In this document: one piece after another, positions 1 through 62,187 of the stretch | Position numbering within the stretch: position 1 is the first letter of the stretch | Layout: every line of letters starts with the position of its first letter | Source: Oscillospiraceae bacterium | GTDB taxonomy: Bacteria; Bacillota; Clostridia; Oscillospirales; CAG-272 | NCBI GenBank assembly: GCA_015063545.1 | Contig: SVTX01000006.1 | Coordinates: 1 to 62,187, forward strand | DNA: 62,187 bases | Direction: 5' to 3' | Program-made: the position numbers and the translations under genes | Notes under the pieces: model-generated | Databases searched by the model: none | Seen by the model: the letters and a program-made list of their open reading frames with translations, nothing else | Told to the model about the DNA's origin: nothing

Positions 1-1
1 A

Positions 2-1834
2 AACAATACAACATATTCATCAATAGATGGAAATCTGTATAATAAAGATGCGACTGCATTGCTACAATATGCGAGCGGTAAAATAAATATCTCGTTTACT
101 ATCCCTAACGGAGTCACGAGCATAGGCTATTCTGCGTTCAGGCGTTGCAGTAGCCTTACGAGCATAGAAATCCCCGACAGTGTCACGAGCATAGGCAATT
201 CTGCGTTCTTTGGTTGCAGTAGCCTTACTAGCATAGAAATCCCCGACAGTGTCACGAGCATAGGCATTTCTGCGTTCTCTGGTTGCAGTAGCCTTACGAG
301 TGTTGTAATCGGTGATAGTGTCACGAGCACAGGCGATGATGCGTTCGATGGTTGCAGTAGCCTTACGAGTGTTGTAATCGGTGATAGTGTCACGAGCATA
401 GGCGTTTTTGCGTTCTCTGGTTGCAGTAGTCTTACGAGCGTTGTAATCCCCGACAGTGTCACGAGCATAGGCGATTTTGCGTTCTCTGGTTGCAGTAGTC
501 TTACGAGCGTTGTAATCCCCGACAGTGTCACGAGCATAGGCTATTCTGCGTTCAATGGTTGCAGTAGCCTTACTAGCATAGAAATCCCCGACAGTGTCAC
601 GAGCATAGGCATTTCTGCGTTCTATGGTTGCAGTAGCCTTACGAGTATAGTTGTTGATGAAAACAATACAACATATTCATCAATAGATGGAAATCTGTAT
701 AATAAAGATGCGACTGCATTGCTACAATATGCGAGCGGTAAAATAAATATCTCGTTTACTATCCCTAACGGAGTCACGAGCATAGGCGATTCTGCGTTCG
801 ATGGTTGCAGTAGCCTTACAAGCATAGAAATCCCCGACAGTGTCACGAGCATAGGCTATTCTGCGTTCTATGGTTGCGATGTTCTTACGAGTGTTGTAAT
901 CCCTGACGGAGTCACGAGTATAGGTGTTTTTGCTTTCAAAGGTTGCAGTAACCTTGCGATATACTGCGGAGCAGAATCGCAACCCGAAGATTGGAATGTG
1001 GATTGGAATCCCGATAACCGCCCCGTAGTTTGGGGATATTGTGAACATATACCCGGAGAACCGGTAGTTGAGAATAATATTGACGCAACGTGTGCATCTT
1101 CGGGATCCTATGATAGCGTAGTTTACTGTGTTGATTGCGGCAGAGAAATAAGCAGAACTACAACGACAGTGGATTCACTAGAACATAACTATAACGAAGA
1201 AAACACCTGTACAGTCTGTGGCTACTATCCTGGCAAAGGAGTAGCATTTACATACGACGAAACATCTGAGACGTACAGTGTAACCGATTATACAGGCAGC
1301 GAAACAAGTGTAATCATCCCTGCGACCTGCAATGGTAAGCCTGTTACGAGCATAAGCAATTCTGCATTCGGTGGTTGCTATAGTCTTACGAGCATAGAAA
1401 TCCCCGACAGTGTTACGAGCATAGGTGAAAGGGCATTCTCTGGTTGTATGCAGCTTAAAAGTATAGAGATTCCCGAGAGTGTGACGAGTATAGGAGATTT
1501 TGCGTTTGTTCTATGCAGTGGTCTTACTAGCGTTGTTTTCGAGGAAAACGGTCAGTTGACGAGCATAGGTGATTCTGCGTTCTCTGGTTGTAGTAAGCTT
1601 ACGAGCATAGTAATTCCCGACAGTGTCACGAGCATAGGCGAATTTGCTTTCAATAGTTGCAGTAGTCTTACGAGCATAATAATCCCCGACGGAGTCACGA
1701 GTATAGGCTCTTATGCGTTCGATGGTTGCAGTAGCCTTACGATATATTGCGAAGCGGAATCCCAGCCCGAAGGTTGGGATGCGGGTTGGAATCCCGATAA
1801 CCGCCCCGTAGTTTGGGGATATAAGGGAGAATAA
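2..1834 (+). CDS. BspA/TpLRR-type leucine-rich repeat surface protein, 5'-truncated by the window edge
   Basis: Frame is open from base 2. Many 23-aa repeats (IPDSVTSIGxxAFxGCSSLTS), two cap motifs (IYCxAESQPExW..WNPDNRPVVWGY) and a Cys/His-rich linker. Confidence 0.9.
   Translation, partial: NNTTYSSIDGNLYNKDATALLQYASGKINISFTIPNGVTSIGYSAFRRCSSLTSIEIPDSVTSIGNSAFFGCSSLTSIEIPDSVTSIGISAFSGCSSLTSVVIGDSVTSTGDDAFDGCSSLTSVVIGDSVTSIGVFAFSGCSSLTSVVIPDSVTSIGDFAFSGCSSLTSVVIPDSVTSIGYSAFNGCSSLTSIEIPDSVTSIGISAFYGCSSLTSIVVDENNTTYSSIDGNLYNKDATALLQYASGKINISFTIPNGVTSIGDSAFDGCSSLTSIEIPDSVTSIGYSAFYGCDVLTSVVIPDGVTSIGVFAFKGCSNLAIYCGAESQPEDWNVDWNPDNRPVVWGYCEHIPGEPVVENNIDATCASSGSYDSVVYCVDCGREISRTTTTVDSLEHNYNEENTCTVCGYYPGKGVAFTYDETSETYSVTDYTGSETSVIIPATCNGKPVTSISNSAFGGCYSLTSIEIPDSVTSIGERAFSGCMQLKSIEIPESVTSIGDFAFVLCSGLTSVVFEENGQLTSIGDSAFSGCSKLTSIVIPDSVTSIGEFAFNSCSSLTSIIIPDGVTSIGSYAFDGCSSLTIYCEAESQPEGWDAGWNPDNRPVVWGYKGE
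101..960 (+). repeat. 69-bp tandem repeats encoding LRR units
   Basis: Near-identical gtcacgagcataggcNNNNNNgcgttcNNNggttgcagtag units at 69-bp spacing, interrupted once at about 650-770. Confidence 0.9.
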
Positions 1835-1869
1835 AGTGCAGAGTGCAGAATGCAGAATGCAAAGTGCAG
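1835..1869 (+). repeat. Heptamer tandem repeat (ARTGCAR x5)
   Basis: agtgcag agtgcag aatgcag aatgcaa agtgcag immediately after the stop codon. Confidence 0.85.
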
Positions 1870-1875
1870 AGTTAG

Positions 1876-2020
1876 GCTTCCCCTTGAGGGGAAGCTCCTG
1901 CGGTAGCGGGTGATGAGGTGTAGGATGCGTAGCATCCGTTATAATCGCAAAGGGTACATCCTCATCCGTCTTTTGCTTCGCTTTCGCTCACAAAATCCAC
2001 CTTCCCCTACTTGGGGAAGG
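1876..2020. repeat. REP-like composite palindromic element
   Basis: gcttcccc-ttga-ggggaagc (1876-1895) and ccttcccc-tactt-ggggaagg (2000-2020) flank nested inverted repeats (gatgagg/cctcatc, ggatgc/gcatcc). Confidence 0.6.
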
Positions 2021-2028
2021 GTAGAAAA

Positions 2029-2055
2029 ACAAGGCGGCGCATCGCGCCGCCTTGT
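2029..2055. terminator. Bidirectional intrinsic terminator between the LRR gene and clpC
   Basis: acaaggcggcgc-atc-gcgccgccttgt hairpin with A-rich and T-rich flanks, between convergent genes. Confidence 0.75.
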
Positions 2056-2061
2056 GTGTTT

Positions 2062-4485
2062 TTATGGTGCTTTTGATAAAACTACCTCATCATTCTCAAT
2101 CGTCAGTTTTGCCTTGCTTCCGGATTTCAGCTCGCCTGTTAGCAGCTTTTCGGATATTTTGTCCTCAATAAGATGCGTGATATTGCGCTTTATGGGACGC
2201 GCTCCGAGGTTGTCTGTATGAGAGATCTTTGCTATATGCTCGCAGACTGTATCATCGTACTCCAAAATTATCTTCATTTTTTTCATCTGCCCGACGAGGT
2301 TGTCGAGCAGATTTTTTGTTATTTCGCTCATGTCGTTAATATCAAGTCGCTTGAACACTATAATATTATCTACACGGTTGATAAATTCAGGTGAGAACGT
2401 CCGCTTTATCTCTGACAGGATTTCATTCTTTTCGCCCGAAAAATCCGATGCTTCCGACGCTCCGAAGCCAAGCAAATTTTTGCCTATCTTTCTCGCACCG
2501 ATATTTGAGGTCATGATTATGACTGTGTTTTTGAAATCCACTCTTCTTCCGCAACTGTCTGTAAGCACCCCGTCATCAAGTATCTGGAGTAGCACGTTGA
2601 ATATATCCGGGTGGGCTTTTTCTATTTCGTCAAGCAAAATGATAGAGTAGGGAGCACGCTTGACCTTTTCGGTCAGGTATCCGCCCTCGCCGTGACCTAT
2701 ATATCCGGGCGGCGCGCCGATGAGCTTGGATATACTGTGCTTTTCCATATATTCCGACATGTCAATCCGTATTATGGATCTCTCACTGCCAAACAGTGAT
2801 TTTGCAAGACATTTACACAGTTGTGTTTTTCCAACTCCCGTAGGGCCTGCAAAAATGAATGAGCCTATCGGGCGGGATGGATCTTTCAGTCCTGTTCTGC
2901 CTCTGCGAATAGCGCGTGATAGCTCCAGAATAGCTTGATCCTGACCTATTATCTGCTCGGATAGCTCCGAGGACAGGTTCAGTAGCTTTTGGGAATCCTT
3001 TTGCATGATCTTGGAGACGGGAATCCCCGTTTGCTTTGTTATCACGTCTGCTATATCCTTTTGCCGCAGAACAGATAATTTCTTTTTTTGTGACTGTTCG
3101 TTTGAGCTTTCGTCCTCAAGCTCTTTTACTATTTGAAGCTCTCTTTGACGTATTGCGGCGGCTGATTCAAAGTCATTGTTCATAACGGCGGCTTGCTTTT
3201 TATCAAGGGAGCTTTTAAGCTCCTTTTCAAGCTTGTCTGCGCGGCTTTGCCGTTTGAGTTCCTTGAGCTTTAGGGCGGAGGCCGCCTCGTCAAGCACGTC
3301 TATGGCTTTGTCGGGTAAAAATCTGTCGTTTATATATCTGCTTGACATATCAACTGCGGCAATCAACGCCTCGTCGGATATTTTCAGCGAATGGTGAAGC
3401 TCGTATTTTGGGCGAATTCCTTTGAGTATCTCCAGAGTTTCGGTTCGGTTTGTCTGACGCACCGTGATAGCTTGAAATCGCCTCTCAAGAGCCGCGTCTT
3501 TTTCGATGTGCTTTCGATATTCTTCGATGGTGGTCGCGCCTATTATCTGTATCTCACCTCTGGACAGGGCGGGCTTTATGATATTTGCCGCGTCAAGCGC
3601 TCCTTCAGCAGCACCCGCGCCGACTATGGTGTGTATCTCGTCTATGAACAAAATAATATTTCCGTGAGCCTCTACCTCGCCTATAAGATCTTTTAGCCTC
3701 TCCTCAAACTCACCTCTGTATTTTGCTCCCGATATCATGCGTGACAGATCCACCGATATTATGCGTTTCAGTATCAGCGGAGAGGGAACTTTTCCTTCGG
3801 ATATTTTGCTCGCCAGTCCTTCCACTATAGCCGTTTTTCCAACTCCCGGTTCGCCGATGAGGCAGGGGTTGTTTTTTGTTTTGCGGCACAGAATTCTTAT
3901 CAGCCGTTCTGTTTCTTCTGCCCGCCCGATGATACTGTCTGTTTTTCCAAATGATGCAAGATGTGTAAGATCCTTACCGTATTTTTGCAATGCGGGAAGC
4001 TCTGAATCGTATATATCGTCATCATACGTTTGCGGCTTTGTTGCAGCGGGAGATGAGCTTATAAAATGCTCGACATCGTTTTTTATTCCCAGCCCCGACA
4101 CACCGAGACTTTCAAGGATCCTTGTAGCTACGCAACCGTCTTCACTTATCAGTGAGAGCAAAATGTGCTCGCTTCCAACGAATGATTGCCCGAATTTTGC
4201 CGCCTGTACCGATGCTCCGTCAACTATCTTAGCCGCCAAGGGAGTGAACTCTGCCGATGTTGTTTTTATATGTTTCTTTTGCGAGTTAAGACTTTTTATT
4301 TTTTGTATAACAGCTGTTTCATCAGCACCGCGCGCCTTTAAAATTTCTGATGCCACGGTTTGAGGGGTTTTCATTATTGCAAGCAGAATATGCTCGCTTC
4401 CGATAAAATTGTGCCCAAACTCATCCGCTACTGTACGCACGGTATCAATGACGAGTTGCGCTTTTTTTGTGAATTGAAAAGCCAT
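2062..4485 (-). CDS. clpC: ATP-dependent Clp protease ATPase subunit ClpC
   Basis: Double Clp-N domain, two AAA+ modules ([15 protein letters not shown] and [15 protein letters not shown]), UVR-like M domain, LGF loop; lies downstream of mcsAB-like genes. Confidence 0.92.
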
Positions 4486-4504
4486 ATTTAATCATCCTTG
4501 AATT

Positions 4505-5551
4505 TTATGTACAAGCTGACATGGCGGTTTGTTTTGGCAGAGCTTGCAGAGTGCGCCTTACAAATTCTGCACGGTACGCATCAAGCTCGGGGCTTGAGTT
4601 TATTTCCTTTTTTGAATTGGCTATAAGTGATGCTGATAAGCCCTCGAACAGAATAGAGTTCAAAACCGTCGTGTCAATACTTTGAGGAAGCATATTTTTA
4701 CATCCTGCCGACATGCAAAGGCGTAGCTGAGAGGTATAAGAAATAAGATCCGCCTCGGAGAGATATCCCGAATATGACAAGCTTCCCAATGCTCGGGATG
4801 CTCTCTCGGCTATGTTAAAAATTGTAGCCGAGTTATACGCTTTTAATTCTTCTTTTTCAAGATTTACTATTTCAAGCATGAATTTATCAAATTTATTCAC
4901 CGCATCGTCCTCGCTTTCTCCACGCGGGGGAGAGTAGGACATTATGTATATATCTCCGAAATCTTTGTTTGAAAATATGGGATATACGGAAATGTTGCAA
5001 TTTGCAAGCGCGGCGCAAACAGAACCGAGCTTGTTCGCCGCGCTAAGACACGGCAGATAGAGAGCGCAGCTTATTCTTGTACCCGAACCGCACAGATGTT
5101 CAAATGGTGAAAGATATCCTATATTTTTGTCATAAGCGAAATCAAATTCCGAATCAAGAAGATGCTCCGCCGAGCTTGATATTTTGTGCGCATCACGAAT
5201 GCATGCGCCCGGAAGAATGGCATATATATTTATGAGATTTGCACCGCCAAATGAAACGCTGAGGCTGCAAGGCTCATTAAAGAATATTGCCCGTTCGCCT
5301 GCATATGAGCAAAAGTCCGAATCAACGTACTGCTTTTCACAGTATGACAGAGCGAGGAGCTTGTTGTTTTTTTGGATTTGCTGAATACGAAAGCCGTTCT
5401 TTTTCAGTAACGCTTCGGCTCGTGCTATTACCGTTGCCGTTTTTTCGGTGTTTTTGTATGCAAACGGCACTCCCGCAATATTACGTGTGTATGTAAACTT
5501 TGAAAAAAGTATATTTTCCGACAAGTTGCCGTCGGTATTAAACCATGACAT
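4505..5551 (-). CDS. mcsB: McsB-like ATP:guanido phosphotransferase homologue, catalytic motifs degenerate
   Basis: Position between mcsA and clpC, typical length, remnant motifs (RN..G.PF, FAYD..GYL, LYLP, RA.RA.G.L). NEEDH and CPTN are absent. Confidence 0.7.
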   Translation of the reverse strand: MSWFNTDGNLSENILFSKFTYTRNIAGVPFAYKNTEKTATVIARAEALLKKNGFRIQQIQKNNKLLALSYCEKQYVDSDFCSYAGERAIFFNEPCSLSVSFGGANLINIYAILPGACIRDAHKISSSAEHLLDSEFDFAYDKNIGYLSPFEHLCGSGTRISCALYLPCLSAANKLGSVCAALANCNISVYPIFSNKDFGDIYIMSYSPPRGESEDDAVNKFDKFMLEIVNLEKEELKAYNSATIFNIAERASRALGSLSYSGYLSEADLISYTSQLRLCMSAGCKNMLPQSIDTTVLNSILFEGLSASLIANSKKEINSSPELDAYRAEFVRRTLQALPKQTAMSACT

Positions 5552-5566
5552 TCTGTATATCCTTTC

Positions 5567-6052
5567 TTAGCTTATTTTTTTATTTTCCAGTGATTTGATC
5601 TCATCGCGCACCGAGATTGCTTTTTCATAGTCCTGAACCGCAATGGCCTGAGCCAGCATTTGATTAAGATGGTCCAGACTTTTAGCTTTGTCTATTTCTG
5701 CCCTTATACGTCTTGGCATACGCATAGCCGAGTCGGAACGCGACAGAAGAATTTTTACAGCACAAATCGGACATCCGAACATACCGGTTTCATGCATTTC
5801 GCTATAGGGCGTTTTGCAGCTTGGACATGAGCTTTTTCTGTCGCAATCGGGTATGTACCAAAATGGTTTTTCGTGAGAGTGGATAGATAGCGCGGGGGAG
5901 AAGATGGTTTTTGGGGAATTTTCATTTTGTGACAGAGAAGCGGAGACCGAACTACCTGCAGACGCGCACAAGGCGCATAGCGAATGGTTGGTTCCTTCCG
6001 TGTCGGTAAAGAAAACGGTGGGGGTTTTATTCTTACATTTTTCGCAAAGCAT
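5567..6052 (-). CDS. mcsA: McsA-like protein (CxxC motifs plus UVR domain)
   Basis: CEKC, CALC, CPSC and CPIC motifs; C-terminal AIAVQDYEKAISVRDEI UVR motif. Confidence 0.8.
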   Translation of the reverse strand: MLCEKCKNKTPTVFFTDTEGTNHSLCALCASAGSSVSASLSQNENSPKTIFSPALSIHSHEKPFWYIPDCDRKSSCPSCKTPYSEMHETGMFGCPICAVKILLSRSDSAMRMPRRIRAEIDKAKSLDHLNQMLAQAIAVQDYEKAISVRDEIKSLENKKIS

Positions 6053-6186
6053 TTTTTACCTTTCCTTTCATTTTTTATTCTTTTGCTTGTCCAAAATATA
6101 TTTTACAACACGCAAAGAGAAAAAAATGTCACAATGCGTAGGAATGAAAAAAATAAATATTCGTGCAAAGAATTTTTTATATTGCG

Positions 6187-6215
6187 TTGACAAAATGTGT
6201 AAATTGGGTTATAAT
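6187..6215 (+). promoter_or_regulatory. sigma-A promoter of the decarboxylase operon
   Basis: TTGACA-17-TATAAT. Confidence 0.75.
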
Positions 6216-6286
6216 TAGATTATAATTGGGGGAGAAGGTTTTCTTATACCCCCGGAGGTATTGATTATAAAAAACGGAGGCTGTAA

Positions 6287-7612
6287 ATGAACAAAAATTC
6301 GACAGTTGGAAATGAGAAAATTGCGAGTCTTTTCGATGCCGGAACGTTTGTGGAAATGGGAGCATACATCAAAAGATGCGGTTCCTCCGACACATATGAC
6401 GGAATTATCTGCGGATACGGCGCGGTATCGGGCAAGCTGACATTTGCTTTTGTGCAGGACAGCGACAGACTCAAGGGAGCATTTGACTCCACGGGCGCCA
6501 AAAAGATCGAGATGCTTTACGATGCTGCGATTAAAAACGGAGCGCCTGTTGTAGGTGTGTTTGACAGTGCCGGCGCGGTAGTTCTTGACGGAAGCGCAAC
6601 GCTCGCGGCATACGGCAGATTTATGAGCTGTGTGTCAAAGGCATCCGGAGTGGTTCCTCAAATAGCGATAATTGACGGTGCGTGTACAGGAATGGCACTT
6701 GTAACAGCAGCCATGTTTGATGTGGTTATATCTGTTGAAGGTAAGGCTATCACATATATTACACCTGAATCCAAAAAGGAAAAGTCTATCAAGATAGCTG
6801 TTAAAGCGGAAGACGAGAGCCGTGCGATTGCAGCGGCGCGTGAGCTTGTTGAGGTCCTTCCTCAGAACAACAAAGACAGCGCTTGTGTAATGAGTGGCGA
6901 TGATGCGTCCCGCGCGGTATCTGTCAGCGGACTTACAGGTGCAGAGCTTGTGAGTGCGGTATGTGATAACGGAAAGTTTATACAGCTTTACGCGGATATG
7001 GCGGAGTGTATAACGGTAGGACTTGCATTCTTTGGCGGTCAGCTTTGCGGAGTGGTTGCTTCCAATACAAATTCCAAGAAGAACGGCAAGCTTTGCGGTT
7101 GCGGAGCAAAGAAGGCGGCAGAAATGATAAGCTTCTGTGACAGATTCGGTATTCCCGTTCTTACGTTGGTTGATTCCATCGGTTTTGCAGACTGCGAAAA
7201 GAGCGAGGCATTTGCCGCATTGGCATCTGCGTATATCGGGGCAACTTGTGCTAAGGTATCCGTTGTAGTCGGAAAGGCATACGGTGCGTCATTCACGCTC
7301 CTCGGTTCAAAATCCGTGGGTGCTGATATCGAGTATGCTCTTGAGGATTCCGTAATAAGTGTTATGTCACCCGAAAGTGCGGTTGCATTCCTTATGAACG
7401 ACGAGATAACCAAGGATAAGTCCAGAGCAGACGTTGAGGCTGAGTGGTGCGAGAAATACGCATCTGCGGTATGTGCGGCAGAGAAGGGAGATATCGACGA
7501 TATTATTCCCGAGTCCGAGCTTCGCGCGAGAGTTTGCTCAGCGCTTTATATGCTCGCCGTTAAAGCAGACGGTCAGCCTGAGAGAAAATATCCCAGAACA
7601 CCTCTTGCTTGA
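6287..7612 (+). CDS. Acyl-CoA carboxyltransferase domain protein (methylmalonyl-CoA decarboxylase alpha-like, compact and divergent)
   Basis: LFDAGTFVE, DGIICGYG, FDSAGA, VPQIA, FCDRFGIPVLTLVD and KAYG motifs; operon context. Confidence 0.8.
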   Translation: MNKNSTVGNEKIASLFDAGTFVEMGAYIKRCGSSDTYDGIICGYGAVSGKLTFAFVQDSDRLKGAFDSTGAKKIEMLYDAAIKNGAPVVGVFDSAGAVVLDGSATLAAYGRFMSCVSKASGVVPQIAIIDGACTGMALVTAAMFDVVISVEGKAITYITPESKKEKSIKIAVKAEDESRAIAAARELVEVLPQNNKDSACVMSGDDASRAVSVSGLTGAELVSAVCDNGKFIQLYADMAECITVGLAFFGGQLCGVVASNTNSKKNGKLCGCGAKKAAEMISFCDRFGIPVLTLVDSIGFADCEKSEAFAALASAYIGATCAKVSVVVGKAYGASFTLLGSKSVGADIEYALEDSVISVMSPESAVAFLMNDEITKDKSRADVEAEWCEKYASAVCAAEKGDIDDIIPESELRARVCSALYMLAVKADGQPERKYPRTPLA

Positions 7613-7623
7613 TGGAGGATGAA

Positions 7624-8157
7624 ATGAAGAATAAGAAGATCATGAAAATAACTGCGCTGGTATTGGCGTGCATGTTTCTGATTTCGATATGCGCGATCAG
7701 CACGCTTGCCGCAGAACCTGCGCAGGCATCTCAAAGCGCAGGAGACGGACTTGATAAAGTTAAAGGCGGCGACATTGGTTTATCGGAACGTGTTGAATTT
7801 GCTTTGCAGGGAACCGCAACAGGACTGATAATGGTATTTGCCGTTCTTGCACTCTTGGCAATAGTTGTATCTCTCTCCAAAGTAATACTTTACGATATGC
7901 CCAGAAAGGCGCGTGAAAGCGCCGCGGCAGAGGCAAAGGCAGAGCAGGAGAAGGAAAAGGCAATAATGGCGCAAACAGCGCCCGCAGCACCCCCCGCAGC
8001 CCCTGTTGTTCAGAACGATGATGAAGAGCTTATCGCGGTGATCACTGCGGCAATAGCGGCGGCTATTGAGGGTGGAGAATACGGCAGCGAATTTGCAAGC
8101 GGATTTAGAGTAGTATCCTTCAAACGCGTAGAGACAAACGCATGGAACAAAAGATAA
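7624..8157 (+). CDS. OadG-family (gamma/delta) subunit of a Na+-translocating decarboxylase
   Basis: TM helix GLIMVFAVLALL, Ala/Pro linker, DDEELIAVITAAIAA, FRVVSFKR. Start chosen after GGAGG. Confidence 0.8.
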   Translation: MKNKKIMKITALVLACMFLISICAISTLAAEPAQASQSAGDGLDKVKGGDIGLSERVEFALQGTATGLIMVFAVLALLAIVVSLSKVILYDMPRKARESAAAEAKAEQEKEKAIMAQTAPAAPPAAPVVQNDDEELIAVITAAIAAAIEGGEYGSEFASGFRVVSFKRVETNAWNKR

Positions 8158-8184
8158 TACAGATAGAAAGGTTTGGACTTGAAA

Positions 8185-8574
8185 ATGAAAAGATTTAACG
8201 TAACCGTAAACGGTGTAACATATGACGTAGTAGTTGAAGAGGTCGGCGGCGCTCCTGCTGCTCCTGTTGCAGCACCCGCACCCACAGCAGCCCCCGTAGC
8301 AGCACCTGCTGCAGCACCCAAGGCTGCACCCGCTGCTCCTAAGGCAACAGGCGCGCAGGGCGCTATAAAAGTTACTGCTCCCATGCCCGGAACTATTATG
8401 AAGGTTAACGTATCCGCAGGCGCGGCAGTAAAGAAGGGAGACGTTCTTTGCGTGCTTGAGGCTATGAAGATGGAAAATGACATTTGTGCTCCCGAGGACG
8501 GCACCGTAGCTTCTGTAAACGTACAGAAGGGAGCATCTGTAAATACAGACGAGGTTCTTGTAACTCTTAACTGA
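8185..8574 (+). CDS. Biotin carboxyl carrier protein
   Basis: EAMKMEN biotinylation motif, APMPG, Ala/Pro linker. Start may be the TTG at 8173 or 8179. Confidence 0.92.
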   Translation: MKRFNVTVNGVTYDVVVEEVGGAPAAPVAAPAPTAAPVAAPAAAPKAAPAAPKATGAQGAIKVTAPMPGTIMKVNVSAGAAVKKGDVLCVLEAMKMENDICAPEDGTVASVNVQKGASVNTDEVLVTLN

Positions 8575-8611
8575 TAAAATTCCCAAATTCTGATGAAAGG
8601 AAAATGAAATA

Positions 8612-9817
8612 ATGCTTGACGGCATCATTGAAACAATAAAAAACTTCATACAAAATACGGGAATTGCAAAGCTTTTCAACGGAGATGTTGATTGGTGGAA
8701 ATATGCGATAATGTATATTATCTCATTTGTTCTTATCTATCTTGCTATTGCAAAGAAATTCGAGCCTCTGCTCTTGCTTCCCATAGCTATAGGTATGCTT
8801 CTCACCAACCTCCCCGGTGCAAACATGTTCCACCTTGATATGTGGGTGAATAAGGACATGACTGTACTTGAATCCATCAAGGCGGTAATAAGCCAGGGCG
8901 GATTTCTTGATCTGCTCTATGTCGGCGTAAAGCTTGGCATCTATCCTTGCATCATATTTATCGGCATCGGTGCTATGACAGACTTTACACCTCTTATCGC
9001 AAATCCCAAATACTTTCTTATCGGCGCGGGCGCACAGCTCGGCGTATTCGTAGCATTTAGCGCAGCGTTTATTTCGGGACTTTACACGCTCGGTGAGGCG
9101 GCATCAATCGGTATAATTGGCGGTGCTGACGGACCTACGGCGATCCTTGTAACGAAAACTCTTGGTCCCGCACTTCTCGGCGCTATAGCTATTGCGGCAT
9201 ATTCTTATATGGCGCTTATCCCCATGATACAGCCCCCGTTTATGAATCTTCTCACAACAAAGAAGGAAAGACAGATCAAGATGGGACAGCTTCGCAATGT
9301 CTCCAGAATTGAAAAGCTTGTATTCCCCGTACTTGTAACGGTAGTTGTAGGACTTATAGTTCCCGATGCTCTGGCTCTTATAGGTTGTCTTATGTTCGGT
9401 AATATACTCAACGTATGCGGCGTTACCGAGCGACTCTCCAAGACCGTGCAGAACGAGTTTATGAATATCGTAACTATCCTTTTGGGTATTTCGGTCGGAG
9501 CTACCGCAAGCGCGGAAAACTTCCTCTCCTTGCAGACGGTAGTTATTATCGCGTGCGGTCTGGTTGCATTCTGCATCTCGACTTGCGGAGGACTTATCAC
9601 CGCAAAGATAATGAACTGGATCTCGGGCGGAAAGATAAATCCCCTGATAGGCAGTGCGGGCGTATCCGCAGTTCCTATGGCGGCGAGAGTATCGCAGGTC
9701 GTAGGACAGAAGGAGGACCCTTCAAACTTCCTTCTTATGCACGCGATGGGACCCAACGTGGCAGGCGTTATAGGTTCAGCAGTCTGCGCAGGTGTATTTC
9801 TGTCGTGGCTTGGATAA
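8612..9817 (+). CDS. oadB: Na+-translocating decarboxylase beta subunit
   Basis: FEPLLLLPI, GAMTDF, IGGADGPT, GVSAVPMAARV, HAMGPNVAGVIGS. Confidence 0.92.
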   Translation: MLDGIIETIKNFIQNTGIAKLFNGDVDWWKYAIMYIISFVLIYLAIAKKFEPLLLLPIAIGMLLTNLPGANMFHLDMWVNKDMTVLESIKAVISQGGFLDLLYVGVKLGIYPCIIFIGIGAMTDFTPLIANPKYFLIGAGAQLGVFVAFSAAFISGLYTLGEAASIGIIGGADGPTAILVTKTLGPALLGAIAIAAYSYMALIPMIQPPFMNLLTTKKERQIKMGQLRNVSRIEKLVFPVLVTVVVGLIVPDALALIGCLMFGNILNVCGVTERLSKTVQNEFMNIVTILLGISVGATASAENFLSLQTVVIIACGLVAFCISTCGGLITAKIMNWISGGKINPLIGSAGVSAVPMAARVSQVVGQKEDPSNFLLMHAMGPNVAGVIGSAVCAGVFLSWLG

Positions 9818-9847
9818 TTAAATTTTGAGGATAGGAGATTTATATAA

Positions 9848-11245
9848 ATGGCACAGGTAAAAATCACAGAAACAGTATTGCGTGACTCGCATCAGTCGCT
9901 CGTTGCTACGAGAATGACCACCGAGCAGATGCTTCCTATACTTGAACAGATGGACAAGGTAGGCTACCACTCGCTTGAGGCTTGGGGCGGCGCTACGTTT
10001 GACGCTTGTATGAGATTTCTCAACGAAGATCCTTGGGAAAGACTCCGCAAGATCCGCGAGCATGTAAAGGACACAAAGCTTCAGATGCTTTTCCGCGGAC
10101 AGAATATTCTCGGCTACCGTCACTATTCCGACGACGTTGTGGAGTATTTTGTTCAGAAATCTATCGCAAACGGTATTGATATTATCCGTATTTTCGACGC
10201 GCTCAACGACCCCAGAAACCTCAAGACCGCAATAAATGCAACAAAGCGCGAGGGCGGTCACGTTCAGGCGGCGTTCAGCTATACGACAGGTCCCGTTTAC
10301 ACAATGGAATACTATTCCGAGTACGCAAAGAGACTTGAGGATATGGGAGCCGATTCTATCTGTATCAAGGATATGGCGGGACTTCTCAAGCCTTACGACG
10401 CTTATGAGCTTGTAAAGACCTTGAAGGAAAGCACAAGCCTTCCCATTCAGCTTCATACACACTATACCGCAGGTCTTGCTTCTATGACGCTTCTTAAGGC
10501 TATCGAGGCAGGTGTTGACATCGTTGACACGGCTATCTCGCCTATGGCTATGGGTACTTCCCAGCCTCCCACAGAGACACTTGTTGCGACTTTGCAGGGA
10601 ACAGAGTACGACACGGGCATCAGTCTCGAATCTCTTGACAAGGTTACAAAGCACTTTACACCCTTGCGTGAAAAGTATCTCGCTGAGGGACTTCTCAATC
10701 CCAAGGCGCTCAAAGTTGACGTAAACGCGCTTATCTATCAGGTTCCCGGCGGAATGCTTTCCAACCTTATGTCCCAGCTTAAGCAGGCGGGTAAAGAAGA
10801 TAAGCTCACAGAGGTTCTTGAAGAAGTACCGAGAGTAAGAGCTGACGTAGGATACCCTCCGCTCGTAACTCCTTCATCGCAGATCGTAGGTACACAGGCG
10901 GTATTCAACGTGCTTAACGGCGAAAGATACAAGATGGTAACAAAGGAGTTCAAGGGTATAGTTAAGGGTGAGTACGGAAAGACTCCCGTTGAGATAGATC
11001 CGGAATTTGTAAAGAAGATAATCGGTGACGAGGAGAGAATAGCTCATCGTCCCGCGGATGACCTCAAGCCCGAGCTTGACGAGCTTCGCGCAAAGATTCC
11101 CGCAGGCTATCTTGAGCAGGACGAGGATGTATTGTCTTACGCGCTCTTTGAGCAGGTCGCGCTCAAATTCTTTGAGTACAGAAAAAATCAGAAGTACGGC
11201 GTAGATGCATCTGCCGATGCAGAGCTTGGCGTACACAGCGTATAA
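9848..11245 (+). CDS. oadA: Oxaloacetate decarboxylase alpha (carboxyltransferase) subunit, without biotin domain
   Basis: LRDSHQSLVATR, EAWGGATFD, IKDMAG, HTH, PGGM, VTPSSQIVG. Confidence 0.9.
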   Translation: MAQVKITETVLRDSHQSLVATRMTTEQMLPILEQMDKVGYHSLEAWGGATFDACMRFLNEDPWERLRKIREHVKDTKLQMLFRGQNILGYRHYSDDVVEYFVQKSIANGIDIIRIFDALNDPRNLKTAINATKREGGHVQAAFSYTTGPVYTMEYYSEYAKRLEDMGADSICIKDMAGLLKPYDAYELVKTLKESTSLPIQLHTHYTAGLASMTLLKAIEAGVDIVDTAISPMAMGTSQPPTETLVATLQGTEYDTGISLESLDKVTKHFTPLREKYLAEGLLNPKALKVDVNALIYQVPGGMLSNLMSQLKQAGKEDKLTEVLEEVPRVRADVGYPPLVTPSSQIVGTQAVFNVLNGERYKMVTKEFKGIVKGEYGKTPVEIDPEFVKKIIGDEERIAHRPADDLKPELDELRAKIPAGYLEQDEDVLSYALFEQVALKFFEYRKNQKYGVDASADAELGVHSV

Positions 11246-11257
11246 CGTATATAACAC

Positions 11258-11294
11258 AAGAAAAATCACCGATTTTATGTTGGTGATTTTTCTT
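11258..11294 (+). terminator. Intrinsic terminator after oadA
   Basis: aagaaaaatcacc...ggtgatttttctt inverted repeat. Confidence 0.7.
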
Positions 11295-11410
11295 TATATG
11301 TGTATTTTCCAAACGTACTTTGTTTGGTTGAATTGTCTTTTAAGTGGCGGAAATTTGCTAATAAATTGTAAATTGTGTGAGATTATGTGTGTTTTTTTAC
11401 AAAAAAACAG

Positions 11411-11439
11411 TTGACAAATTGGTGCTTTTGTATTATAAT
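11411..11439 (+). promoter_or_regulatory. sigma-A promoter upstream of rsmE
   Basis: TTGACA-17-TATAAT. Confidence 0.7.
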
Positions 11440-11548
11440 GGGTTGTGTTCTTTGAAACTGCGACTGGATTTTGTTGTTGAAAATGCCGAAAGCGTATATA
11501 AATACAACAAATGTCTCGGTCATATTTGATTTTTGTATTGGAGAAATT

Positions 11549-12298
11549 ATGCCACGATTTTTTGTAAGACGTGACCAAATATTCGACGGCAAGATCGAGA
11601 TACTCGGAGATGACGCCCACCACATTTCACGTTCGCTTAGAATGGCGGTAGGCGATAGCATTACTGTGTCCGATATGCAAAGTGTGGAGTACGAGTGTGT
11701 GCTGTCGCATTTTTCCGAAGGTAAGGTTACGGCAGATATAATATCGCAAAGGCAGAACGATACTGAGCCTACTTTCTGCGCGCACCTATATCAGGCGCTC
11801 CCCAAGGGAGAAAAGCTTGATTACATAATTCAAAAGGCGGTTGAATGCGGAGTTAGCTCCATAACTACCTTTGAAAGCGACAGATGCATAGTAAAAGAGA
11901 AGGATCCCGATGGAAAAAAGCTTGCGCGTCGCCAGAGAATATCCTTTGAAGCGGCAAAGCAGTCGGGGCGGGGATGTATCCCACAGGTCAACCCTACGGT
12001 GTCGTACAAAAAAATGCTTGAGATGGCATCCGAGGCGGACATCATGCTGTTTTGCTATGAGGGCGAAGGTACAGTATCTCTCGGTAAGTATTTAAAAGAA
12101 AAGCTCCCATCTTACCTCGGTGCTGCGGATGTTTCGGTATCCGTAGTAATAGGAAGCGAGGGCGGTTTTTCACTTAAAGAAGTTCAGCAAGCTATAGAAT
12201 GTGGCATGCAGCCTATAGGTCTTGGCAAGCGCATACTTCGAACCGAAACGGCTTCGGGATTTGTTCTTGCAAATCTCGTTTACGAATTTGAACTCTAA
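11549..12298 (+). CDS. rsmE: 16S rRNA m3U1498 methyltransferase
   Basis: HHISRSLRM, QKAVECGV, EAAKQSGR, IGSEGG, LGKRILRTETA. Start at the ATG after GGAG. Confidence 0.93.
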   Translation: MPRFFVRRDQIFDGKIEILGDDAHHISRSLRMAVGDSITVSDMQSVEYECVLSHFSEGKVTADIISQRQNDTEPTFCAHLYQALPKGEKLDYIIQKAVECGVSSITTFESDRCIVKEKDPDGKKLARRQRISFEAAKQSGRGCIPQVNPTVSYKKMLEMASEADIMLFCYEGEGTVSLGKYLKEKLPSYLGAADVSVSVVIGSEGGFSLKEVQQAIECGMQPIGLGKRILRTETASGFVLANLVYEFEL

Positions 12299-12366
12299 TT
12301 ACTGATCAAAAAACAACAGAAAAACAAAGCAAAGAGGCTATTCAGTTAGCCGGGAAAGGATTTTTT

Positions 12367-13452
12367 ATGTCGAACAGATTGTTCCAGAATGTAATTCATC
12401 AGATGAAGACTGCGGTTGACCGCGTAATAGGTGTTATAGACGAAAACGGTGTTATCGTTGCTTGCTCCGAACTTGTTAAAATCGGAGAGGTAAAGCAAGG
12501 TGTGCGCGAGGAGATCATCTATTCCGCAGGACACGTTGTATCCGACGGTTATACATACCGCCCCATCACTGTGGGAACAAAGACAGAGTATATTGTTTTC
12601 ATGGAGGGTGAGGATAAGATGGCAGAGAAGATGTCAAAGCTCTTGGCTGTATCTCTCTCCAATATTAAAAATCTCTATGATGAAAAATATGACAAGGGTT
12701 CGTTTATCAAGAACATTATTCTTGACAACATCCTTCCCAGTGACATATACATAAAGTCAAAGGAGCTTCATTTCAACTCCGACGAGCAGAGAATAGTATT
12801 CCTCATTAAGTTTTTCGGTAAGACGGACGTTATGCCGTTTGAGATGCTCCAGAACATGTTCCCCGACAAGTCAAAGGACTATGTTATCAGCGTAGGAGAG
12901 CATGATATCGTTCTCGTTAAGGACATTAAGCCCGGAACGGATGCTAAGGATATTGAAAAGATAGCTACTAATATTTCCGATACACTTTCTTCTGAATTCT
13001 ACACGAGAGTAAATATCGGTGTGTCTACTGTAGTTGACAACCTCAAGGATCTTGCAAGAGCATACAAGGAAGCTCAGGTCGCTCTTGAGGTAGGCAAGGT
13101 ATTCGAAACGGAGAAAAACATCATAAGCTATGAAAACCTTGGTATAGGCAGACTTATATATCAGCTTCCCACAACTCTTTGTGATATGTTCCTTCAGGAA
13201 GTATTCAAGAAGGGTAGCCTTGAGTCTCTTGACCGCGAGACGCTCATGACCATTCAGTGCTTCTTTGAGAACAACCTCAACGTATCTGAGACATCCAGAA
13301 AGCTTTTCGTGCATAGAAATACACTTGTTTACAGACTTGAGAAGATACGCAAGATCACAGGACTTGATCTTCGTGAATTTGAGCACGCTATTACATTTAA
13401 GGTTGCTCTTATGGTTAAGAAGTATCTTTCCTCAAAGCCTGCAAAATATTGA
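12367..13452 (+). CDS. CdaR/PucR-family transcriptional regulator
   Basis: N-terminal sensor region, C-terminal HTH NLNVSETSRKLFVHRNTLVYRL. Confidence 0.88.
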   Translation: MSNRLFQNVIHQMKTAVDRVIGVIDENGVIVACSELVKIGEVKQGVREEIIYSAGHVVSDGYTYRPITVGTKTEYIVFMEGEDKMAEKMSKLLAVSLSNIKNLYDEKYDKGSFIKNIILDNILPSDIYIKSKELHFNSDEQRIVFLIKFFGKTDVMPFEMLQNMFPDKSKDYVISVGEHDIVLVKDIKPGTDAKDIEKIATNISDTLSSEFYTRVNIGVSTVVDNLKDLARAYKEAQVALEVGKVFETEKNIISYENLGIGRLIYQLPTTLCDMFLQEVFKKGSLESLDRETLMTIQCFFENNLNVSETSRKLFVHRNTLVYRLEKIRKITGLDLREFEHAITFKVALMVKKYLSSKPAKY

Positions 13453-13582
13453 TCTGTCGATAATAAAATCTAATATATTGGGTTATCATAACCCTGACTG
13501 TCAAGCGAAATGTCCCCTATGTTGCGGATGTTTCGCTTGATATCATGTTAATAAGATTTTATTTGACGAAAGGATCAAAATA

Positions 13583-15151
13583 ATGGAAAAATATACTTAT
13601 ACGGTATCAAGCATAAAAACTGTAGATGACGAGGCGAATGTCGTATATATTGTCAAAATGTGTCTTGATGCACAGGATGTTTCGGCATCGTGTGTGACGT
13701 CAACTCTTTCTTTTTCTGTCAGAGGCAGAGCATATACCAAAGGTGAGATAGAGGAAAAGCTTTCATCTGCTCTTGCTGAAAGTGGATATAAACTGATCTT
13801 GCCCGAAGGGACAGAAACATTTATTCCCGCAGAGAGCGCACCCAAGGCCAAAAAGACCATGGCGGTTTCCACGGCTATTCTGTTGGCGGCCGCAATAGGA
13901 CTGTTTTGTATCATGACCACGTTTGGTGTGTGTATTCGATACATTGAGAAAAAGCAGGCTGAAGAGACTCCGGAATATATGTCGGATCTTATGGAGCTTG
14001 ATGAGTTTTTCCGTACGTATTCGTACAGCGGTATTGATAATGAGAATTTTGGAGAACACTTGCTGGATGCGTATATAAAATATAGCGGAGACACGTATGC
14101 CGAGTATTATTCCCCGGAAGAATTAAAACAGTTGGAAAACAACATGTCAGGTAAATACGTGGGAATAGGCGTTACGGTGAAACAATCTACAGTCAAACCG
14201 GAAGGCGAAAGCAATGAACTGATAGCCATTGAAGTAGTTGACGTTGATGAAAATTCGCCAGCAGCAGAAGCGGGCATAAAAATCGGAGATATGATTATTT
14301 ATGTCGGTCACGGCGAGAATGCCCAGAGCGTGGGTAGTATCGGATATGATAAAGCTATGGAATTAATTGCGGGCAAGGCGGGAACGTACGCAGAATTTTC
14401 GCTGTTGCGCAAAAATGCTGATGGGGCATATGAAAAGCATGATTTCAAGGTTATACGTCGTGAACTTACGCGAATTACTGCCAATGGAGAGGTTTGTCAA
14501 ACAAATTCCGATGTGGGTATTATTAAGATAAGCAGATTTGATTACTCTACCCCCACACAGTTTAAGGATTCTGTTGCCAAGCTTAAAGAGCAGGGCTGCA
14601 ATCAATTTATTATAGATTTGCGCGACAACCCCGGAGGATACGTTGAGTCCGTTGTGGCAACGCTTTCATATTTTCTTTCCGAAGGAAATCTTATTATGAC
14701 CGCCGAGGATAGGGACGGAAAGGTTACGGAGCAGTACAAGGCGACTACACGCAAAAACGAGCATTTTGAAATCACAAAAGACGATATAGGACGCTTCAAG
14801 AATTTGGAGATTTCAGTTCTTGTCAATAACAATACCGCAAGCGCGGCAGAGCTTTTTGCAGCTACTGTCAGAGACTACAGTCTTGGAAAAATAGTTGGTG
14901 TAAAGACCTACGGCAAGGGAAGCATGCAAAAAACGTACATGCTTGACGATTACGGCCTGCCGGGAGCGCTTAAGCTTACCACACATCTTTATTTTTCAAA
15001 GAGCCATAAGAGTTATCACGGAGTAGGCATAGAACCCGACGTGGTTGTTGAGCTTACTAAAAACGCAACAGATTATCCCCAGCACAGGATTCCTCACAGC
15101 GAAGATGAACAGCTTCAAAGTGCGATAAACACATTAAAAAATAATGCCTGA
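13583..15151 (+). CDS. S41-family C-terminal processing peptidase (PDZ) with an extra N-terminal domain
   Basis: YVGIGV, SPAAEAGI, IDLRDNPGG, TASAAE (Ser), TYGKG (Lys), GIEPD. Confidence 0.9.
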   Translation: MEKYTYTVSSIKTVDDEANVVYIVKMCLDAQDVSASCVTSTLSFSVRGRAYTKGEIEEKLSSALAESGYKLILPEGTETFIPAESAPKAKKTMAVSTAILLAAAIGLFCIMTTFGVCIRYIEKKQAEETPEYMSDLMELDEFFRTYSYSGIDNENFGEHLLDAYIKYSGDTYAEYYSPEELKQLENNMSGKYVGIGVTVKQSTVKPEGESNELIAIEVVDVDENSPAAEAGIKIGDMIIYVGHGENAQSVGSIGYDKAMELIAGKAGTYAEFSLLRKNADGAYEKHDFKVIRRELTRITANGEVCQTNSDVGIIKISRFDYSTPTQFKDSVAKLKEQGCNQFIIDLRDNPGGYVESVVATLSYFLSEGNLIMTAEDRDGKVTEQYKATTRKNEHFEITKDDIGRFKNLEISVLVNNNTASAAELFAATVRDYSLGKIVGVKTYGKGSMQKTYMLDDYGLPGALKLTTHLYFSKSHKSYHGVGIEPDVVVELTKNATDYPQHRIPHSEDEQLQSAINTLKNNA

Positions 15152-15190
15152 CGGCAAAAAATAAAACATATTTATAAGGAGCATTTTATC

Positions 15191-15679
15191 ATGGAAAACA
15201 AGCAGTTATATACGCCCGAGGGCTACAAGGAGCTTACAGACGAGTTGGATTTCCGTAAGTCCGTAAAAAGAGAGGAGATCAAGGAGCAGATCGCTGTAGC
15301 GCGCTCTTTCGGAGACTTGTCCGAGAACTCCGAATACGATGAGGCAAGAAATCAGCAGGCAGAGAACGAGGCAAGAATCAAGGAGCTTGAGACTCTTATT
15401 GAGAATGCGGCTATTGTTGATGAGTCCAAGATAGACACAAAAGCAGTTTCTCTCGGTTCAACAGTAATAGTTTTGGATGTTGAATTTGATGAGGAGATCA
15501 AGTACAGCATAGTTGGTTCTAACGAGGCCAACCCCCTTGAAGGAAAGATATCCGACCGTTCTCCTATAGGCAGCGCATTGATGGGCGCGAAGTCCGGAGA
15601 GACAGTTTCGGTTGAAACTCCTGCAGGTACGGTTCAGTTCAAGATTTTGGACGTGTACAGATCTAAGGGTGACAACTGA
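15191..15679 (+). CDS. greA: Transcription elongation factor GreA
   Basis: ARSFGDLSENSEYDEA, ISDRSPIGSAL. Confidence 0.96.
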   Translation: MENKQLYTPEGYKELTDELDFRKSVKREEIKEQIAVARSFGDLSENSEYDEARNQQAENEARIKELETLIENAAIVDESKIDTKAVSLGSTVIVLDVEFDEEIKYSIVGSNEANPLEGKISDRSPIGSALMGAKSGETVSVETPAGTVQFKILDVYRSKGDN

Positions 15680-15708
15680 TTCTCAAAGATTATATTTAAT
15701 TAACCGTT

Positions 15709-16467
15709 ATGAACGAAGAAAGACGATCTCAACAAACCGCAGAAAAGCTTGACGTGGAGGACATCAAACTCACCCGGAAAAGCAAGCTTTGGAGTAAGTT
15801 GGATAATTTTTGGTTTCATTATAAATGGCCGGTGATAATTGGCGCCTTCTTTGCTATAATTTTGATAATAGGACTTGTTCAGATCATCGGTAAGGATGAC
15901 AAGGACAACGTAGTAGTTTTCGCAGGACCTGCACAGATAACGCCGAACCAGTGCGCGCAGATAGAGCAGGAGCTGTCAAAGATATTACCGGATGATTTGA
16001 GTGACGATGATAAGAAAAGTGTGGCATTTAAAAGCTATGCTATCTATTCCGAGGAAGAATTCAAATTGGCTAATGAAGCTGAAACTCTGGCAAACGGGCA
16101 GTACGATACGGTGGTTACCACGTCACAGAACTCTGCAAATTATAAAGATTACGACGACTATTTGCAAACCCGTGAATGCTCCATATATTTTGTCAGCCCG
16201 GACAGATATGACAATTTCAAAACCTATAATCAAGTGTGTCATATGAGTGAGATATTTGGAGAAAATATTCCCGATGGTATGATGGAAGACGGCTACGGAT
16301 TTATGCTTGGACAGTTACCGCTGTATCAAATAGATGCTTTTCAGGTTATGCCTGCGAATACGATAGTATGTTTGTTAAAACAGCCGGTTGTAGGCTCATC
16401 GTCAGATGATGAAACATATGAAAGCATGGAGAAATTTTTCAAAGCTATAATCAATTTTGGAAGATAA
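15709..16467 (+). CDS. Membrane-anchored hypothetical protein
   Basis: 252-aa ORF; DNFWFHYKW motif followed by a single TM helix. Confidence 0.7.
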   Translation: MNEERRSQQTAEKLDVEDIKLTRKSKLWSKLDNFWFHYKWPVIIGAFFAIILIIGLVQIIGKDDKDNVVVFAGPAQITPNQCAQIEQELSKILPDDLSDDDKKSVAFKSYAIYSEEEFKLANEAETLANGQYDTVVTTSQNSANYKDYDDYLQTRECSIYFVSPDRYDNFKTYNQVCHMSEIFGENIPDGMMEDGYGFMLGQLPLYQIDAFQVMPANTIVCLLKQPVVGSSSDDETYESMEKFFKAIINFGR

Positions 16468-16487
16468 AGCACGATACTTATTTATTG

Positions 16488-16525
16488 AAAAGTCGAAGGA
16501 ATCTTTTATTCCTTCGACTTTTTTT
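16488..16525 (+). terminator. Intrinsic terminator
   Basis: aaaagtcgaaggaat...attccttcgactttt followed by a T-run. Confidence 0.8.
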
Positions 16526-16674
16526 GCAAAAAACACTCAATCTTCACAAAAAGGACGGAAAAGGCACAAACGAGTTAATAAATTGTTAATGTTTGAATGA
16601 TATAATATAAGTTAGTAGAATTTAGTTTTATATAACATATATAGCGGCTTTTAAGATTATGAAGGGGAAATAAA

Positions 16675-19600
16675 ATGTCAAATATCGGAAACATGAAAAT
16701 AGATACAAATGGACAAACGGTAATAGGTATAGATATAGGCTCTACAACTGCAAAAATAGTAGTGGTTAAAAATAATGAGCTTGTATATGATTGCTATGAA
16801 AGACATTTTTCACAGGTACGCCCTAAAACACTTGAACTTATTCAAAGGATAAAAGATATCGTCGGAGAAGATGACGTCAAGGTGGCGATATCAGGCTCTG
16901 CCGGACTCGGTATGGCAAGATGCGCCGACATTCCTTTTGTGCAGGAAGTTTTTGCAACGGGCGAGACGGTGAAGAAGTTTCAACCCGACACAAGTGTGGT
17001 GATAGAGCTTGGAGGAGAGGATGCGAAGGTTATTTTCTTCAAGGGCGGAATGGATGAGAGAATGAACGGCACTTGTGCGGGAGGCACAGGCGCGTTTATC
17101 GACCAGATGGCGACGCTTTTGGATATGTCTGTAAATGAGATGGATGAAATCAGCCTCAATGCCACGAAGCTTTATCCTATAGCATCACGTTGCGGTGTTT
17201 TTGCAAAGACAGATATCCAGCCCTTGCTCAATCAAGGCGCAGCAAAATCCAATATTGCAGCATCGATATATGTAGCAGTTGCAAATCAGACCATCTCCGG
17301 ACTTGCACAGGGAAGAAAAATAGAGGGCAAGGTCATGTTTTTAGGCGGTCCTTTGTACTATTGTCAAGGACTTAGAAAAGCGTTCAAAGATGCATTGAAG
17401 CTTGATGATGAGCATGCAATTTTCCCCGAATACGGAAGACTCTCCGTAGCAATAGGCGCAGCGCTCTATGCTTCAAAGCAGGCAATATCGTTTAAAATTG
17501 AGCAGATAGAGGGTAAAATCGAGAAGAGTACGCAAGAAAAGATACAGACGGCTCACGGAGAACCGCTTTTTGAAAATGAAAGTGAATACGAGCAATTTGT
17601 TCTCAGACACGCCAAAGCGAAGGTTGAAAGCGTTTATCCTAAGGATTATAAGGATACATATGCATATCTCGGAATAGATTGCGGTTCTACGACTACAAAA
17701 CTTGTTTTGATGGGTGAGAACGGTGAGATACTGTATTCTTTCTACGATTCAAATCGCGGAAATCCCGTGCAGATAGTAAAAGAACAGCTCATGGAGCTTT
17801 ACAGGGTTTGTGGTGATAATATAATTATCAGATCTTCCGCGGTAACGGGTTACGGCGAGGAGTTGATACAGCATGCTTTTCATATAGACCATGGACTGGT
17901 AGAAACTATGGCTCACTTTACTGCGGCGCATCACTTTAATCCTCGTGTGGATTTTATTCTTGATATTGGCGGTCAGGATATAAAATGCTTTAAGGTCAAG
18001 AATAATGCCATAGACAGTATTATGCTTAATGAAGCTTGCTCTTCGGGTTGTGGTTCGTTTATTGAGACGTTTGCAAAGTCAATGGGCTACGGAATAGAGG
18101 AGTTCTCAAAGCTCGGTCTTTTCGCAAAAGCCCCCGTTGATCTTGGATCAAGATGTACGGTATTTATGAACTCCTCCGTAAAGCAGGCACAAAAGGACGG
18201 CGCAAGTGTAGGGGATATTTCAGCAGGTCTTTCTACCAGTGTAGTTAAAAATGCAATATATAAGGTTATTCGAGCAACGTCTGTTGACGATCTTGGAAAA
18301 GAGATAGTTGTCCAGGGCGGAACGTTTTACAATGATGCTGTATTGCGCGCGTTTGAAAATGAGCTTGGAAGAAACGTAATAAGACCTTCTATAGCAGGAC
18401 TTATGGGCGCATACGGAGCTGCGCTTTACGCCAAGAGTATGAGAAAAGATAGTTCTACGATACTTACCTTGGATCAACTTTCCGAGTTCACGCACACATC
18501 CAAAGCAGCCACCTGTCGCGGTTGCGGAAATAACTGCCAGCTCACTATCAATATTTTCGGCGGCAACGAAAGATATATATCCGGAAACAAGTGCGAGCGA
18601 GGCGGAAAGCTTAATGAGGACGCATCCGAGATCGAGGTAATTCCGAATCTGCATAGATATAAAAGAGAACGCTTCGAGGAGTTTTTCAAAAATTCCAATG
18701 AGGGAACAAGAGGCACGGTAGGTATTCCCATGGCTTTGGGAATGTATGAGCTTGCGCCCTTGTGGTACACATTGTTTTCTGAGCTTGGCTATAAGGTAGT
18801 ATTTTCAGGCTTTTCCAGCAGACAGATATATACCAAGGGGCAGTATTCAATTCCGTCTGATACGGCTTGTTACCCTGCAAAAATAATGCACGGGCACATT
18901 GAAACTCTTATTGAAAAAAAGGTGGACATGATATTCTATCCATGTCTTACATATAATATTAACGAGAATATCAGTGACAATCACTATAACTGTCCTGTAG
19001 TGGCATATTATTCCGAATTGCTTTCCGGTAACATGGAGTCGCTGAGAGGAATCGATTTTGTGTATCCGTATCTTAATGTTAACGATCAAAAGGAGCTTAC
19101 CAAAGAGCTTTATCAGATATTCAGAAACAGAGATGGCGGATTTACGAAGGCGCAGATCAAAAATGCAGTAGAGGCGGCATTTTGTGCTTACGATAAATGG
19201 ATGAGCGACATAAAGGCTGAGGGAGAGCGAGCTATTAAATGGGCAAGGGAAAACGGCAGGAGAATAATGATACTTGCGGGCAGACCTTATCACGTAGATC
19301 CCGAAATAGGACATGGCATAGACAAGCTTGCTGTAAAGCTTGGATTTGTGGTTGTCAGTGAAGATAGCGTTTATCATCTGGCACAGGCCCCCGAACTTGC
19401 AGTTTTGAATCAGTGGACATATCATGCCAGACTGTACGCGGCGGCAAATTATGCGGCACACAATGATGACGTGGAGCTTGTACAGCTTGTATCGTTCGGC
19501 TGTGGAATAGATGCTATTACCACGGATGAGGTAAGAGCGATTCTTGAGAAAAGTTCAAAGCTATATACACAGATAAAAATAGATGAGATAACTAATCTTG

Positions 19601-19677
19601 GCGCTGTAAATATTCGCTTGAGAAGCTTGCTCGGAGCGTTGGATTTTTCTTCCCTGACTGAAGATGAGAAAAATTAA
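16675..19677 (+). CDS. 2-hydroxyacyl-CoA dehydratase activator-like protein (two ASKHA ATPase domains plus a DUF2229-like region)
   Basis: GIDIGSTT, CAGGTG, CGVF; second copy GIDCGSTT, CSSGCG, CTVF; C-terminal CYPAK, GRPYH, SFGCGID. Confidence 0.88.
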   Translation: MSNIGNMKIDTNGQTVIGIDIGSTTAKIVVVKNNELVYDCYERHFSQVRPKTLELIQRIKDIVGEDDVKVAISGSAGLGMARCADIPFVQEVFATGETVKKFQPDTSVVIELGGEDAKVIFFKGGMDERMNGTCAGGTGAFIDQMATLLDMSVNEMDEISLNATKLYPIASRCGVFAKTDIQPLLNQGAAKSNIAASIYVAVANQTISGLAQGRKIEGKVMFLGGPLYYCQGLRKAFKDALKLDDEHAIFPEYGRLSVAIGAALYASKQAISFKIEQIEGKIEKSTQEKIQTAHGEPLFENESEYEQFVLRHAKAKVESVYPKDYKDTYAYLGIDCGSTTTKLVLMGENGEILYSFYDSNRGNPVQIVKEQLMELYRVCGDNIIIRSSAVTGYGEELIQHAFHIDHGLVETMAHFTAAHHFNPRVDFILDIGGQDIKCFKVKNNAIDSIMLNEACSSGCGSFIETFAKSMGYGIEEFSKLGLFAKAPVDLGSRCTVFMNSSVKQAQKDGASVGDISAGLSTSVVKNAIYKVIRATSVDDLGKEIVVQGGTFYNDAVLRAFENELGRNVIRPSIAGLMGAYGAALYAKSMRKDSSTILTLDQLSEFTHTSKAATCRGCGNNCQLTINIFGGNERYISGNKCERGGKLNEDASEIEVIPNLHRYKRERFEEFFKNSNEGTRGTVGIPMALGMYELAPLWYTLFSELGYKVVFSGFSSRQIYTKGQYSIPSDTACYPAKIMHGHIETLIEKKVDMIFYPCLTYNINENISDNHYNCPVVAYYSELLSGNMESLRGIDFVYPYLNVNDQKELTKELYQIFRNRDGGFTKAQIKNAVEAAFCAYDKWMSDIKAEGERAIKWARENGRRIMILAGRPYHVDPEIGHGIDKLAVKLGFVVVSEDSVYHLAQAPELAVLNQWTYHARLYAAANYAAHNDDVELVQLVSFGCGIDAITTDEVRAILEKSSKLYTQIKIDEITNLGAVNIRLRSLLGALDFSSLTEDEKN

Positions 19678-19691
19678 GGATATTGGTGACA

Positions 19692-21002
19692 ATGAATAAA
19701 AAGCAAAAAAAAGATAAAATAACATGTAATGGGATAGATAGGGTACTGTTTACCGAAGAAATGAGAAAGGATTACACTATCCTGTTTCCCACCATGCTTC
19801 CAAGACATTTTAAAATAATTTCCAAAGTCTTCAACCACTATGGCTATAATACCGTTTTGCTTGAGGATGGCACTCATGGAGATGAAAAGGCGGTTATTGA
19901 TGCCGGTTTGAGAAGCGTACACAATGATGCGTGCTATCCTGCGCTTTTGGTCATAGGACAGTTTATTCATGCGCTTGAAAGCGGAAAATACGATACGCAT
20001 AAGGTAGCGCTTATGATGTCTCAAACGGGTGGCGGATGTAGAGCGTCTAATTATATTGCTCTTATCCGTAAAGCCTTGAAAAAGGCAGGATTTGAGTACG
20101 TTCCCGTTATCTCGCTTAATTTTTCCGGACTTGAAAAAAACCCCGGCTTTAAGATAACTTTGCCCATGGCGCATCGCGCCATATATGCCGTTTTGTACGG
20201 AGATCTTCTGATGACATTGGTAAATCAGACAAAGCCTTACGAGACAGTCAAGGGAAGCTCTGAGAAGCTTGCTGATGAATGGACTGACAGACTTGTGCAA
20301 GAGATGACTAACAGTAGAATTAAATATTCTGCGGTAAAGAAAAATTACGATTTGATAGTCAAAGATTTTGCTAATATAGAACGCACTTCTGAGAAGAAAG
20401 TAAAGGTTGGCATAGTCGGAGAAATATTTGTTAAGTTCTCCCCGCTTGGCAATAATAATCTTGAGGAGTTCCTCATATCTGAAAACGCAGAACCCGTAAT
20501 GGCAGGACTTATGGATTTTGTTATGTACTGTGCATATAATCCAATTAAGGATGCCGAGCTTTACGGCAAGGGCAAGAAGACTGCCTGGATATATAAGATA
20601 GTGTGCAAATTTGCTGCTAAAAAGCAGAATGATATGTTTGATGCTATAAGACGTTCAGGCATATTTAACACACCTGCATCCTTTGACAGTACAGTTCATG
20701 CAGCCAACGACTACATAAGCAACGGCGTGAAGATGGGCGAGGGATGGCTCTTGACCGCTGAAATGCTTGAGCTTATTGAGGAAGGTGTGAACAACATCGT
20801 CTGCGCTCAGCCATTCGGTTGCTTGCCTAATCATATAGTTGGAAAGGGAATGATGAAGCCTATCAAGGAAACTCATCCCAATGTAAATATAGTAGCCATC
20901 GATTACGACCCCGGTGCTACAAAAATCAATCAGGAAAACAGAATAAAGCTTATGCTTGCCAACGCAAACGAGGCATTGATGGCGGAGCTTGATAACGCAT
21001 AA
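19692..21002 (+). CDS. 2-hydroxyacyl-CoA dehydratase-related subunit, partner of the upstream activator
   Basis: NDACYPA, QTGGGCRASNY, GEGWLL, QPFGCLPNH. Start could be 19683 or 19686. Confidence 0.82.
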   Translation: MNKKQKKDKITCNGIDRVLFTEEMRKDYTILFPTMLPRHFKIISKVFNHYGYNTVLLEDGTHGDEKAVIDAGLRSVHNDACYPALLVIGQFIHALESGKYDTHKVALMMSQTGGGCRASNYIALIRKALKKAGFEYVPVISLNFSGLEKNPGFKITLPMAHRAIYAVLYGDLLMTLVNQTKPYETVKGSSEKLADEWTDRLVQEMTNSRIKYSAVKKNYDLIVKDFANIERTSEKKVKVGIVGEIFVKFSPLGNNNLEEFLISENAEPVMAGLMDFVMYCAYNPIKDAELYGKGKKTAWIYKIVCKFAAKKQNDMFDAIRRSGIFNTPASFDSTVHAANDYISNGVKMGEGWLLTAEMLELIEEGVNNIVCAQPFGCLPNHIVGKGMMKPIKETHPNVNIVAIDYDPGATKINQENRIKLMLANANEALMAELDNA

Positions 21003-21022
21003 GGCGTTTAGAAAGGGTACAA

Positions 21023-21490
21023 ATGGGAAGATTCAGAAACAGAATGTACAGATTTATGTACGGAAGATACGGAGTAGATGAGTTATATACGTTTATAAGT
21101 ATTCTTGTCGTAGTTCTTTTGATTTTGGAATGGATATTGAGCATATTCATCGGCGACAGTGCCGTGGGCGCTACGGTATTGTTTTTCATTGTTACATTAA
21201 ATCTTGTACTGCTGGTATGGTCTGTTGTGCGTTGCTTTTCAAAGAAAATAGACAAAAGAAGACGGCAGAATGCCGTATATCTTAAAGCTCGCCAAGCAGT
21301 AAAAAGATTTATTACCTGCAACACATCAAAAAAGACCAAAAAAGGACCTATGGATGGTGGCGGATATATATATCGCGATTGCACGAAATGCTCTAATACC
21401 TTGAGACTTCCTTATAAGTCGGGCAAAAACGCCGTAAGATGTCCAAAATGCTCGCATAGATTTTTTGTAAAAGCTAAAAAAATAAAGTGA
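21023..21490 (+). CDS. Membrane protein with a C-terminal zinc ribbon
   Basis: MYGRYG.D.L start, two TM helices, CTKC...CPKC. Confidence 0.75.
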   Translation: MGRFRNRMYRFMYGRYGVDELYTFISILVVVLLILEWILSIFIGDSAVGATVLFFIVTLNLVLLVWSVVRCFSKKIDKRRRQNAVYLKARQAVKRFITCNTSKKTKKGPMDGGGYIYRDCTKCSNTLRLPYKSGKNAVRCPKCSHRFFVKAKKIK

Positions 21491-21492
21491 TA

Positions 21493-21525
21493 AAAATGCT
21501 ACCCTGTTTTTTGGGGTAGCATTTT
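21493..21525 (+). terminator. Probable intrinsic terminator
   Basis: aaaatgctaccc...gggtagcatttt. Confidence 0.6.
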
Positions 21526-21539
21526 GGAGTAATGACACT

Positions 21540-22436
21540 ATGATAAAAAGTAAAAAGATAAAACTTATTATCATTATTTCGGCAGTAGTTATTATACTTG
21601 CTTTGTGCGCAACGGGAATTTATATTTTTCGTGATATACTGTTTGAGAAGGATGCCGTTGAGCAGGCTATTGAAAACGGAGATATAACCATACATTTTAT
21701 AGACGTCGGACAGGCTGATTGTGTTCTGATTATGACACCACAAGGTAACATGCTTGTGGATTCGGGCACGAGCAGCTCGGAGGGGAAGCTTGAAAATTAT
21801 CTCACCGATCTTGATATAACATCGTTTGAGTATTTGGTTATTACACATCCGCACGATGACCATATCGGTGGTGCGGATATGATAATCAGGAATTTTGATG
21901 TCAGAAATATAATGATGTCCGATATGGGTAACGAAGAAGAACTTGCAAATGAAATCGTTTCGTTGGCGAGTCAATATGAAATCAACGTGATATATCCCGA
22001 CTCAGGGTATAATTTTTCACTTGGAGAATGCCAAAACACCGTGATCGCCCCTAATTCGGAATATGATGAGTACGATGAGGTCAACAGCACAAGTATCGTT
22101 CTCAAATGTCAGATAGATAAACGTTCTGTGATTCTGACGGGTGATGCCGAGGCAGATTCCGAAGCGGAGATGATAGCTAAGTATGGAAATTTTCTTGACT
22201 GTGACATATTAAAGCTTGGACATCACGGCTCAAAAACTTCAAGTTCATATAGATTTCTTGAAATAACCTCACCCGAATATGCGATAGCCTGTTGCGGAGA
22301 GGATAACACGTACGGACATCCGGCCGCAGAGGTCAAGTACCGACTTAACATGTTTGGCATCACTCTACTGTCCACCGATAAAGAGGGAAGCATTGTGTTC
22401 TCCTGTGACGGTGATACATTCGAATATATTGGATAA
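21540..22436 (+). CDS. ComEC/Rec2-like metallo-beta-lactamase-fold hydrolase, membrane-anchored
   Basis: FIDVGQAD, THPHDDHIGG, LTGDAE, GHHGS, YGHP. Confidence 0.88.
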   Translation: MIKSKKIKLIIIISAVVIILALCATGIYIFRDILFEKDAVEQAIENGDITIHFIDVGQADCVLIMTPQGNMLVDSGTSSSEGKLENYLTDLDITSFEYLVITHPHDDHIGGADMIIRNFDVRNIMMSDMGNEEELANEIVSLASQYEINVIYPDSGYNFSLGECQNTVIAPNSEYDEYDEVNSTSIVLKCQIDKRSVILTGDAEADSEAEMIAKYGNFLDCDILKLGHHGSKTSSSYRFLEITSPEYAIACCGEDNTYGHPAAEVKYRLNMFGITLLSTDKEGSIVFSCDGDTFEYIG

Positions 22437-22499
22437 AAAACGACAACCCAAGACTGCGCTAAAGCAGCGGGGTTGCCGTTTTGTGTTTTATTTATTCCA

Positions 22500-23810
22500 T
22501 TATTCTGCCGTCGGTGCCTCAAGCTGAGGAACTTTGAGGACAAGTCTGGGATATTCACTGTCTCGAACACAAGCTTCGGTTATTATAACTTCTTCTATAT
22601 CGTCTCTTGAGGGGATGTCGTACATTATCTGAGTCATGAATGATTCCATAATTGAACGCAGTCCTCGCGCGCCTGTGTGACGTTCTGTAGCCAACGAAGC
22701 TATTGCTTTGAGCGCATCGTCTTCAAACGAGAGCTTAACCCCATCAATATTAAAGAGTTTCATATATTGCTTAATAATTGCATTTTTTGGTTCTGTAAGA
22801 ATCTTTACAAGAGCATCATTATCAAGCTCGGAGAGGGAAACTATTACGGGGAGTCTGCCCACAAGTTCGGGAATAAGACCAAACTTGACTATATCGTGTG
22901 CTGTGACGTCCTTGTATATTTCCGTGCTGTCTTTTGACGTGACGGGGCTTCCAAAGCCAATAGTGTTTCCGCCCTTGCGCTTACCGATAACCTTGTCAAT
23001 ACCGTCAAATGCACCGCCGCAAATAAAGAGGATGTTTTCAGTATTTATCTTAATGAATTCCTGCGTGGGATGCTTACGGCCGCCCTGAGGAGGAACGTTT
23101 GCCTCTGTGCCCTCCAAGATCTTGAGGAGAGCCTGCTGAACACCTTCGCCCGATACGTCACGGGTTATAGAGCGATTTTCGCTCTTTCGTGATATTTTAT
23201 CTATTTCATCAATATAAATAATGCCTTTTTCTGCAAGCTCAATATCGTAGTCTGCCGCTTGAATGAGACGAAGGAGAATGTTTTCAACGTCCTCGCCTAC
23301 GTATCCAGCCTCTGTCAATGTTGTTGCGTCGGCAATGGCGAAGGGAACCTTGAGCGTTTTTGCAAGTGTCTGGGCCAGATAAGTTTTTCCAACACCGGTA
23401 GGGCCAAGAAGAAGAACGTTACTTTTTTGTATCTCAACGTCGTGTTCTTCGGGTTGAGCTTTCCTTCTTCTTCTCTGAGAGGGCTTTTGCGCCTGATTTA
23501 GAATTCTCTTGTAGTGATTATATACAGCAACGGAAAGAGCTACCTTTGCACTATCCTGTCCTACCACGTATTCGTCAAGAGCCTCCTTGATCTGTGCAGG
23601 CTTGGGCAGACTTTCAAATGAAAGATCATTTTCGTGATATACGACAGAGCTTTCATATATCATGTCTGCACACTGCTCGACGCAAAAGTCGCAAATATAA
23701 ACTCCCGACGGTGAAGGAATGAGAAAATTCACTTGATTTTCATTTTGTCCGCAGAATGAACAGTATCTCAAATTGGATGTATGCGGAGTGTGGTTATTTT
23801 CGGATGCCAT
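22500..23810 (-). CDS. clpX: ATP-dependent Clp protease ATPase ClpX
   Basis: CSFC/CDFC zinc domain, [29 protein letters not shown] loop. Start at the ATG after GAAAGGTG. Confidence 0.96.
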
Positions 23811-23827
23811 GTCTTCACCTTTCAAAA

Positions 23828-24433
23828 TTATTCGTGCTTGTCGAGTATGCGGTCAATAATACCGTATTCAAGAGCCTCCTGCGCGGTCATGAAATAGTCT
23901 CTGTCGGTATCCTTTTCAATCTGCTTTACAGTTTTGCCTGTGTTCTCGGAAAGAATCTTGTTGAGCATATCACGTGTGCGAAGTATGAGTTCCGCACGTA
24001 TCTTTATATCAGATGCTTGACCTTGCGCACCGCCGAGGGGCTGATGTATCATTATCTCACTGTGGGGAAGCGCGATTCTCTTGCCCTTGGTTCCTGCCGA
24101 GAGGAGAAAGGCACCCATGCTTGCCGCCATTCCTATACAGATGGTGGATACATCACATTTGATATACTTCATTGTGTCGTAAATTGCCATGCCGGCAGTA
24201 ACCGATCCACCGGGGCTGTTGATATAAAAACAAATATCCTTTGTGGGATCCTGTGCTTCCAAAAAGAGCATCTGTGCAACCACAAGGGATGCGGTCGCAT
24301 CGTTTACCTCATCAGACAAAAATATTATTCTGTCATTGAGCAAGCGTGAAAAAATATCGTAGGATCTTTCGCCGCGGCCCGTTTGCTCCACTACCATAGG
24401 AACAAGAGCGCTTTTCATATTATAAAAATCCAT
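23828..24433 (-). CDS. clpP: ClpP proteolytic subunit
   Basis: [24 protein letters not shown]. Confidence 0.96.
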
Positions 24434-24532
24434 TTAAATTCAGCCTTTCGTAATTTATTGTTTGTGTAACAGTGCCGTACTTTACACAGAGAGTCATCGT
24501 CGGTGTGTCAAAGTACGGCACGAATGTAACTA

Positions 24533-25813
24533 TTATGCCTTGATTACAGCATTCTCCTTAACGAGAGCCATGGCCTTTCTCACAGCCACGTCAGCCTTTA
24601 CCATATCAGCTTCAACAAATTCCTTGAGCTTTTCAACTTCCATATTATAATTGGAAGCCAAGAGAGCAAACTCTGCATCAAGTTCTTCATCTGTAACTTC
24701 AATAGCCTCTGCTGCTGCAACAGCCTCAAGCGCAAGTCTTGCTTTTACTTGCTTTTCAGCCTGGGGACGGAGCTGCTCACGGAGCTGTTCAAGTGTAAGT
24801 CCAGTGTACTTGAAGTACATCTGGAGGTCAAGACCGCTCTGACGGAGTCTGTTGTCGTAGTCGCGAACAAAGTTTTCTGTTTCGGCAACGAACATAGCCT
24901 CGGGAATTTCCGCCTCAAGCTTTTCCATAAGAACATTAAGGAGAGCCTCCTCCATGTTTGCTTCAGCTGCGCTGTCGTGTCTCTTCTGGATTTTAGCCTT
25001 CATATCCTCACGGTATTCAGCAAATGTATCGAATTCGGAAACGTCTTTTGCAAAGTCATCGTCAAGCTCGGGAAGCTCGATCTTTTCAATAGAGTTGATC
25101 GTAACCTTGAATACAGCGGGCTTACCTGCGAGGTTTTCTGCATGATAGTCCTCGGGGAAGGTAACGTTTACGTCAAATTCCTCACCGATAACATGGCCTG
25201 CAACCTGCTCCTCAAATCCGGGAATGAAGGAACCGGAGCCGAGCTTGAGGGAATAATCCTCACCCTTACCGCCTTCAAATGCAACGCCGTCAACAAAGCC
25301 TTCAAAGTTGATCTTTGTGATGTTGCCCATCTCAGCCGCAGCATCTGTAACTTCGATCTCGCGAGAGTTTCTTTCTCTTACGATGTTGATTTCCTTGTCG
25401 ATCTCTTCGTCAGTTACTTCAACAACATCCTTTTCTACCTCGATACCCTTGTAGCCATCAATTTTACATTCGGGCTTAACGGGAACGATAGCGGAGAGAA
25501 CAAGACCGTTCTCATCGATAGAAACGACGTCGATCTCGGGCTGACCTACGGGCTCAAGACCTGCTTCTTTTACAGCGGCCTCATAGTTTTCGGGGATGAG
25601 GTCGTTTATAGCATCCTCATAGAATACGCCCGAGCCGTACATTTTCTCGATCATAGCGCGGGGAGCCTTACCGGGTCTGAAGCCGGGAACGCTGATTTTC
25701 TTTACCTGCTTGCGGTAAACCTTTTCAACTGCTGCATCAAATACAGACTTTTCAACAGAGAACTCTATTTTTACCGTGCTCTTTTCTGCCTTTTCAGATT
25801 TCAATAAATTCAT
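24533..25813 (-). CDS. tig: Trigger factor
   Basis: PGFRPGKAP signature and FKBP domain (FIPGFEEQ); tig-clpP-clpX order. Confidence 0.96.
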   Translation of the reverse strand: MNLLKSEKAEKSTVKIEFSVEKSVFDAAVEKVYRKQVKKISVPGFRPGKAPRAMIEKMYGSGVFYEDAINDLIPENYEAAVKEAGLEPVGQPEIDVVSIDENGLVLSAIVPVKPECKIDGYKGIEVEKDVVEVTDEEIDKEINIVRERNSREIEVTDAAAEMGNITKINFEGFVDGVAFEGGKGEDYSLKLGSGSFIPGFEEQVAGHVIGEEFDVNVTFPEDYHAENLAGKPAVFKVTINSIEKIELPELDDDFAKDVSEFDTFAEYREDMKAKIQKRHDSAAEANMEEALLNVLMEKLEAEIPEAMFVAETENFVRDYDNRLRQSGLDLQMYFKYTGLTLEQLREQLRPQAEKQVKARLALEAVAAAEAIEVTDEELDAEFALLASNYNMEVEKLKEFVEADMVKADVAVRKAMALVKENAVIKA

Positions 25814-25944
25814 TTTGAAATTCCTCCAAATTTTTTATCTAATATATTTTTTTCAAAGTTGCGGCAAATTCTGCCGAAAATAGTGTGCTTCAAAAAAGCA
25901 TACAATATATTGTATATTTTTTTGTGCGTTTTGTCAATAGTTTT

Positions 25945-26682
25945 TTAAATTTTTAAGGGATAAAAACTTAAAAAATCCGACGATGTTATAGTGAATTTGA
26001 TGTCTTCAAATTCAAATGACAGGGGAGTAGCGTAAGAATTATGGATATGACCGTAATAACAATTTTTTATCTCAAATTCATGAAGAATGTCTACTATTTC
26101 GCGCATAACGAAATCATTCCAGATTGGTGGGAAATGCAGAAAAACAAGAATGGGCAGTTTTTCGCCGTTTTCCTTTTCGTAATTGTTCTGCAAAGCCACG
26201 GCGGCATCCAAGCTCATGCGCAATCTTATACATTCTCGATTAATAATTTTTGCGTAATCGGCATTATTTACAGGTGTTTGCTTGGATTCATCGGGAAACC
26301 AACCTCGCGTTCCACAAACTATCCTATCCTCTACAATATATGCGTTATTATAAAGAATGGACAGAGAATTGAGAGAGTGTTTTCCAAAGAAATCAGTCAT
26401 TTTTTTGGTGGTGGTCCACCAAAAATCATGGTTGCCTTTTCCAAGCAGTTTTTTGCCGTTTAGCGCGTCGATATATTGGAAATCCGCGAGCGCGCCTTCA
26501 AGTGACATAGCCCACGAAATGTCCCCCGGAACAATGACGGTGTCATTGTCTGAAACGACCAAATTCCAGTTTTTTGAGATTTTTTGCATATAGTCATTCC
26601 ATCTGGAGCCAAATACCTCCATAGACTTATTGGTTTTTTCGTCTGTGGAAAGATGAAGATCGGACAGAACAAAAATAGACAT
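25945..26682 (-). CDS. Calcineurin-like metallophosphoesterase
   Basis: SDLH, PGDISW, GNHD, LHFPP, YGHIH. Confidence 0.88.
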   Translation of the reverse strand: MSIFVLSDLHLSTDEKTNKSMEVFGSRWNDYMQKISKNWNLVVSDNDTVIVPGDISWAMSLEGALADFQYIDALNGKKLLGKGNHDFWWTTTKKMTDFFGKHSLNSLSILYNNAYIVEDRIVCGTRGWFPDESKQTPVNNADYAKIINRECIRLRMSLDAAVALQNNYEKENGEKLPILVFLHFPPIWNDFVMREIVDILHEFEIKNCYYGHIHNSYATPLSFEFEDIKFTITSSDFLSFYPLKI

Positions 26683-26792
26683 ACGATACCTCATAAATGA
26701 ATAATAAGAGCTTTTGCTGACAATAATATAGACATCGGTACGAATGCTCGTGCCGCGAATATTTCCATATTATGAAAGGCTGGGAAAAAGAA

Positions 26793-26981
26793 ATGAATCA
26801 GGAAAAGAACGGATGTAAGCATATCAAGGGAATTAACTGTTCCGTAAAGAGCTGCTATTACCACGACGGTGAGACTTACTGCACAGCAGAGCAGATCGCA
26901 GTAGCCCCCGAAAACGCAAAGTCGTCCTCTGAGACAGCTTGTGCAACATTTAAGCCTCACGGCTGTGACACCTGTCACTAA
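26793..26981 (+). CDS. DUF1540-like small Cys-rich protein
   Basis: C.V.SC.YH....CTA..I.V...ET.C.TF pattern. Confidence 0.75.
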   Translation: MNQEKNGCKHIKGINCSVKSCYYHDGETYCTAEQIAVAPENAKSSSETACATFKPHGCDTCH

Positions 26982-27017
26982 TTCGATTCCTATGTCGCAC
27001 GCATGGCGTGCGACATT

Positions 27018-28502
27018 TTATTTTTCAATAAACGCAAATACTTCAGAGAGCATATTTTCATGCTCAATAGTAGTAGTAAATCTGACGCGTCTTTCTGCAA
27101 GATTGCGCAAGGGATATGATATTTCAGTACCTGATACTTCGGAGAGAATATCCAATGCCTTAAGTGCATCAGTGGGGTTTGTTCCGGTTATGGACTTCAA
27201 TACGTCTGCCGCGAACTTGTAAGGGCTTGCTGTTGAAGCCACTACCATAGGTGTTTTGTCGCCTGTTTCGTTGATATACTGCTCAGCACAGTTGAGTGCT
27301 ACTGCTGTGTGAGTGTCTGAAAGATAGCTGTGATTCTTGAAATAATCCTTAATGGTCGCGCCTGTTTTTTCCTCATCTGCAAAATATCCTTTGAAGTTCT
27401 CGGATATCGTGTTCAAAACTTCACTTTCAACAGTGTATGCGCCTGTCGTGTTCAAAAGGCTCATATATTCTGCGGTCTTTTCTGCACCCGCGGAGAAGTA
27501 GAGAAGTCTTTCAAGATTAGAGGATATAAGAATATCCATGGAAGGAGACATTGTACAATGGAAATCACGGTTTCTGTTGTACGTTCCTGTACAGAGGAAG
27601 TCTGTAAGCACATTGTTCTGGTTGGACGCGCAGATGAATTTGTCGATGGGCAGTCCCATAAGCTTAGCGAGATATGCGGCAAAGATGTTACCAAAGTTAC
27701 CTGTGGGAACACATACGTTGATCTTGTCGCCCATTTTTATCTTGCCGGATGTGAGAAGGTCGCAATAAGCGGATACGTAGTAAACTATCTGCGGTGCAAG
27801 TCTGCCCCAGTTTATGGAGTTTGCACTGGAGAAGAAATATCCCTTTTCGTCAAGCTTTTCAGCCGCATCCTTATCAGAGAATATAACCTTTACACCCGTC
27901 TGCGCATCGTCAAAGTTACCCTTAATAGCGCATATATTAACATTGTCTCCTGTCTGTGTAGCCATCTGAAGCTTCTGAACGCGGCTGACACCGTCAACAG
28001 GGTAGAATACCATTATCTTTATCTTATCAATATCCTTATAGCCTTCAAGAGCAGCTTTTCCTGTATCACCCGAAGTAGCGACAAGAATAAGCGCGGTTCT
28101 GTCCTCTCCGGTCTTTGTAAGCGCGCGAGAGAGAAGTCTGGGCATGATCTGGAGCGCCATATCCTTGAATGCGGCGGTAGGGCCGTGCCAAAGCTCAAGG
28201 GAATAAATATTATCATATACGTTCTTCAAGGGAGCAGCGCCGCCGGGGAAAGAATCTTCACAGTATGCGGCTTTGCAGTCACAAAGAAGCTCGTCATAAG
28301 TATAGTCTGTAAGGAATTTTGAGAGAATTGTCGCAGCTCTTTCGGGATAAGAAAGAGAGCAGAGTGCGCTTATCTCGTCATGTGTAAGGGAAGGAATTGA
28401 TTCGGGAACGAAAAGTCCTCCGTCAGATGCAAGTCCTTGTTTGATGATCTGTGCCGCGGACAAAATCTCGCCCGAGGTGCCTCTTGTACTTTTGTAGTTC
28501 AT
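27018..28502 (-). CDS. thrC: Threonine synthase
   Basis: YKSTRG, HGPTAAFKD, ATSGDTG, NSINWGR, PTGNFG, TASPYKF. Confidence 0.95.
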   Translation of the reverse strand: MNYKSTRGTSGEILSAAQIIKQGLASDGGLFVPESIPSLTHDEISALCSLSYPERAATILSKFLTDYTYDELLCDCKAAYCEDSFPGGAAPLKNVYDNIYSLELWHGPTAAFKDMALQIMPRLLSRALTKTGEDRTALILVATSGDTGKAALEGYKDIDKIKIMVFYPVDGVSRVQKLQMATQTGDNVNICAIKGNFDDAQTGVKVIFSDKDAAEKLDEKGYFFSSANSINWGRLAPQIVYYVSAYCDLLTSGKIKMGDKINVCVPTGNFGNIFAAYLAKLMGLPIDKFICASNQNNVLTDFLCTGTYNRNRDFHCTMSPSMDILISSNLERLLYFSAGAEKTAEYMSLLNTTGAYTVESEVLNTISENFKGYFADEEKTGATIKDYFKNHSYLSDTHTAVALNCAEQYINETGDKTPMVVASTASPYKFAADVLKSITGTNPTDALKALDILSEVSGTEISYPLRNLAERRVRFTTTIEHENMLSEVFAFIEK

Positions 28503-28526
28503 AGCGTTAGGTTCCTTTATGTTGTT

Positions 28527-29459
28527 TTAAAAATTGTTTTTTATAAAAGTGTAGCAGTTTTGCCACATTATTTTCTCAATAAGTTTATCAGAATAACCTC
28601 TTGACACCAATGCATCCGCGATTTTATACAGATCGCCGGAGTGATTTATGCCGCAAGGGAGGTCGGTGCCGTCGAGATCACAACCGAGGCACAGTACGTT
28701 TTGCGCACCGAATTCAAGATATCTTTGAATATGGTCGCACACGTGTGATATTTTGGCATCGCTCTCGCACAGATGTGCCCTACATAAGTTGATGCCGACC
28801 AATCCCCCAAGCGCTATTATGTTGTCAAGGTGACGGCGTCTTAAATTTCTGGAATGTGAATATTGCTCGTAGCAGTTGGAGTGAGAAGCGATTACGGGCC
28901 TTTGATATTGAAGTGCAATTCTTATGATATCGTCAGCAGACTGTTCGCTTGCATGAGATATATCCGGAACGATTCCTACCTCAAAACAACGTCTTACGAC
29001 ATTTTCTCCAAATGCGGAAAGTCCGTTTTGAGTGTCGTGCGCGCCGCCGATGATACTGTCACCGCCCCATAAAAGAGTAAGGTATTTTACACCGCGGTCT
29101 TTCAGAAGGTTCAGTCTGTCAAGCTCACCGCAGAGAATTCTTGCGTCCTCGACCGCCAAAAACGCAACAGCCTTACGGATGTTAAACGCATTTTGAAATT
29201 CTTCAAAATTATCAGCTTGACATATGGATCCTTCATTTATTCTTATTTGAGAGACGAGATTATCACTGATCGCAAGAAAATCTTCAAAGCATTCCTCGTC
29301 GCTTTTTTCTTTGTTTGCCCATATTGCGAAAAATTGTGCGTATGCGTTATACTTGCTGATTTTTTCAAGATCAATATGACAGTTGTTGCGATGTAAGGGC
29401 ATTTTGCGTTTGTATATTTCAAATGCCGTATCGCAGTGCATATCTATTACGGAATACAT
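28527..29459 (-). CDS. Membrane dipeptidase (M19) family protein
   Basis: DMHCDT, DISH, ASHSN..., G.D.DG. Confidence 0.85.
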   Translation of the reverse strand: MYSVIDMHCDTAFEIYKRKMPLHRNNCHIDLEKISKYNAYAQFFAIWANKEKSDEECFEDFLAISDNLVSQIRINEGSICQADNFEEFQNAFNIRKAVAFLAVEDARILCGELDRLNLLKDRGVKYLTLLWGGDSIIGGAHDTQNGLSAFGENVVRRCFEVGIVPDISHASEQSADDIIRIALQYQRPVIASHSNCYEQYSHSRNLRRRHLDNIIALGGLVGINLCRAHLCESDAKISHVCDHIQRYLEFGAQNVLCLGCDLDGTDLPCGINHSGDLYKIADALVSRGYSDKLIEKIMWQNCYTFIKNNF

Positions 29460-29474
29460 TTTAATCCTGCCTTA

Positions 29475-29912
29475 TCAATGCTTTTTGCCTCGGGCATCAA
29501 AAGCGTTTCGTATGTGGTTTATATTGAGTATCTGTGGGGGAGTTGCCCGATTGTCGCCGATATGTTGCAAAAACACCTCTATAACGTCTATCCTCGGCTG
29601 CTTGTCCGTACCGTTTTTATGGATGTAGTCATATACTGCACGAATCGTGTCCGAGCGTTTTTTATATGTAACTGCCCGTCCGGGATTTCCGTATGCGCCG
29701 GATTCAGGGTGAGAGCATGAACGCGTTTTTACCTCAACAAATACGAGAAAGTATTTATCTTCTGCAACAATATCAAGCTCGTGCTTGCCGAACTTCAGAT
29801 TTCTGCCTACAATTTTGTAGCCTTCTTTTTCAAGAAAATTTGCGGCAACATCCTCGCCGAATCTTCCAAGGAATAGATTTTTTGCCTCGTCATTTATAAA
29901 CGTTGTGCTCAT
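29475..29912 (-). CDS. yraN: YraN-family endonuclease-like protein
   Basis: G..GE..A..FL, ELDIV, FVEVKTR; follows rnhB. Confidence 0.88.
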   Translation of the reverse strand: MSTTFINDEAKNLFLGRFGEDVAANFLEKEGYKIVGRNLKFGKHELDIVAEDKYFLVFVEVKTRSCSHPESGAYGNPGRAVTYKKRSDTIRAVYDYIHKNGTDKQPRIDVIEVFLQHIGDNRATPPQILNINHIRNAFDARGKKH

Positions 29913-30514
29913 TTTTCCTCGTCAAGAAATCTTATGAATTTTGTTCTGTATATGGGGCAGGGACCGTATTCGCGAAGCGCATCCATGTGTGCCTTTGTGC
30001 CATATCCCTTATGTTTAGCAATCCCGTATTGGGGATATTCGCGGTCAAGATCTATGCACATTCTGTCTCGGGTGACTTTTGCCAGAATAGAAGCTGCTGC
30101 AATATTCATGGATTTTGAATCACCCTTGACAACCGCCATAGCGGGGATTTGAAAATCTCGCGCGATGTTCCCGTCTATGATAGCAAAATCCGCCTTTACC
30201 GATAATCCGTCAATGGCGCGCCTCATAGCCAGCAGATCTGCCTCAAGAATATTCATTTCATTTATCTCGTCAACCGAAGCCTCTGCAATACAGTAAGCTA
30301 CAGCTGACTCGCGTATCACGTCAAAAAGCGCCTCACGTTTTTTCTCGGTGAGCTTTTTTGAGTCGTTGAGTCCTTCTATGAAAAGTCCGTCGGGAAGTAT
30401 GCACGCCGCTGCAACTACGGGACCGCAAAGCGGGCCTCTGCCCGCCTCGTCAACGCCGCAAATGTTTTTATAGCCTTTGAGCGAAAGCTCCTGTTCTATT
30501 GAATAATCAGGCAT
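29909..30514 (-). CDS. rnhB: Ribonuclease HII
   Basis: GVDEAGRGPL, LNDSKKL, IAAASILAKV, HKGYGT. Confidence 0.96.
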   Translation of the reverse strand: MPDYSIEQELSLKGYKNICGVDEAGRGPLCGPVVAAACILPDGLFIEGLNDSKKLTEKKREALFDVIRESAVAYCIAEASVDEINEMNILEADLLAMRRAIDGLSVKADFAIIDGNIARDFQIPAMAVVKGDSKSMNIAAASILAKVTRDRMCIDLDREYPQYGIAKHKGYGTKAHMDALREYGPCPIYRTKFIRFLDEEK

Positions 30515-30529
30515 GATTTACCTCACAAA

Positions 30530-31396
30530 TTAAAGTCTGTCAAGCGTTATGCGACCGAGTTTTGAGCCGCGTAGCTCGTCAAGCAGCATGTCCGCTGTGC
30601 GCTCTGTGTTTATCTCACCGCCCGAAATGAGGAATCCTCGTTTTTTGCCGATAAGGCAGAGAAGCTCATAGTCTGTAAGGTCTGAGAAGGTATCGGGTGA
30701 GCCGAGCTTATATCGCTCACAAAGACGCTCGGGGTAGAGATTTCTCATTCTGTTGCACAGAGTCATTGCAAGAGATTCAATGTCAAGAATGTCGTCCTTT
30801 ACAGCACCCGTGAGTGCCAGATTTTCACCTACCGTTTTATCTTCAAACTTAGGCCAGAGAATGCCGGGCATATCAAGCAGGTCAATTCCTATACCTGTCG
30901 ATACCCACTGTTTGTCACGGGTAACACCGGGACGGTTTTCTACTTTAGCTTTTTTGCCGCCGGAGAGCTTGTTTATAAGTGTGGATTTACCCACGTTTGG
31001 AATACCGAGTACCATAGCGAAAAGTCTGCGTCCCGACATTCCTTTTTCCTCGTATCTGTCGAGTTTATCCTTCAGTATTTCTTTTACCGAAGGGAGAATT
31101 TTATTCAGTCCGTCGCCGCTGATGCAGTCGGCAAGAATACATCTCGTGCTTTCGTTTTGATAATGTTCGCAAAATATCCTGTTCTGCGCGGGGTCTGCAA
31201 GAGATGCCTTGTTGAGTATAATGATAGAAGGTTTATTTTCTTTTAATTTTGTGATTTCGGGATTGCGTGAGGAGAGGGGAATTCGGGCATCAAGAATTTC
31301 GATAACTATATCGACATTTTTTAAATTGTCCGAAATGAGTCTCCGTGTTTTCGCCATGTGCCCGGGAAACCACTGTATCTGTTTTGATGAATCCAT
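30530..31396 (-). CDS. ylqF: Ribosome biogenesis GTPase RbgA/YlqF
   Basis: QWFPGHM, DARIP, GIPNVGKS, LLD.PG.LWPK. Confidence 0.95.
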   Translation of the reverse strand: MDSSKQIQWFPGHMAKTRRLISDNLKNVDIVIEILDARIPLSSRNPEITKLKENKPSIIILNKASLADPAQNRIFCEHYQNESTRCILADCISGDGLNKILPSVKEILKDKLDRYEEKGMSGRRLFAMVLGIPNVGKSTLINKLSGGKKAKVENRPGVTRDKQWVSTGIGIDLLDMPGILWPKFEDKTVGENLALTGAVKDDILDIESLAMTLCNRMRNLYPERLCERYKLGSPDTFSDLTDYELLCLIGKKRGFLISGGEINTERTADMLLDELRGSKLGRITLDRL

Positions 31397-31410
31397 AATT
31401 TATCCTTTTG

Positions 31411-32160
31411 TCATTCGACTTTATAAAGAGCGAGACCGGACACTCTGAAAATGACTTTTCCCATTATTTGCTGCTCGGATATGCATCCTATGTTGGGATC
31501 TCTTGAATCCTTGGAATTTAGACGGTTGTCTCCCATTACGAAAACATATCCGTCCGGAATTGTTATTTCCGTCTTTCCGTAAAACAGCTTGTATCCGTTT
31601 TCCATGATATATACGTAATCTTCCTGCAAGAGCTTGCCATCGACTTTTACTGTCTGGTTATCGTGATCTATTTCTATTTTTTGTCCTTCTGTGGCAATAA
31701 CTCTTTTTACGATAGGCTTGTTGAGCTCTCCTGTTTCGTGCAGAACGACTATGTCGCCGCATTTTGGAGAATAGAACAGGTCGCGTGTCAAAAGCTTTTC
31801 GCCGTTTTTGAGGGTATTGTTCATCGAGTCACCGTCAACCACGCATATTCTGAATGCAAAGCTGAACAGAAAGAGCACCGCAAAAACAGCAAACGCGAAT
31901 ATTTCAACGTATTCAAGCAGAGAAACAAGGACTTTCTTTGTTTTGCTTGCATCGCTTTCCGCATTATCGTCTTGACGAGCTTCGCAATCATCTGCCGAAT
32001 CGTCAATATCTGTTTCATTGGATTCTGTATCAGATGTCACATCTTGATCTTCTGCCGAGATATCGATCCCAACAGTTATATTTTCAATATTGGAATCGTC
32101 TGTATTTTGTTCGGGAATTATATTGTCCGTATCGAAATTCAATTCTTTTTCGTCCAACAT
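31411..32160 (-). CDS. lepB: Signal peptidase I with an acidic N-terminal extension
   Basis: GDSM, IVKRVIA, MGDNR.NS.DSR. Confidence 0.9.
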   Translation of the reverse strand: MLDEKELNFDTDNIIPEQNTDDSNIENITVGIDISAEDQDVTSDTESNETDIDDSADDCEARQDDNAESDASKTKKVLVSLLEYVEIFAFAVFAVLFLFSFAFRICVVDGDSMNNTLKNGEKLLTRDLFYSPKCGDIVVLHETGELNKPIVKRVIATEGQKIEIDHDNQTVKVDGKLLQEDYVYIMENGYKLFYGKTEITIPDGYVFVMGDNRLNSKDSRDPNIGCISEQQIMGKVIFRVSGLALYKVE

Positions 32161-32178
32161 AAAAATCTCCTTTTTAGA

Positions 32179-33387
32179 TTATTTTTCAATGAGCAAGTCC
32201 ATAAGGGTATATCCGTGCTCTACGTAAAGTTCCGTAGCGGCTGCAGTATCTTCTGAGAATTTATCCACACCGCACTTGTTTTCCTTGGATGAGTATATCA
32301 TGAAGGGAACGGGGTCAATAGTATGCGTACGCAGACGCGTGGGTGTGGGGTGATCGGGGAGTATCATTATCTTGAAATCCTCGCCGCAACCCTTGAGGTA
32401 TTCGTGTACGGGAGCGAGAATCTTTTTGTCGATAAGCTCGATTGAGAGCACCTTGTTCTCAACCTCGGCTCTGTGACCGCACTCGTCGGGACCTTCAACG
32501 TGAATATATACGTACTCTGCACCATTCTTGAATGCGTCGATAGCGGCCTGCGCCTTGCCGTCGTAATTGGTATGTACGTTACCCGTCGCTCCCTCTACGT
32601 CGATGGATTTCATGCCCGCGCAAAGACCGATGCCCTTGATAAGGTCAACCGCGGAGATTACTGTACCGTCAAGATTCCATTTGTCCTTAAAGGAGGGAAG
32701 CGCGGGCTTCTTTCCGGGGCTCCAGAGCCAAATTGAGTTTGCGGGACGGAGACCGCGCGCGCGGCGCGCTTCATTTACGGGGTGATGCTCAAGAATATCC
32801 CAGCTCGCTTTCATAAGCTCGTAAAATACCTTTCCGTCCTCGCCGTGAGGAAGGTAGTCCTTTATGCACTGACCGAGAATGTCGTGGGGGCGCATAAAAT
32901 TATAAGTATCACATCCATCTTTCCAGATGATGCAGTGACGGTAGCTGACACCTGTATAGAATTTAAGGAACTCTGTGCCGAGCTTTTCATCAAGTGTTTT
33001 TATAAGCTGATCAGCCTCGGCGGTGGTTATCTCGTCGGCGCTGTGGTCGAGCATTATTTTTTCGTCGTATTCGCCATCATCGGAAAGCGTAACTACATTG
33101 CAACGGTATGCCACCTCGTCGGGTTGCATCTCAATGCCCATACTTACCGCCTCAAGGGGGGAGCGACCCTTGGAATAAACCTTGGGATCAAAGGAGAGGA
33201 TAGCCATGTTTGCTGTGTCGCTTTCGGGAACCATTCCTGCGGGTACGTTTGAAACTGTGCCTACTACGGATACTTTCGCAAGAGCGTCCATGTGGGGCTT
33301 GTCTGCCGCTTCCATGGGAGTTTTATTGTTTAAGGCGGAAATTTTTTCATCTGCCATGCCATCGGGGATAAGAACAAGATACTTCAT
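32179..33387 (-). CDS. apgM: Cofactor-independent phosphoglycerate mutase (ApgM type)
   Basis: DGMAD, PESD.AN, GRSPLEA, HVEGPDECGH, PDHPTP..H. Confidence 0.88.
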   Translation of the reverse strand: MKYLVLIPDGMADEKISALNNKTPMEAADKPHMDALAKVSVVGTVSNVPAGMVPESDTANMAILSFDPKVYSKGRSPLEAVSMGIEMQPDEVAYRCNVVTLSDDGEYDEKIMLDHSADEITTAEADQLIKTLDEKLGTEFLKFYTGVSYRHCIIWKDGCDTYNFMRPHDILGQCIKDYLPHGEDGKVFYELMKASWDILEHHPVNEARRARGLRPANSIWLWSPGKKPALPSFKDKWNLDGTVISAVDLIKGIGLCAGMKSIDVEGATGNVHTNYDGKAQAAIDAFKNGAEYVYIHVEGPDECGHRAEVENKVLSIELIDKKILAPVHEYLKGCGEDFKIMILPDHPTPTRLRTHTIDPVPFMIYSSKENKCGVDKFSEDTAAATELYVEHGYTLMDLLIEK

Positions 33388-33597
33388 GATGTTTGTGCCT
33401 TTCTGAAAATCATGCCAAACAATATGGCATTATAATTATACATCTTACATTATATCACAGAATTTATAATAAGACAACACTATTTTAAAATATTTTCAAG
33501 CTTTTTTTGCTTATGTGAGGAATTTTGCATTTGTCCATATTAGTGAGAATACATAAATTTAAAAGAAAACTTTGTGCACAATTTCAGAAAAACGCTA

Positions 33598-33626
33598 TTG
33601 ACAATCATGTGACCGCGTGATATAAT
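33598..33626 (+). promoter_or_regulatory. sigma-A promoter with extended -10
   Basis: TTGACA-17-TATAAT, with TG upstream of -10. Confidence 0.75.
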
Positions 33627-33661
33627 ATTTTCAACAGATAAGTTTTGGATTGGGGACAGGT

Positions 33662-34210
33662 ATGACTAGCTACATTGATCTGAATAAAAAATTCAAGCGT
33701 AAAGTGATATTAAGAGTAATATATTCTGTGCTTATAGGTATAGGAATATTTTTTGCATGCTTTTCTACTGTTGCGGGTTTTTCTCATGCAGGTGATTGGT
33801 TATATGCCACGTACGGATTTGGCTTTGTTTTGTGGATAATAGCGATATACAATCTCAGAACTGTCCATTTATTGTTTGAGAAGGAGTGGACGGGGGATAT
33901 AATTTCCATTGAACTTCGCAACGGATATTATTCGCCTTACAAATTTGAGGCAAGGGCTGTTCGTTTGATCCCTACTGTGTACATAGATATGATAGTCAAA
34001 GATGAGAAGGGAAAAAACAAAAAAATAACCTACAATACAGCTTTTATAAATGCGTCATACTATCGCTTGGGTATGACGGTAGTACACAAAAAAGGCTCGA
34101 AATATCTCATAGATAAGCATCCTCCTAAAGATAAGATAATATGTCCTTTATGTACAAACACTTTGTGGGAAACCAAGTGTGATAGATGCGGAATAAAATT
34201 TGATATATAA
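33662..34210 (+). CDS. Hypothetical membrane protein with C-terminal CxxC..CxxC
   Basis: Two TM helices and CPLC...CDRC; has its own promoter and a downstream hairpin (34216-34256). Confidence 0.7.
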   Translation: MTSYIDLNKKFKRKVILRVIYSVLIGIGIFFACFSTVAGFSHAGDWLYATYGFGFVLWIIAIYNLRTVHLLFEKEWTGDIISIELRNGYYSPYKFEARAVRLIPTVYIDMIVKDEKGKNKKITYNTAFINASYYRLGMTVVHKKGSKYLIDKHPPKDKIICPLCTNTLWETKCDRCGIKFDI

Positions 34211-34261
34211 AAAGTCGGTGACACGCTATGTCTTTGCGGATATTGCGTGTCACCGAAATTT

Positions 34262-35602
34262 TTATTTGTATTTTCTGTGTGAGCCCTTGCGGTTTTTATG
34301 CTTTATGATTATCAATGCCGTGGGTAGCGAGATAACCGCCACAATAGCTGTTATCAAAAAAGCGCGGCTGTGAGTGTATTCTGAAATTTTATTTACGGCT
34401 GCGAGTATGGGATTTTGCGTGTAATCATCAGCGAGGACCAGGTCGCACTTTCCAACGCAATCACCGTTGTAGTATATCTTGACCTCTCCTACCTTATGTC
34501 CTGCCGAGACCGGAGCATCTACCTTCTGTGATGACAGCTCTATCTTTCTTGTCAGGAGATTTTCAGAATACTGTATGTTTTTGGGAAGATATACCTTAAG
34601 ATCTTGTGCTGTAACATATGCACCCTGATTCTTAGCCATGCCCGTAAGCCCTATTTCAATGAGTCCGAGCTCGGTACCTTTTTTGTATATCGTGTGTGTC
34701 TGATATTCCGCTACAGCCCATTTTACAAGTTTATTTGCGGCGGCATATGCAAAAATGTTGTTTTCATCCTCATGTCCACCGAGAATGACGCACAGATATT
34801 TTTGATCACTATGCGAGGCAACCGTTATTAAACTCCATCCGCCTACACTCTGCGACTGTCCCGCGTTCATTCCAAAGCAATGCTCGTTATAATATTTCCC
34901 GCCATACAGTCTGTCGTGATGCGACGATATGAGATAATTGCGGTTATATACTGTTTCAGATGTGCTGAGAGTGTACATGTTTTCTGAGCAAATCTCCATA
35001 TACAGTGAGTTTTTGTATGCTGCCAAGGCTATCTTTGCGGTGTCTGATGCGGTTGTTACCATGGATTCATTGTTTGGATATCCAATGGGGTTTGTGTAAT
35101 GGGTTTTTGTTGCTCCGAGCTCATGAGCCCGTCTGTTCATCATAGCAACAAAATTTTCAGCACTTCCGCCCACAAGATAAGCGATCACGTATGCGGCATC
35201 ATTATAGCTTCCGCATATAGCCAAATAGAGAAGGTCTGATACCAAAACCTTATCGCCCGCTTTAAGATCGTACTTTAATCCGCTTATATTTGATCCGTTG
35301 ATTCCTACAAGCATCTCACCTGTTATTTGTACTTGCTGTTGCAATTTGTTTTCAAAATTTTCGCAAGCCAAAAGCCCCATCATTACTTTTGCGCTTGTAG
35401 ATGTGGCAAGTGGGGTGTTATCATTTTCAGCCTTAAGGATCTTGTCGGACGTTATATTGTAAAAATAAATTGCGTCAACGCCTTCTGTTTTCGGGGGCTC
35501 TGGAAGCCCGATGTCCTCCGCGCAGGTGACCGTCGAAAAAAGCGGTATTACAGAACAAACCAAAAGCAGAAATGCCACAATAAGCAGGAGGAATTTTTTC
35601 AT
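34262..35602 (-). CDS. Peptidase S11 (D-Ala-D-Ala carboxypeptidase)-like protein, catalytic motifs altered
   Basis: Signal peptide, S.NDAA, FV.MMN.RA.ELG..T.Y.NP.G, PBP5 C-domain, C-terminal TM. SxxK reads TSAK; KTG reads NAG. Confidence 0.82.
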   Translation of the reverse strand: MKKFLLLIVAFLLLVCSVIPLFSTVTCAEDIGLPEPPKTEGVDAIYFYNITSDKILKAENDNTPLATSTSAKVMMGLLACENFENKLQQQVQITGEMLVGINGSNISGLKYDLKAGDKVLVSDLLYLAICGSYNDAAYVIAYLVGGSAENFVAMMNRRAHELGATKTHYTNPIGYPNNESMVTTASDTAKIALAAYKNSLYMEICSENMYTLSTSETVYNRNYLISSHHDRLYGGKYYNEHCFGMNAGQSQSVGGWSLITVASHSDQKYLCVILGGHEDENNIFAYAAANKLVKWAVAEYQTHTIYKKGTELGLIEIGLTGMAKNQGAYVTAQDLKVYLPKNIQYSENLLTRKIELSSQKVDAPVSAGHKVGEVKIYYNGDCVGKCDLVLADDYTQNPILAAVNKISEYTHSRAFLITAIVAVISLPTALIIIKHKNRKGSHRKYK

Positions 35603-36543
35603 ATGTCAACCTCCGTCTGCTTAAAATACGATTTGGCATGCTCTAAATCGGCTGAGATAGCATCGCACAACTGTTCAATGCACGAAAATTTCTTTTCCGG
35701 ACGCAGAAATTTATAAAACTCTGTTTTGATGGTATCTCCGTATATATTTCCGTCAAAATCTATGATGTGCGTTTCGCAGTTGACCTTGTGAGAATCTATA
35801 CTGCCGGATATCGTGGGACGTATGCCGACATTAGAAACGCCTGTATATTTTTTACCGCTTGACATTTGACATATAGTAGCGTATATTCCGAATTTTGGAA
35901 TTATACATCCATTAGCAAATTCCTGGTTGGCAGTAGGGAAATTCATTTTGTGGCCCAGCTGTTTTCCTTTTTTGACTTCTGCTCGAATAAAATGCGGTCT
36001 TCCCAAAAATTTTCGAGCTTGCTCCATGTCCCCGTCAAGAATAAATTTTCTTATTTGAGAGGAGCTTACAGTCAATCCGTCAAGTTCTATCCTGCCAAGC
36101 ACAACGGTGTTAGTTTTTCCAAATTTTGCTTGAAGAAGCAGGGCATCACCCAGCCTGTTTTTGCCAAATTTGAAATCATATCCGCACACGGCACCAATGC
36201 AATTGAGCTCTCCTATCAGATGGTTTGATACAAAGCTGTCGGCAGACAGATCCTTGAAAAACGGGAAATCAGCCACTATAACAAAATCCATTCCGTGTTC
36301 AAAGAATATGCTCAGCTTGTCTTCGGTCGACATTATAATGTTCGAAGTGTTTTGTGTTTCCAGGCACCATGCTCCCACCGAGGTTGCACCAAGGAGCTTC
36401 TTCTGTTCGACAGCTTTTTTCAGTAGAGCTGAATGAGCTATGTGTATGCCGTCAAAGTTTCCAAGCGTTATGATACAGTCTGATAAAACAAACGGGTTAT
36501 TTGGAAAAACAATTCTGAATCCTGTTTTATTTATTGTTGTCAT
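35599..36543 (-). CDS. ribF: Bifunctional riboflavin kinase/FAD synthetase
   Basis: GNFDGIH.AH, GYDFKFG, SSS.IR, FPTAN, NVG.RPT, ETHI.DF. Confidence 0.93.
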   Translation of the reverse strand: MTTINKTGFRIVFPNNPFVLSDCIITLGNFDGIHIAHSALLKKAVEQKKLLGATSVGAWCLETQNTSNIIMSTEDKLSIFFEHGMDFVIVADFPFFKDLSADSFVSNHLIGELNCIGAVCGYDFKFGKNRLGDALLLQAKFGKTNTVVLGRIELDGLTVSSSQIRKFILDGDMEQARKFLGRPHFIRAEVKKGKQLGHKMNFPTANQEFANGCIIPKFGIYATICQMSSGKKYTGVSNVGIRPTISGSIDSHKVNCETHIIDFDGNIYGDTIKTEFYKFLRPEKKFSCIEQLCDAISADLEHAKSYFKQTEVDI

Positions 36544-36829
36544 CTTGCGTTTTTGTAAGATAATACTTTACCATGTCTTCAAGAAGCGCATCGCGATCGA
36601 TCTTGCCGATGAGATTCCTTGCATTTCCGTAGTTTGCAACATGTGTGGGGTCCTCGGAAAGCAAAAAACCAACTATTTGAGATACGGGATTGTATCCGCC
36701 AAGCTCAATAGAATTTCCAACCTCAAGCAGTACATCGCGGTATTCCGAAAGTGGAATTATGCATTCTTCGGTGTTTTTGGGTTCCTCTGAGGGGGTATTT
36801 AATCTTCCTTTTATTGTTTCTAAAACCAT
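36527..36829 (-). CDS. IreB/ReoM (DUF965) regulatory phosphoprotein
   Basis: GYNPVSQIVGFLLSEDPT, AR.LI.KIDRD.LLE. Confidence 0.85.
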   Translation of the reverse strand: MVLETIKGRLNTPSEEPKNTEECIIPLSEYRDVLLEVGNSIELGGYNPVSQIVGFLLSEDPTHVANYGNARNLIGKIDRDALLEDMVKYYLTKTQDDNNK

Positions 36830-36842
36830 GTTTTTACCTCTC

Positions 36843-37427
36843 TTAATTTTCGCCAAACATTTTATTGAGCAGATCATCTGAACGGCGCTTTATGATGGCA
36901 GCATAGTATGCAACGACGATAATTTCGAGCGCGTTTGTAAGTCTGTCGCGAGCGCCTGCGACAGGTTCTTTATAATTTGCGGTGATCTTTGCTATTTCAT
37001 GCTTTATAGATCCCAATGAACAGGATTCATGCAGCATCAAGGAATCAAGTATCTTGCAGATATAGTCGTACAATATGGAATCTTCAATAATGTCATCGCT
37101 TCTGTCATCTACTTTTCCGTTGATGTACTGAATAAGACCTGCGATTTTATCAAGCTGCATGCAAGAACGAAGCATGTTGATTATGAGTATATGAGCGAAT
37201 TGGTTCATATTGTATTTTTTTAGCTTTGCGTTTTCCACCCAACCGCGCTTTGTCCAGTTCTGCAATGTGGAGCCGTCGATGCCGGAAACGTCTCTTATCT
37301 GGGTAAGCATGACACCGTTGGATATATAAAATACTTTGGACAAAAACTCAAGTCCTGTTACGTTTCCCATTTCCGAACGCAGTAATTTTGTACCCGGAAT
37401 AAAATCGTCTTTGATCTGAAGATTCAT
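36843..37427 (-). CDS. DUF1836-like protein (MerR-like HTH)
   Basis: L.QI....G.....LQNWTKRG.V......KKY pattern. Start at the ATG after GAGGT. Confidence 0.7.
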   Translation of the reverse strand: MNLQIKDDFIPGTKLLRSEMGNVTGLEFLSKVFYISNGVMLTQIRDVSGIDGSTLQNWTKRGWVENAKLKKYNMNQFAHILIINMLRSCMQLDKIAGLIQYINGKVDDRSDDIIEDSILYDYICKILDSLMLHESCSLGSIKHEIAKITANYKEPVAGARDRLTNALEIIVVAYYAAIIKRRSDDLLNKMFGEN

Positions 37428-37543
37428 GTTTCTACCTCTTTTCCTTTGGATATGTTTTTTTACTGTGATGTGTGTAGATGTTATACAATGTATATTATAT
37501 ATTACAATCATGTGATTGTCAAGTGCAGTACGGAAAATAAAAA

Positions 37544-37570
37544 ATAATTTATGTGGATTGCACATATACT
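37544..37570 (+). promoter_or_regulatory. sigma-E-like sporulation promoter
   Basis: ATA-16-CATATACT upstream of a SpoIVFB-like gene. Confidence 0.5.
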
Positions 37571-37598
37571 GTGGTATAGATTTTTTGCGAGGGAAAAT

Positions 37599-38255
37599 AT
37601 GAAGATCAGTATAGGTGCAGACGGTTTTTTATTGCTTTTTGGGGTGTTGTTGGCCGAAAATCGCGCGGCGGGGATTATATGCATAATTTGTGCTACCATA
37701 CATGAGCTCGGGCATATTTTTGCGGCGGCGGTTATGAAAATTAGGCTAAGAGAATTGAAAATAGGCTTTGCAGGTGCGAGAATTTATCCTCAAAATGAAG
37801 TCTTGCCGTATAAAAAAGAGTTTTTTCTATGTGCCGCAGGGCCGTTTGTGAATCTAACATTTGCCTTTTTGGGTGTATTTGCGTTTAATGTATTCTTTTT
37901 GAACAATGGCGCAGTTTTTGAAGATAGATTGATTCAAGTGTTTGATGTTTTGCGCGGCAACAGCGGAGATTTTGAAATCATGCTACTGTTATTTGTGATA
38001 GTATCTTTCATGCAGGCATTAGTCAATCTTTTGCCGATAGAGGGGCTGGATGGCGGGAGAATGATGGTATCTGTGATCTCGCAATATTCCAACGCACAGA
38101 CGGCATATAGGGCAGAAAGAGCTATTACGTTCTGCACTGTAACTGTCATGTGGTTGCTTTCGATATATCTTTTGCTCAAAACCTCAAGTGGAATAGGCAT
38201 ACTTCTGTGCGCGGCATCCACATTTGTAAAAATGATAAAAACAGACGGCAATTAA
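37599..38255 (+). CDS. M50 site-2 membrane metalloprotease, SpoIVFB-like
   Basis: HELGH, AAGP.VN, NLLP...LDGG; hydrophobic. Confidence 0.82.
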   Translation: MKISIGADGFLLLFGVLLAENRAAGIICIICATIHELGHIFAAAVMKIRLRELKIGFAGARIYPQNEVLPYKKEFFLCAAGPFVNLTFAFLGVFAFNVFFLNNGAVFEDRLIQVFDVLRGNSGDFEIMLLLFVIVSFMQALVNLLPIEGLDGGRMMVSVISQYSNAQTAYRAERAITFCTVTVMWLLSIYLLLKTSSGIGILLCAASTFVKMIKTDGN

Positions 38256-38303
38256 CATATAAAAAACGGGGGCATTTTGCTCCCGTTTTTGCATTACCAA
38301 ATT

Positions 38304-38837
38304 TTAAAGTGTGATGTTGTGCGTTACTTTGTAAGATCCAAGCGCGCCTGTCTCGGAAGTACCGATAAGAATCTTTTCAACGCGCAATGACGTTGGTACT
38401 TTTTCACTCTTGATTTTATTATAGGCTCTGTCTGTTTTTGTTGTGTCTGAATCCATAAAGAGGGTAGTGTGGAATTTGTAATCCATGTCATATTCATGGA
38501 GCGGTACGTTGTATTTTTCGAGCAAAATACGGTTGAGATCATCGTGTATAAGGTTTACTGTGGGGCTTTCCTTCATACGTATCCATACTATAGTTTCTTC
38601 TTTTTCAATGCCTGCAACCTCAATATCAAACGGTTTGATTTGTTTGTAGTAATCAAGTATCGTATTTATGACGTCGGCATATATGCTATTATCAACGCAA
38701 AATGACATTTTGAGCGAAATATGAAAGGGAAGAGTGAAGTTGGAATTTGCAAATCCTATGTCGCTCTCAATTTGTTTGGCTGCTGATTTTATATTTCCAA
38801 GCTGACTGTCAACATCGATTCCTGTCCAGATGTACAT
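38304..38837 (-). CDS. 2H phosphoesterase (2'-5' RNA ligase/ThpR-like family)
   Basis: Two HxS/T motifs (FHISL, FHTTL) with typical spacing; 177 aa. Confidence 0.8.
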   Translation of the reverse strand: MYIWTGIDVDSQLGNIKSAAKQIESDIGFANSNFTLPFHISLKMSFCVDNSIYADVINTILDYYKQIKPFDIEVAGIEKEETIVWIRMKESPTVNLIHDDLNRILLEKYNVPLHEYDMDYKFHTTLFMDSDTTKTDRAYNKIKSEKVPTSLRVEKILIGTSETGALGSYKVTHNITL

Positions 38838-38874
38838 GTGGTTCTCCTTTGGGGATAATATCAGTGATACAAAT

Positions 38875-38903
38875 ATTATACCAGTCGCGGCGAGTTATGT
38901 CAA
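38875..38903 (-). promoter_or_regulatory. sigma-A promoter of the 2H phosphoesterase gene
   Basis: TTGACA-17-TATAAT on the minus strand, extended -10. Confidence 0.7.
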
Positions 38904-38927
38904 TAGAGTGATCACATCGGTTGTTCA

Positions 38928-39207
38928 CCCTTCATCCGCACCACTCAAAAACGCACCCATCAAAGCAATATATGCCAATGGGAGGGGCGGGACTTGAACT
39001 TTCACATAAAATTCTGCGAATTTTATGTGATGGGCTCTGTGTTACCCTTCGTCCGCACCACTCAAAAACGCACCCATCAAAGCAATATATGCCAATGGGA
39101 GGCGGGACTTGAACTTTCATATAAAATTCTGCGAATTTTATGTGATGGGCTCTGTGTTATCCTTCATCCGCACCACTCAAAAACGCACCCATTTGGGTGC
39201 GTTTGAG
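38928..39207. repeat. Tandem array of tRNA-derived units (117 bp, 115 bp and a partial third)
   Basis: Units start at 38928, 39045 and 39160. Each begins with an inverted copy of the tRNA-Leu(CAG) 3' end; the full units also carry GGGACTTGAAC and a 13-bp-stem hairpin. Confidence 0.9.
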
Positions 39208-39294
39208 TGGTGCGGATGAAGGGACTTGAACCCATATGAAATTGCTTTCACTGGAACCTGAATCCAGCGCGTCTGCCAATTCCGCCACATCCGC
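39208..39294 (-). tRNA. tRNA-Leu(CAG)
   Basis: GCGGATG..GGAATTGGCAGAC, anticodon arm CTGGA-TTCAGGT-TCCAG, long variable arm, GGGTTCAAGTCCC, encoded CCA. Confidence 0.95.
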
Positions 39295-39308
39295 ATATTA
39301 AATTTGTG

Positions 39309-39450
39309 CCAAAACTAAAGGGAGAGACTGTGTCATCGTTTTACGGGACTTGAACTTTTACACAAAACTGTGTTTTGTGTGACGGTTTATCAAGTTACCC
39401 ATTTGTTGTACCAAAACTAAAGGGAGAGACACAGTCTCTCCCTTTAGTTT
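39309..39450. repeat. tRNA-Leu(GAG) trailer module with inverted repeats
   Basis: ccaaaactaaagggagagac occurs at 39309 and 39411 and inverted at 39434-39453; acgggacttgaac at 39343; hairpin at 39358-39382. Confidence 0.85.
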
Positions 39451-39534
39451 TGGTGCGAGAAACGGGACTTGAACCCGTACGGTGTAACCACACGCCCCTC
39501 AAACGTGCGCGTCTGCCAGTTCCGCCACTCTCGC
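39451..39534 (-). tRNA. tRNA-Leu(GAG)
   Basis: GCGAGAG..GGAACTGGCAGAC, anticodon arm CACGT-TTGAGGG-GCGTG, GGGTTCAAGTCCC, encoded CCA. Confidence 0.95.
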
Positions 39535-39567
39535 ATGAAACACTGTGTTGCTTTGGACAACACGGAT

Positions 39568-39596
39568 ATTATACATCACAAAGTTTGTTTTGTCAA
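39568..39596 (-). promoter_or_regulatory. sigma-A promoter of the tRNA-Leu pair
   Basis: TTGACA-17-TATAAT on the minus strand. Confidence 0.8.
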
Positions 39597-39720
39597 TAGC
39601 TTTTTGAAAAAAACTTTATATTTTTTTGAAAGTCTTTTGCTACTCAATATGTATTGTACGATTCTGATTTTTTGTATTGATCAGTGGGTTAAAGCTGTTA
39701 GACAAAAATTTTTTATATTA

Positions 39721-39749
39721 TTGACATACCTTTTTAAATACGATATAAT
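39721..39749 (+). promoter_or_regulatory. sigma-A promoter of the MFS gene
   Basis: TTGACA-17-TATAAT. Confidence 0.75.
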
Positions 39750-39785
39750 GAGAGCATGCTTTAGTCACTTTTTGTAGAGGAAATT

Positions 39786-41003
39786 ATGAAATTCAAGGAA
39801 AAATTCGCGTGTCTTTCTGACCGCAAGGTGAGCAGCTTTATTTATTTGCAGGTGTTTTTTAACGCCATGATCACCGTACTGAATATATTTGTCAACACCT
39901 TTCTGCTCAAGGCATATGGAAATACGTCAAATGAGGTTATGATATATAATCTTATCATGGCGATAACGCAACCGATAGCAATGTGTACGTCATTTTGGAT
40001 ATCCAGACGTGTAGGCTGTCTGCTCACGCAAAGAATAGGATTTGGCTTTTATGCGGTCGCTCTTATCCTTATGTGTATTTTTGGTGAGGAAATAGCATTT
40101 TTATATCCCTTACTCGGTATTCTCATAAGCTTTGGAGCGGGCTATTATTACGCGGTCTACAGCGTGCAGATGCTTCATTATACTAACGACGGAAACAGAG
40201 ATGCAATCTCGGGTGTGCTGACGGTGCTCGGCACGGTAATATCATTGATATTGCCTATCGTTTCAGGATATATTACGACTGTATTCAATGAATTTATCGG
40301 ATACAAAATAGTTTTCGGTCTGGTTGCGCTTATCGCCTTTGCGGCGTTGTTTACTACAACAAAGCTTCCAAAGATAGATACATGCCAAAACAATATCCGT
40401 TTTTTAAACGTATTTAAAACAATATGTAACAATAAAAACGGCAGAAATATAATGCTCGTCAATCTTCTTGATAACTTCAGAAGCTTTACCATAGGTATGT
40501 ATATAACCGTGGTGGTCTACCGCATTGTAAGCAACGAATTGTTGGTAAGCACGATAGCGGGAGTAGGAAGCATTCTGACGATTATCGGAGCTGTGCTGTA
40601 CGGTGTCGTGGTTTCCAAGAAAAATCGGGCAAAGTCTATACTGATAGCCACAATCTTCACTCTCGCCGCGTGCTGTTCGATGTGGTTTAAACTCAATATA
40701 TGGACTCTCGTAGCCTTTTTCCTGATGTATAGTTTTTTCAATATCTTTATAGCTATGCCCGTGTTAAACACACATTTCCACATAATAGAGCAGGATATGG
40801 GAATGAAGGACGCAGGGGCGGAGGTACATACCGTAAGGGAATTTTTTGTGGGTTTGGGAAGAATACTCGGTATTTTGATGATCTTTATAGCTCCGCAGAA
40901 TGATTTTGGCACGGCACTTGTGTTTGCCGTACTCGTCGCGTCTGCGCTCATAAGCGCTATTCTAATAAAAAGAATCAATAGTACGAGTGGCAAAACCTTT
41001 TAG
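39786..41003 (+). CDS. MFS transporter
   Basis: About 12 hydrophobic segments in two halves; 405 aa. Confidence 0.8.
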   Translation: MKFKEKFACLSDRKVSSFIYLQVFFNAMITVLNIFVNTFLLKAYGNTSNEVMIYNLIMAITQPIAMCTSFWISRRVGCLLTQRIGFGFYAVALILMCIFGEEIAFLYPLLGILISFGAGYYYAVYSVQMLHYTNDGNRDAISGVLTVLGTVISLILPIVSGYITTVFNEFIGYKIVFGLVALIAFAALFTTTKLPKIDTCQNNIRFLNVFKTICNNKNGRNIMLVNLLDNFRSFTIGMYITVVVYRIVSNELLVSTIAGVGSILTIIGAVLYGVVVSKKNRAKSILIATIFTLAACCSMWFKLNIWTLVAFFLMYSFFNIFIAMPVLNTHFHIIEQDMGMKDAGAEVHTVREFFVGLGRILGILMIFIAPQNDFGTALVFAVLVASALISAILIKRINSTSGKTF

Positions 41004-41099
41004 AACAATTGAAAAATATCCCCAATTTAATATTGAAAATTAAACGGTGTTATGGTATAATAAAGCTATAACACCGTTCTTTATAAAGGATGTAGAAAA

Positions 41100-41726
41100 A
41101 TGAAAAACGTATTACTTATAGGTGACTCGGTGCGTCTTGGATATCAGTCGCGCGTGGCAGAGCTACTCGGAGAGGACGTGAAAGTTTATGCTCCCGAAGA
41201 AAATTGCAGATATACCAAGTATGCACTTTGGGGAATGTATACCTACATGGAAATGTGGGGACACCCGAAATTCGACGTGATACATTGGAACACGGGTGCG
41301 TGGGATCTTCACCGTTGTACAGCGGACGGGGAAATATTCACCCCTCTTGACGAATATCTTGCGGTAAACCGCCGCCTTGCTATACAAATGGAGAGTTACT
41401 GCGACAAGCTTATATGGGCAACTATAACTCCGGGCAATAAAAAGCTTGATGAGCAGAAGGCAATAAATTCACTTATTAACACAAATTCTGAGTTTACAAA
41501 GGTTTTTTTATGTGATACAATGGAGAAGTGGAATGCCGATGTTATGCGTTATAACGAGGCTAATTCCGAGCAGCTTGTTGCGCGTGGAATTAAAATAAAT
41601 GATTTGTGTTCGCTAATGCTTCGAGATACGGACAGGTATATTTCGGAAGACGGTATACATCCTTCACAGGAGGGGTACGAGTTGCTTGCCCGGCAGGTAG
41701 CTGAGCAGATTGGGGCATTGCTGTGA
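41100..41726 (+). CDS. SGNH/GDSL hydrolase
   Basis: LIGDS, N.G.WD, DGIH. Confidence 0.85.
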   Translation: MKNVLLIGDSVRLGYQSRVAELLGEDVKVYAPEENCRYTKYALWGMYTYMEMWGHPKFDVIHWNTGAWDLHRCTADGEIFTPLDEYLAVNRRLAIQMESYCDKLIWATITPGNKKLDEQKAINSLINTNSEFTKVFLCDTMEKWNADVMRYNEANSEQLVARGIKINDLCSLMLRDTDRYISEDGIHPSQEGYELLARQVAEQIGALL

Positions 41727-41739
41727 TCGGAGGAACAAT

Positions 41740-42219
41740 ATGACAGTAAGAAAAGCAACAAGGGATGATCTTGATAGAGTGAACAGCCTTTTGGAGCAAG
41801 TGCTTGAAGTCCATGCAGATGGCCGTCCCGACATATTTAAGCATGGTACCAAAAAATACAGTGACAGCGAGCTGTTTGAATTTTTTGAAAATGATCTTAC
41901 GCCGGTTTTTGTCGCAGAAAACGAGAGAGGATTTGTCTGCGGATACGTTTTTTGTATTGTCAGGACAACAGAAAATAACTCTATACTAAAAGACAGACGC
42001 GAGCTTTACATCGACGATCTTTGTGTGGATGAAAGCTGTCGAGGACAGGGAATAGGGCGTCGTCTCTTTGAGTACGTCGAAGAATACGTGCAAACAAATA
42101 ATTTTGATTCGATAACACTGAATGTATGGAGTCTTAACGCATCAGCTATACGTTTTTATGAAAAATGTGGCTTTTCTCCGTTAAAGATAACAATGGAGAA
42201 GTCGTACGACAAGGATTGA
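41740..42219 (+). CDS. GNAT N-acetyltransferase
   Basis: YIDDLCVD...RGQGIG, N..A..FYEKCGF. ATG follows GGAGG. Confidence 0.9.
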   Translation: MTVRKATRDDLDRVNSLLEQVLEVHADGRPDIFKHGTKKYSDSELFEFFENDLTPVFVAENERGFVCGYVFCIVRTTENNSILKDRRELYIDDLCVDESCRGQGIGRRLFEYVEEYVQTNNFDSITLNVWSLNASAIRFYEKCGFSPLKITMEKSYDKD

Positions 42220-42332
42220 TCCTACGGATTCTTGAATGAAGTTTTAAAAAAAGTAAGTTTAATCTATTGCAAACGTTAAAGCTTTATGCTAAAATTATAG
42301 TGTTCAAAACCAAACGAAAGGCAGAATTTCAA

Positions 42333-43316
42333 ATGAGCATTAGAATAGGAATTTTCGGATACGGAAATCTTGGAAGAGGTGTAGAATGTGCCGTATCTCA
42401 AAACAGTGATATGGAGGTTGTGGGTGTATTTACCCGCCGCGCTCCCGAAACCGTCAAGACTGTAAAGAACTCGCCCGTATATCACGTTGATAAAATAGGC
42501 GAGATGACAAAGGATATAGACGTTATGATAATTTGCGGGGGAAGTGCTACGGATCTTCCGGTGCAGACACCGATGATTGCAAGCATTTTTAACTGTGTTG
42601 ACAGCTTTGACACTCACGCAAAGATCCCCGAACATTTTGAAAAGGTTGACAATGTAGCAAAGCAATCGGGCAAGATCGCTATGATATCCGTAGGTTGGGA
42701 TCCCGGTATGTTTTCTCTTAATCGCTTACTCGGTGGCGCTATACTTTCTGACGGAAAGGATTATACGTTCTGGGGCAAGGGAGTAAGTCAGGGACATTCG
42801 GATGCTATAAGACGAATTGACGGAGTGCTTGACGGCAAGCAATATACCATTCCCGTAGAGGCAGCTCTTGAAGCTGTAAGAAGTGGCGCGAATCCCGATC
42901 TTACCACACGTCAAAAGCATATCAGAGAGTGCTTTGTGGTTGCAAAAGAGGGCGCGGATAAGGCAAAGATTGAGGCAGAAATAAAAAACATGCCTAACTA
43001 TTTTGCCGACTACGACACAACGGTGCATTTTATCACAAAAGAAGAGCTTGACAGAGATCATTCGGGGATTCCTCACGGAGGATTTGTTATCCGCAGCGGA
43101 AGAACGGGAGCTCATCTTGAGCATAGTCACATTATAGAGTACAGCCTCAAGCTTGACTCAAACCCCGAATTCACTGCGTCCGTACTTGTTGCTTATGCGA
43201 GAGCCGCGTATAGAATGAACATCGAAGGCCAGTGCGGCTGTAAGACCGTGCTCGATGTTCCACCTGCATATCTCAGCGCAAAGTCGGGTGAGGAGCTTAG
43301 ACGGGAATTGCTTTAA
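42333..43316 (+). CDS. ddh: meso-diaminopimelate D-dehydrogenase
   Basis: GYGNLG, CGGSATD, DSFDTH, GWDPG, SQGHSDA, PHGG, SNPEFT. Confidence 0.94.
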   Translation: MSIRIGIFGYGNLGRGVECAVSQNSDMEVVGVFTRRAPETVKTVKNSPVYHVDKIGEMTKDIDVMIICGGSATDLPVQTPMIASIFNCVDSFDTHAKIPEHFEKVDNVAKQSGKIAMISVGWDPGMFSLNRLLGGAILSDGKDYTFWGKGVSQGHSDAIRRIDGVLDGKQYTIPVEAALEAVRSGANPDLTTRQKHIRECFVVAKEGADKAKIEAEIKNMPNYFADYDTTVHFITKEELDRDHSGIPHGGFVIRSGRTGAHLEHSHIIEYSLKLDSNPEFTASVLVAYARAAYRMNIEGQCGCKTVLDVPPAYLSAKSGEELRRELL

Positions 43317-43353
43317 AAATATGATGGAAATATAACGATAGGAAAGAAAAAAC

Positions 43354-45015
43354 ATGAAAAAAATAATTGTATTTGTATTGGTATTATGCTTGTGTGCATG
43401 CGCATTTATTGCCTGCGATAGCGCGGATGAAAAAAAAGAAAATAATTCTCAGTCGGGCATTCAGGATACTCCCGACAAATATCATAGCTTTAAATCTGAA
43501 AGTGACGCTGAGGTCGAGGGAACATATTTTGATGCTTCCACTACAAATCAAGGCGTTGCGATAGATATGAACAAGGTCAAGACACAGATAGGCGCATATG
43601 ATTACGCAGATTTCGTCAAGACCAACGACGTAACGGACTTTGTAGTTATCAGAGTTACGGGATACGGCGACATCGTAGTCGCGCTTCGTCCCGATGTTGC
43701 TCCCACAACTGCACAAAACTTTAAAAAACTCGTATCTGAGAAATTTTTCAACAACCTTGTTTTTCATAGAGTATATAAGGGCTTTATGATTCAGGGAGGT
43801 GGTATGTATGCTGACGGAAGTGAAAAGGATGCCTCGTCTATAGTCGGTGAATTTACAAGCAACGGATTCACAAACAACCTCACTCACGAGGCGGGAGTTA
43901 TCTCTATGGCGCGTACAACAGTGCCCAATTCTGCATCTTCACAGTTCTTTATAATGCATTCATACACGCAGAGTCTTGACGGGTCTTATGCAGCATTTGG
44001 ATACGTTCTTGCAGGTATGGGTGTTGTAAATGAGATAGCCAATTGTAAGGTACAGGCATCTGCAATGATGAACGGAGAAGTGTCCGATCCCGTTGAAGAT
44101 ATTATCATAAAGGAATCATTCTTTGTAAAACCCGTAAAGGGAACAGGAGTAGGCTCTGAGAAGTCATATGCTCCCTGCGCGCATAAATACGGAGAATGGG
44201 CACAGACAAAGGCGGCAAGCTGTTCTGCTTTTGGTGAAGAAAAGAGAATTTGCAGCGAATGTTCAAACGAGGAGAGCAGAAAGCTCTCCAAGCTCCCCCA
44301 TAGCTACATAGACGGCTTTTGTGCTTGCGGAGCGTATAATTTTGAGGTAGATGCTGCTATCGAAGGTGTTAGCTTTGATACCGCGACTACCGGTTCGGGC
44401 ACCGAAATAGACATGGAGAAGGTCAAGGAACAGATAGGTGCGTATGAGTATACCGATTTTGTAAAAAATGAAGGTCCTACCGATTTCGTTGTTATAAAAG
44501 TCAAGGATTACGGCGATATAGTTATCGCGCTCAGAAGTGACGTTGCACCTATAACCGCTGATAACTTCAAACAACTTGTTTCTCAAGGCTTTTACAAGAA
44601 CTATATATTCCACAGAGTTATTAAAGATTTCATGATACAGGGCGGCGGAATCAAGGCAAACGGAACGTCTCAGACGACGGATGCTATTTCCGGTGAATTC
44701 ACAAGCAACGGATTCCTCAATACCCTTACTCATGAGGCGGGAGTTATCTCCATGGCTCGTACGAACGAGCCCGACTCTGCATCATCTCAGTTCTTCATCA
44801 TGCACGGAAAAGCAGAACATCTTGACGGGGACTACGCCGCATTTGGTTACGTGGTTGCAGGAATGGACGTTGTGGATGCTATCGCAAAGTGTGAGGTTGA
44901 TAACCCGTTATCCAGTTTCCCCATGCCCATTGATAAGGTTGAAATCGAGGATGTGTTCTTTGTTTCTCCTATAGCAGATACGGGGCTTGCGGCGGAAATT
45001 GTTGTAACCGAATAA
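43354..45015 (+). CDS. Lipoprotein with two tandem cyclophilin-type PPIase domains
   Basis: Lipobox-like AFIAC; FHRV..FMIQGG, H..G.ISMAR and SASSQFFI each occur twice. Confidence 0.9.
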   Translation: MKKIIVFVLVLCLCACAFIACDSADEKKENNSQSGIQDTPDKYHSFKSESDAEVEGTYFDASTTNQGVAIDMNKVKTQIGAYDYADFVKTNDVTDFVVIRVTGYGDIVVALRPDVAPTTAQNFKKLVSEKFFNNLVFHRVYKGFMIQGGGMYADGSEKDASSIVGEFTSNGFTNNLTHEAGVISMARTTVPNSASSQFFIMHSYTQSLDGSYAAFGYVLAGMGVVNEIANCKVQASAMMNGEVSDPVEDIIIKESFFVKPVKGTGVGSEKSYAPCAHKYGEWAQTKAASCSAFGEEKRICSECSNEESRKLSKLPHSYIDGFCACGAYNFEVDAAIEGVSFDTATTGSGTEIDMEKVKEQIGAYEYTDFVKNEGPTDFVVIKVKDYGDIVIALRSDVAPITADNFKQLVSQGFYKNYIFHRVIKDFMIQGGGIKANGTSQTTDAISGEFTSNGFLNTLTHEAGVISMARTNEPDSASSQFFIMHGKAEHLDGDYAAFGYVVAGMDVVDAIAKCEVDNPLSSFPMPIDKVEIEDVFFVSPIADTGLAAEIVVTE

Positions 45016-45018
45016 AAC

Positions 45019-45055
45019 AATAAAAAGGTTGTTGCATCGCAACAACCTTTTTATT
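45019..45055. terminator. Bidirectional terminator between the PPIase gene and radA
   Basis: aataaaaaggttgttgc-atc-gcaacaacctttttatt. Confidence 0.8.
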
Positions 45056-46441
45056 TTATTCAACGGATTTAAGGACTTTGATGGCCTCATATATGCTATG
45101 GATAGGAATAAGTTCAATATCCGTATCTATCTTTCGCTTTTCAATATTTTTGTAGGGAACAATAGCTTTTGTAAATCCAAGTCTTGCCGCTTCTTTTACA
45201 CGCTGTTCGAGATTTGATACGGCGCGGCACTCACCCGAAAGACCAAGCTCGCCAATGGCGATAAGATCGTCGGGAATGGCTTTATCCGTGAGAGAGGATA
45301 TCATAGCGAGTGCTATGGCTGCGTCCGACGCAGGCTCGTCAATATGAAGGCCTCCTATTACATTCAGATATACGTCGTTTTGATAGAATTTTAAGCCTAA
45401 ACGCTTTTCAAGTACGGCAATAATGAGACACGCGCGATTGTAGTCAATTCCGTTTGACGTACGACGCGGCGCGGGGAATGACGTAGGAGACACAAGAGCC
45501 TGTATTTCGGCTATAAGTGGGCGTGTTCCTTCTATTGTACACACGGCACAGTTGCCGGGGGTATTTTTAGGTCTGCCGGACAAAAGCATCTCCGACGGGT
45601 TTTCAACCTCGATAAGCCCCTTGTCTCCCATTTCGAAAACGCCAATTTCATTTGTTGATCCGAATCTGTTCTTGTTTGCTCTTATAATCCTGTATGACTG
45701 AAGCTTTTCTCCCTCAAAGCAAAGAACCGCATCTACCATGTGCTCAAGCACCTTGGGCCCTGCAATCCCGCCTTCCTTGTTAACATGACCGACAAGGAGC
45801 ATGGATATACCCTCGGATTTGGCTTTCGTTATGAACGACAATGCGCACTCGCGCACCTGCGTGATGCTTCCGGGCGCGGATTTTATCTGCTCATCATAGA
45901 TTGTCTGTATGGAGTCGATTATGATAACGTCGGGTTTTATTTTATCGGATTGTTTGATGATATCGTCAATATTTGTCTCTGTAAGAATATAGAGATTTTC
46001 TCCCATAACGCCAAGTCTTTTTGCGCGGAGCTTGAGCTGACCGCCGGATTCCTCACCCGATACGTACAAAACCTTACGGCTTTTGCCAAGACAGTCTGAT
46101 ATCTGCATGAGCAAAGTAGATTTTCCTATACCCGGCTCGCCCGAAATAAGTACGACAGAGCCATGGACAAGGCCTCCGCCAAGAACGCGGTCAAGCTCTG
46201 AAAGTCCTGTGCCCGATCTTATGTATGATGGAATGTCCAGCTCATTATACGAGATAGCAGTATTATTTGTGCCAATGCTTGATATAGCGCGGCGATTTGC
46301 TTTTGCGCTTGACTCGGGCGCTGTATTGATTACATCCTCGACCATAGTGTTCCATGAGTTGCAGGATGGGCATTTTCCCATCCATTTGGGTGTTTGGTAG
46401 CCGCATTCGGAACATATATATATTGTCTTTAGTCCTTTCAT
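45056..46441 (-). CDS. radA: DNA repair protein RadA/Sms
   Basis: C4 zinc finger, GEPGIGKS, KNRFG, C-terminal Lon-like domain. Confidence 0.96.
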   Translation of the reverse strand: MKGLKTIYICSECGYQTPKWMGKCPSCNSWNTMVEDVINTAPESSAKANRRAISSIGTNNTAISYNELDIPSYIRSGTGLSELDRVLGGGLVHGSVVLISGEPGIGKSTLLMQISDCLGKSRKVLYVSGEESGGQLKLRAKRLGVMGENLYILTETNIDDIIKQSDKIKPDVIIIDSIQTIYDEQIKSAPGSITQVRECALSFITKAKSEGISMLLVGHVNKEGGIAGPKVLEHMVDAVLCFEGEKLQSYRIIRANKNRFGSTNEIGVFEMGDKGLIEVENPSEMLLSGRPKNTPGNCAVCTIEGTRPLIAEIQALVSPTSFPAPRRTSNGIDYNRACLIIAVLEKRLGLKFYQNDVYLNVIGGLHIDEPASDAAIALAMISSLTDKAIPDDLIAIGELGLSGECRAVSNLEQRVKEAARLGFTKAIVPYKNIEKRKIDTDIELIPIHSIYEAIKVLKSVE

Positions 46442-46533
46442 GTCAGATCCTTCCGCCTTTGTTATTCTTACATTTAAGTATAACATACCTATAAATAATT
46501 TTCAACATCAAATCAATAAATTTTTTTGCGGTA

Positions 46534-46562
46534 TCATAAATCTGACAGACTGTCCATATAAT
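46534..46562 (+). promoter_or_regulatory. sigma-E-like promoter of spoIVA
   Basis: TCATAAA...CATATAAT (ATA-16-CATA); spoIVA is sigma-E controlled in characterised sporeformers. Confidence 0.6.
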
Positions 46563-46600
46563 TTAGCGATAGTATATCAAGGAAAGGTGCGGTATAAAAT

Positions 46601-48079
46601 ATGACGGAACACTCCATTTATGAGGATATATCTCAAAGAACTAACGGAGATATCTACATTGGCGTTGTAGGGCCGGTTAGAACCGGCAAGTCCACGTTTA
46701 TCAAAAGATTTATGGAATCTCTTGTTCTTCCGAATATTACGGAAGGGTATTCACGAGAAAGAGCGAGGGATGAGATGCCGCAATCTGCGGCGGGAAAAAC
46801 GGTTATGACAACGGAACCCAAGTTCATTCCGGACGAGGCGGTGACGATAACTCTTGACGGTTGCTCTAATTTGAATGTTAAAATGATTGACTGCGTGGGT
46901 TATGTCGTACCCGAAGCGCTCGGCACTATTGAGGACGGTCAGCCGAGAATGGTGAGAACACCGTGGCGTGACGAGCCTATGCCGTTTGTTGAGGCGGCGG
47001 AGCTTGGAACGCATAAGGTTATAACCGAGCATGCGACAATAGGAATGCTCATAACTACAGACGGCACGATAGGCGACATTTCAAGGGAAAGCTATGTTGA
47101 GGCAGAGGAGAGAATTGTCAGAGAGCTTCGCGAGATGGGGAAACCGTTTGCTCTTATTTTGAATTCTGCTAAGCCTACAAGTGATCAGGCAATAGCTCTT
47201 GCGTACGAGTTGGAGGCTAAATACGAAGCTCCGGTCGCGCTTGTTTCCTGTATGGATCTTGATGCTGAGGATATACGTCATATACTGGAGCTTGTGCTTC
47301 ATGAATTTCCTGCCAACGAGATAAGCATATCTATGCCCGAATGGACTACGGCATTGGAGCCTGATCACAGAATAAGACAGTCTCTTATGACAAGCATACA
47401 TAAATGCGCCTCTCGTGTACACAAGGTGGGGGATATCAAAGAAGCATTTTCCGATCTGTGCAATAATGAATACATAAAGAGCGCAGATCTTGAGGAGATA
47501 AACCTTGGCAACGGTTGTGCGCGCGTATCTGTGAAGATGGCAGACGGTTTGTATTTTGATATTATAAGTGAACTTACGGGATTTGATATAGACGGAGAAC
47601 AATCGCTTATCAAGCTGTTAAAAGAGCTCTCACAAATGAAGGACAGATACGACAGAGTAGCTGCAGCACTTGACGAAGCGGAAGAGAAGGGCTACGGAAT
47701 AGTTATGCCCAACATATCAGACCTAAAGCTTGCCGAGCCCGAGATAGTAAAGCAATCGGGCGGTTATGGCGTACGACTTAAAGCGTCGGCGCAATCTATA
47801 CACATGATACGCGCAAACATCGAGACCGAGATAAATCCCATAGTAGGTACGGAACAGCAGTCCGAGGATCTTGTTAAATACATGCTCCGAGAGTTTGAGG
47901 AAGAGCCCACAAAGATATGGCAATCCAATATGTTTGGAAAAACTCTTTATGAGCTTGTGGGAGAGGGACTGCATACGAAGCTTGAGCACATGCCCGAGGC
48001 ATCCCGCAAAAAGCTTTCCGAAACGCTCGAACGTATTATCAACGAGGGTAGCGGCGGACTTATTTGTATTATACTTTGA
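46601..48079 (+). CDS. spoIVA: Stage IV sporulation protein A
   Basis: IYIGVVGPVRTGKSTFIKRF, TTEPKF, C-terminal GGLICIIL; 492 aa. Confidence 0.97.
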   Translation: MTEHSIYEDISQRTNGDIYIGVVGPVRTGKSTFIKRFMESLVLPNITEGYSRERARDEMPQSAAGKTVMTTEPKFIPDEAVTITLDGCSNLNVKMIDCVGYVVPEALGTIEDGQPRMVRTPWRDEPMPFVEAAELGTHKVITEHATIGMLITTDGTIGDISRESYVEAEERIVRELREMGKPFALILNSAKPTSDQAIALAYELEAKYEAPVALVSCMDLDAEDIRHILELVLHEFPANEISISMPEWTTALEPDHRIRQSLMTSIHKCASRVHKVGDIKEAFSDLCNNEYIKSADLEEINLGNGCARVSVKMADGLYFDIISELTGFDIDGEQSLIKLLKELSQMKDRYDRVAAALDEAEEKGYGIVMPNISDLKLAEPEIVKQSGGYGVRLKASAQSIHMIRANIETEINPIVGTEQQSEDLVKYMLREFEEEPTKIWQSNMFGKTLYELVGEGLHTKLEHMPEASRKKLSETLERIINEGSGGLICIIL

Positions 48080-48131
48080 TAATAAAGAAACTCAACCGAT
48101 GAGGTTGGGTTTCTTTGTTGTAAGACGCAAA

Positions 48132-48159
48132 CCACCGAAAGGATTTATCCTTTCGGTGG
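48132..48159. repeat. Palindrome copy 1 (terminator-like)
   Basis: ccaccgaaaggat-tt-atcctttcggtgg. Confidence 0.75.
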
Positions 48160-48180
48160 AGAATATCAGTATTTTTTGCC

Positions 48181-48717
48181 TTATGTAATTAGTTTGAAGT
48201 TTTTCTTGCTATATACATATCCTATCTTTCCATTTTTGTATAAAACAACGTAAAATTCATCACCTTGCAAAACAGAGTCGTTAAAGTCATCTTTATTTGT
48301 AAAACAATATTCGCTCCAATCATATAGTTTGTCAGGAACTTCCCATTCACCTGATTCAAACCTCACGCAAAGAACCTTACGGAAATCAAAAAAATGTCGA
48401 ATTCGCGGATGATACTTGTTTTTGGAATATTTCTCAATCAATTCTTGGCTCAAGATTGTAAATTCCATATTGGCTATCCTACGTTTGTTACATTGATAAC
48501 AACAAAACTGAAAGATAATATGCGGCACGGGAATACACCAAACCAACAGTCCCAATATAAATGTTTTTGTCAACGCCCAAACAAGCACAGCAAAAAGCAT
48601 AAACAATATAATAAAATTCATAAACAGATTGAAATGATATGCAAAACTGTTTTTATTGATCTTTTTCAAGTCATTACATATGACCTTATGCATTAAAAGT
48701 TCTTTTTGCATTAACAT
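48181..48717 (-). CDS. Hypothetical 2-TM membrane protein, paralogue of 48889..49452
   Basis: Two TM helices, C-terminal GDEFYVV...YSKK; own promoter at 48743-48771. Start may be 48711. Confidence 0.7.
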   Translation of the reverse strand: MLMQKELLMHKVICNDLKKINKNSFAYHFNLFMNFIILFMLFAVLVWALTKTFILGLLVWCIPVPHIIFQFCCYQCNKRRIANMEFTILSQELIEKYSKNKYHPRIRHFFDFRKVLCVRFESGEWEVPDKLYDWSEYCFTNKDDFNDSVLQGDEFYVVLYKNGKIGYVYSKKNFKLIT

Positions 48718-48856
48718 CCCCTCCGAACATCACTATATTTTCATTATATCATAGAAAAAATATAATGTCAACTCTACTAATTACCATACGATAACATCAC
48801 CTAATATAGCTCGTCTAAATTCCATGCACCACATTTATATAACTCACCTAGAAAAA

Positions 48857-48884
48857 ACACCGAAAGGATAAATCCTTTCGGTGT
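48857..48884. repeat. Palindrome copy 2 (terminator-like)
   Basis: acaccgaaaggat-aa-atcctttcggtgt. Confidence 0.75.
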
Positions 48885-48888
48885 GAAA

Positions 48889-49452
48889 TCAAATCTTGCC
48901 ATCTTTCAGCTCGTATATTTTTTTGCTGTATGCATTTACAATAACACGGTCCTTGGCATTGTCCAATACGACAACATAAAAAACATCACCCTTGATAGTG
49001 TAATCACATACTCCATGATTGACAGCTATCCTTCCGTGCTTTTGGAAATATAATGCATCCTCCAAACACCGCACGTAATCCTTGCGGCCAAAAGAACCTA
49101 TGAGAACCTTTTCTCTGACTTTTTCTTTCTCCGCAACAGTAGCAACTGTATCCTCGCAAATGCTGTATTCTTTGTTGTTAACAGCCTTCAATTTCAAATA
49201 TGTATCTTTAAAATTAATAACAAGGCGTATGCAAAGCGGTATAAAAAACACGAACATCAATATTACATATAGGAAATCGTATAAATCAAAGAAGTGTTCT
49301 ATTGTCAAATATAGAAATAGCACAGCCACCACACACCCTAAAAATGTATATATGATGCGTCCGATGTGCTTTAACATTTGAGATTTGACCTTTTTGTGTA
49401 AATCGGAATGAATACGATCTCTATCAAGTATTTTTTTGTTGTGTTGTCCCAT
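48889..49452 (-). CDS. Hypothetical 2-TM membrane protein, paralogue of 48181..48717
   Basis: Two TM helices, C-terminal GDVFYVV...YSKK; promoter TTGACT-17-TATAAT at 49481-49509. Confidence 0.7.
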   Translation of the reverse strand: MGQHNKKILDRDRIHSDLHKKVKSQMLKHIGRIIYTFLGCVVAVLFLYLTIEHFFDLYDFLYVILMFVFFIPLCIRLVINFKDTYLKLKAVNNKEYSICEDTVATVAEKEKVREKVLIGSFGRKDYVRCLEDALYFQKHGRIAVNHGVCDYTIKGDVFYVVVLDNAKDRVIVNAYSKKIYELKDGKI

Positions 49453-49544
49453 GAGTACCTCTTTTGAATTTACTTATACCATTATACCACTTATTATAAT
49501 CAAAGTCAAGTAATCGCCTTTAACGATCGGGGAAAGCAAGCAGA

Positions 49545-51029
49545 TTACTTCCCATAATTAGGTGTCAGTGGAGTGAACATGATACCCACCGCATTTTCCA
49601 TGTATTCTATTTTGTCGTAGTCGTAGTACAATACGCAATCCGTATATTTTTCATACAGCCATGACAGATTGGATGTGCTGCCGTTTGTTCCGTTATAGAA
49701 ATAATTGTAAGACCAACCCAATGAGGATGTTGATCTCTCATAGTTGTATCCTGCGAAAAGCTCAATTTCGTAGTTTGAATTTATCTTATATATCTCATGA
49801 TACATTTCCTTAATGTCTTCATAATGAATGCAGCCGTTGGCATCTATCCACACGCTGATCTCATCTGTGTATTCATAGCTCTGCAAAAGCTCGACGGATT
49901 TGTTATTGATTGACAAAATTGCAGTGATGTGCCAAGTGTCTGTGGGTGTGTGTTTTGCCATAAGAATAAGCTCGTCCGAGCCATCGGAGTTAAGGTCTTT
50001 TAGGCAGTAGCCCATTGACGATTTATAATCAAATGCCAAGTCTTTCTCGTTTGTATACATACCGTCGACAAATTGCCATACATTATATAATTCATCTTCT
50101 GAAAGGAGCTTTTGGGGATTTTCTGCGAAAAATACAGTATAATTGCTATGCGACCAGTCGCTTGGTTTTGATACCTTATTCCACCTATCCTTTGTGCCGG
50201 CAAAGTGTATGGTTACCGGACTTGAAGTTTTGGAAAATGCATTTTCGCCAATGGTTTCTATTGTGCTTGAAAGATAGAGATTAAAGAATGAATTGAAGGC
50301 GTATTCCTTTATAATTTTTACTCCATTTGGAATTTTGCAGTTTGTCGAATGTATCTGATTAAAAAACGCATGTTTACCTATGACGGCAATGCTACCGTCA
50401 TTTGGAATTTCCCAATCTGCCATAGCGCATATGAGGGTGGAGTTTTTCTTGTCTATCAGACAGTTGCCCTTTACGTAGAAATCAGAGTTGTTCTTTGATA
50501 CAGCAATGTATTGAAGATTTTTACACGTAAGAAATGGGTTTACTCCGATATAATCAACGCTTTCGGGAATGAATATACTCTGTAAGCTATAGCAACAGTG
50601 AAATGCCATATCCCCGATGCTTTCAACTCCTTTTTGAAGAGTGACAGATTCGAGATTTTCGCAAAACTCAAATGCAGTGGTGCCGATACTCTTTACAGAT
50701 GCGCTGAGCACTACGGATCTTATGTCCTTGCAGTTATAGAACGCACCGTCTGCAATCTCCGTTACTTTGTCTCCGTCGGGGGAGGTGGAGGGAATAACTA
50801 TATGTTCATCTGTACATGTTCCGATGCCTGTGACCGAACACGATCCGTCATTGTTTGAAATGAATTCCAGACCATCAGAACAGCTTGCTTTGGCACATTC
50901 AGTCGCAGACTCAGCGGGGCGCTCCTCGGAAAGCTTGTCCTTGATGTCGTTCTCATCACACGAGAAAAACAAAATGCAGGTGGCGATCAATGTCATAAGT
51001 GTGAGTATTAATGCAAGAGCTTTTTTCAT
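49545..51029 (-). CDS. BspA-type LRR lipoprotein
   Basis: Signal peptide ending FFSC, GIGTCTD...IP.....V.I...AF cap, TpLRR repeats, and a C-terminal domain with a DLNSDGSDEL motif. Confidence 0.82.
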   Translation of the reverse strand: MKKALALILTLMTLIATCILFFSCDENDIKDKLSEERPAESATECAKASCSDGLEFISNNDGSCSVTGIGTCTDEHIVIPSTSPDGDKVTEIADGAFYNCKDIRSVVLSASVKSIGTTAFEFCENLESVTLQKGVESIGDMAFHCCYSLQSIFIPESVDYIGVNPFLTCKNLQYIAVSKNNSDFYVKGNCLIDKKNSTLICAMADWEIPNDGSIAVIGKHAFFNQIHSTNCKIPNGVKIIKEYAFNSFFNLYLSSTIETIGENAFSKTSSPVTIHFAGTKDRWNKVSKPSDWSHSNYTVFFAENPQKLLSEDELYNVWQFVDGMYTNEKDLAFDYKSSMGYCLKDLNSDGSDELILMAKHTPTDTWHITAILSINNKSVELLQSYEYTDEISVWIDANGCIHYEDIKEMYHEIYKINSNYEIELFAGYNYERSTSSLGWSYNYFYNGTNGSTSNLSWLYEKYTDCVLYYDYDKIEYMENAVGIMFTPLTPNYGK

Positions 51030-51130
51030 GGTCTTTTCCTTCCTTTTAGTTGAATTGTTTTATATTTTGGGGGCAAAAACGGTGCGGCAAAAGTCGCACC
51101 GTTTTTATCATTATATTACGTTATCAAATA

Positions 51131-52423
51131 TCAGTTTGTTGCAGATGTGTAAGATACAGATCCCATGTCCATAACAAGCTTGATATCGGCGCCGAGTGCA
51201 GCGAACTTTTCCACAATGTTGACGTATCCGCGCTGGATCTTGTCAATTCCTGTGATCTCGGATGCACCTTCACTTCTGAGAGCCGCGATGACCATAGCCG
51301 CACCTGCTCTGAGGTCATGACAGGTAAGGGGAGCGCAGCCTGTGCTTTCAACACCCTTTATAACTGCTGTGTTGGATTCAACCGAAACATTAGCGCCTGT
51401 CTTTGTAAGTTCATCGACAAATCTGAATCTGCTGGGGAATATGTTATCTGTAACCTTGGATGTACCCTGTGCGTAGCAGAGCATGGTGGAGAACTGAGCC
51501 TGCATGTCTGTGGGGAAACCGGGATAGGGCTGAGTTGCGATATCAACTGCCTTGTACTTTCCGCAGGATTCAACGGTTATGTAGCTGTCGCCAACTGTTA
51601 CGTTGATGCCCGCCTCGATAAGCTTATTTGTTACACTTTCAAGATGCTTGGGGATTATGTTTGTAACAGTAACTCTGCCGCCTACAGTTGCGGCTGCTAC
51701 CATGTATGTGCCTGCTTCTATCATGTCGGGGGCGATGGAGTAACGGCAACCGTGAAGTTCCTTGACACCCTTTACCTTGATCACGCTTGTTCCTGCGCCT
51801 GTGATGTTTGCACCGCAAGCGTTGAGGAATACCGCAAGGTCAACTATGTGAGGCTCACGTGCTGCGTTTTCGATAACCGTTGTACCCTCAGCATATACAG
51901 ATGCGAGAATGGAGTTAACTGTTGCACCTACAGATACCTTGTCAAAGAATATCGTGTTTCCGCGAAGTTCCTCGGTCGTTTCAACCTCGATGTGTCCGTT
52001 TCTGATGTGGCACTGCGCTCCGAGCGCTTCAAACGCCTTCATGTGGAAATCAAGAGGTCTGGAGCCTATGCTACATCCGCCGGGGAGGATAACGCTTGCT
52101 TCACCGAATCTTCCAAGCTCTGCGCCGAGAAGGTAGGATGAACCGCGAAGCTGTGATGCAAGGTCATCGGGAGAAGAACAGGGCTGTATGTTTTTACAGT
52201 TTATCTGAACGGAGGTGGAACTGAGAATTTTCACCTCTGCTCCGGATGCTGCAAGGATTTCAAGAAGGAGTTTTATATCGCTGACCATGGGAACGTTATC
52301 TATTATGCATGTTTCACCCGTAAGAATGCATGCGGAAATAACCGGAAGGGCAGAGTTCTTCATTCCTCCGATTGCTACTGTACCGTAAAGAGGCTTGCCG
52401 CCGTTGACTATGATCTTATCCAT
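51131..52423 (-). CDS. murA: UDP-N-acetylglucosamine 1-carboxyvinyltransferase
   Basis: KNSALP, LPGGC.IG.RP (active-site Cys present), SVGAT, AREPHI, YPGFPTD, DLRAGAA. Confidence 0.95.
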   Translation of the reverse strand: MDKIIVNGGKPLYGTVAIGGMKNSALPVISACILTGETCIIDNVPMVSDIKLLLEILAASGAEVKILSSTSVQINCKNIQPCSSPDDLASQLRGSSYLLGAELGRFGEASVILPGGCSIGSRPLDFHMKAFEALGAQCHIRNGHIEVETTEELRGNTIFFDKVSVGATVNSILASVYAEGTTVIENAAREPHIVDLAVFLNACGANITGAGTSVIKVKGVKELHGCRYSIAPDMIEAGTYMVAAATVGGRVTVTNIIPKHLESVTNKLIEAGINVTVGDSYITVESCGKYKAVDIATQPYPGFPTDMQAQFSTMLCYAQGTSKVTDNIFPSRFRFVDELTKTGANVSVESNTAVIKGVESTGCAPLTCHDLRAGAAMVIAALRSEGASEITGIDKIQRGYVNIVEKFAALGADIKLVMDMGSVSYTSATN

Positions 52424-52928
52424 TCTGTACCTCTGTTCTGCCGTATGGCGAATTTATTTTGTGGGGAAAAAGGGAATAGCACGTTGAATTTTAAGGGGAA
52501 AAGTGTCTTTGGGGAAAAGCCACTCGTTTTTCATCATGCTTTGTTTTTTTATATAAAAATTTGTCGAATTCTACTCGGGTGTGCATGTATATATTTTACC
52601 ATATTCCAGCATTTTTGTAAATAGAATATGCGCGTTATTTACAAATATTTAACAATTTAAAAAGTAAAAAATTTCCTTATTTTTTGTCGTATAAAATCTA
52701 ACGTTGTGTCGTACCAATGCAAATACAAATGTTCTATATTGTGCTAATTTGGCACTAATAATGAATAAAAAGTTTCCAAATTGAGAGAAAATTAATAAAA
52801 TAAATATAAAAAAAGAAAATCGTACACAAAATATGTCGTTATATTATTTGAAATTAACTACGACATAAAATTTAATGCTTAACAAATTGAAAAAAATGTC
52901 ATATTTAGGGCTGAAAAAAATAAAAAAA

Positions 52929-52960
52929 CCGTTACACAGACATTGTATGCCGTGTAACGG
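52929..52960 (-). terminator. Terminator after the DUF3810-like gene
   Basis: ccgttacac...gtgtaacgg, with an A-run on the left (U-run on the minus strand). Confidence 0.65.
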
Positions 52961-52984
52961 AAAAGTGTTATTATTTTTTTGTTT

Positions 52985-54187
52985 TTAATTTATGATGTTG
53001 TTGTTTTTTAAATATGCGACCGTAAGTCTGACGACCAGGTCATAGCTTATTTCTCCCTCTGTTCCTTGGATTTTAAGAAAGGTATCATTAACCGCAGAAG
53101 ATACTTTGCTTGCTCCGGAATCATAGTATTGCATAAAAAATTCACTGTATGCAATTTGTTCACGCAATACCCGAACATTGAGTTGTTTATCCGCTTCATA
53201 GAACAGCTTGGCATCGGTAGCACGTAGTGCTTTCGCAACATATTCGTACATATTAAGATAAGCGCTGTACAGAATATACGGATCCTCAGATTCCATACAT
53301 ACTAAAAACGCCATCATATTGGCTTCGTCCTCTCGCGCAATTCCTCTCTGATGTGCCATTTCATGGGCAGCCGTAAAGGGTGTGGAGTAGTCTGGAAAGT
53401 CTATGTTTATATTAGTTTCTCCTGTGAAGAAGGTGTATATGCCCAATGTGTGCATGTAAGACATGCCCTTACTCAGCATTACAGGCTTGAGCTTGCTGTC
53501 AAAAGTGGTGATAAAATCATTCTTTTGGCAAAATGCATCGTATGCTGTATTCAGCTTTTTGTTCATTTCCTCAAATGAATACGGCATTTTTGAAAGATCA
53601 TCTTCACCGTATTCGATTTCGGAGGAAAGAGTGTTCAGCTGATTTATAAGATATCTGGTGGTTTGATTCAGGTCGCTTTTGGTTATTTCTGTTTGTTCTA
53701 TGCCGAGTTTTTTATCAAGAGTGGGGGTTCTGTATCCGGTGGCAAAGGTCATAACAAATAAAGAAAATATCAAGGCAACTGCGGCGAATGGAACCGACAG
53801 TGCAGATATGACCATTTTCCACGTGTGGCTGCGTTGTTTGATTGCAAAAATAATATATACAACGGTTGCGGGAATAATCGAAATAATTATAAACTCTGCT
53901 AATGAAAATGGGAATATTCCCGTTATTTTTGCCAATATCATTCTAAAAAATGAGCTTATTCGGAAATTGAAAAAGTCTGCAAATTTTTCACTGAATATGG
54001 CTGAAACGTATATTATTAAACATACCCCCGCCAAGCAAAACATTATCTTGCAAAAAAGAGGGATTCGCTCGTGTTTTTTGGGTACCGCGCGCCAGAGTTT
54101 TTTTTCCTCGTCTGTCAGATAGGCGTAATCTTTGGCAGACAGGGATTCTATATAAACATCTTTTTCTTGTGTTTTTTGTTTTTTCAT
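52985..54187 (-). CDS. DUF3810-like membrane zincin
   Basis: PFSLAE, G.Y.FFTGE.N.N, HEMAHQRG.AREDEAN. Confidence 0.82.
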   Translation of the reverse strand: MKKQKTQEKDVYIESLSAKDYAYLTDEEKKLWRAVPKKHERIPLFCKIMFCLAGVCLIIYVSAIFSEKFADFFNFRISSFFRMILAKITGIFPFSLAEFIIISIIPATVVYIIFAIKQRSHTWKMVISALSVPFAAVALIFSLFVMTFATGYRTPTLDKKLGIEQTEITKSDLNQTTRYLINQLNTLSSEIEYGEDDLSKMPYSFEEMNKKLNTAYDAFCQKNDFITTFDSKLKPVMLSKGMSYMHTLGIYTFFTGETNINIDFPDYSTPFTAAHEMAHQRGIAREDEANMMAFLVCMESEDPYILYSAYLNMYEYVAKALRATDAKLFYEADKQLNVRVLREQIAYSEFFMQYYDSGASKVSSAVNDTFLKIQGTEGEISYDLVVRLTVAYLKNNNIIN

Positions 54188-54197
54188 GCTTTTCCTT

Positions 54198-55130
54198 TCA
54201 TGTATTCAGATACAGAGAAATATCATTGCCTGTTATTGAGAAAAATGCGTTTCTTATATCGTCAGGAACATCTGCAACAACGTGTTTTGATTCATGGGAA
54301 AACGGAAGCGTAAAATAAATATTATATGCATGCAGGGCGTGTCTGGATATGTATTCGGACGGTTGTCCGTACAAGTCGTCTCCCAAAAGCGGATATCCGA
54401 TAGATTGAAAGTGAACGCGTATCTGATGCGTTCTGCCCGTTTCCGGGTATGCTCTGACAAGACTTATGCCATTTCCGCTATATAAAAGCTCCCAATCGGT
54501 TTTGGCAGCCATAGCACCGGGTTCATCCAAATTACACACAGTACGCATTATAACGCTATCCTGTTGACGTTTCATGGGGCTGTCTATGAACCCGTTCGTT
54601 TGCTTAAGCTCTCCACAGAGTATAGCAATATAGCTTTTTCTAACGTTATTATTTTTGCGCTCATTCGTAAAATGAGCAGCAGAAGCCATATTCTTCGCTA
54701 TAACAGTTATTCCGCTTGTGTTTTTATCGAGTCTTCCTACAGGTCGGAAAACAAGGGGGATGCCGCGTTCACGATAGATAAAAGCCAAAGCGTTGGCAAG
54801 AGTGTCATCGTGATGGTTGTGCGATGGATGGGTAGGCATAAAAGGGGGCTTGTTTATAACAAATATATTCTCATCCTCATAGATAATATCTATTGGAATA
54901 GGCATGGGGGATATATTGGTGTTGTCGGCATCGGAAGAATCGTCAATGTTTATGTGGAGCATATCATTGAATTTAAGTACGTATCTGACAGTAACGTGTG
55001 TGCCGTTTATTTCCAGTCCGTGAGGATCTTGTTTGAGCTTTGTAATACATGCGGAGGATATTTTTAGAGTAAATTTTAAATAAGACAACAGGGTTCTGCC
55101 TACGTATTGCTCGCTTATACGAATGTCCAT
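54198..55130 (-). CDS. RluA-family RNA pseudouridine synthase
   Basis: NKP....HP, GRLDKNTSG, TGRTHQIRVH, GDDLYG, ALHA. Confidence 0.92.
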   Translation of the reverse strand: MDIRISEQYVGRTLLSYLKFTLKISSACITKLKQDPHGLEINGTHVTVRYVLKFNDMLHINIDDSSDADNTNISPMPIPIDIIYEDENIFVINKPPFMPTHPSHNHHDDTLANALAFIYRERGIPLVFRPVGRLDKNTSGITVIAKNMASAAHFTNERKNNNVRKSYIAILCGELKQTNGFIDSPMKRQQDSVIMRTVCNLDEPGAMAAKTDWELLYSGNGISLVRAYPETGRTHQIRVHFQSIGYPLLGDDLYGQPSEYISRHALHAYNIYFTLPFSHESKHVVADVPDDIRNAFFSITGNDISLYLNT

Positions 55131-55282
55131 AAAGTCCTCCAATCAAGATATTACAATCATTATATCACACTTTTATAATATTTATAAGAATGTTTTGTTA
55201 ATATTTGAATTTACATCGGCGTAATAATCCTGAGAGCGCTTAAATATAATATATCAATGAAGCTGTTGGGAGGTACATATTT

Positions 55283-56605
55283 ATGAAAAAATTTTTAGGT
55301 GTGATGTTACCTATATTTGCCGTATGTGTATTGATGTGCTTGTTCTGTGTCGGCGCACACGCGGCGGAGATCGTGTCAAATGATAACGTGTCTGTAGTTT
55401 CTTACGGATTGCACGTTCTTGCAAATCAGACAGATATGAGGGTTGCGGGAATAAAGGGGCATATACTGAACTTTTCGGAGCAGAATTTCATGTGTGGCAT
55501 GAATCTTTCGGATATTGAAAGCATACAAATTACAGAAATTCCCGACCCCACTTTGGGAACGCTATATTACGGATCCGAAAAGGTACAGGCGGGGCAGAAA
55601 ATATCCGGAGACAATATAGCCAATATGACATTTTCCGCTGCAAGCGATCTGTCTTCGTGCGCGGTATTCAGCTTCCGTGTAAACGGAGGCGCGTATGAGA
55701 ATACGTGTAAGATATATATGTTAAGCTCTATGAACTCGTCACCTACAACCGATAATGCATCGTTTGCATCTTTAAATATAGAAACGCATAAAAATATAGG
55801 TGTATCCGGTGTGCTGTCGGGACATGATCCGGAGGGAGATGAATTGACTTTTGAAATAACAAAATATCCCGAAAAGGGAGTTGTCAAGATGACCGACAGA
55901 AATTACGGCACCTATACGTATATCCCTTCCAACGGATATTCCGGCAAGGATAGCTTTGAATATGTAGTTTACGATAAATACGGAAATTACAGCGCGTCCA
56001 AGGAGGTTTGTGTGTATGTAAGTGCGCCTTCTGTTTCGGTGGTTTATAGCGACTTGGCGGGCAGTGGTATTCATACTTATGCTATCTTTTTGACAGAGGA
56101 AGGAATAATGAATGGCGTTCAGGTAGGAGAGCATTACTATTTCAAGCCCGAAAGCGAGGTCAGTCGCGCGGAATTTGTTGTTACCGCTATGAACGCGATG
56201 GGAATAAAGGACGTTCCCACGGTATCTGATACGGGATTTGCGGATGATGCGGATATCAGACCTGAGATGAAGGGATATATTGCGCTTGCATACACTAAAG
56301 GATATATAAGCGGAATAAGAAAAGACGGCGAGATATATTTTTGCCCCGATGAGACTATCCTGCTTTCCGAGGCGGCTGTTATACTCAGCAATATAATAGG
56401 CTATTCCGAGCCCGTTATCAAACCCGTATTTGCCGATGCTGATAAAATACCCGCATGGTCGGAGCGAGCAGTTATATCCTTGCATGCACTTGGAGTGATA
56501 GAATGCGGAAGTGACAGTATAGAGGTTAGCAGAGAAGTTACCAGAGGCGAGATGGCTAAATTATTATCAAAGGCGATGGTTATTGCTAAAAATATAAAAA
56601 AATAA
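55283..56605 (+). CDS. Secreted SLH-domain protein with Ig/cadherin-like domains
   Basis: Signal peptide, DPEGD.LTF...P.KG, Y.P..GY.G.DSF.Y, and three SLH-like repeats (F.P...VSRAEF, F.D..DI, VTRGEMA). Confidence 0.85.
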   Translation: MKKFLGVMLPIFAVCVLMCLFCVGAHAAEIVSNDNVSVVSYGLHVLANQTDMRVAGIKGHILNFSEQNFMCGMNLSDIESIQITEIPDPTLGTLYYGSEKVQAGQKISGDNIANMTFSAASDLSSCAVFSFRVNGGAYENTCKIYMLSSMNSSPTTDNASFASLNIETHKNIGVSGVLSGHDPEGDELTFEITKYPEKGVVKMTDRNYGTYTYIPSNGYSGKDSFEYVVYDKYGNYSASKEVCVYVSAPSVSVVYSDLAGSGIHTYAIFLTEEGIMNGVQVGEHYYFKPESEVSRAEFVVTAMNAMGIKDVPTVSDTGFADDADIRPEMKGYIALAYTKGYISGIRKDGEIYFCPDETILLSEAAVILSNIIGYSEPVIKPVFADADKIPAWSERAVISLHALGVIECGSDSIEVSREVTRGEMAKLLSKAMVIAKNIKK

Positions 56606-56668
56606 AAACACAAAAAGCGCTTATATGTTCCAAAGAGGAATCTATAAGCGCTTCTTGGTTTATACGGA

Positions 56669-57088
56669 TTAGTTCAAAGCACCCTTGATCTCTTCTACCC
56701 AAGCGAGGATATCAGCCTTTTCGGCGTCTGTTACCTTGGAATCGAAAAGTCCCATCTTGATGTGCTTTACGTTGTCGATTACGTTTGTGCCTGCTTCGCG
56801 GAGAAGTTCCTTTGTCTTTTCAACAGCAACATCGTCGCCGGCCGTAAGGATCGCTACGTTTGCAGCTCTTACCTTTGTAAGCTCTCTTACGAAAAGTCTG
56901 TAATCATCGGGAAGAGCTCCCTTGAGGTTGATGGCAAGGATAACGATTCTTTCCTTGTCACATGAGTATGCGGGGGGAATTCTGTCTACGGAATTTACAT
57001 TAAGGTCATATTCTGCCTTAATCATGTTTCCAATGGCGAGAAGCTTTTTCTTCTCGGGGTAGCAAAGTACTCTCATTTTGATTGCCAT
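56669..57088 (-). CDS. Hypothetical protein, possible flavodoxin-like fold
   Basis: 139 aa with strong RBS (GGAGG); alternating beta/alpha pattern; no FMN phosphate loop. Confidence 0.6.
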   Translation of the reverse strand: MAIKMRVLCYPEKKKLLAIGNMIKAEYDLNVNSVDRIPPAYSCDKERIVILAINLKGALPDDYRLFVRELTKVRAANVAILTAGDDVAVEKTKELLREAGTNVIDNVKHIKMGLFDSKVTDAEKADILAWVEEIKGALN

Positions 57089-57169
57089 TTGTTTAATCCT
57101 CCAAAAGAAATTTTATTGATTTAATTATAATATGTTTGCCGTTAAGAATCAATGAGAATATGTAAACAT

Positions 57170-57904
57170 TTATCTGAATTGCTGCATATTAGCATCATAG
57201 ACGTCAGTTCTCATTATTCTGTACGAGATGTTTTGTGCATCGGAGAAAATATCCGTATTTTGTTTTATTGCAGTTACAAGATATTCGGGGTTCAAACTCT
57301 CGGTGTTTCCTGCGGCAAGAACGGCGTTTATTTCCAGCGTATTGCCGTCTGTGTTTGCTGCAATATCTTTAATGTAAGATTTGATATCTACTTCCTTTTC
57401 GCCGGACTTTGACCGTTTTGTCATCATGATGGGTGTAGATACGAAAAACAGCTTTGCTATTTGTGCCAGCGAGTTGTCCGGTAGGTGGTCCGACTTGATA
57501 GTAATGGAATATCGTGCGTAGCTTATTTCCAAGAATTTTCTGCTTGGTATATATGCCTCGAGCACGTACATTTCATCTGTGAGATTGGCATTGAGCTGAT
57601 CTTTTATTTCGTCGAGAGTGATCTCACGTTCTATTTTCAGATCGGCAAATTCGCACATGCTTTCTGTGCCGACAGACAAGGGAAGTCCGAATACAAGCTT
57701 GGCATGGGGGTTAAATCCCTTTGTATACCACATGGGAATGCCCGAACGCACGAGTATTCTGTGGAATGATCTTTGAAGATCAAGGTGAGATATAAACTGC
57801 AGATTGCCAACCTTGCAGAATTTTATTCTGACAGTAATGGGGGCATCAAGCATGGGACGTGAAAACTTGGAGTAGCAGCTCTTTACTTCTTCTTTGGACA
57901 GCAT
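57170..57904 (-). CDS. Radical SAM-linked protein (TIGR03936/DUF2344-like)
   Basis: FISHLD, GFNPH, L.VG.ES..E, K.SKSG...VDI; GGAGGTG RBS; overlaps the upstream gene. Confidence 0.88.
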   Translation of the reverse strand: MLSKEEVKSCYSKFSRPMLDAPITVRIKFCKVGNLQFISHLDLQRSFHRILVRSGIPMWYTKGFNPHAKLVFGLPLSVGTESMCEFADLKIEREITLDEIKDQLNANLTDEMYVLEAYIPSRKFLEISYARYSITIKSDHLPDNSLAQIAKLFFVSTPIMMTKRSKSGEKEVDIKSYIKDIAANTDGNTLEINAVLAAGNTESLNPEYLVTAIKQNTDIFSDAQNISYRIMRTDVYDANMQQFR

Positions 57905-59739
57905 GTCTTTTCACCTCCAAGCTTATTTGCACCGCATCCCGAACAGTGTTCACGGCAGTTGGGTGTGGTAACCTCCTCATGTGCCTTCTTGGCCTCGCGG
58001 ATCAAAAATTCCTTTGTGACACCGCAGTCAATTATATCCCATGGCAGAATTTCATCATATGCCCATCTTCTGCTTGCGTAGAATGCGGGATCAATGCCGG
58101 CACGCTCAAACGCAGACATCCACATATCGTAGTCGAAAAATTCGCTCCAAGCGTCAAATTTTGCGCCGTCTCGGTAGGCAATTTCAATAGCATCCGCGAG
58201 ACGCCTGTCACCTCTTGCAAGAACCGCCTCTATAACACAGGTTTTTGCATCGTGGTGTTGATATCTTATTTTTTTATCCGTTACGCAGTCACCGATGAAT
58301 TTCTGCTTTTGCTCAAGAACTTCAAGAGAATCCTGAGGTTCCCATTGAAATGGGGTAAAGGGCTTGGGAATAAAGCATGAAACGCTGAAGGTTACCTGAG
58401 GAGCGCGACCTTTGTTTCTGTTTGGATTTGCATAATAAGCTTCTATAACTGTTTTTGCAAGCTCGGGAATACCCTTGAGGTCCTCTTCGGTCTCGGTGGG
58501 AAGACCTTGCATGAAGTAAAGCTTGACCTGTGTTTTTCCTGCAGTAAATGCAACGTTGACTGCGCGCAGAAGATCATCAAGCTGTACGTTTTTGTTTATA
58601 ACATCTCTTAATCTCTGCGTACCGGCCTCAGGGGCAAACGTAAGAGAGGATGAGCGTACCGAGGCAACCTTATCCATAAGCTCTTTTGTAAAGCTATCTA
58701 CTCGGAGTGAGGGCAAGGAAAAGCTTACCATGTTTTCATTTGTCCAATCCAAAAGCTTGTCCGTCAGCTCGGGAAGCCACGTGTAATCACTTATGGAAAG
58801 GGAGGACAGGGACATTTCCTCATATCCCGTATTTTCAAAAATACATTTTGCTTGTTCATTAAGCAGATCCGGAGACTTCTCTCTGACGGGACGGTAGATT
58901 ATACCTGCCTGACAGAAACGGCATCCCCTAATACATCCGCGAAATACCTCAAGCATGATTCTGTCGTGAACCACTTCTGTGTACGGCATAACTACCTTTT
59001 CAGGGAAGGGGGCTTTGTCCATATCCGTAATAATTCGCTTGGTTACCTTTGTCGGAATATCATCGTATATGGGAGAGTAGGATTTGATAGTGCCGTCGGT
59101 ATTATATTCGACTGTGTACAGAGAGGGAACATAAACACCGGGGATAGTTCTTGCTGCTTCATGAAGGAACTCTGACTTTGTGTATCTTCCTTCATCCTTC
59201 ATTTTAATGTAGAGACGAACTATCTCTACAAGCATTTCCTCGCCTTCGCCGATGTTGAATAAGTCGAAAAAGTCAGCTACAGGCTCGGGGTTATAGGCGC
59301 AAGGCCCTCCGCCGATAACCAAGGGGAACTCTTCTCCTCGGTCGGATGCTCTTAACGGAATATTTGCCAGATCCAACATGTTCAACACAGTGGTGTAGCA
59401 CATTTCATATTGAAGCGTAAATCCAAGAAAGTCAAACTCGGATATACTATCCTTGCTTTCATGAGCCCAGAGAGGTATGTTGTGCTCCTTCATTTTCTCT
59501 TGCATATCAATCCAAGGAGCATATACTCTTTCACACCATATATCTTTCTCATTGTTGAGGCAGTTATAAAGTATTCTTATGCCAAGATTAGACATACCGA
59601 TCTCATATGTATCGGGGAATGCAAAGGCAAATCTTGCTTTTATATTTGTTTTATCTTTGATTACCTGACCGTATTCGCCTCCCGAATATCGGCCGGGCTT
59701 TGATACTTGTTTGAGTATCTCGTTGAGTTGTTGATTCAT
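57883..59739 (-). CDS. B12-binding radical SAM protein (TIGR03960-like)
   Basis: KPGRY.GGE, FPD.YEIGMS, RGCIRGCRFCQAG, TFAPEAG, PKPFTPFQW. Confidence 0.92.
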   Translation of the reverse strand: MNQQLNEILKQVSKPGRYSGGEYGQVIKDKTNIKARFAFAFPDTYEIGMSNLGIRILYNCLNNEKDIWCERVYAPWIDMQEKMKEHNIPLWAHESKDSISEFDFLGFTLQYEMCYTTVLNMLDLANIPLRASDRGEEFPLVIGGGPCAYNPEPVADFFDLFNIGEGEEMLVEIVRLYIKMKDEGRYTKSEFLHEAARTIPGVYVPSLYTVEYNTDGTIKSYSPIYDDIPTKVTKRIITDMDKAPFPEKVVMPYTEVVHDRIMLEVFRGCIRGCRFCQAGIIYRPVREKSPDLLNEQAKCIFENTGYEEMSLSSLSISDYTWLPELTDKLLDWTNENMVSFSLPSLRVDSFTKELMDKVASVRSSSLTFAPEAGTQRLRDVINKNVQLDDLLRAVNVAFTAGKTQVKLYFMQGLPTETEEDLKGIPELAKTVIEAYYANPNRNKGRAPQVTFSVSCFIPKPFTPFQWEPQDSLEVLEQKQKFIGDCVTDKKIRYQHHDAKTCVIEAVLARGDRRLADAIEIAYRDGAKFDAWSEFFDYDMWMSAFERAGIDPAFYASRRWAYDEILPWDIIDCGVTKEFLIREAKKAHEEVTTPNCREHCSGCGANKLGGEKTCCPKKK

Positions 59740-59753
59740 AACGATTCCTTTAA

Positions 59754-62186
59754 TTACTTTTTCTTGTTTAGTAGAGTAAGCGCACCTACAAACAGTGGGA
59801 TAAGTGCTATGGTTTGAATAAGTAGTGTGAAAATATCTCTATAGAACAGTATATCCGAAGCGGAGGGGATAAGATATCCTATGATTGTTACACCAAAGGA
59901 GATAAGTGCTCCGGCAAAGATAAACAACAAGGACATTTTGGATAGCTTTTTAAATACCGAAGGCAAGTCCTTGCAAGCCAGAATGGGGTGGACTATATTA
60001 TGTATATCTCCGGATGCTACGATTCCCCCTAAGCGCGATACAGATTTAGTTGGAGATTCGTATTCGTAAGATTTGTATACACCTATTTTACAGGAGCGCC
60101 CTATTTGAGGCTTGATCTGAGGCTCGTATGTTGCGACTATACTCTTGATGCCGTGCATATGAAGATTTTTAACTGTCTGCTCAAATGTTCGGGTTACCTT
60201 GGGTGTGCAAAGATATATCATGGAGAGCTTGTTATTGATTACGAGATATACGGCATTTTTATCTTTTTTGACATCTATGGGTGCATCTCCCATATCTATA
60301 CTTGTTTGGCTCTGATAGAGCGAAATGAATTTTTTATCTCCAAGGAGAATGTGAGACGTGTTATCCATATACACTTCAATGCCATTGTCATTGATCTGCA
60401 CGATGTTGATATCAGCCGGGCTTATAGATTCGTCTTCAGCGATAGGATCCTTGCAGACTATATTTGAGAGGGGCCCGCCCAGAGCTGAAAAGAGTCTGTG
60501 TGCGATTTTTGAAACCTCGGCTATATCAATATTGTCTGCGGGTAAAGCATTGACACCGCCGCTTATTTCAAATGCGGATACATCGGGGAAAATAACGGAA
60601 TTTGTTTTGGAATAATCATCTATCGCCTCTGTGCCTATAAATGCACATTTCTTTTCTAAGAGACGGTTTGATGATATGAACATTGACAGAGGTATCACCA
60701 ATACAAATGACGCAGACAGACACATAAATACCGTAAATGCTATTGTAGCTGCAACGTCTGCCATGCTTCCGCCGGCAAAAATAGATATACACGCGATAAG
60801 CATGGCTGCAAGGGAAGCGAATCCCAATACAATGGTCATATTTCCGCTTCCGTAATAAGATTCGGAGCTTCGCTTGAAATATCCCGAGATATATTTGGTC
60901 TTTTTTACGGTTATTGCGTTGCCCTTGATCTTTTTGCCGATTTCTATGTTTTTGAGATTATCGGTATTGTTTGAAACCTTTTTGCCGGACGTGAGTATTT
61001 CTGCAGAATACAATTCGTCCGAAGACGTTATTAAATTAAAGGTCTGATACTCGCGAATGCAGTTGAGAAGTTGCGATGTTAATGCCGATATAAAGAACAG
61101 AGCCACCGTAACTCCGAACAACTGAATAGATGCCATGTTGGATACACTGTGATGAGCCGCGCGACATATTATCAGTATATCATATACGAGTAGTATCAAG
61201 AGTGCAAATATCGGTATTGTAAATACTGTTTGCGTAAATTTGACAATTCCTTTCAGTCCGCTGAGCAGTTCGTGTCTGACTACTACACAGCCTATGGCGA
61301 ACAGCAAAAGCTCGATTATAGGGAATATAACGTATGATGCGGTGTCGTCTTGGTTTTTGAATATCATGCCAAGAATGAAAAGCACAAGCGCTGTCACCGC
61401 AAAAACGGCGATCTTTACGAGTATCATTCGTTTATCAAACTCGTATTTTTGTTTTATGCGGGGTATCTGATCTTTATCGGAAAATTCCTTTCCGCAAAAA
61501 CCGAAGGGTATCTTATCCTTTTGAGGTTTGTATGAATTGGTAATGCTTTGTACTACGAAATCCGTGCGATCAAGACCAACCTCTGAGGCAAGCTCTTCTC
61601 GATAACCCAACTGCAAAAGCAGGGAAATATCGTCATCATGAAGCTCTGCGCCGTTTGTGTTCGGCATGCTTGAGCTATCTTCAAATGATGCACCGAATAT
61701 GTTATCGCATTGGTTATTTGCAAGCAGATGCCACTGAAGCGGATCATCCGTGTACTTGTCTTTGGAGCGAATAAAGTTAGTAGAGGAAGCAGATTGAAGT
61801 TGAGGCGCAATAGGCATAGCTACAGTTGCGGCGATAGAATCGGTTTCAGACAGATTCTCATTCGCATTCTCTGAGTCATCAAGCTCACCGAATGTAACGT
61901 CATCTTCCTCGTTTTCGGAGTTATCAAGCTCTCCGAACGTAATGTCATCTTCTTCGTTCTCGGAGTTATCAAGCTCGCCGAATGTAACGTCATCTTCCTC
62001 ATTCTCTGAGTCATCAAGTTCGCCGAACGTAACGTCATCTTCTTCGTTCTCGGAGTCATCAAGCTCGCCGAACGTAACGTCATCTTCTTCGTTCTCGGAG
62101 TCATCAAGCTCACCGAACGTAACGTCATTTTCTTCGTTTTCGGAGTCATCAAGTTCACCGAACGTAACGTCATCTTCCTCGTTCTC
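59754..62186 (-). CDS. Polytopic membrane protein resembling a degenerate P-type ATPase, with N-terminal acidic repeats; 5'-truncated
   Basis: The frame of 59754..61817 stays open to the window end through ENEEDDVTFGELDDS repeats; TM blocks and an ATPase-like segment lacking DKTGT. Confidence 0.7.
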   Translation of the reverse strand, partial: ENEEDDVTFGELDDSENEENDVTFGELDDSENEEDDVTFGELDDSENEEDDVTFGELDDSENEEDDVTFGELDNSENEEDDITFGELDNSENEEDDVTFGELDDSENANENLSETDSIAATVAMPIAPQLQSASSTNFIRSKDKYTDDPLQWHLLANNQCDNIFGASFEDSSSMPNTNGAELHDDDISLLLQLGYREELASEVGLDRTDFVVQSITNSYKPQKDKIPFGFCGKEFSDKDQIPRIKQKYEFDKRMILVKIAVFAVTALVLFILGMIFKNQDDTASYVIFPIIELLLFAIGCVVVRHELLSGLKGIVKFTQTVFTIPIFALLILLVYDILIICRAAHHSVSNMASIQLFGVTVALFFISALTSQLLNCIREYQTFNLITSSDELYSAEILTSGKKVSNNTDNLKNIEIGKKIKGNAITVKKTKYISGYFKRSSESYYGSGNMTIVLGFASLAAMLIACISIFAGGSMADVAATIAFTVFMCLSASFVLVIPLSMFISSNRLLEKKCAFIGTEAIDDYSKTNSVIFPDVSAFEISGGVNALPADNIDIAEVSKIAHRLFSALGGPLSNIVCKDPIAEDESISPADINIVQINDNGIEVYMDNTSHILLGDKKFISLYQSQTSIDMGDAPIDVKKDKNAVYLVINNKLSMIYLCTPKVTRTFEQTVKNLHMHGIKSIVATYEPQIKPQIGRSCKIGVYKSYEYESPTKSVSRLGGIVASGDIHNIVHPILACKDLPSVFKKLSKMSLLFIFAGALISFGVTIIGYLIPSASDILFYRDIFTLLIQTIALIPLFVGALTLLNKKK
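61872..62186 (-). repeat. 45-bp tandem repeat, at least 7 copies (coding)
   Basis: Period 45 bp; 315 bp up to the window edge. Confidence 0.92.
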
Positions 62187-62187
62187 G

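Follow-up and report, generated by a model that had tools for sequence, protein, structure and literature searches.

The tRNA-Leu locus and its array

The window analyzed here is a 62,187-nucleotide stretch of DNA from an Oscillospiraceae bacterium (contig SVTX01000006.1). Two tRNA-Leu genes lie on its minus strand, and the second, tRNA-Leu(CAG), is followed by a tandem array at 38922-39192 (period 115, 2.3 copies, 95% matches; Tandem Repeats Finder). The features are given below in minus-strand order. Scores named R1 and R2 are from two covariance models, the first built from ten Leu units and the second from 22 units.

39568-39596 (-), sigma-70-type consensus promoter upstream of tRNA-Leu(GAG) (12/12 hexamer matches, 17-nt spacer)
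39451-39534 (-), tRNA-Leu(GAG) (ARAGORN; Rfam tRNA, 44.7 bits)
39410-39454 (-), palindromic terminator of tRNA-Leu(GAG), with a 21-bp perfect stem that takes in the ACCA of the tRNA (palindrome census)
39337-39419 (-), single inter-tRNA cassette (R1, 82 bits; R2, 70.6 bits)
39309-39334 (-), repeated 3' half of the GAG terminator, at the close of the inter-tRNA cassette (26-nt exact repeat)
39208-39294 (-), tRNA-Leu(CAG) (ARAGORN; Rfam tRNA, 52.9 bits)
39160-39223 (-), long hairpin of the tRNA-Leu(CAG) 3' strand, the terminator and the first inverted arm (MFE fold)
39045-39159 (-), proximal full unit, 115 bp, in the frame of the original prediction (R2, 69.4 bits)
38928-39044 (-), distal full unit, 117 bp, the last of the array (R2, 73.6 bits)
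38875-38903 (-), consensus promoter of the next gene, just past the array and outside the repeat; context (12/12 hexamer matches, TG extension)
38304-38837 (-), downstream gene of the 2H phosphoesterase / 2'-5' RNA ligase superfamily; context (Pfam PF13563, E = 2e-10)

In tRNA sense, the 3' end of tRNA-Leu(CAG) reads ...CCCTTCATCCGCACCA and runs into the terminator CGCACCC-AAAT-GGGTGCG-TTTTT, directly after which stands TGGTGCGGATGAAGG, the reverse complement of the final 15-16 nt of the tRNA. The long hairpin is composed of the tRNA strand (T-stem 3', acceptor 3' and CCA), the terminator (39176-39207) and the first inverted arm (39160-39175). When tRNA-Leu(CAG) was folded together with this arm, a hairpin of about 30 bp that engulfs the acceptor and T stems was predicted (-73.7 kcal/mol, z = -9.6), and none of 200 shuffles folded as well. 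The proximal unit then carries a hairpin (39117-39145), a direct T-loop copy (39104-39114), a spacer, a terminator 3' half and an inverted arm (39045-39060); the distal unit repeats the order with a hairpin (39002-39030), a direct T-loop copy (38989-38999), a spacer, a terminator 3' half (38944-38959) and the third inverted arm of the array (38928-38943). The sequence antisense to the tRNA 3' end, TGGTGCGGAYGAAGG, is present in three minus-strand copies (starts 39175, 39060 and 38943), the direct sequence GTTCAAGTCCC in two (39114 and 38999), and the hairpin in two, each of 13 bp with a GCA loop. Between the two tRNA genes, the single cassette has a decayed inverted arm, a hairpin at 39358-39382 and a direct T-loop copy at 39345-39355, and the GAG terminator upstream of it was detected on both strands in a terminator scan.

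The original prediction described a tandem array of inverted copies of the tRNA-Leu(CAG) 3' end, and this was confirmed to the base, with 2.3 units of 115/117 bp. Its two full units (117 and 115 bp, differing by two substitutions and a 2-bp indel) were reproduced in the same frame, and the 13-bp hairpin with its GCA loop and the direct T-arm copies were present as first described. The accompanying view that the tRNA 3' end is repeated here in inverted rather than direct orientation was correct for the inverted copies, but every unit also holds a direct T-loop copy, and relatives hold full direct copies that reach CCA.

Both unit variants were present, and the unit junction was bridged, in contigs from three DNA runs that possibly include the source sample (records 18 and 26, 38929/38931-39075), so the array is not an assembly artefact; no long read spanned the array, and Logan contigs were too short for it. 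Coverage by the RNA run X19 fell on the tRNA genes only, and the remaining RNA runs contained 0.05-0.06 of words. An Rfam cmscan of 38000-40500 (E up to 10) returned only the two tRNAs above the gathering score; the long hairpin drew miRNA-model matches far under gathering score, which were regarded as spurious.

Several simple readings of the parts were tried and set aside. The conserved hairpin was rejected as a promoter or terminator, since no T-run follows it and no promoter was found within the array, and by eye it gave no convincing match to an antisense anticodon or variable arm. The downstream 2H phosphoesterase was rejected as a partner after tblastn found none at the fetched loci of relatives. 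A type III toxin-antitoxin RNA array was also rejected: the phosphoesterase has its own promoter and lies downstream at this locus only, and other arrays precede unrelated genes.

Cassettes behind other tRNA genes of the genome

A BLAST search against the genome of the window recovered the same grammar at 39337-39419, and contig C64 gave two further copies behind another tRNA-Leu(GAG). Model R1 extended the matches to the 3' flanks of tRNA-Arg(ACG), Ser(CGA), Lys, Met, Gln and tmRNA, and model R2 found 24 units under strict filters and 25 under lax filters. All 24 lay on the strand of the tRNA; 22 were behind an annotated tRNA or tmRNA, and of the remaining two, one followed a tRNA-like 3' end at the edge of a contig and the other was an orphan. 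Units in this genome thereby flank at least 12 tRNA genes plus tmRNA. Cognate arms and the common architecture were seen at Arg(ACG), Ser(CGA), Lys, Met, Gln(UUG, CUG), Glu(UUC, CUC), Arg(CCG), tmRNA, Leu(CAG, GAG, CAA) and Trp, with those at Leu(CAA), Trp and Gln(CUG) appearing by eye to be variants with different hairpin sequences. The original prediction had proposed a scan of other tRNA trailers for the same grammar and would have been refuted by its absence elsewhere; many further loci were found, and the hairpin that it called foreign is the conserved core of a genus-wide family. Its statement that the units are built from the adjacent tRNA also generalized, with arms matching the cognate tRNA recurring behind at least 22 tRNA species and tmRNA when the genomes below were included.

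Direct tRNA 3' repeats with no inverted arm occur at Thr(GGT), Thr(CGU) and Met. The cassette palindromes break assemblies: one contig is a fold-back, and many matches sit at contig ends. This is perhaps why just 32 tRNAs are assembled in this MAG.

Architecture and structural constraint

Each cassette is non-coding, 85-151 bp long, and has the order: terminator, inverted cognate tRNA 3' end, purine-rich loop, conserved hairpin, AAAG linker and direct T-loop/T-stem copy. The terminator is intrinsic and palindromic and begins right behind CCA. The inverted arm repeats, in reverse complement, the CCA and the acceptor and T-stem 3' strands of the cognate tRNA, and the purine-rich loop, which ends ..GAGAAC, stands in place of an antisense T-loop. 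The conserved hairpin has 8-14 bp, opens with ACACAT and closes with ATGT. The direct arm repeats the T-loop and the 3' strand of the T-stem from the cognate tRNA, as in GTTCGAGTCTCC (Lys), GTTCAAATCT (Gln) and GTTCGATTCCCCTCAC (tmRNA). The result is a zigzag of sense, terminator, antisense, hairpin and sense, that is, two alternating palindromes, which accounts for the 115-118-bp period.

Structural constraint was assessed on the 22-unit alignment, which had been fitted to the covariance model and is thus biased toward structure: 99.4% of the cells of the hairpin helix were paired and 6 of 8 pairs changed on both sides, values that 0 of 500 shuffles reached, and pairing fell to about 42% when the partner was slid by one column. 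A plain MAFFT alignment across species retained three compensatory hairpin pairs. The outer helix (..AAC/GTT..) was paired in 78.5% of cells versus 99.4% for the inner helix.

The edges of the direct copy were sharp in 21 units, with identity beginning 1-3 nt before T54 and extending for 8-15 nt; the left edge falls at G52/G53, beside the conserved ATGT-AAAG, and the T-loop copies often bear one extra base. In two relatives (G018 and G012) the direct arm extends to CCA and has its own terminator. The inverted arm was far less constant, with a perfect run of at least 10 nt at 5 of 30 tRNAs here and runs of 5-16 nt among those listed. It is predicted to be able to pair with the tRNA or, alternatively, with the direct arm. 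Its loop and the direct T-loop lack complementarity, so the direct arm did not arise by fold-back copying of the inverted arm. A census of this genome returned 50 perfect palindromes of at least 16 bp, 10 of which abut a tRNA or tmRNA 3' end; the longest at such an end, at tRNA-Lys, is 30 bp.

Distribution among related genomes

The cassette family is restricted to this genus. The general model matched 31 of 39 genus genomes (13 of the 16 of good quality), and matched none of the 150 other genomes from the order (97 genera) and none of 150 from the class (108 genera); the large searches were run under stricter filters, under which the genome of origin lost just one match. An antisense copy of at least 10 nt within 110 nt downstream was found at 0 of 58 tRNAs in four other genomes of the order, versus 5 of 30 here. 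In an exact 20-mer scan of genome contigs, four stretches were recovered, three from known relatives and one a chance match inside a coding region, and the same scan of metagenome contigs returned only two unrelated high-GC contigs.

For the five closest relatives, 51 fetched regions and 6 further loci were analyzed. Of 59 hit groups, 42 had a same-strand tRNA upstream, with a gap of 28-36 nt in 39 of those 42, the first match of the model thus starting 28-36 nt past CCA; of the 17 remaining groups, 14 reach the end of a contig. Over the six genomes combined, cassettes were found behind 22 tRNA species and tmRNA. Identity of units between species was about 75-80%, and that of the MFS gene was 76-79% at the DNA level.

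Variation at orthologous loci

The locus in the window is orthologous to one in the relative G011, with the same MFS gene and promoter. The inter-tRNA unit is missing in G011 and present in this genome (G000) and in G051; the 105 extra nucleotides of G000 over G011 are this unit and the second terminator 3' half (39309-39334). In G044, G049, G022 and G011 the tRNA-Leu(CAG) gene is identical and is followed by unrelated plain terminators, with no inverted arm.

At tRNA-Ser(GGA), a plain terminator is found in this genome and cassettes are found in four relatives. In one of these, G010, a pair of cassettes precedes a decayed copy of the tRNA from T-loop to CCA, and this copy remains attached to a terminator of the G000 type (18/24 identities of the distal copy with the G000 tRNA 3' part, 60/71 for the trailer). 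The cassettes of G010 thus stand between an intact and a displaced tRNA 3' part, like integrated elements. At the orthologous tRNA-Lys loci, 1, 1.3, 2.3 and 3.2 units were counted. The original prediction called the element amplifying; what was observed is a difference in copy number between species at orthologous loci.

Perfect 26-nt inverted copies, including the true T-loop, follow the terminator 3' half in G051 and G006, which indicates that fresh inverted copies do arise. A flipped terminator loop (TGT versus ACA) was considered as a mark of fold-back and rejected, because in G051 the loop is the same in both copies. A cassette in G048 is found outside a prophage, on the host side of its right junction, and is therefore older than that prophage, and in G051 a 2-kb insert is followed by a partial tRNA-Leu(CAG). 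The family is structurally constrained, varies by insertion or deletion and in copy number, and has arms that match each tRNA.

Candidate enzymes and SbcD

The original prediction proposed a co-occurring Y1/RAYT transposase or reverse transcriptase, and neither was borne out. Y1 transposase (RAYT; PF01797) gave 0 matches in this genome (92% complete), with the control positive in 6 of 14 genomes, and the IS110 transposase also gave 0 in this genome; in the search for Y2 transposase the control was silent. The only reverse transcriptase is of DGR type, with Avd and a target gene, on another contig (C20). For the integron integrase (TIGR02249), the best match scored 34.8 bits against a cut-off of 265. 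Two to three generic tyrosine recombinases are encoded, all away from the units and two of them in ordinary islands. One closes an island of about 41 kb at tRNA-Ser(GCT/GCU), which has 17-nt direct repeats of the tRNA 3' end at its borders; another adjoins tRNA-Arg(CCU). The ends of the one clear prophage bear neither inverted arm nor hairpin. One plausible dif-like site was seen at C13:324, with a loose regular expression only.

SbcD was over the cut-off in 0 of 39 genus genomes (7 weak matches) and had a match in 72 of 101 order genomes, with 4 of 4 sister genera among them. The genus is thus without SbcD, and long palindromes could be tolerable in it. Loss of SbcD as a sufficient cause was rejected, as two SbcD-less genomes of other families had inverted arms at 0 of 29 tRNAs.

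Interpretation and alternative explanations

The array is best read, tentatively and with a probability that we put at roughly 0.4, as one locus of a cassette of non-coding DNA. This cassette would enter or expand at the T-loop of a tRNA gene and bring with it a replacement tRNA 3' end and terminator, and the old tRNA 3' part would be pushed downstream and decay, as the arrangement in G010 suggests. Copy number could then shift by recombination between the direct repeats. Template switching within the strand, across the terminator palindrome, may preserve or regenerate the inverted arm; template switching makes and keeps hairpins according to PMC8794818. Such palindromes may be tolerated since the genus has no hairpin nuclease SbcD. 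The expected effect on the host would be a strong two-way terminator, and in any read-through RNA the tRNA 3' end is predicted to lie in a duplex of about 30 bp. Several observations stand against this reading, among them the direct arm's not being a fold-back product and the insufficiency of SbcD loss noted above. No candidate enzyme was found in the 92%-complete genome. The hairpin and purine loop are common across tRNAs and the arms are cognate, a pairing of features that neither simple insertion nor template switching explains. Conservation at orthologous tRNAs of the genus fits host selection as well as it fits a selfish element.

A selected host RNA function was ranked second, after the DNA-level cassette, because of the conserved architecture at orthologous tRNAs and the conserved asymmetric loop and linker; we regard it as possible, though doubtful. 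The cassette would then be a structured pre-tRNA 3' spacer, a processing or quality-control module, or a protein-binding or sponge RNA, whose antisense arm captures read-through 3' ends while the direct T-loop copy competes. The architecture is kept over at least 22 tRNA species and tmRNA and in 31 of 39 genus genomes with a covarying hairpin, strand and distance from CCA are fixed, the GAGAAC loop and AAAG linker are conserved in their asymmetry, and the antisense arm is able to pair with the tRNA or the direct arm, all in keeping with such a function. The SRP RNA gene is without a cassette, which on this single example points to specificity for tRNA-like 3' ends, and for a palindrome behind about half of the tRNA genes in Methanopyrus kandleri, a role as a signal for 3' maturation has been put forward (PMC5217627). 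Against this, the antisense arm is long and perfect (at least 10 nt) at only 5 of 30 tRNAs and decayed elsewhere. Internal units usually lie beyond a full terminator and should be poorly transcribed; no promoter was found in the array, and the RNA run covered tRNAs only. Several tRNAs and whole species do without a cassette, and copy number ranges from 1 to 3.2.

A bolder form of the cassette reading is more doubtful again. It would make the cassette a mobile, protein-less element that targets the T-loop of any tRNA or tmRNA and re-templates its arms on each new tRNA; folded as a rod, with the inverted copy pairing the direct copy, it would insert at G|TTC by means of a host or other recombinase. 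If this were true, most tRNA 3' ends and terminators of a whole genus would have been rewritten.

Rather improbable is a related version in which a site-specific recombinase acts on a miniature integrative cassette folded as a single strand, as for integron attC sites or the CTX phage attachment site, with exchange at G|TTC. The inverted and direct arms would pair, and the T-loop would oppose the non-complementary purine loop as a bubble. The sharp left edge of the direct copy agrees with this, as does the predicted enclosure of an inner hairpin with a variable tip by the outer helix and T-stem; cassettes are also flanked by two copies of the tRNA 3' part and stand in tandem at one site. The shape may resemble the attC grammar, RYYYAAC ... 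GTTRRRY, and the hairpin 3' half with its linker, TTATGTAAA, may resemble the XerD arm of dif sites. Weighing on the other side, no integron integrase scored above the cut-off, none of the candidate recombinases is conserved alongside the cassettes, the GTTC of the T-loop misfits GTTRRRY at position 4, and neither a free or circular form nor a cassette moving between different tRNAs was seen.

tRNA and tmRNA 3' ends are classic integration sites, and the cassettes might be ordinary scars, that is, fused attachment-site remnants of tRNA-integrating islands or prophages that have lost their interior. This is unlikely. In its favour are the island of about 41 kb at tRNA-Ser(GCT) with its 17-nt direct repeats and integrase, the direct repeats at Thr(GGT), Thr(CGU) and Met, and the 2-kb insert before a partial tRNA-Leu(CAG) in G051; partial tRNAs scattered through islands are described for tycheposons (10.1101/2020.12.28.424599). 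Recurrence of the hairpin and loop at more than 20 tRNAs, with fixed geometry and covariation, is not what random decay would produce. No full-length element with these ends was found, the ends of the one clear prophage have no inverted arm or hairpin, and the cassette in G048 predates its prophage. An RNA-templated origin, the account nearest to the original prediction, with a terminated pre-tRNA snapping back, being extended by a polymerase or reverse transcriptase and being copied into DNA, is unlikely too and the least credible of these accounts: the inverted arm does start exactly where self-primed extension of the terminator 3' strand would and resembles a primer-binding site for the tRNA 3' end, but the sole reverse transcriptase of the genome belongs to the DGR on another contig, the hairpin is not tRNA-derived, and no poly-A or other marks of retro-insertion were found.

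Comparison with known systems

The original prediction proposed a system that matches no described family, and this agreed with the searches made here: there was no Rfam match, and no prior description of tRNA-flank repeats with inverted cognate arms among the open full-text papers searched. tRNA 3' ends are the commonest landing sites of mobile DNA, and the known users are large and carry an integrase. A non-coding module of about 100 bp with target-matched arms here occupies most tRNA flanks across a whole uncultured genus of gut bacteria. A mobile module would represent a new mode both of targeting tRNA genes and of rewriting guide-like arms, whereas a module that serves the host would be a new kind of tRNA trailer or terminator.

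With the tentative reading as a cassette at the T-loop in mind, a close parallel is given by tRNA-targeting integrative elements (prophages, genomic islands and tycheposons), which likewise place an insert between an intact tRNA and a displaced 3' copy and supply a new 3' end and terminator. Events of that kind also stack at one tRNA or tmRNA (10.1101/2020.12.28.424599). The direct tRNA 3' repeats that flank an insert, as expected of att-site duplication, were found in G010, and the units themselves encode no integrase. The insert here is about 100 bp, without integrase or genes, and has an extra inverted copy and a conserved hairpin, and one family serves more than 20 tRNAs.

REP/BIME sequences with RAYT and MITEs are similar in being short, structured, lineage-specific, multi-copy palindromes in 3' flanks that can terminate transcription. 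They differ from the cassettes in that no Y1/RAYT gene was found here, cassettes are nearly all behind tRNA-like genes, and the arms are rewritten to the target. As for MITEs, the cassette arms are inverted (the T-stem 3' strand versus its complement), but they are derived from the target, no terminal inverted repeat with target-site duplication of the usual kind was seen, and the search for an autonomous relative gave neither Y1 nor IS110, with the Y2 control silent. Retrons and other repeats linked to a reverse transcriptase were considered, and no such gene is adjacent to the array.

The integron attC site and the folded CTX phage site are imperfect palindromes with a ..AAC/GTT.. box, an unpaired middle and a variable tip. 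The cassettes may resemble attC in shape, in standing in tandem and in the G|TT junction; unlike attC arrays, they have no IntI, no cassette ORFs and tRNA-derived arms.

In Methanopyrus kandleri, roughly half of the tRNA genes are followed, at about 10 bp, by a palindromic motif whose function is not known; like the cassettes, it is a lineage-specific palindrome at a fixed distance behind many tRNAs (PMC5217627). It differs in being described as an 18-nt motif, with no tRNA-derived arms and no tandem arrays. Template-switch (quasipalindrome) mutations, as described in PMC8794818 and PMC7202029, would explain a terminator palindrome that extends into the tRNA 3' end and a perfect hairpin, but leave the hairpin shared by different tRNAs and the direct T-loop copy unexplained.

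Trailers of the E. coli tyrT type are tandem direct repeats behind the tRNA that contain its 3' end. In the cassettes, by contrast, the CCA and acceptor copies are inverted and only the T-loop and T-stem are direct, placed around a hairpin, and the arrangement is genome-wide. A direct repeat of the tyrT kind does exist in this genome, at tRNA-Thr(GGU).

Genomic surroundings of the array

The array of tRNA-derived units behind tRNA-Leu(CAG) is followed directly by the gene listed here.

38304-38837 of the window, minus strand: 2H phosphoesterase / 2'-5' RNA ligase superfamily gene (Pfam E = 2e-10)

The adjacency of an RNA-end enzyme to tRNA-derived repeats in the window is suggestive; this gene was not found beside the arrays of relatives. 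The tRNA itself belongs to a block consisting of an M50 peptidase gene, tRNA-Leu(GAG), tRNA-Leu(CAG) and an MFS transporter gene (window 37551-41003; loci L043, L092, L094 and L002), in which the inversions or breaks vary among the window's own genome (G000) and the compared genomes G051, G052, G006 and G011. In G052, a pseudo-tRNA-Leu(CAG) in a decayed state lies, together with an array, directly upstream of the MFS promoter.

Further tRNA-Leu fragments were identified, one of them a 5' pseudo-fragment of tRNA-Leu(GAG) carrying a D-loop insertion of ~55 nt (contig C64 of the window's genome, about 9875-10000, minus strand), with an intact tRNA-Leu(GAG) directly downstream. The second tRNA-Leu(CAG) of genome G021 (locus L048) was 5'-truncated and interrupted by an insertion of ~80 nt, within which a GACAGTCC..GGACTGTC hairpin was contained; the same hairpin was also present within a repeat of ~210 nt behind tRNA-Met in the window's genome (contig C27).

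Contig C55 of genome G006 (locus L008) was a perfect fold-back centred on a tRNA-Leu(GAG)-type terminator, with the flanking genes mirrored, and was probably an assembly artefact due to the palindrome. SbcD (TIGR00619) scored over the cut-off in none of the 39 genomes of the genus; across the order it was present in 72 of 101 genomes, with all four sister genera among them.

Other repeats and elements at tRNA genes

A common trailer, composed of a terminator and then GTGAAATA-type repeats, was found at four sites, and is a further repeat family, located at tRNA flanks and contig ends. These sites, and a plain direct repeat behind another tRNA gene, were as follows, on contigs of the window's genome except where another genome is named.

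C49, about 900-1105: GTGAAATA-type trailer behind tRNA-Val(GAC)
C48, about 340-545: GTGAAATA-type trailer behind tRNA-Tyr
C20, 51060-51177: GTGAAATA-type trailer behind the tRNA-Ser(GCU) island's right junction
Locus L026 of genome G012: GTGAAATA-type trailer behind a Gln-type unit
C29, 87497-87900: plain direct repeat of ~158 bp behind tRNA-Thr(GGU)

The C29 repeat is tyrT-like, takes in the last 30 nt of tRNA-Thr(GGU) and has no inverted arm.

C20, 10155-51177 (loci L063 and L064): prophage-like island of ~41 kb

Each edge of this island is a 17-nt copy of the tRNA-Ser(GCU) 3' end, the two copies being in direct orientation, and an integrase of 379 aa is encoded at the far end of the island. 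The island also carries a diversity-generating retroelement, comprising a 181-aa target, a 124-aa Avd-like protein and a 345-aa RT. Elsewhere in the window's genome, a candidate dif-like site with two CATAA/TTATG arms and a short spacer between them was identified by a loose regular expression (contig C13, 324-353).

Follow-up and report, generated by a model that had tools for sequence, protein, structure and literature searches.

Tyrosine-integrase islands and prophages leave partial copies of tRNA and tmRNA genes (attL/attR) at their sites of insertion, and remnants that have lost the integrase persist as cis-mobilisable elements. In the attL/attR sites of tRNA-targeting integrases the direct repeat starts in the T loop. 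Short extragenic palindromic repeats form another well-described group, which includes REP/BIME with their RAYT transposases, Correia, ERIC and RPE. Folded single-strand recombination sites are represented by attP(+) of CTX-phi and by attC of integrons, whose R''/R' boxes have the consensus RYYYAAC/GTTRRRY. Tandem inversion duplications have a sense-antisense-sense order of copies, and the distal repeats of the E. coli tyrT locus are 178-bp units that carry the last 19 nt of tRNA-Tyr.

We analysed a 62,187-nt stretch of DNA from an Oscillospiraceae bacterium (the window; contig SVTX01000006.1, referred to here as C7, of genome G000), together with related genomes, which have other G numbers; other C numbers also denote contigs. 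The sequence behind the tRNA-Leu(GAG) gene of the window is, with near certainty, a member of a family of modules, each a non-coding unit of ~75 nt placed directly behind a tRNA-like 3' end and always on the strand of that gene. The unit consists, in order, of a terminator-like hairpin, an antisense arm (A), a short spacer, a second hairpin (H2) and a sense fragment (S). Arm A is an antisense copy of the last 16-28 nt of the neighbouring gene itself (positions 76 back to about 49), H2 is a perfect 11-15-bp hairpin that is homologous in all copies, and S repeats, in sense orientation, the T loop and 3' T stem of that gene. In the window S ends after the 3' T stem and in the relatives G018 and G019 it reaches CCA; originally it may have run through CCA into a further terminator copy. 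Units were frequently repeated in tandem, in 2-3 copies.

With integrase att remnants the modules have in common their tRNA and tmRNA hosts, a direct repeat that starts in the T loop, filled and empty sites and tandem stacking, and the S copies are direct repeats of the 3' part of the tRNA gene that bound inserted DNA. They differ in being only ~75-120 nt long and gene-free, in carrying an antisense tail copy and a family hairpin, and in forming a single family that serves 13 or more tRNAs and is conserved across species; no integrase gene was found inside or beside the element. Like extragenic palindromic repeats, the modules are short, non-coding, hairpin-forming, multi-copy and lineage-specific and lie at the 3' ends of transcription units, but they are confined to tRNA-like genes, and their arms are copied from the neighbour rather than constant. 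Neither H2 nor matches to the covariance model R1 (see below) were dispersed through intergenic regions generally, as REP/BIME sequences are, and G000, which is 92% complete, gave 0 matches to the Y1 (RAYT/IS200-like) transposase family (PF01797). The locus-specific arms, beside which no short target-site duplication was seen, also set the modules apart from MITEs, which have constant terminal inverted repeats. As with attP(+) of CTX-phi and attC, the direct and inverted target copies could fold into a duplex that mimics the target and has an unpaired centre; however, the modules have no cassette genes, dependence on Xer or IntI is a property of the known sites, and the modules read GGGYAAC ... 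GTTCAAG in place of the attC consensus, with no IntI-like gene nearby. The tyrT repeats resemble the modules in being tandem units behind a tRNA gene, each with a copy of the tRNA 3' end, but are known from one locus, consist of direct copies only, lack an antisense arm and do not belong to a family serving many tRNAs.

The tRNA-Leu(GAG) gene (39451..39534, minus strand, as are the other tRNA, promoter and module features of the window described here; ARAGORN, and 44.7 bits to the Rfam tRNA model) is the first of a two-tRNA transcription unit, and the only promoter-like site found upstream of the pair by promoter scan was TTGACA-17-TATAAT at 39568..39596, which matches at 12/12 positions. All the features that the first-pass annotation had described behind this gene were present where it had placed them and were far above chance by direct reading and by repeat and shuffle tests. 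The trailer is a terminator-like hairpin (39410..39454) with a perfect 21-bp stem that includes ACCA/TGGT and a 3-nt loop; on the forward strand its arms, ACCAAAACTAAAGGGAGAGAC (39410-39430) and GTCTCTCCCTTTAGTTTTGGT (39434-39454), surround ACA, and the inverted repeat extends to 33-nt arms of 88% identity (repeat pair I2). This first hairpin has the G+C-rich stem and T run of an intrinsic terminator, with the terminator-like site at 39442-39424. Arm A (39398..39413) is an inverted copy of positions 61-76 of tRNA-Leu(GAG), 12/16 by direct reading and arm scoring. It is followed by a spacer (39383..39397) made up of TAAC (39394-39397) and the 11 nt TTGATAAACCG that precede H2; reading and alignments identified the spacer as a decayed antisense T loop and 5' T stem, and it includes ACTTGA, the reverse complement of TCAAGT. 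H2 itself, TCACACAAAAC-ACA-GTTTTGTGTAA, lies at 39358..39382 and is supported by covariation. AA and the sense fragment complete the unit (39344..39357), the fragment, GTTCAAGTCCCG (39344-39355), matching the gene's own T loop and 3' T stem at 12/12 positions in fragment scoring. The R1 match to this module spans 39342..39414 (61.8 bits, E 3e-12).

Beyond it, repeat search and empty-site comparison delimited a partial second unit (39309..39334) with a second terminator loop and 3' arm and then the start of a second antisense arm, TGGCACAA, that extends past 39309 to about 39304. Positions 39309-39334 and 39428-39453 form a 26-nt inverted repeat of 100% identity (I3) and can equally be read as a direct repeat of 25 nt and 96% (D4).

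The second gene of the pair, tRNA-Leu(CAG) (39208..39294; ARAGORN, Rfam), is followed by a longer array in which two full units and a partial third repeat every 115-117 nt. A long hairpin (39160..39223; repeats I5 and I14, fold test) joins the tRNA 3' end, the trailer stem-loop and the antisense arm; the antisense arm matches at 15/16 positions, and the 21-nt arms of the hairpin are 100% complementary. Unit 1 (39101..39176; pattern search, R1 match of 56.4 bits) and unit 2 (38986..39061; repeats D1 and D2, R1 match of 63.6 bits) are followed by a terminator 3' arm, antisense arm and spacer start (38912..38959; repeats D1 and I1), and this partial third unit stops at the promoter of the next gene (38875-38903). 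ORFs of 62-74 aa span the arrays, within the repeats. The fold z-scores of the module region ranged from -9.0 to -12.2 against 200 shuffles.

The gene directly downstream of the CAG array (38304-38837) belongs to the 2'-5' RNA ligase (2H phosphoesterase) superfamily, which acts on RNA ends, and the promoter at 38875-38903 is its own and perfect. Modules elsewhere adjoin other genes, and its position beside this array is probably a coincidence. On the other side of the tRNA pair lies a conserved MFS gene (39786-41003); in G052 (C51, L017) a tRNA-Leu(CAG) module array is inverted relative to this gene, points towards it and starts with a degenerate 3' part of tRNA-Leu(CAG).

The core common to the GAG module and the CAG array forms a 29-nt family of three copies (D3), and the hairpins of the two Leu loci are each other's closest relatives. 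The pattern TAAC-N10/11-TCACANAAAA...AAAGTTCAAGTCCCG matched three times in the window and in none of 100 dinucleotide shuffles, so that the similarity of the core held against shuffled controls. The annotation's idea of a shared core stood for the two Leu loci, but across the family the shared part was the hairpin only and the T-loop piece was local; the T-loop part is common to the Leu loci because their T arms are alike.

A genome-wide profile search of the kind that the annotation had proposed was made with the covariance model R1, built from 28 copies of G000, and gave 31 matches in this genome. Of these, 27 stood 0-500 nt behind one of 13 tRNA genes (of the 32 called by ARAGORN) and on its strand, a zone that makes up 0.44% of the two-stranded genome; the other 19 tRNA genes had no match. 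One further match was in an array directly behind the tmRNA gene (C13 22807-23200), where the arm mirrors the tmRNA tail, and two were behind tRNA-like 3' ends without an ARAGORN call, one Pro-cgg-like (C55) and one Arg-cct-like (C33). The last match was near the start of C59, where no tRNA was found within the 262 nt of upstream sequence present on the contig. A genome-wide hairpin search of G000 found no H2-type hairpins outside modules. Since copies follow 13 different tRNA genes as well as the gene for tmRNA, simple duplication of one locus is ruled out as the source of the copies, as had been argued from the two Leu loci of the window.

At the Pro-cgg-like (C55 ~99615-99700) and Arg-cct-like (C33 ~700-780) sites only the 3' part of a tRNA is present, and the place orthologous to the former holds an intact tRNA-Pro(cgg) in both G051 and G006. 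The genes for tRNA-Tyr and tRNA-Val(gac) (C48 ~200-545 and C49 ~760-1105, minus strand) had no R1 module and share a near-identical trailer of another kind, with a GAAAAAAGCACACATTTGTC... terminator followed by repeated GTGAAATA-type motifs; the trailer of tRNA-Leu(CAG) in G042 is related to it.

To score arm A, an inverted copy of each gene's own last 16 nt was sought behind all 32 tRNA genes of G000. Matches of 12-16/16 at offsets of 32-39 were found for 11 genes (Leu-cag, Leu-gag twice, Leu-caa, Gln-ttg, Gln-ctg, Met on C27, Glu-ttc, Ser-cga, Lys-ttt and Arg-acg), and the remainder scored at most 11. Among the 29 tRNA genes with at least 60 nt of flank, 12 had an S match of 11-12/12. These results bear out the claim that a recurrent module carries arms that match only the local tRNA. 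They contradict the prediction that it would be restricted to GTTCAAGTCCC-like T arms, as the modules behind tRNA-Ser, tRNA-Lys and tRNA-Gln have their own T-loop fragments (GTTCGAATCCCC, GTTCGAGTCTCC and GTTCAAATCTAG, respectively). The T-loop part of arm A is altered, typically to GAGAAC, whereas S has the exact local T loop, and S is therefore not simply a reflection of A. H2 is preceded by a spacer of the GA(G/A)AA type, which is a decayed antisense T loop, has the base (C)ACA(C/T)A ... T(A/G)TGT(A/G)A and is followed by A(A/G). A third locus in G000, tRNA-Leu(GAG) on C64, has two tandem modules with a perfect antisense arm (16/16); between the GAG modules of C7 and C64, 52 of 54 core positions are identical, whereas arm A matches at only 12/16.

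Several other sequences near G000 modules had an unusual make-up. Upstream of the C64 tRNA-Leu(GAG) gene there is a decayed copy of the 5' two-thirds of the tRNA (C64 ~9875-10010, minus strand, L058) that has a 57-nt insertion in the D loop and stops before the T arm. Two relatives have comparable D-loop insertions: in G046 (L047) one of 46 nt interrupts a tRNA-Leu(CAG) copy that is full-length apart from it, and in G021 (L029) one lies in a second copy. Behind tRNA-Met (C27 5081-5300) the antisense arm (12/16) and the T-loop copy (11/12) are ~165 nt apart, with this stretch in the place of H2; the intervening sequence includes a hairpin, GACAGTCCGGCGGACTGTC, that resembles the D-loop insertion of the second tRNA-Leu in G021.

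Of the 39 genus genomes, 28 contained R1 matches, at most 24 in any one of them, and 11 had none. R1 was found in 0 of 150 other genomes of the order (96 other genera), which were searched with stricter filters than the genus, and the family thus appears as a feature of one genus. In G051 and G006 additional hosts were tRNA-Cys, Pro, Val, Ser-gga and Ser-tga. The Leu-type junction motif of the window was found in 7 of the 39 genus genomes; many members without it have other unit designs behind their tRNA-Leu genes, all with a hairpin and then a sense tRNA 3' fragment and most with a decayed antisense arm as well. A broader scan of genomes for the Leu-type motif gave 67 matches, of which 10 had the hairpin; nine of these were in records of uncultured Eubacteriales/Clostridia MAGs, and the tenth, in another Clostridiales MAG, resembles an ordinary terminator beside a tRNA fragment. 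At the module regions only tRNA reached the Rfam gathering score, the rest being sub-threshold long-hairpin artefacts, and a literature search of narrow coverage found no description of the family. The module family is uncatalogued.

In the eight inner pairs of H2 all but 1 of 216 cells were paired, and both sides vary in 7 of the 10 pairs that were counted. Covariation was 0.537, compared with 0.132 in shuffles, and none of 500 shuffles reached this value. Among 27 distinct sequences the eight inner pairs include no G-U pair, which makes the palindrome strand-symmetric, and this symmetry fits a constraint at the DNA level, or correction templated by the hairpin, at least as well as selection on an RNA. 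A further helix, H1 (the antisense T stem), was not retained, its pairing being present in only 62% of cells. An origin of H2 in the tRNA body was also rejected: the resemblance of the CAG-type 3' arm to the anticodon/variable region of tRNA-Leu(CAG) (p ~0.01) fails multiple testing, the GAG type shows no resemblance (p 0.04-0.33), and H2 is common to unrelated tRNAs.

For five hosts, tRNA-Lys, Glu(ttc), Arg(ccg), Pro(cgg) and Gln(ttg), the orthologous modules of G000, G051 and G006 were aligned. The block of spacer, H2 and S is nearly unchanged among these orthologs, about as conserved as the tRNA and promoter, whereas the terminator stems have been replaced between species and arm A, often decayed, is the least conserved part of the module. 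H2 groups by tRNA type and not by genome: the ACAACTCAAAA type is specific to Glu-ttc in all three species, and the Pro-cgg hairpin is identical in all three. For scale, the MFS gene beside the window modules is only 73.6% (G011) and 76.4% (G052) identical to the window copy. We infer from these alignments that the central block is under purifying selection, and the conservation of orthologous copies across species suggests that the modules are old. This conservation of the central block disfavours views in which the modules are debris only or have jumped recently.

The reading that we tentatively favour, at a confidence a little short of even, is that the module is a conserved, lineage-specific element of tRNA gene 3' flanks whose arms are templated locally by mirror copying at two hairpins. 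Intra-strand template switching at the two palindromic centres would make the arms and keep them local, the terminator palindrome reflecting the tRNA tail into arm A. Template-switch (quasipalindrome) mutation offers several likenesses, namely perfect stems with paired changes, homogenised arms and a flipped spacer; published work on template switching describes the creation and maintenance of perfect stems (PMC8794818) as well as arm homogenisation and spacer inversion (PMC8604942). The loop of the terminator, in the sense of the tRNA, is TGT in the first copy of the window and in G052 C48, and ACA in the second copy of the window, in G051 and in G052 C99, and a loop flipped in this way between window copies and orthologues would count for mirror copying. 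Template switching would nevertheless leave the localness of S unaccounted for, because S is not complementary to the T-loop part of A. Moreover, template switching and tandem inversion duplication are mutational processes, and template switching alone cannot explain one homologous, conserved H2 at 13 or more unrelated tRNA loci. As it appears to be under purifying selection, the central block is proposed to be a working cis element of tRNA gene 3' flanks and not a scar.

In four DNA sequencing runs the contigs were short and broken at repeats, and the tRNA positions were swamped by other organisms; one 'goes back 85' joint was present in three DNA runs and probably derives from the C64 array. 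In G006 (C55, L003) a GAG-type module lies at the centre of a large imperfect palindrome, the arms of which are two ~90%-alike copies of an esterase-like gene with its promoter; the palindrome could be a genuine inverted duplication or result from the assembly folding back at the hairpin. In G008 (C103, L044) a copy of tRNA-Leu(GAG) without its first 7 nt lies behind tRNA-Leu(CAG), convergent with it and flanked by ~60-nt direct repeats.

A broader reading, which we regard as possible but hold with somewhat more reserve, is that the modules represent a novel class of element that customises itself to tRNA tails, in which a hairpin unit installs itself beside any gene that ends in a T arm, acceptor and CCA and gains mirror and direct copies of the tail. 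Such an element could be mobile, without proteins of its own and using an enzyme of the host, or it could be a device for the cis-regulation of tRNA 3' ends throughout the lineage.

We consider it rather unlikely, although a serious rival, that the module is a miniature integrative element, that is, a protein-less unit of ~100-120 nt (S, terminator, A and H2) which can fold into a rod and enters tRNA and tmRNA genes at the T loop through site-specific recombination, with the recombinase supplied in trans. Its own copy would replace the 3' end of the gene and displace the old fragment downstream, and repeated insertion would yield tandem arrays. The start of the direct repeat in the T loop and the tmRNA gene among the hosts are as this model expects, and empty and filled alleles, which the annotation had suggested comparing, both exist at orthologous spacers between the GAG and CAG genes: the spacer is filled in G000, G051 and G052 C48 and empty in G052 C99 and in G011 C38, the latter syntenic with the window through the MFS gene. 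The empty sites are not precise reversals of the filled ones. Behind tRNA-Leu(CAG), G001 has a terminator only, whereas in G004 a foreign terminator comes first, then a module and a tRNA 3' fragment, and last a terminator of the G001 type; with the original terminator behind the last fragment and the first one foreign, this order appears to fit T-loop integration better than mirror copying, and it is mainly for this reason that we take the model seriously. Similarly, the internal terminators of G018 are unlike the last one, and the Arg(acg) and Gln(ttg) arrays end in S followed by a different terminator. The arms A and S of one unit can also pair, and in G052 C48 both have GTAC/TTTTGT variants that are absent from the tRNA.

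Several observations weigh against integration of this kind. No recombinase gene lies near the window modules, where the neighbours are housekeeping genes, and the only three tyrosine-recombinase (PF00589) matches in G000 (a prophage integrase, one beside tRNA-Arg(cct) and one fragment) are all on other contigs; as noted above, Y1 transposases were absent too. An origin in phages was rejected, the hairpin being present in 0 of the 5 viral-contig matches to the Leu-type junction motif. A separate matched element would be required for every one of the 13 or more tRNA types, the orthologous copies appear old and conserved with H2 sorted by tRNA type rather than genome, and the final partial units of several arrays, which consist of terminator and A, are not predicted. 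A rolling-circle mechanism was considered separately, since CAACTTGATA of the GAG type resembles a rolling-circle nick site, and was rejected: the other types lack this sequence, which is accounted for as the T loop in reverse complement.

We give little credence to the modules being neutral debris, in which fold-back duplications of the tRNA tail (sense-antisense-sense) arise from replication errors at hairpins, are then amplified by unequal crossing-over and have no function. Sense and antisense copies do alternate around two palindromes, copy number varies, partial units close the arrays, some acceptor parts and A arms show decay, a terminator loop has flipped, and some relatives, such as G019, have other unit designs with a hairpin arm that is plainly tRNA-derived. 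Independent errors, however, cannot yield a homologous H2 at 13 or more unrelated tRNA loci, H2 never occurs outside the module in G000, and the central block is conserved although the coding flank is only 74-76% identical between species.

An anti-tRNA RNA, acting in trans or in cis, seems equally improbable. In such a model the 16-nt arm would pair with the tRNA 3' end, much as a primer-binding site does or an extended T-box contact would, and so sense the tRNA, sequester it or prime from it. The sequence of the arm complements positions 61-76 with the CCA and tracks tRNA identity in 11 genes and species variants as well, for example in G048 and in the group of G018, G009 and G044. It is, however, the least conserved part of orthologous modules and lies behind a terminator-like hairpin, the promoter scan found no promoter inside the modules of the window, and there was no match to T-box or other Rfam families. 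The sole reverse transcriptase of G000 was rejected as a partner of the modules, as it belongs to a prophage diversity-generating retroelement. The latter is part of a prophage-like region at a contig end (C20 40800-51177, L183) that encodes the reverse transcriptase, a bAvd-like protein, two DUF6273 proteins, ParB, a small terminase subunit and an integrase.

Finally, a mechanism specific to GTTCAAGTCCC-type T arms and active only at Leu tRNAs can be set aside as exceedingly improbable: all three G000 tRNA genes with that T arm bear modules, but so do the tmRNA gene and ten more tRNA genes whose T loops differ, and in each case the T-loop fragment is the gene's own.

If, as we favour, the module is a conserved element that flanks tRNA genes on the 3' side, its most likely place of action is the 3' end of the tRNA transcription unit, and the candidate roles are termination, the handling of read-through precursors and DNA topology behind very active genes. 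Most modules follow a hairpin that scores as an intrinsic terminator, and a role as RNA would therefore need read-through. The spacer module behind tRNA-Leu(GAG) is expected to be transcribed as part of the tRNA-Leu(CAG) precursor, because the promoter scan found no promoter before tRNA-Leu(CAG). In all three spacer modules seen (G000, G051 and G052) the A arms are decayed, whereas terminal modules have arms of 10 to 16/16, and this difference, in a small sample, hints that pairing of the RNA with the tRNA tail is unwanted. Such pairing is in any case not essential, since several lineages retain H2 and S although arm A has decayed. The variation in module copy number between tRNA genes and between genomes speaks against a functional reading.

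These modules also have consequences for how genomes of this group are read. Long palindromes break assemblies, many module copies lie at contig ends, and fragments of modules can be mistaken for prophage att sites or pseudo-tRNAs. The flanks of tRNA genes are usually viewed as promoters, terminators and integration scars. Here, one small element lies behind at least 13 tRNA genes and the tmRNA gene, with each copy rewritten to mirror the 3' end of its neighbour, and it has been conserved across species in which about one coding nucleotide in four differs. A mobile unit of this kind would be a protein-less element that is able to retarget itself; if it is functional, it would represent an unrecognised step in the ending or processing of tRNA transcription units in these gut Clostridia-type bacteria.
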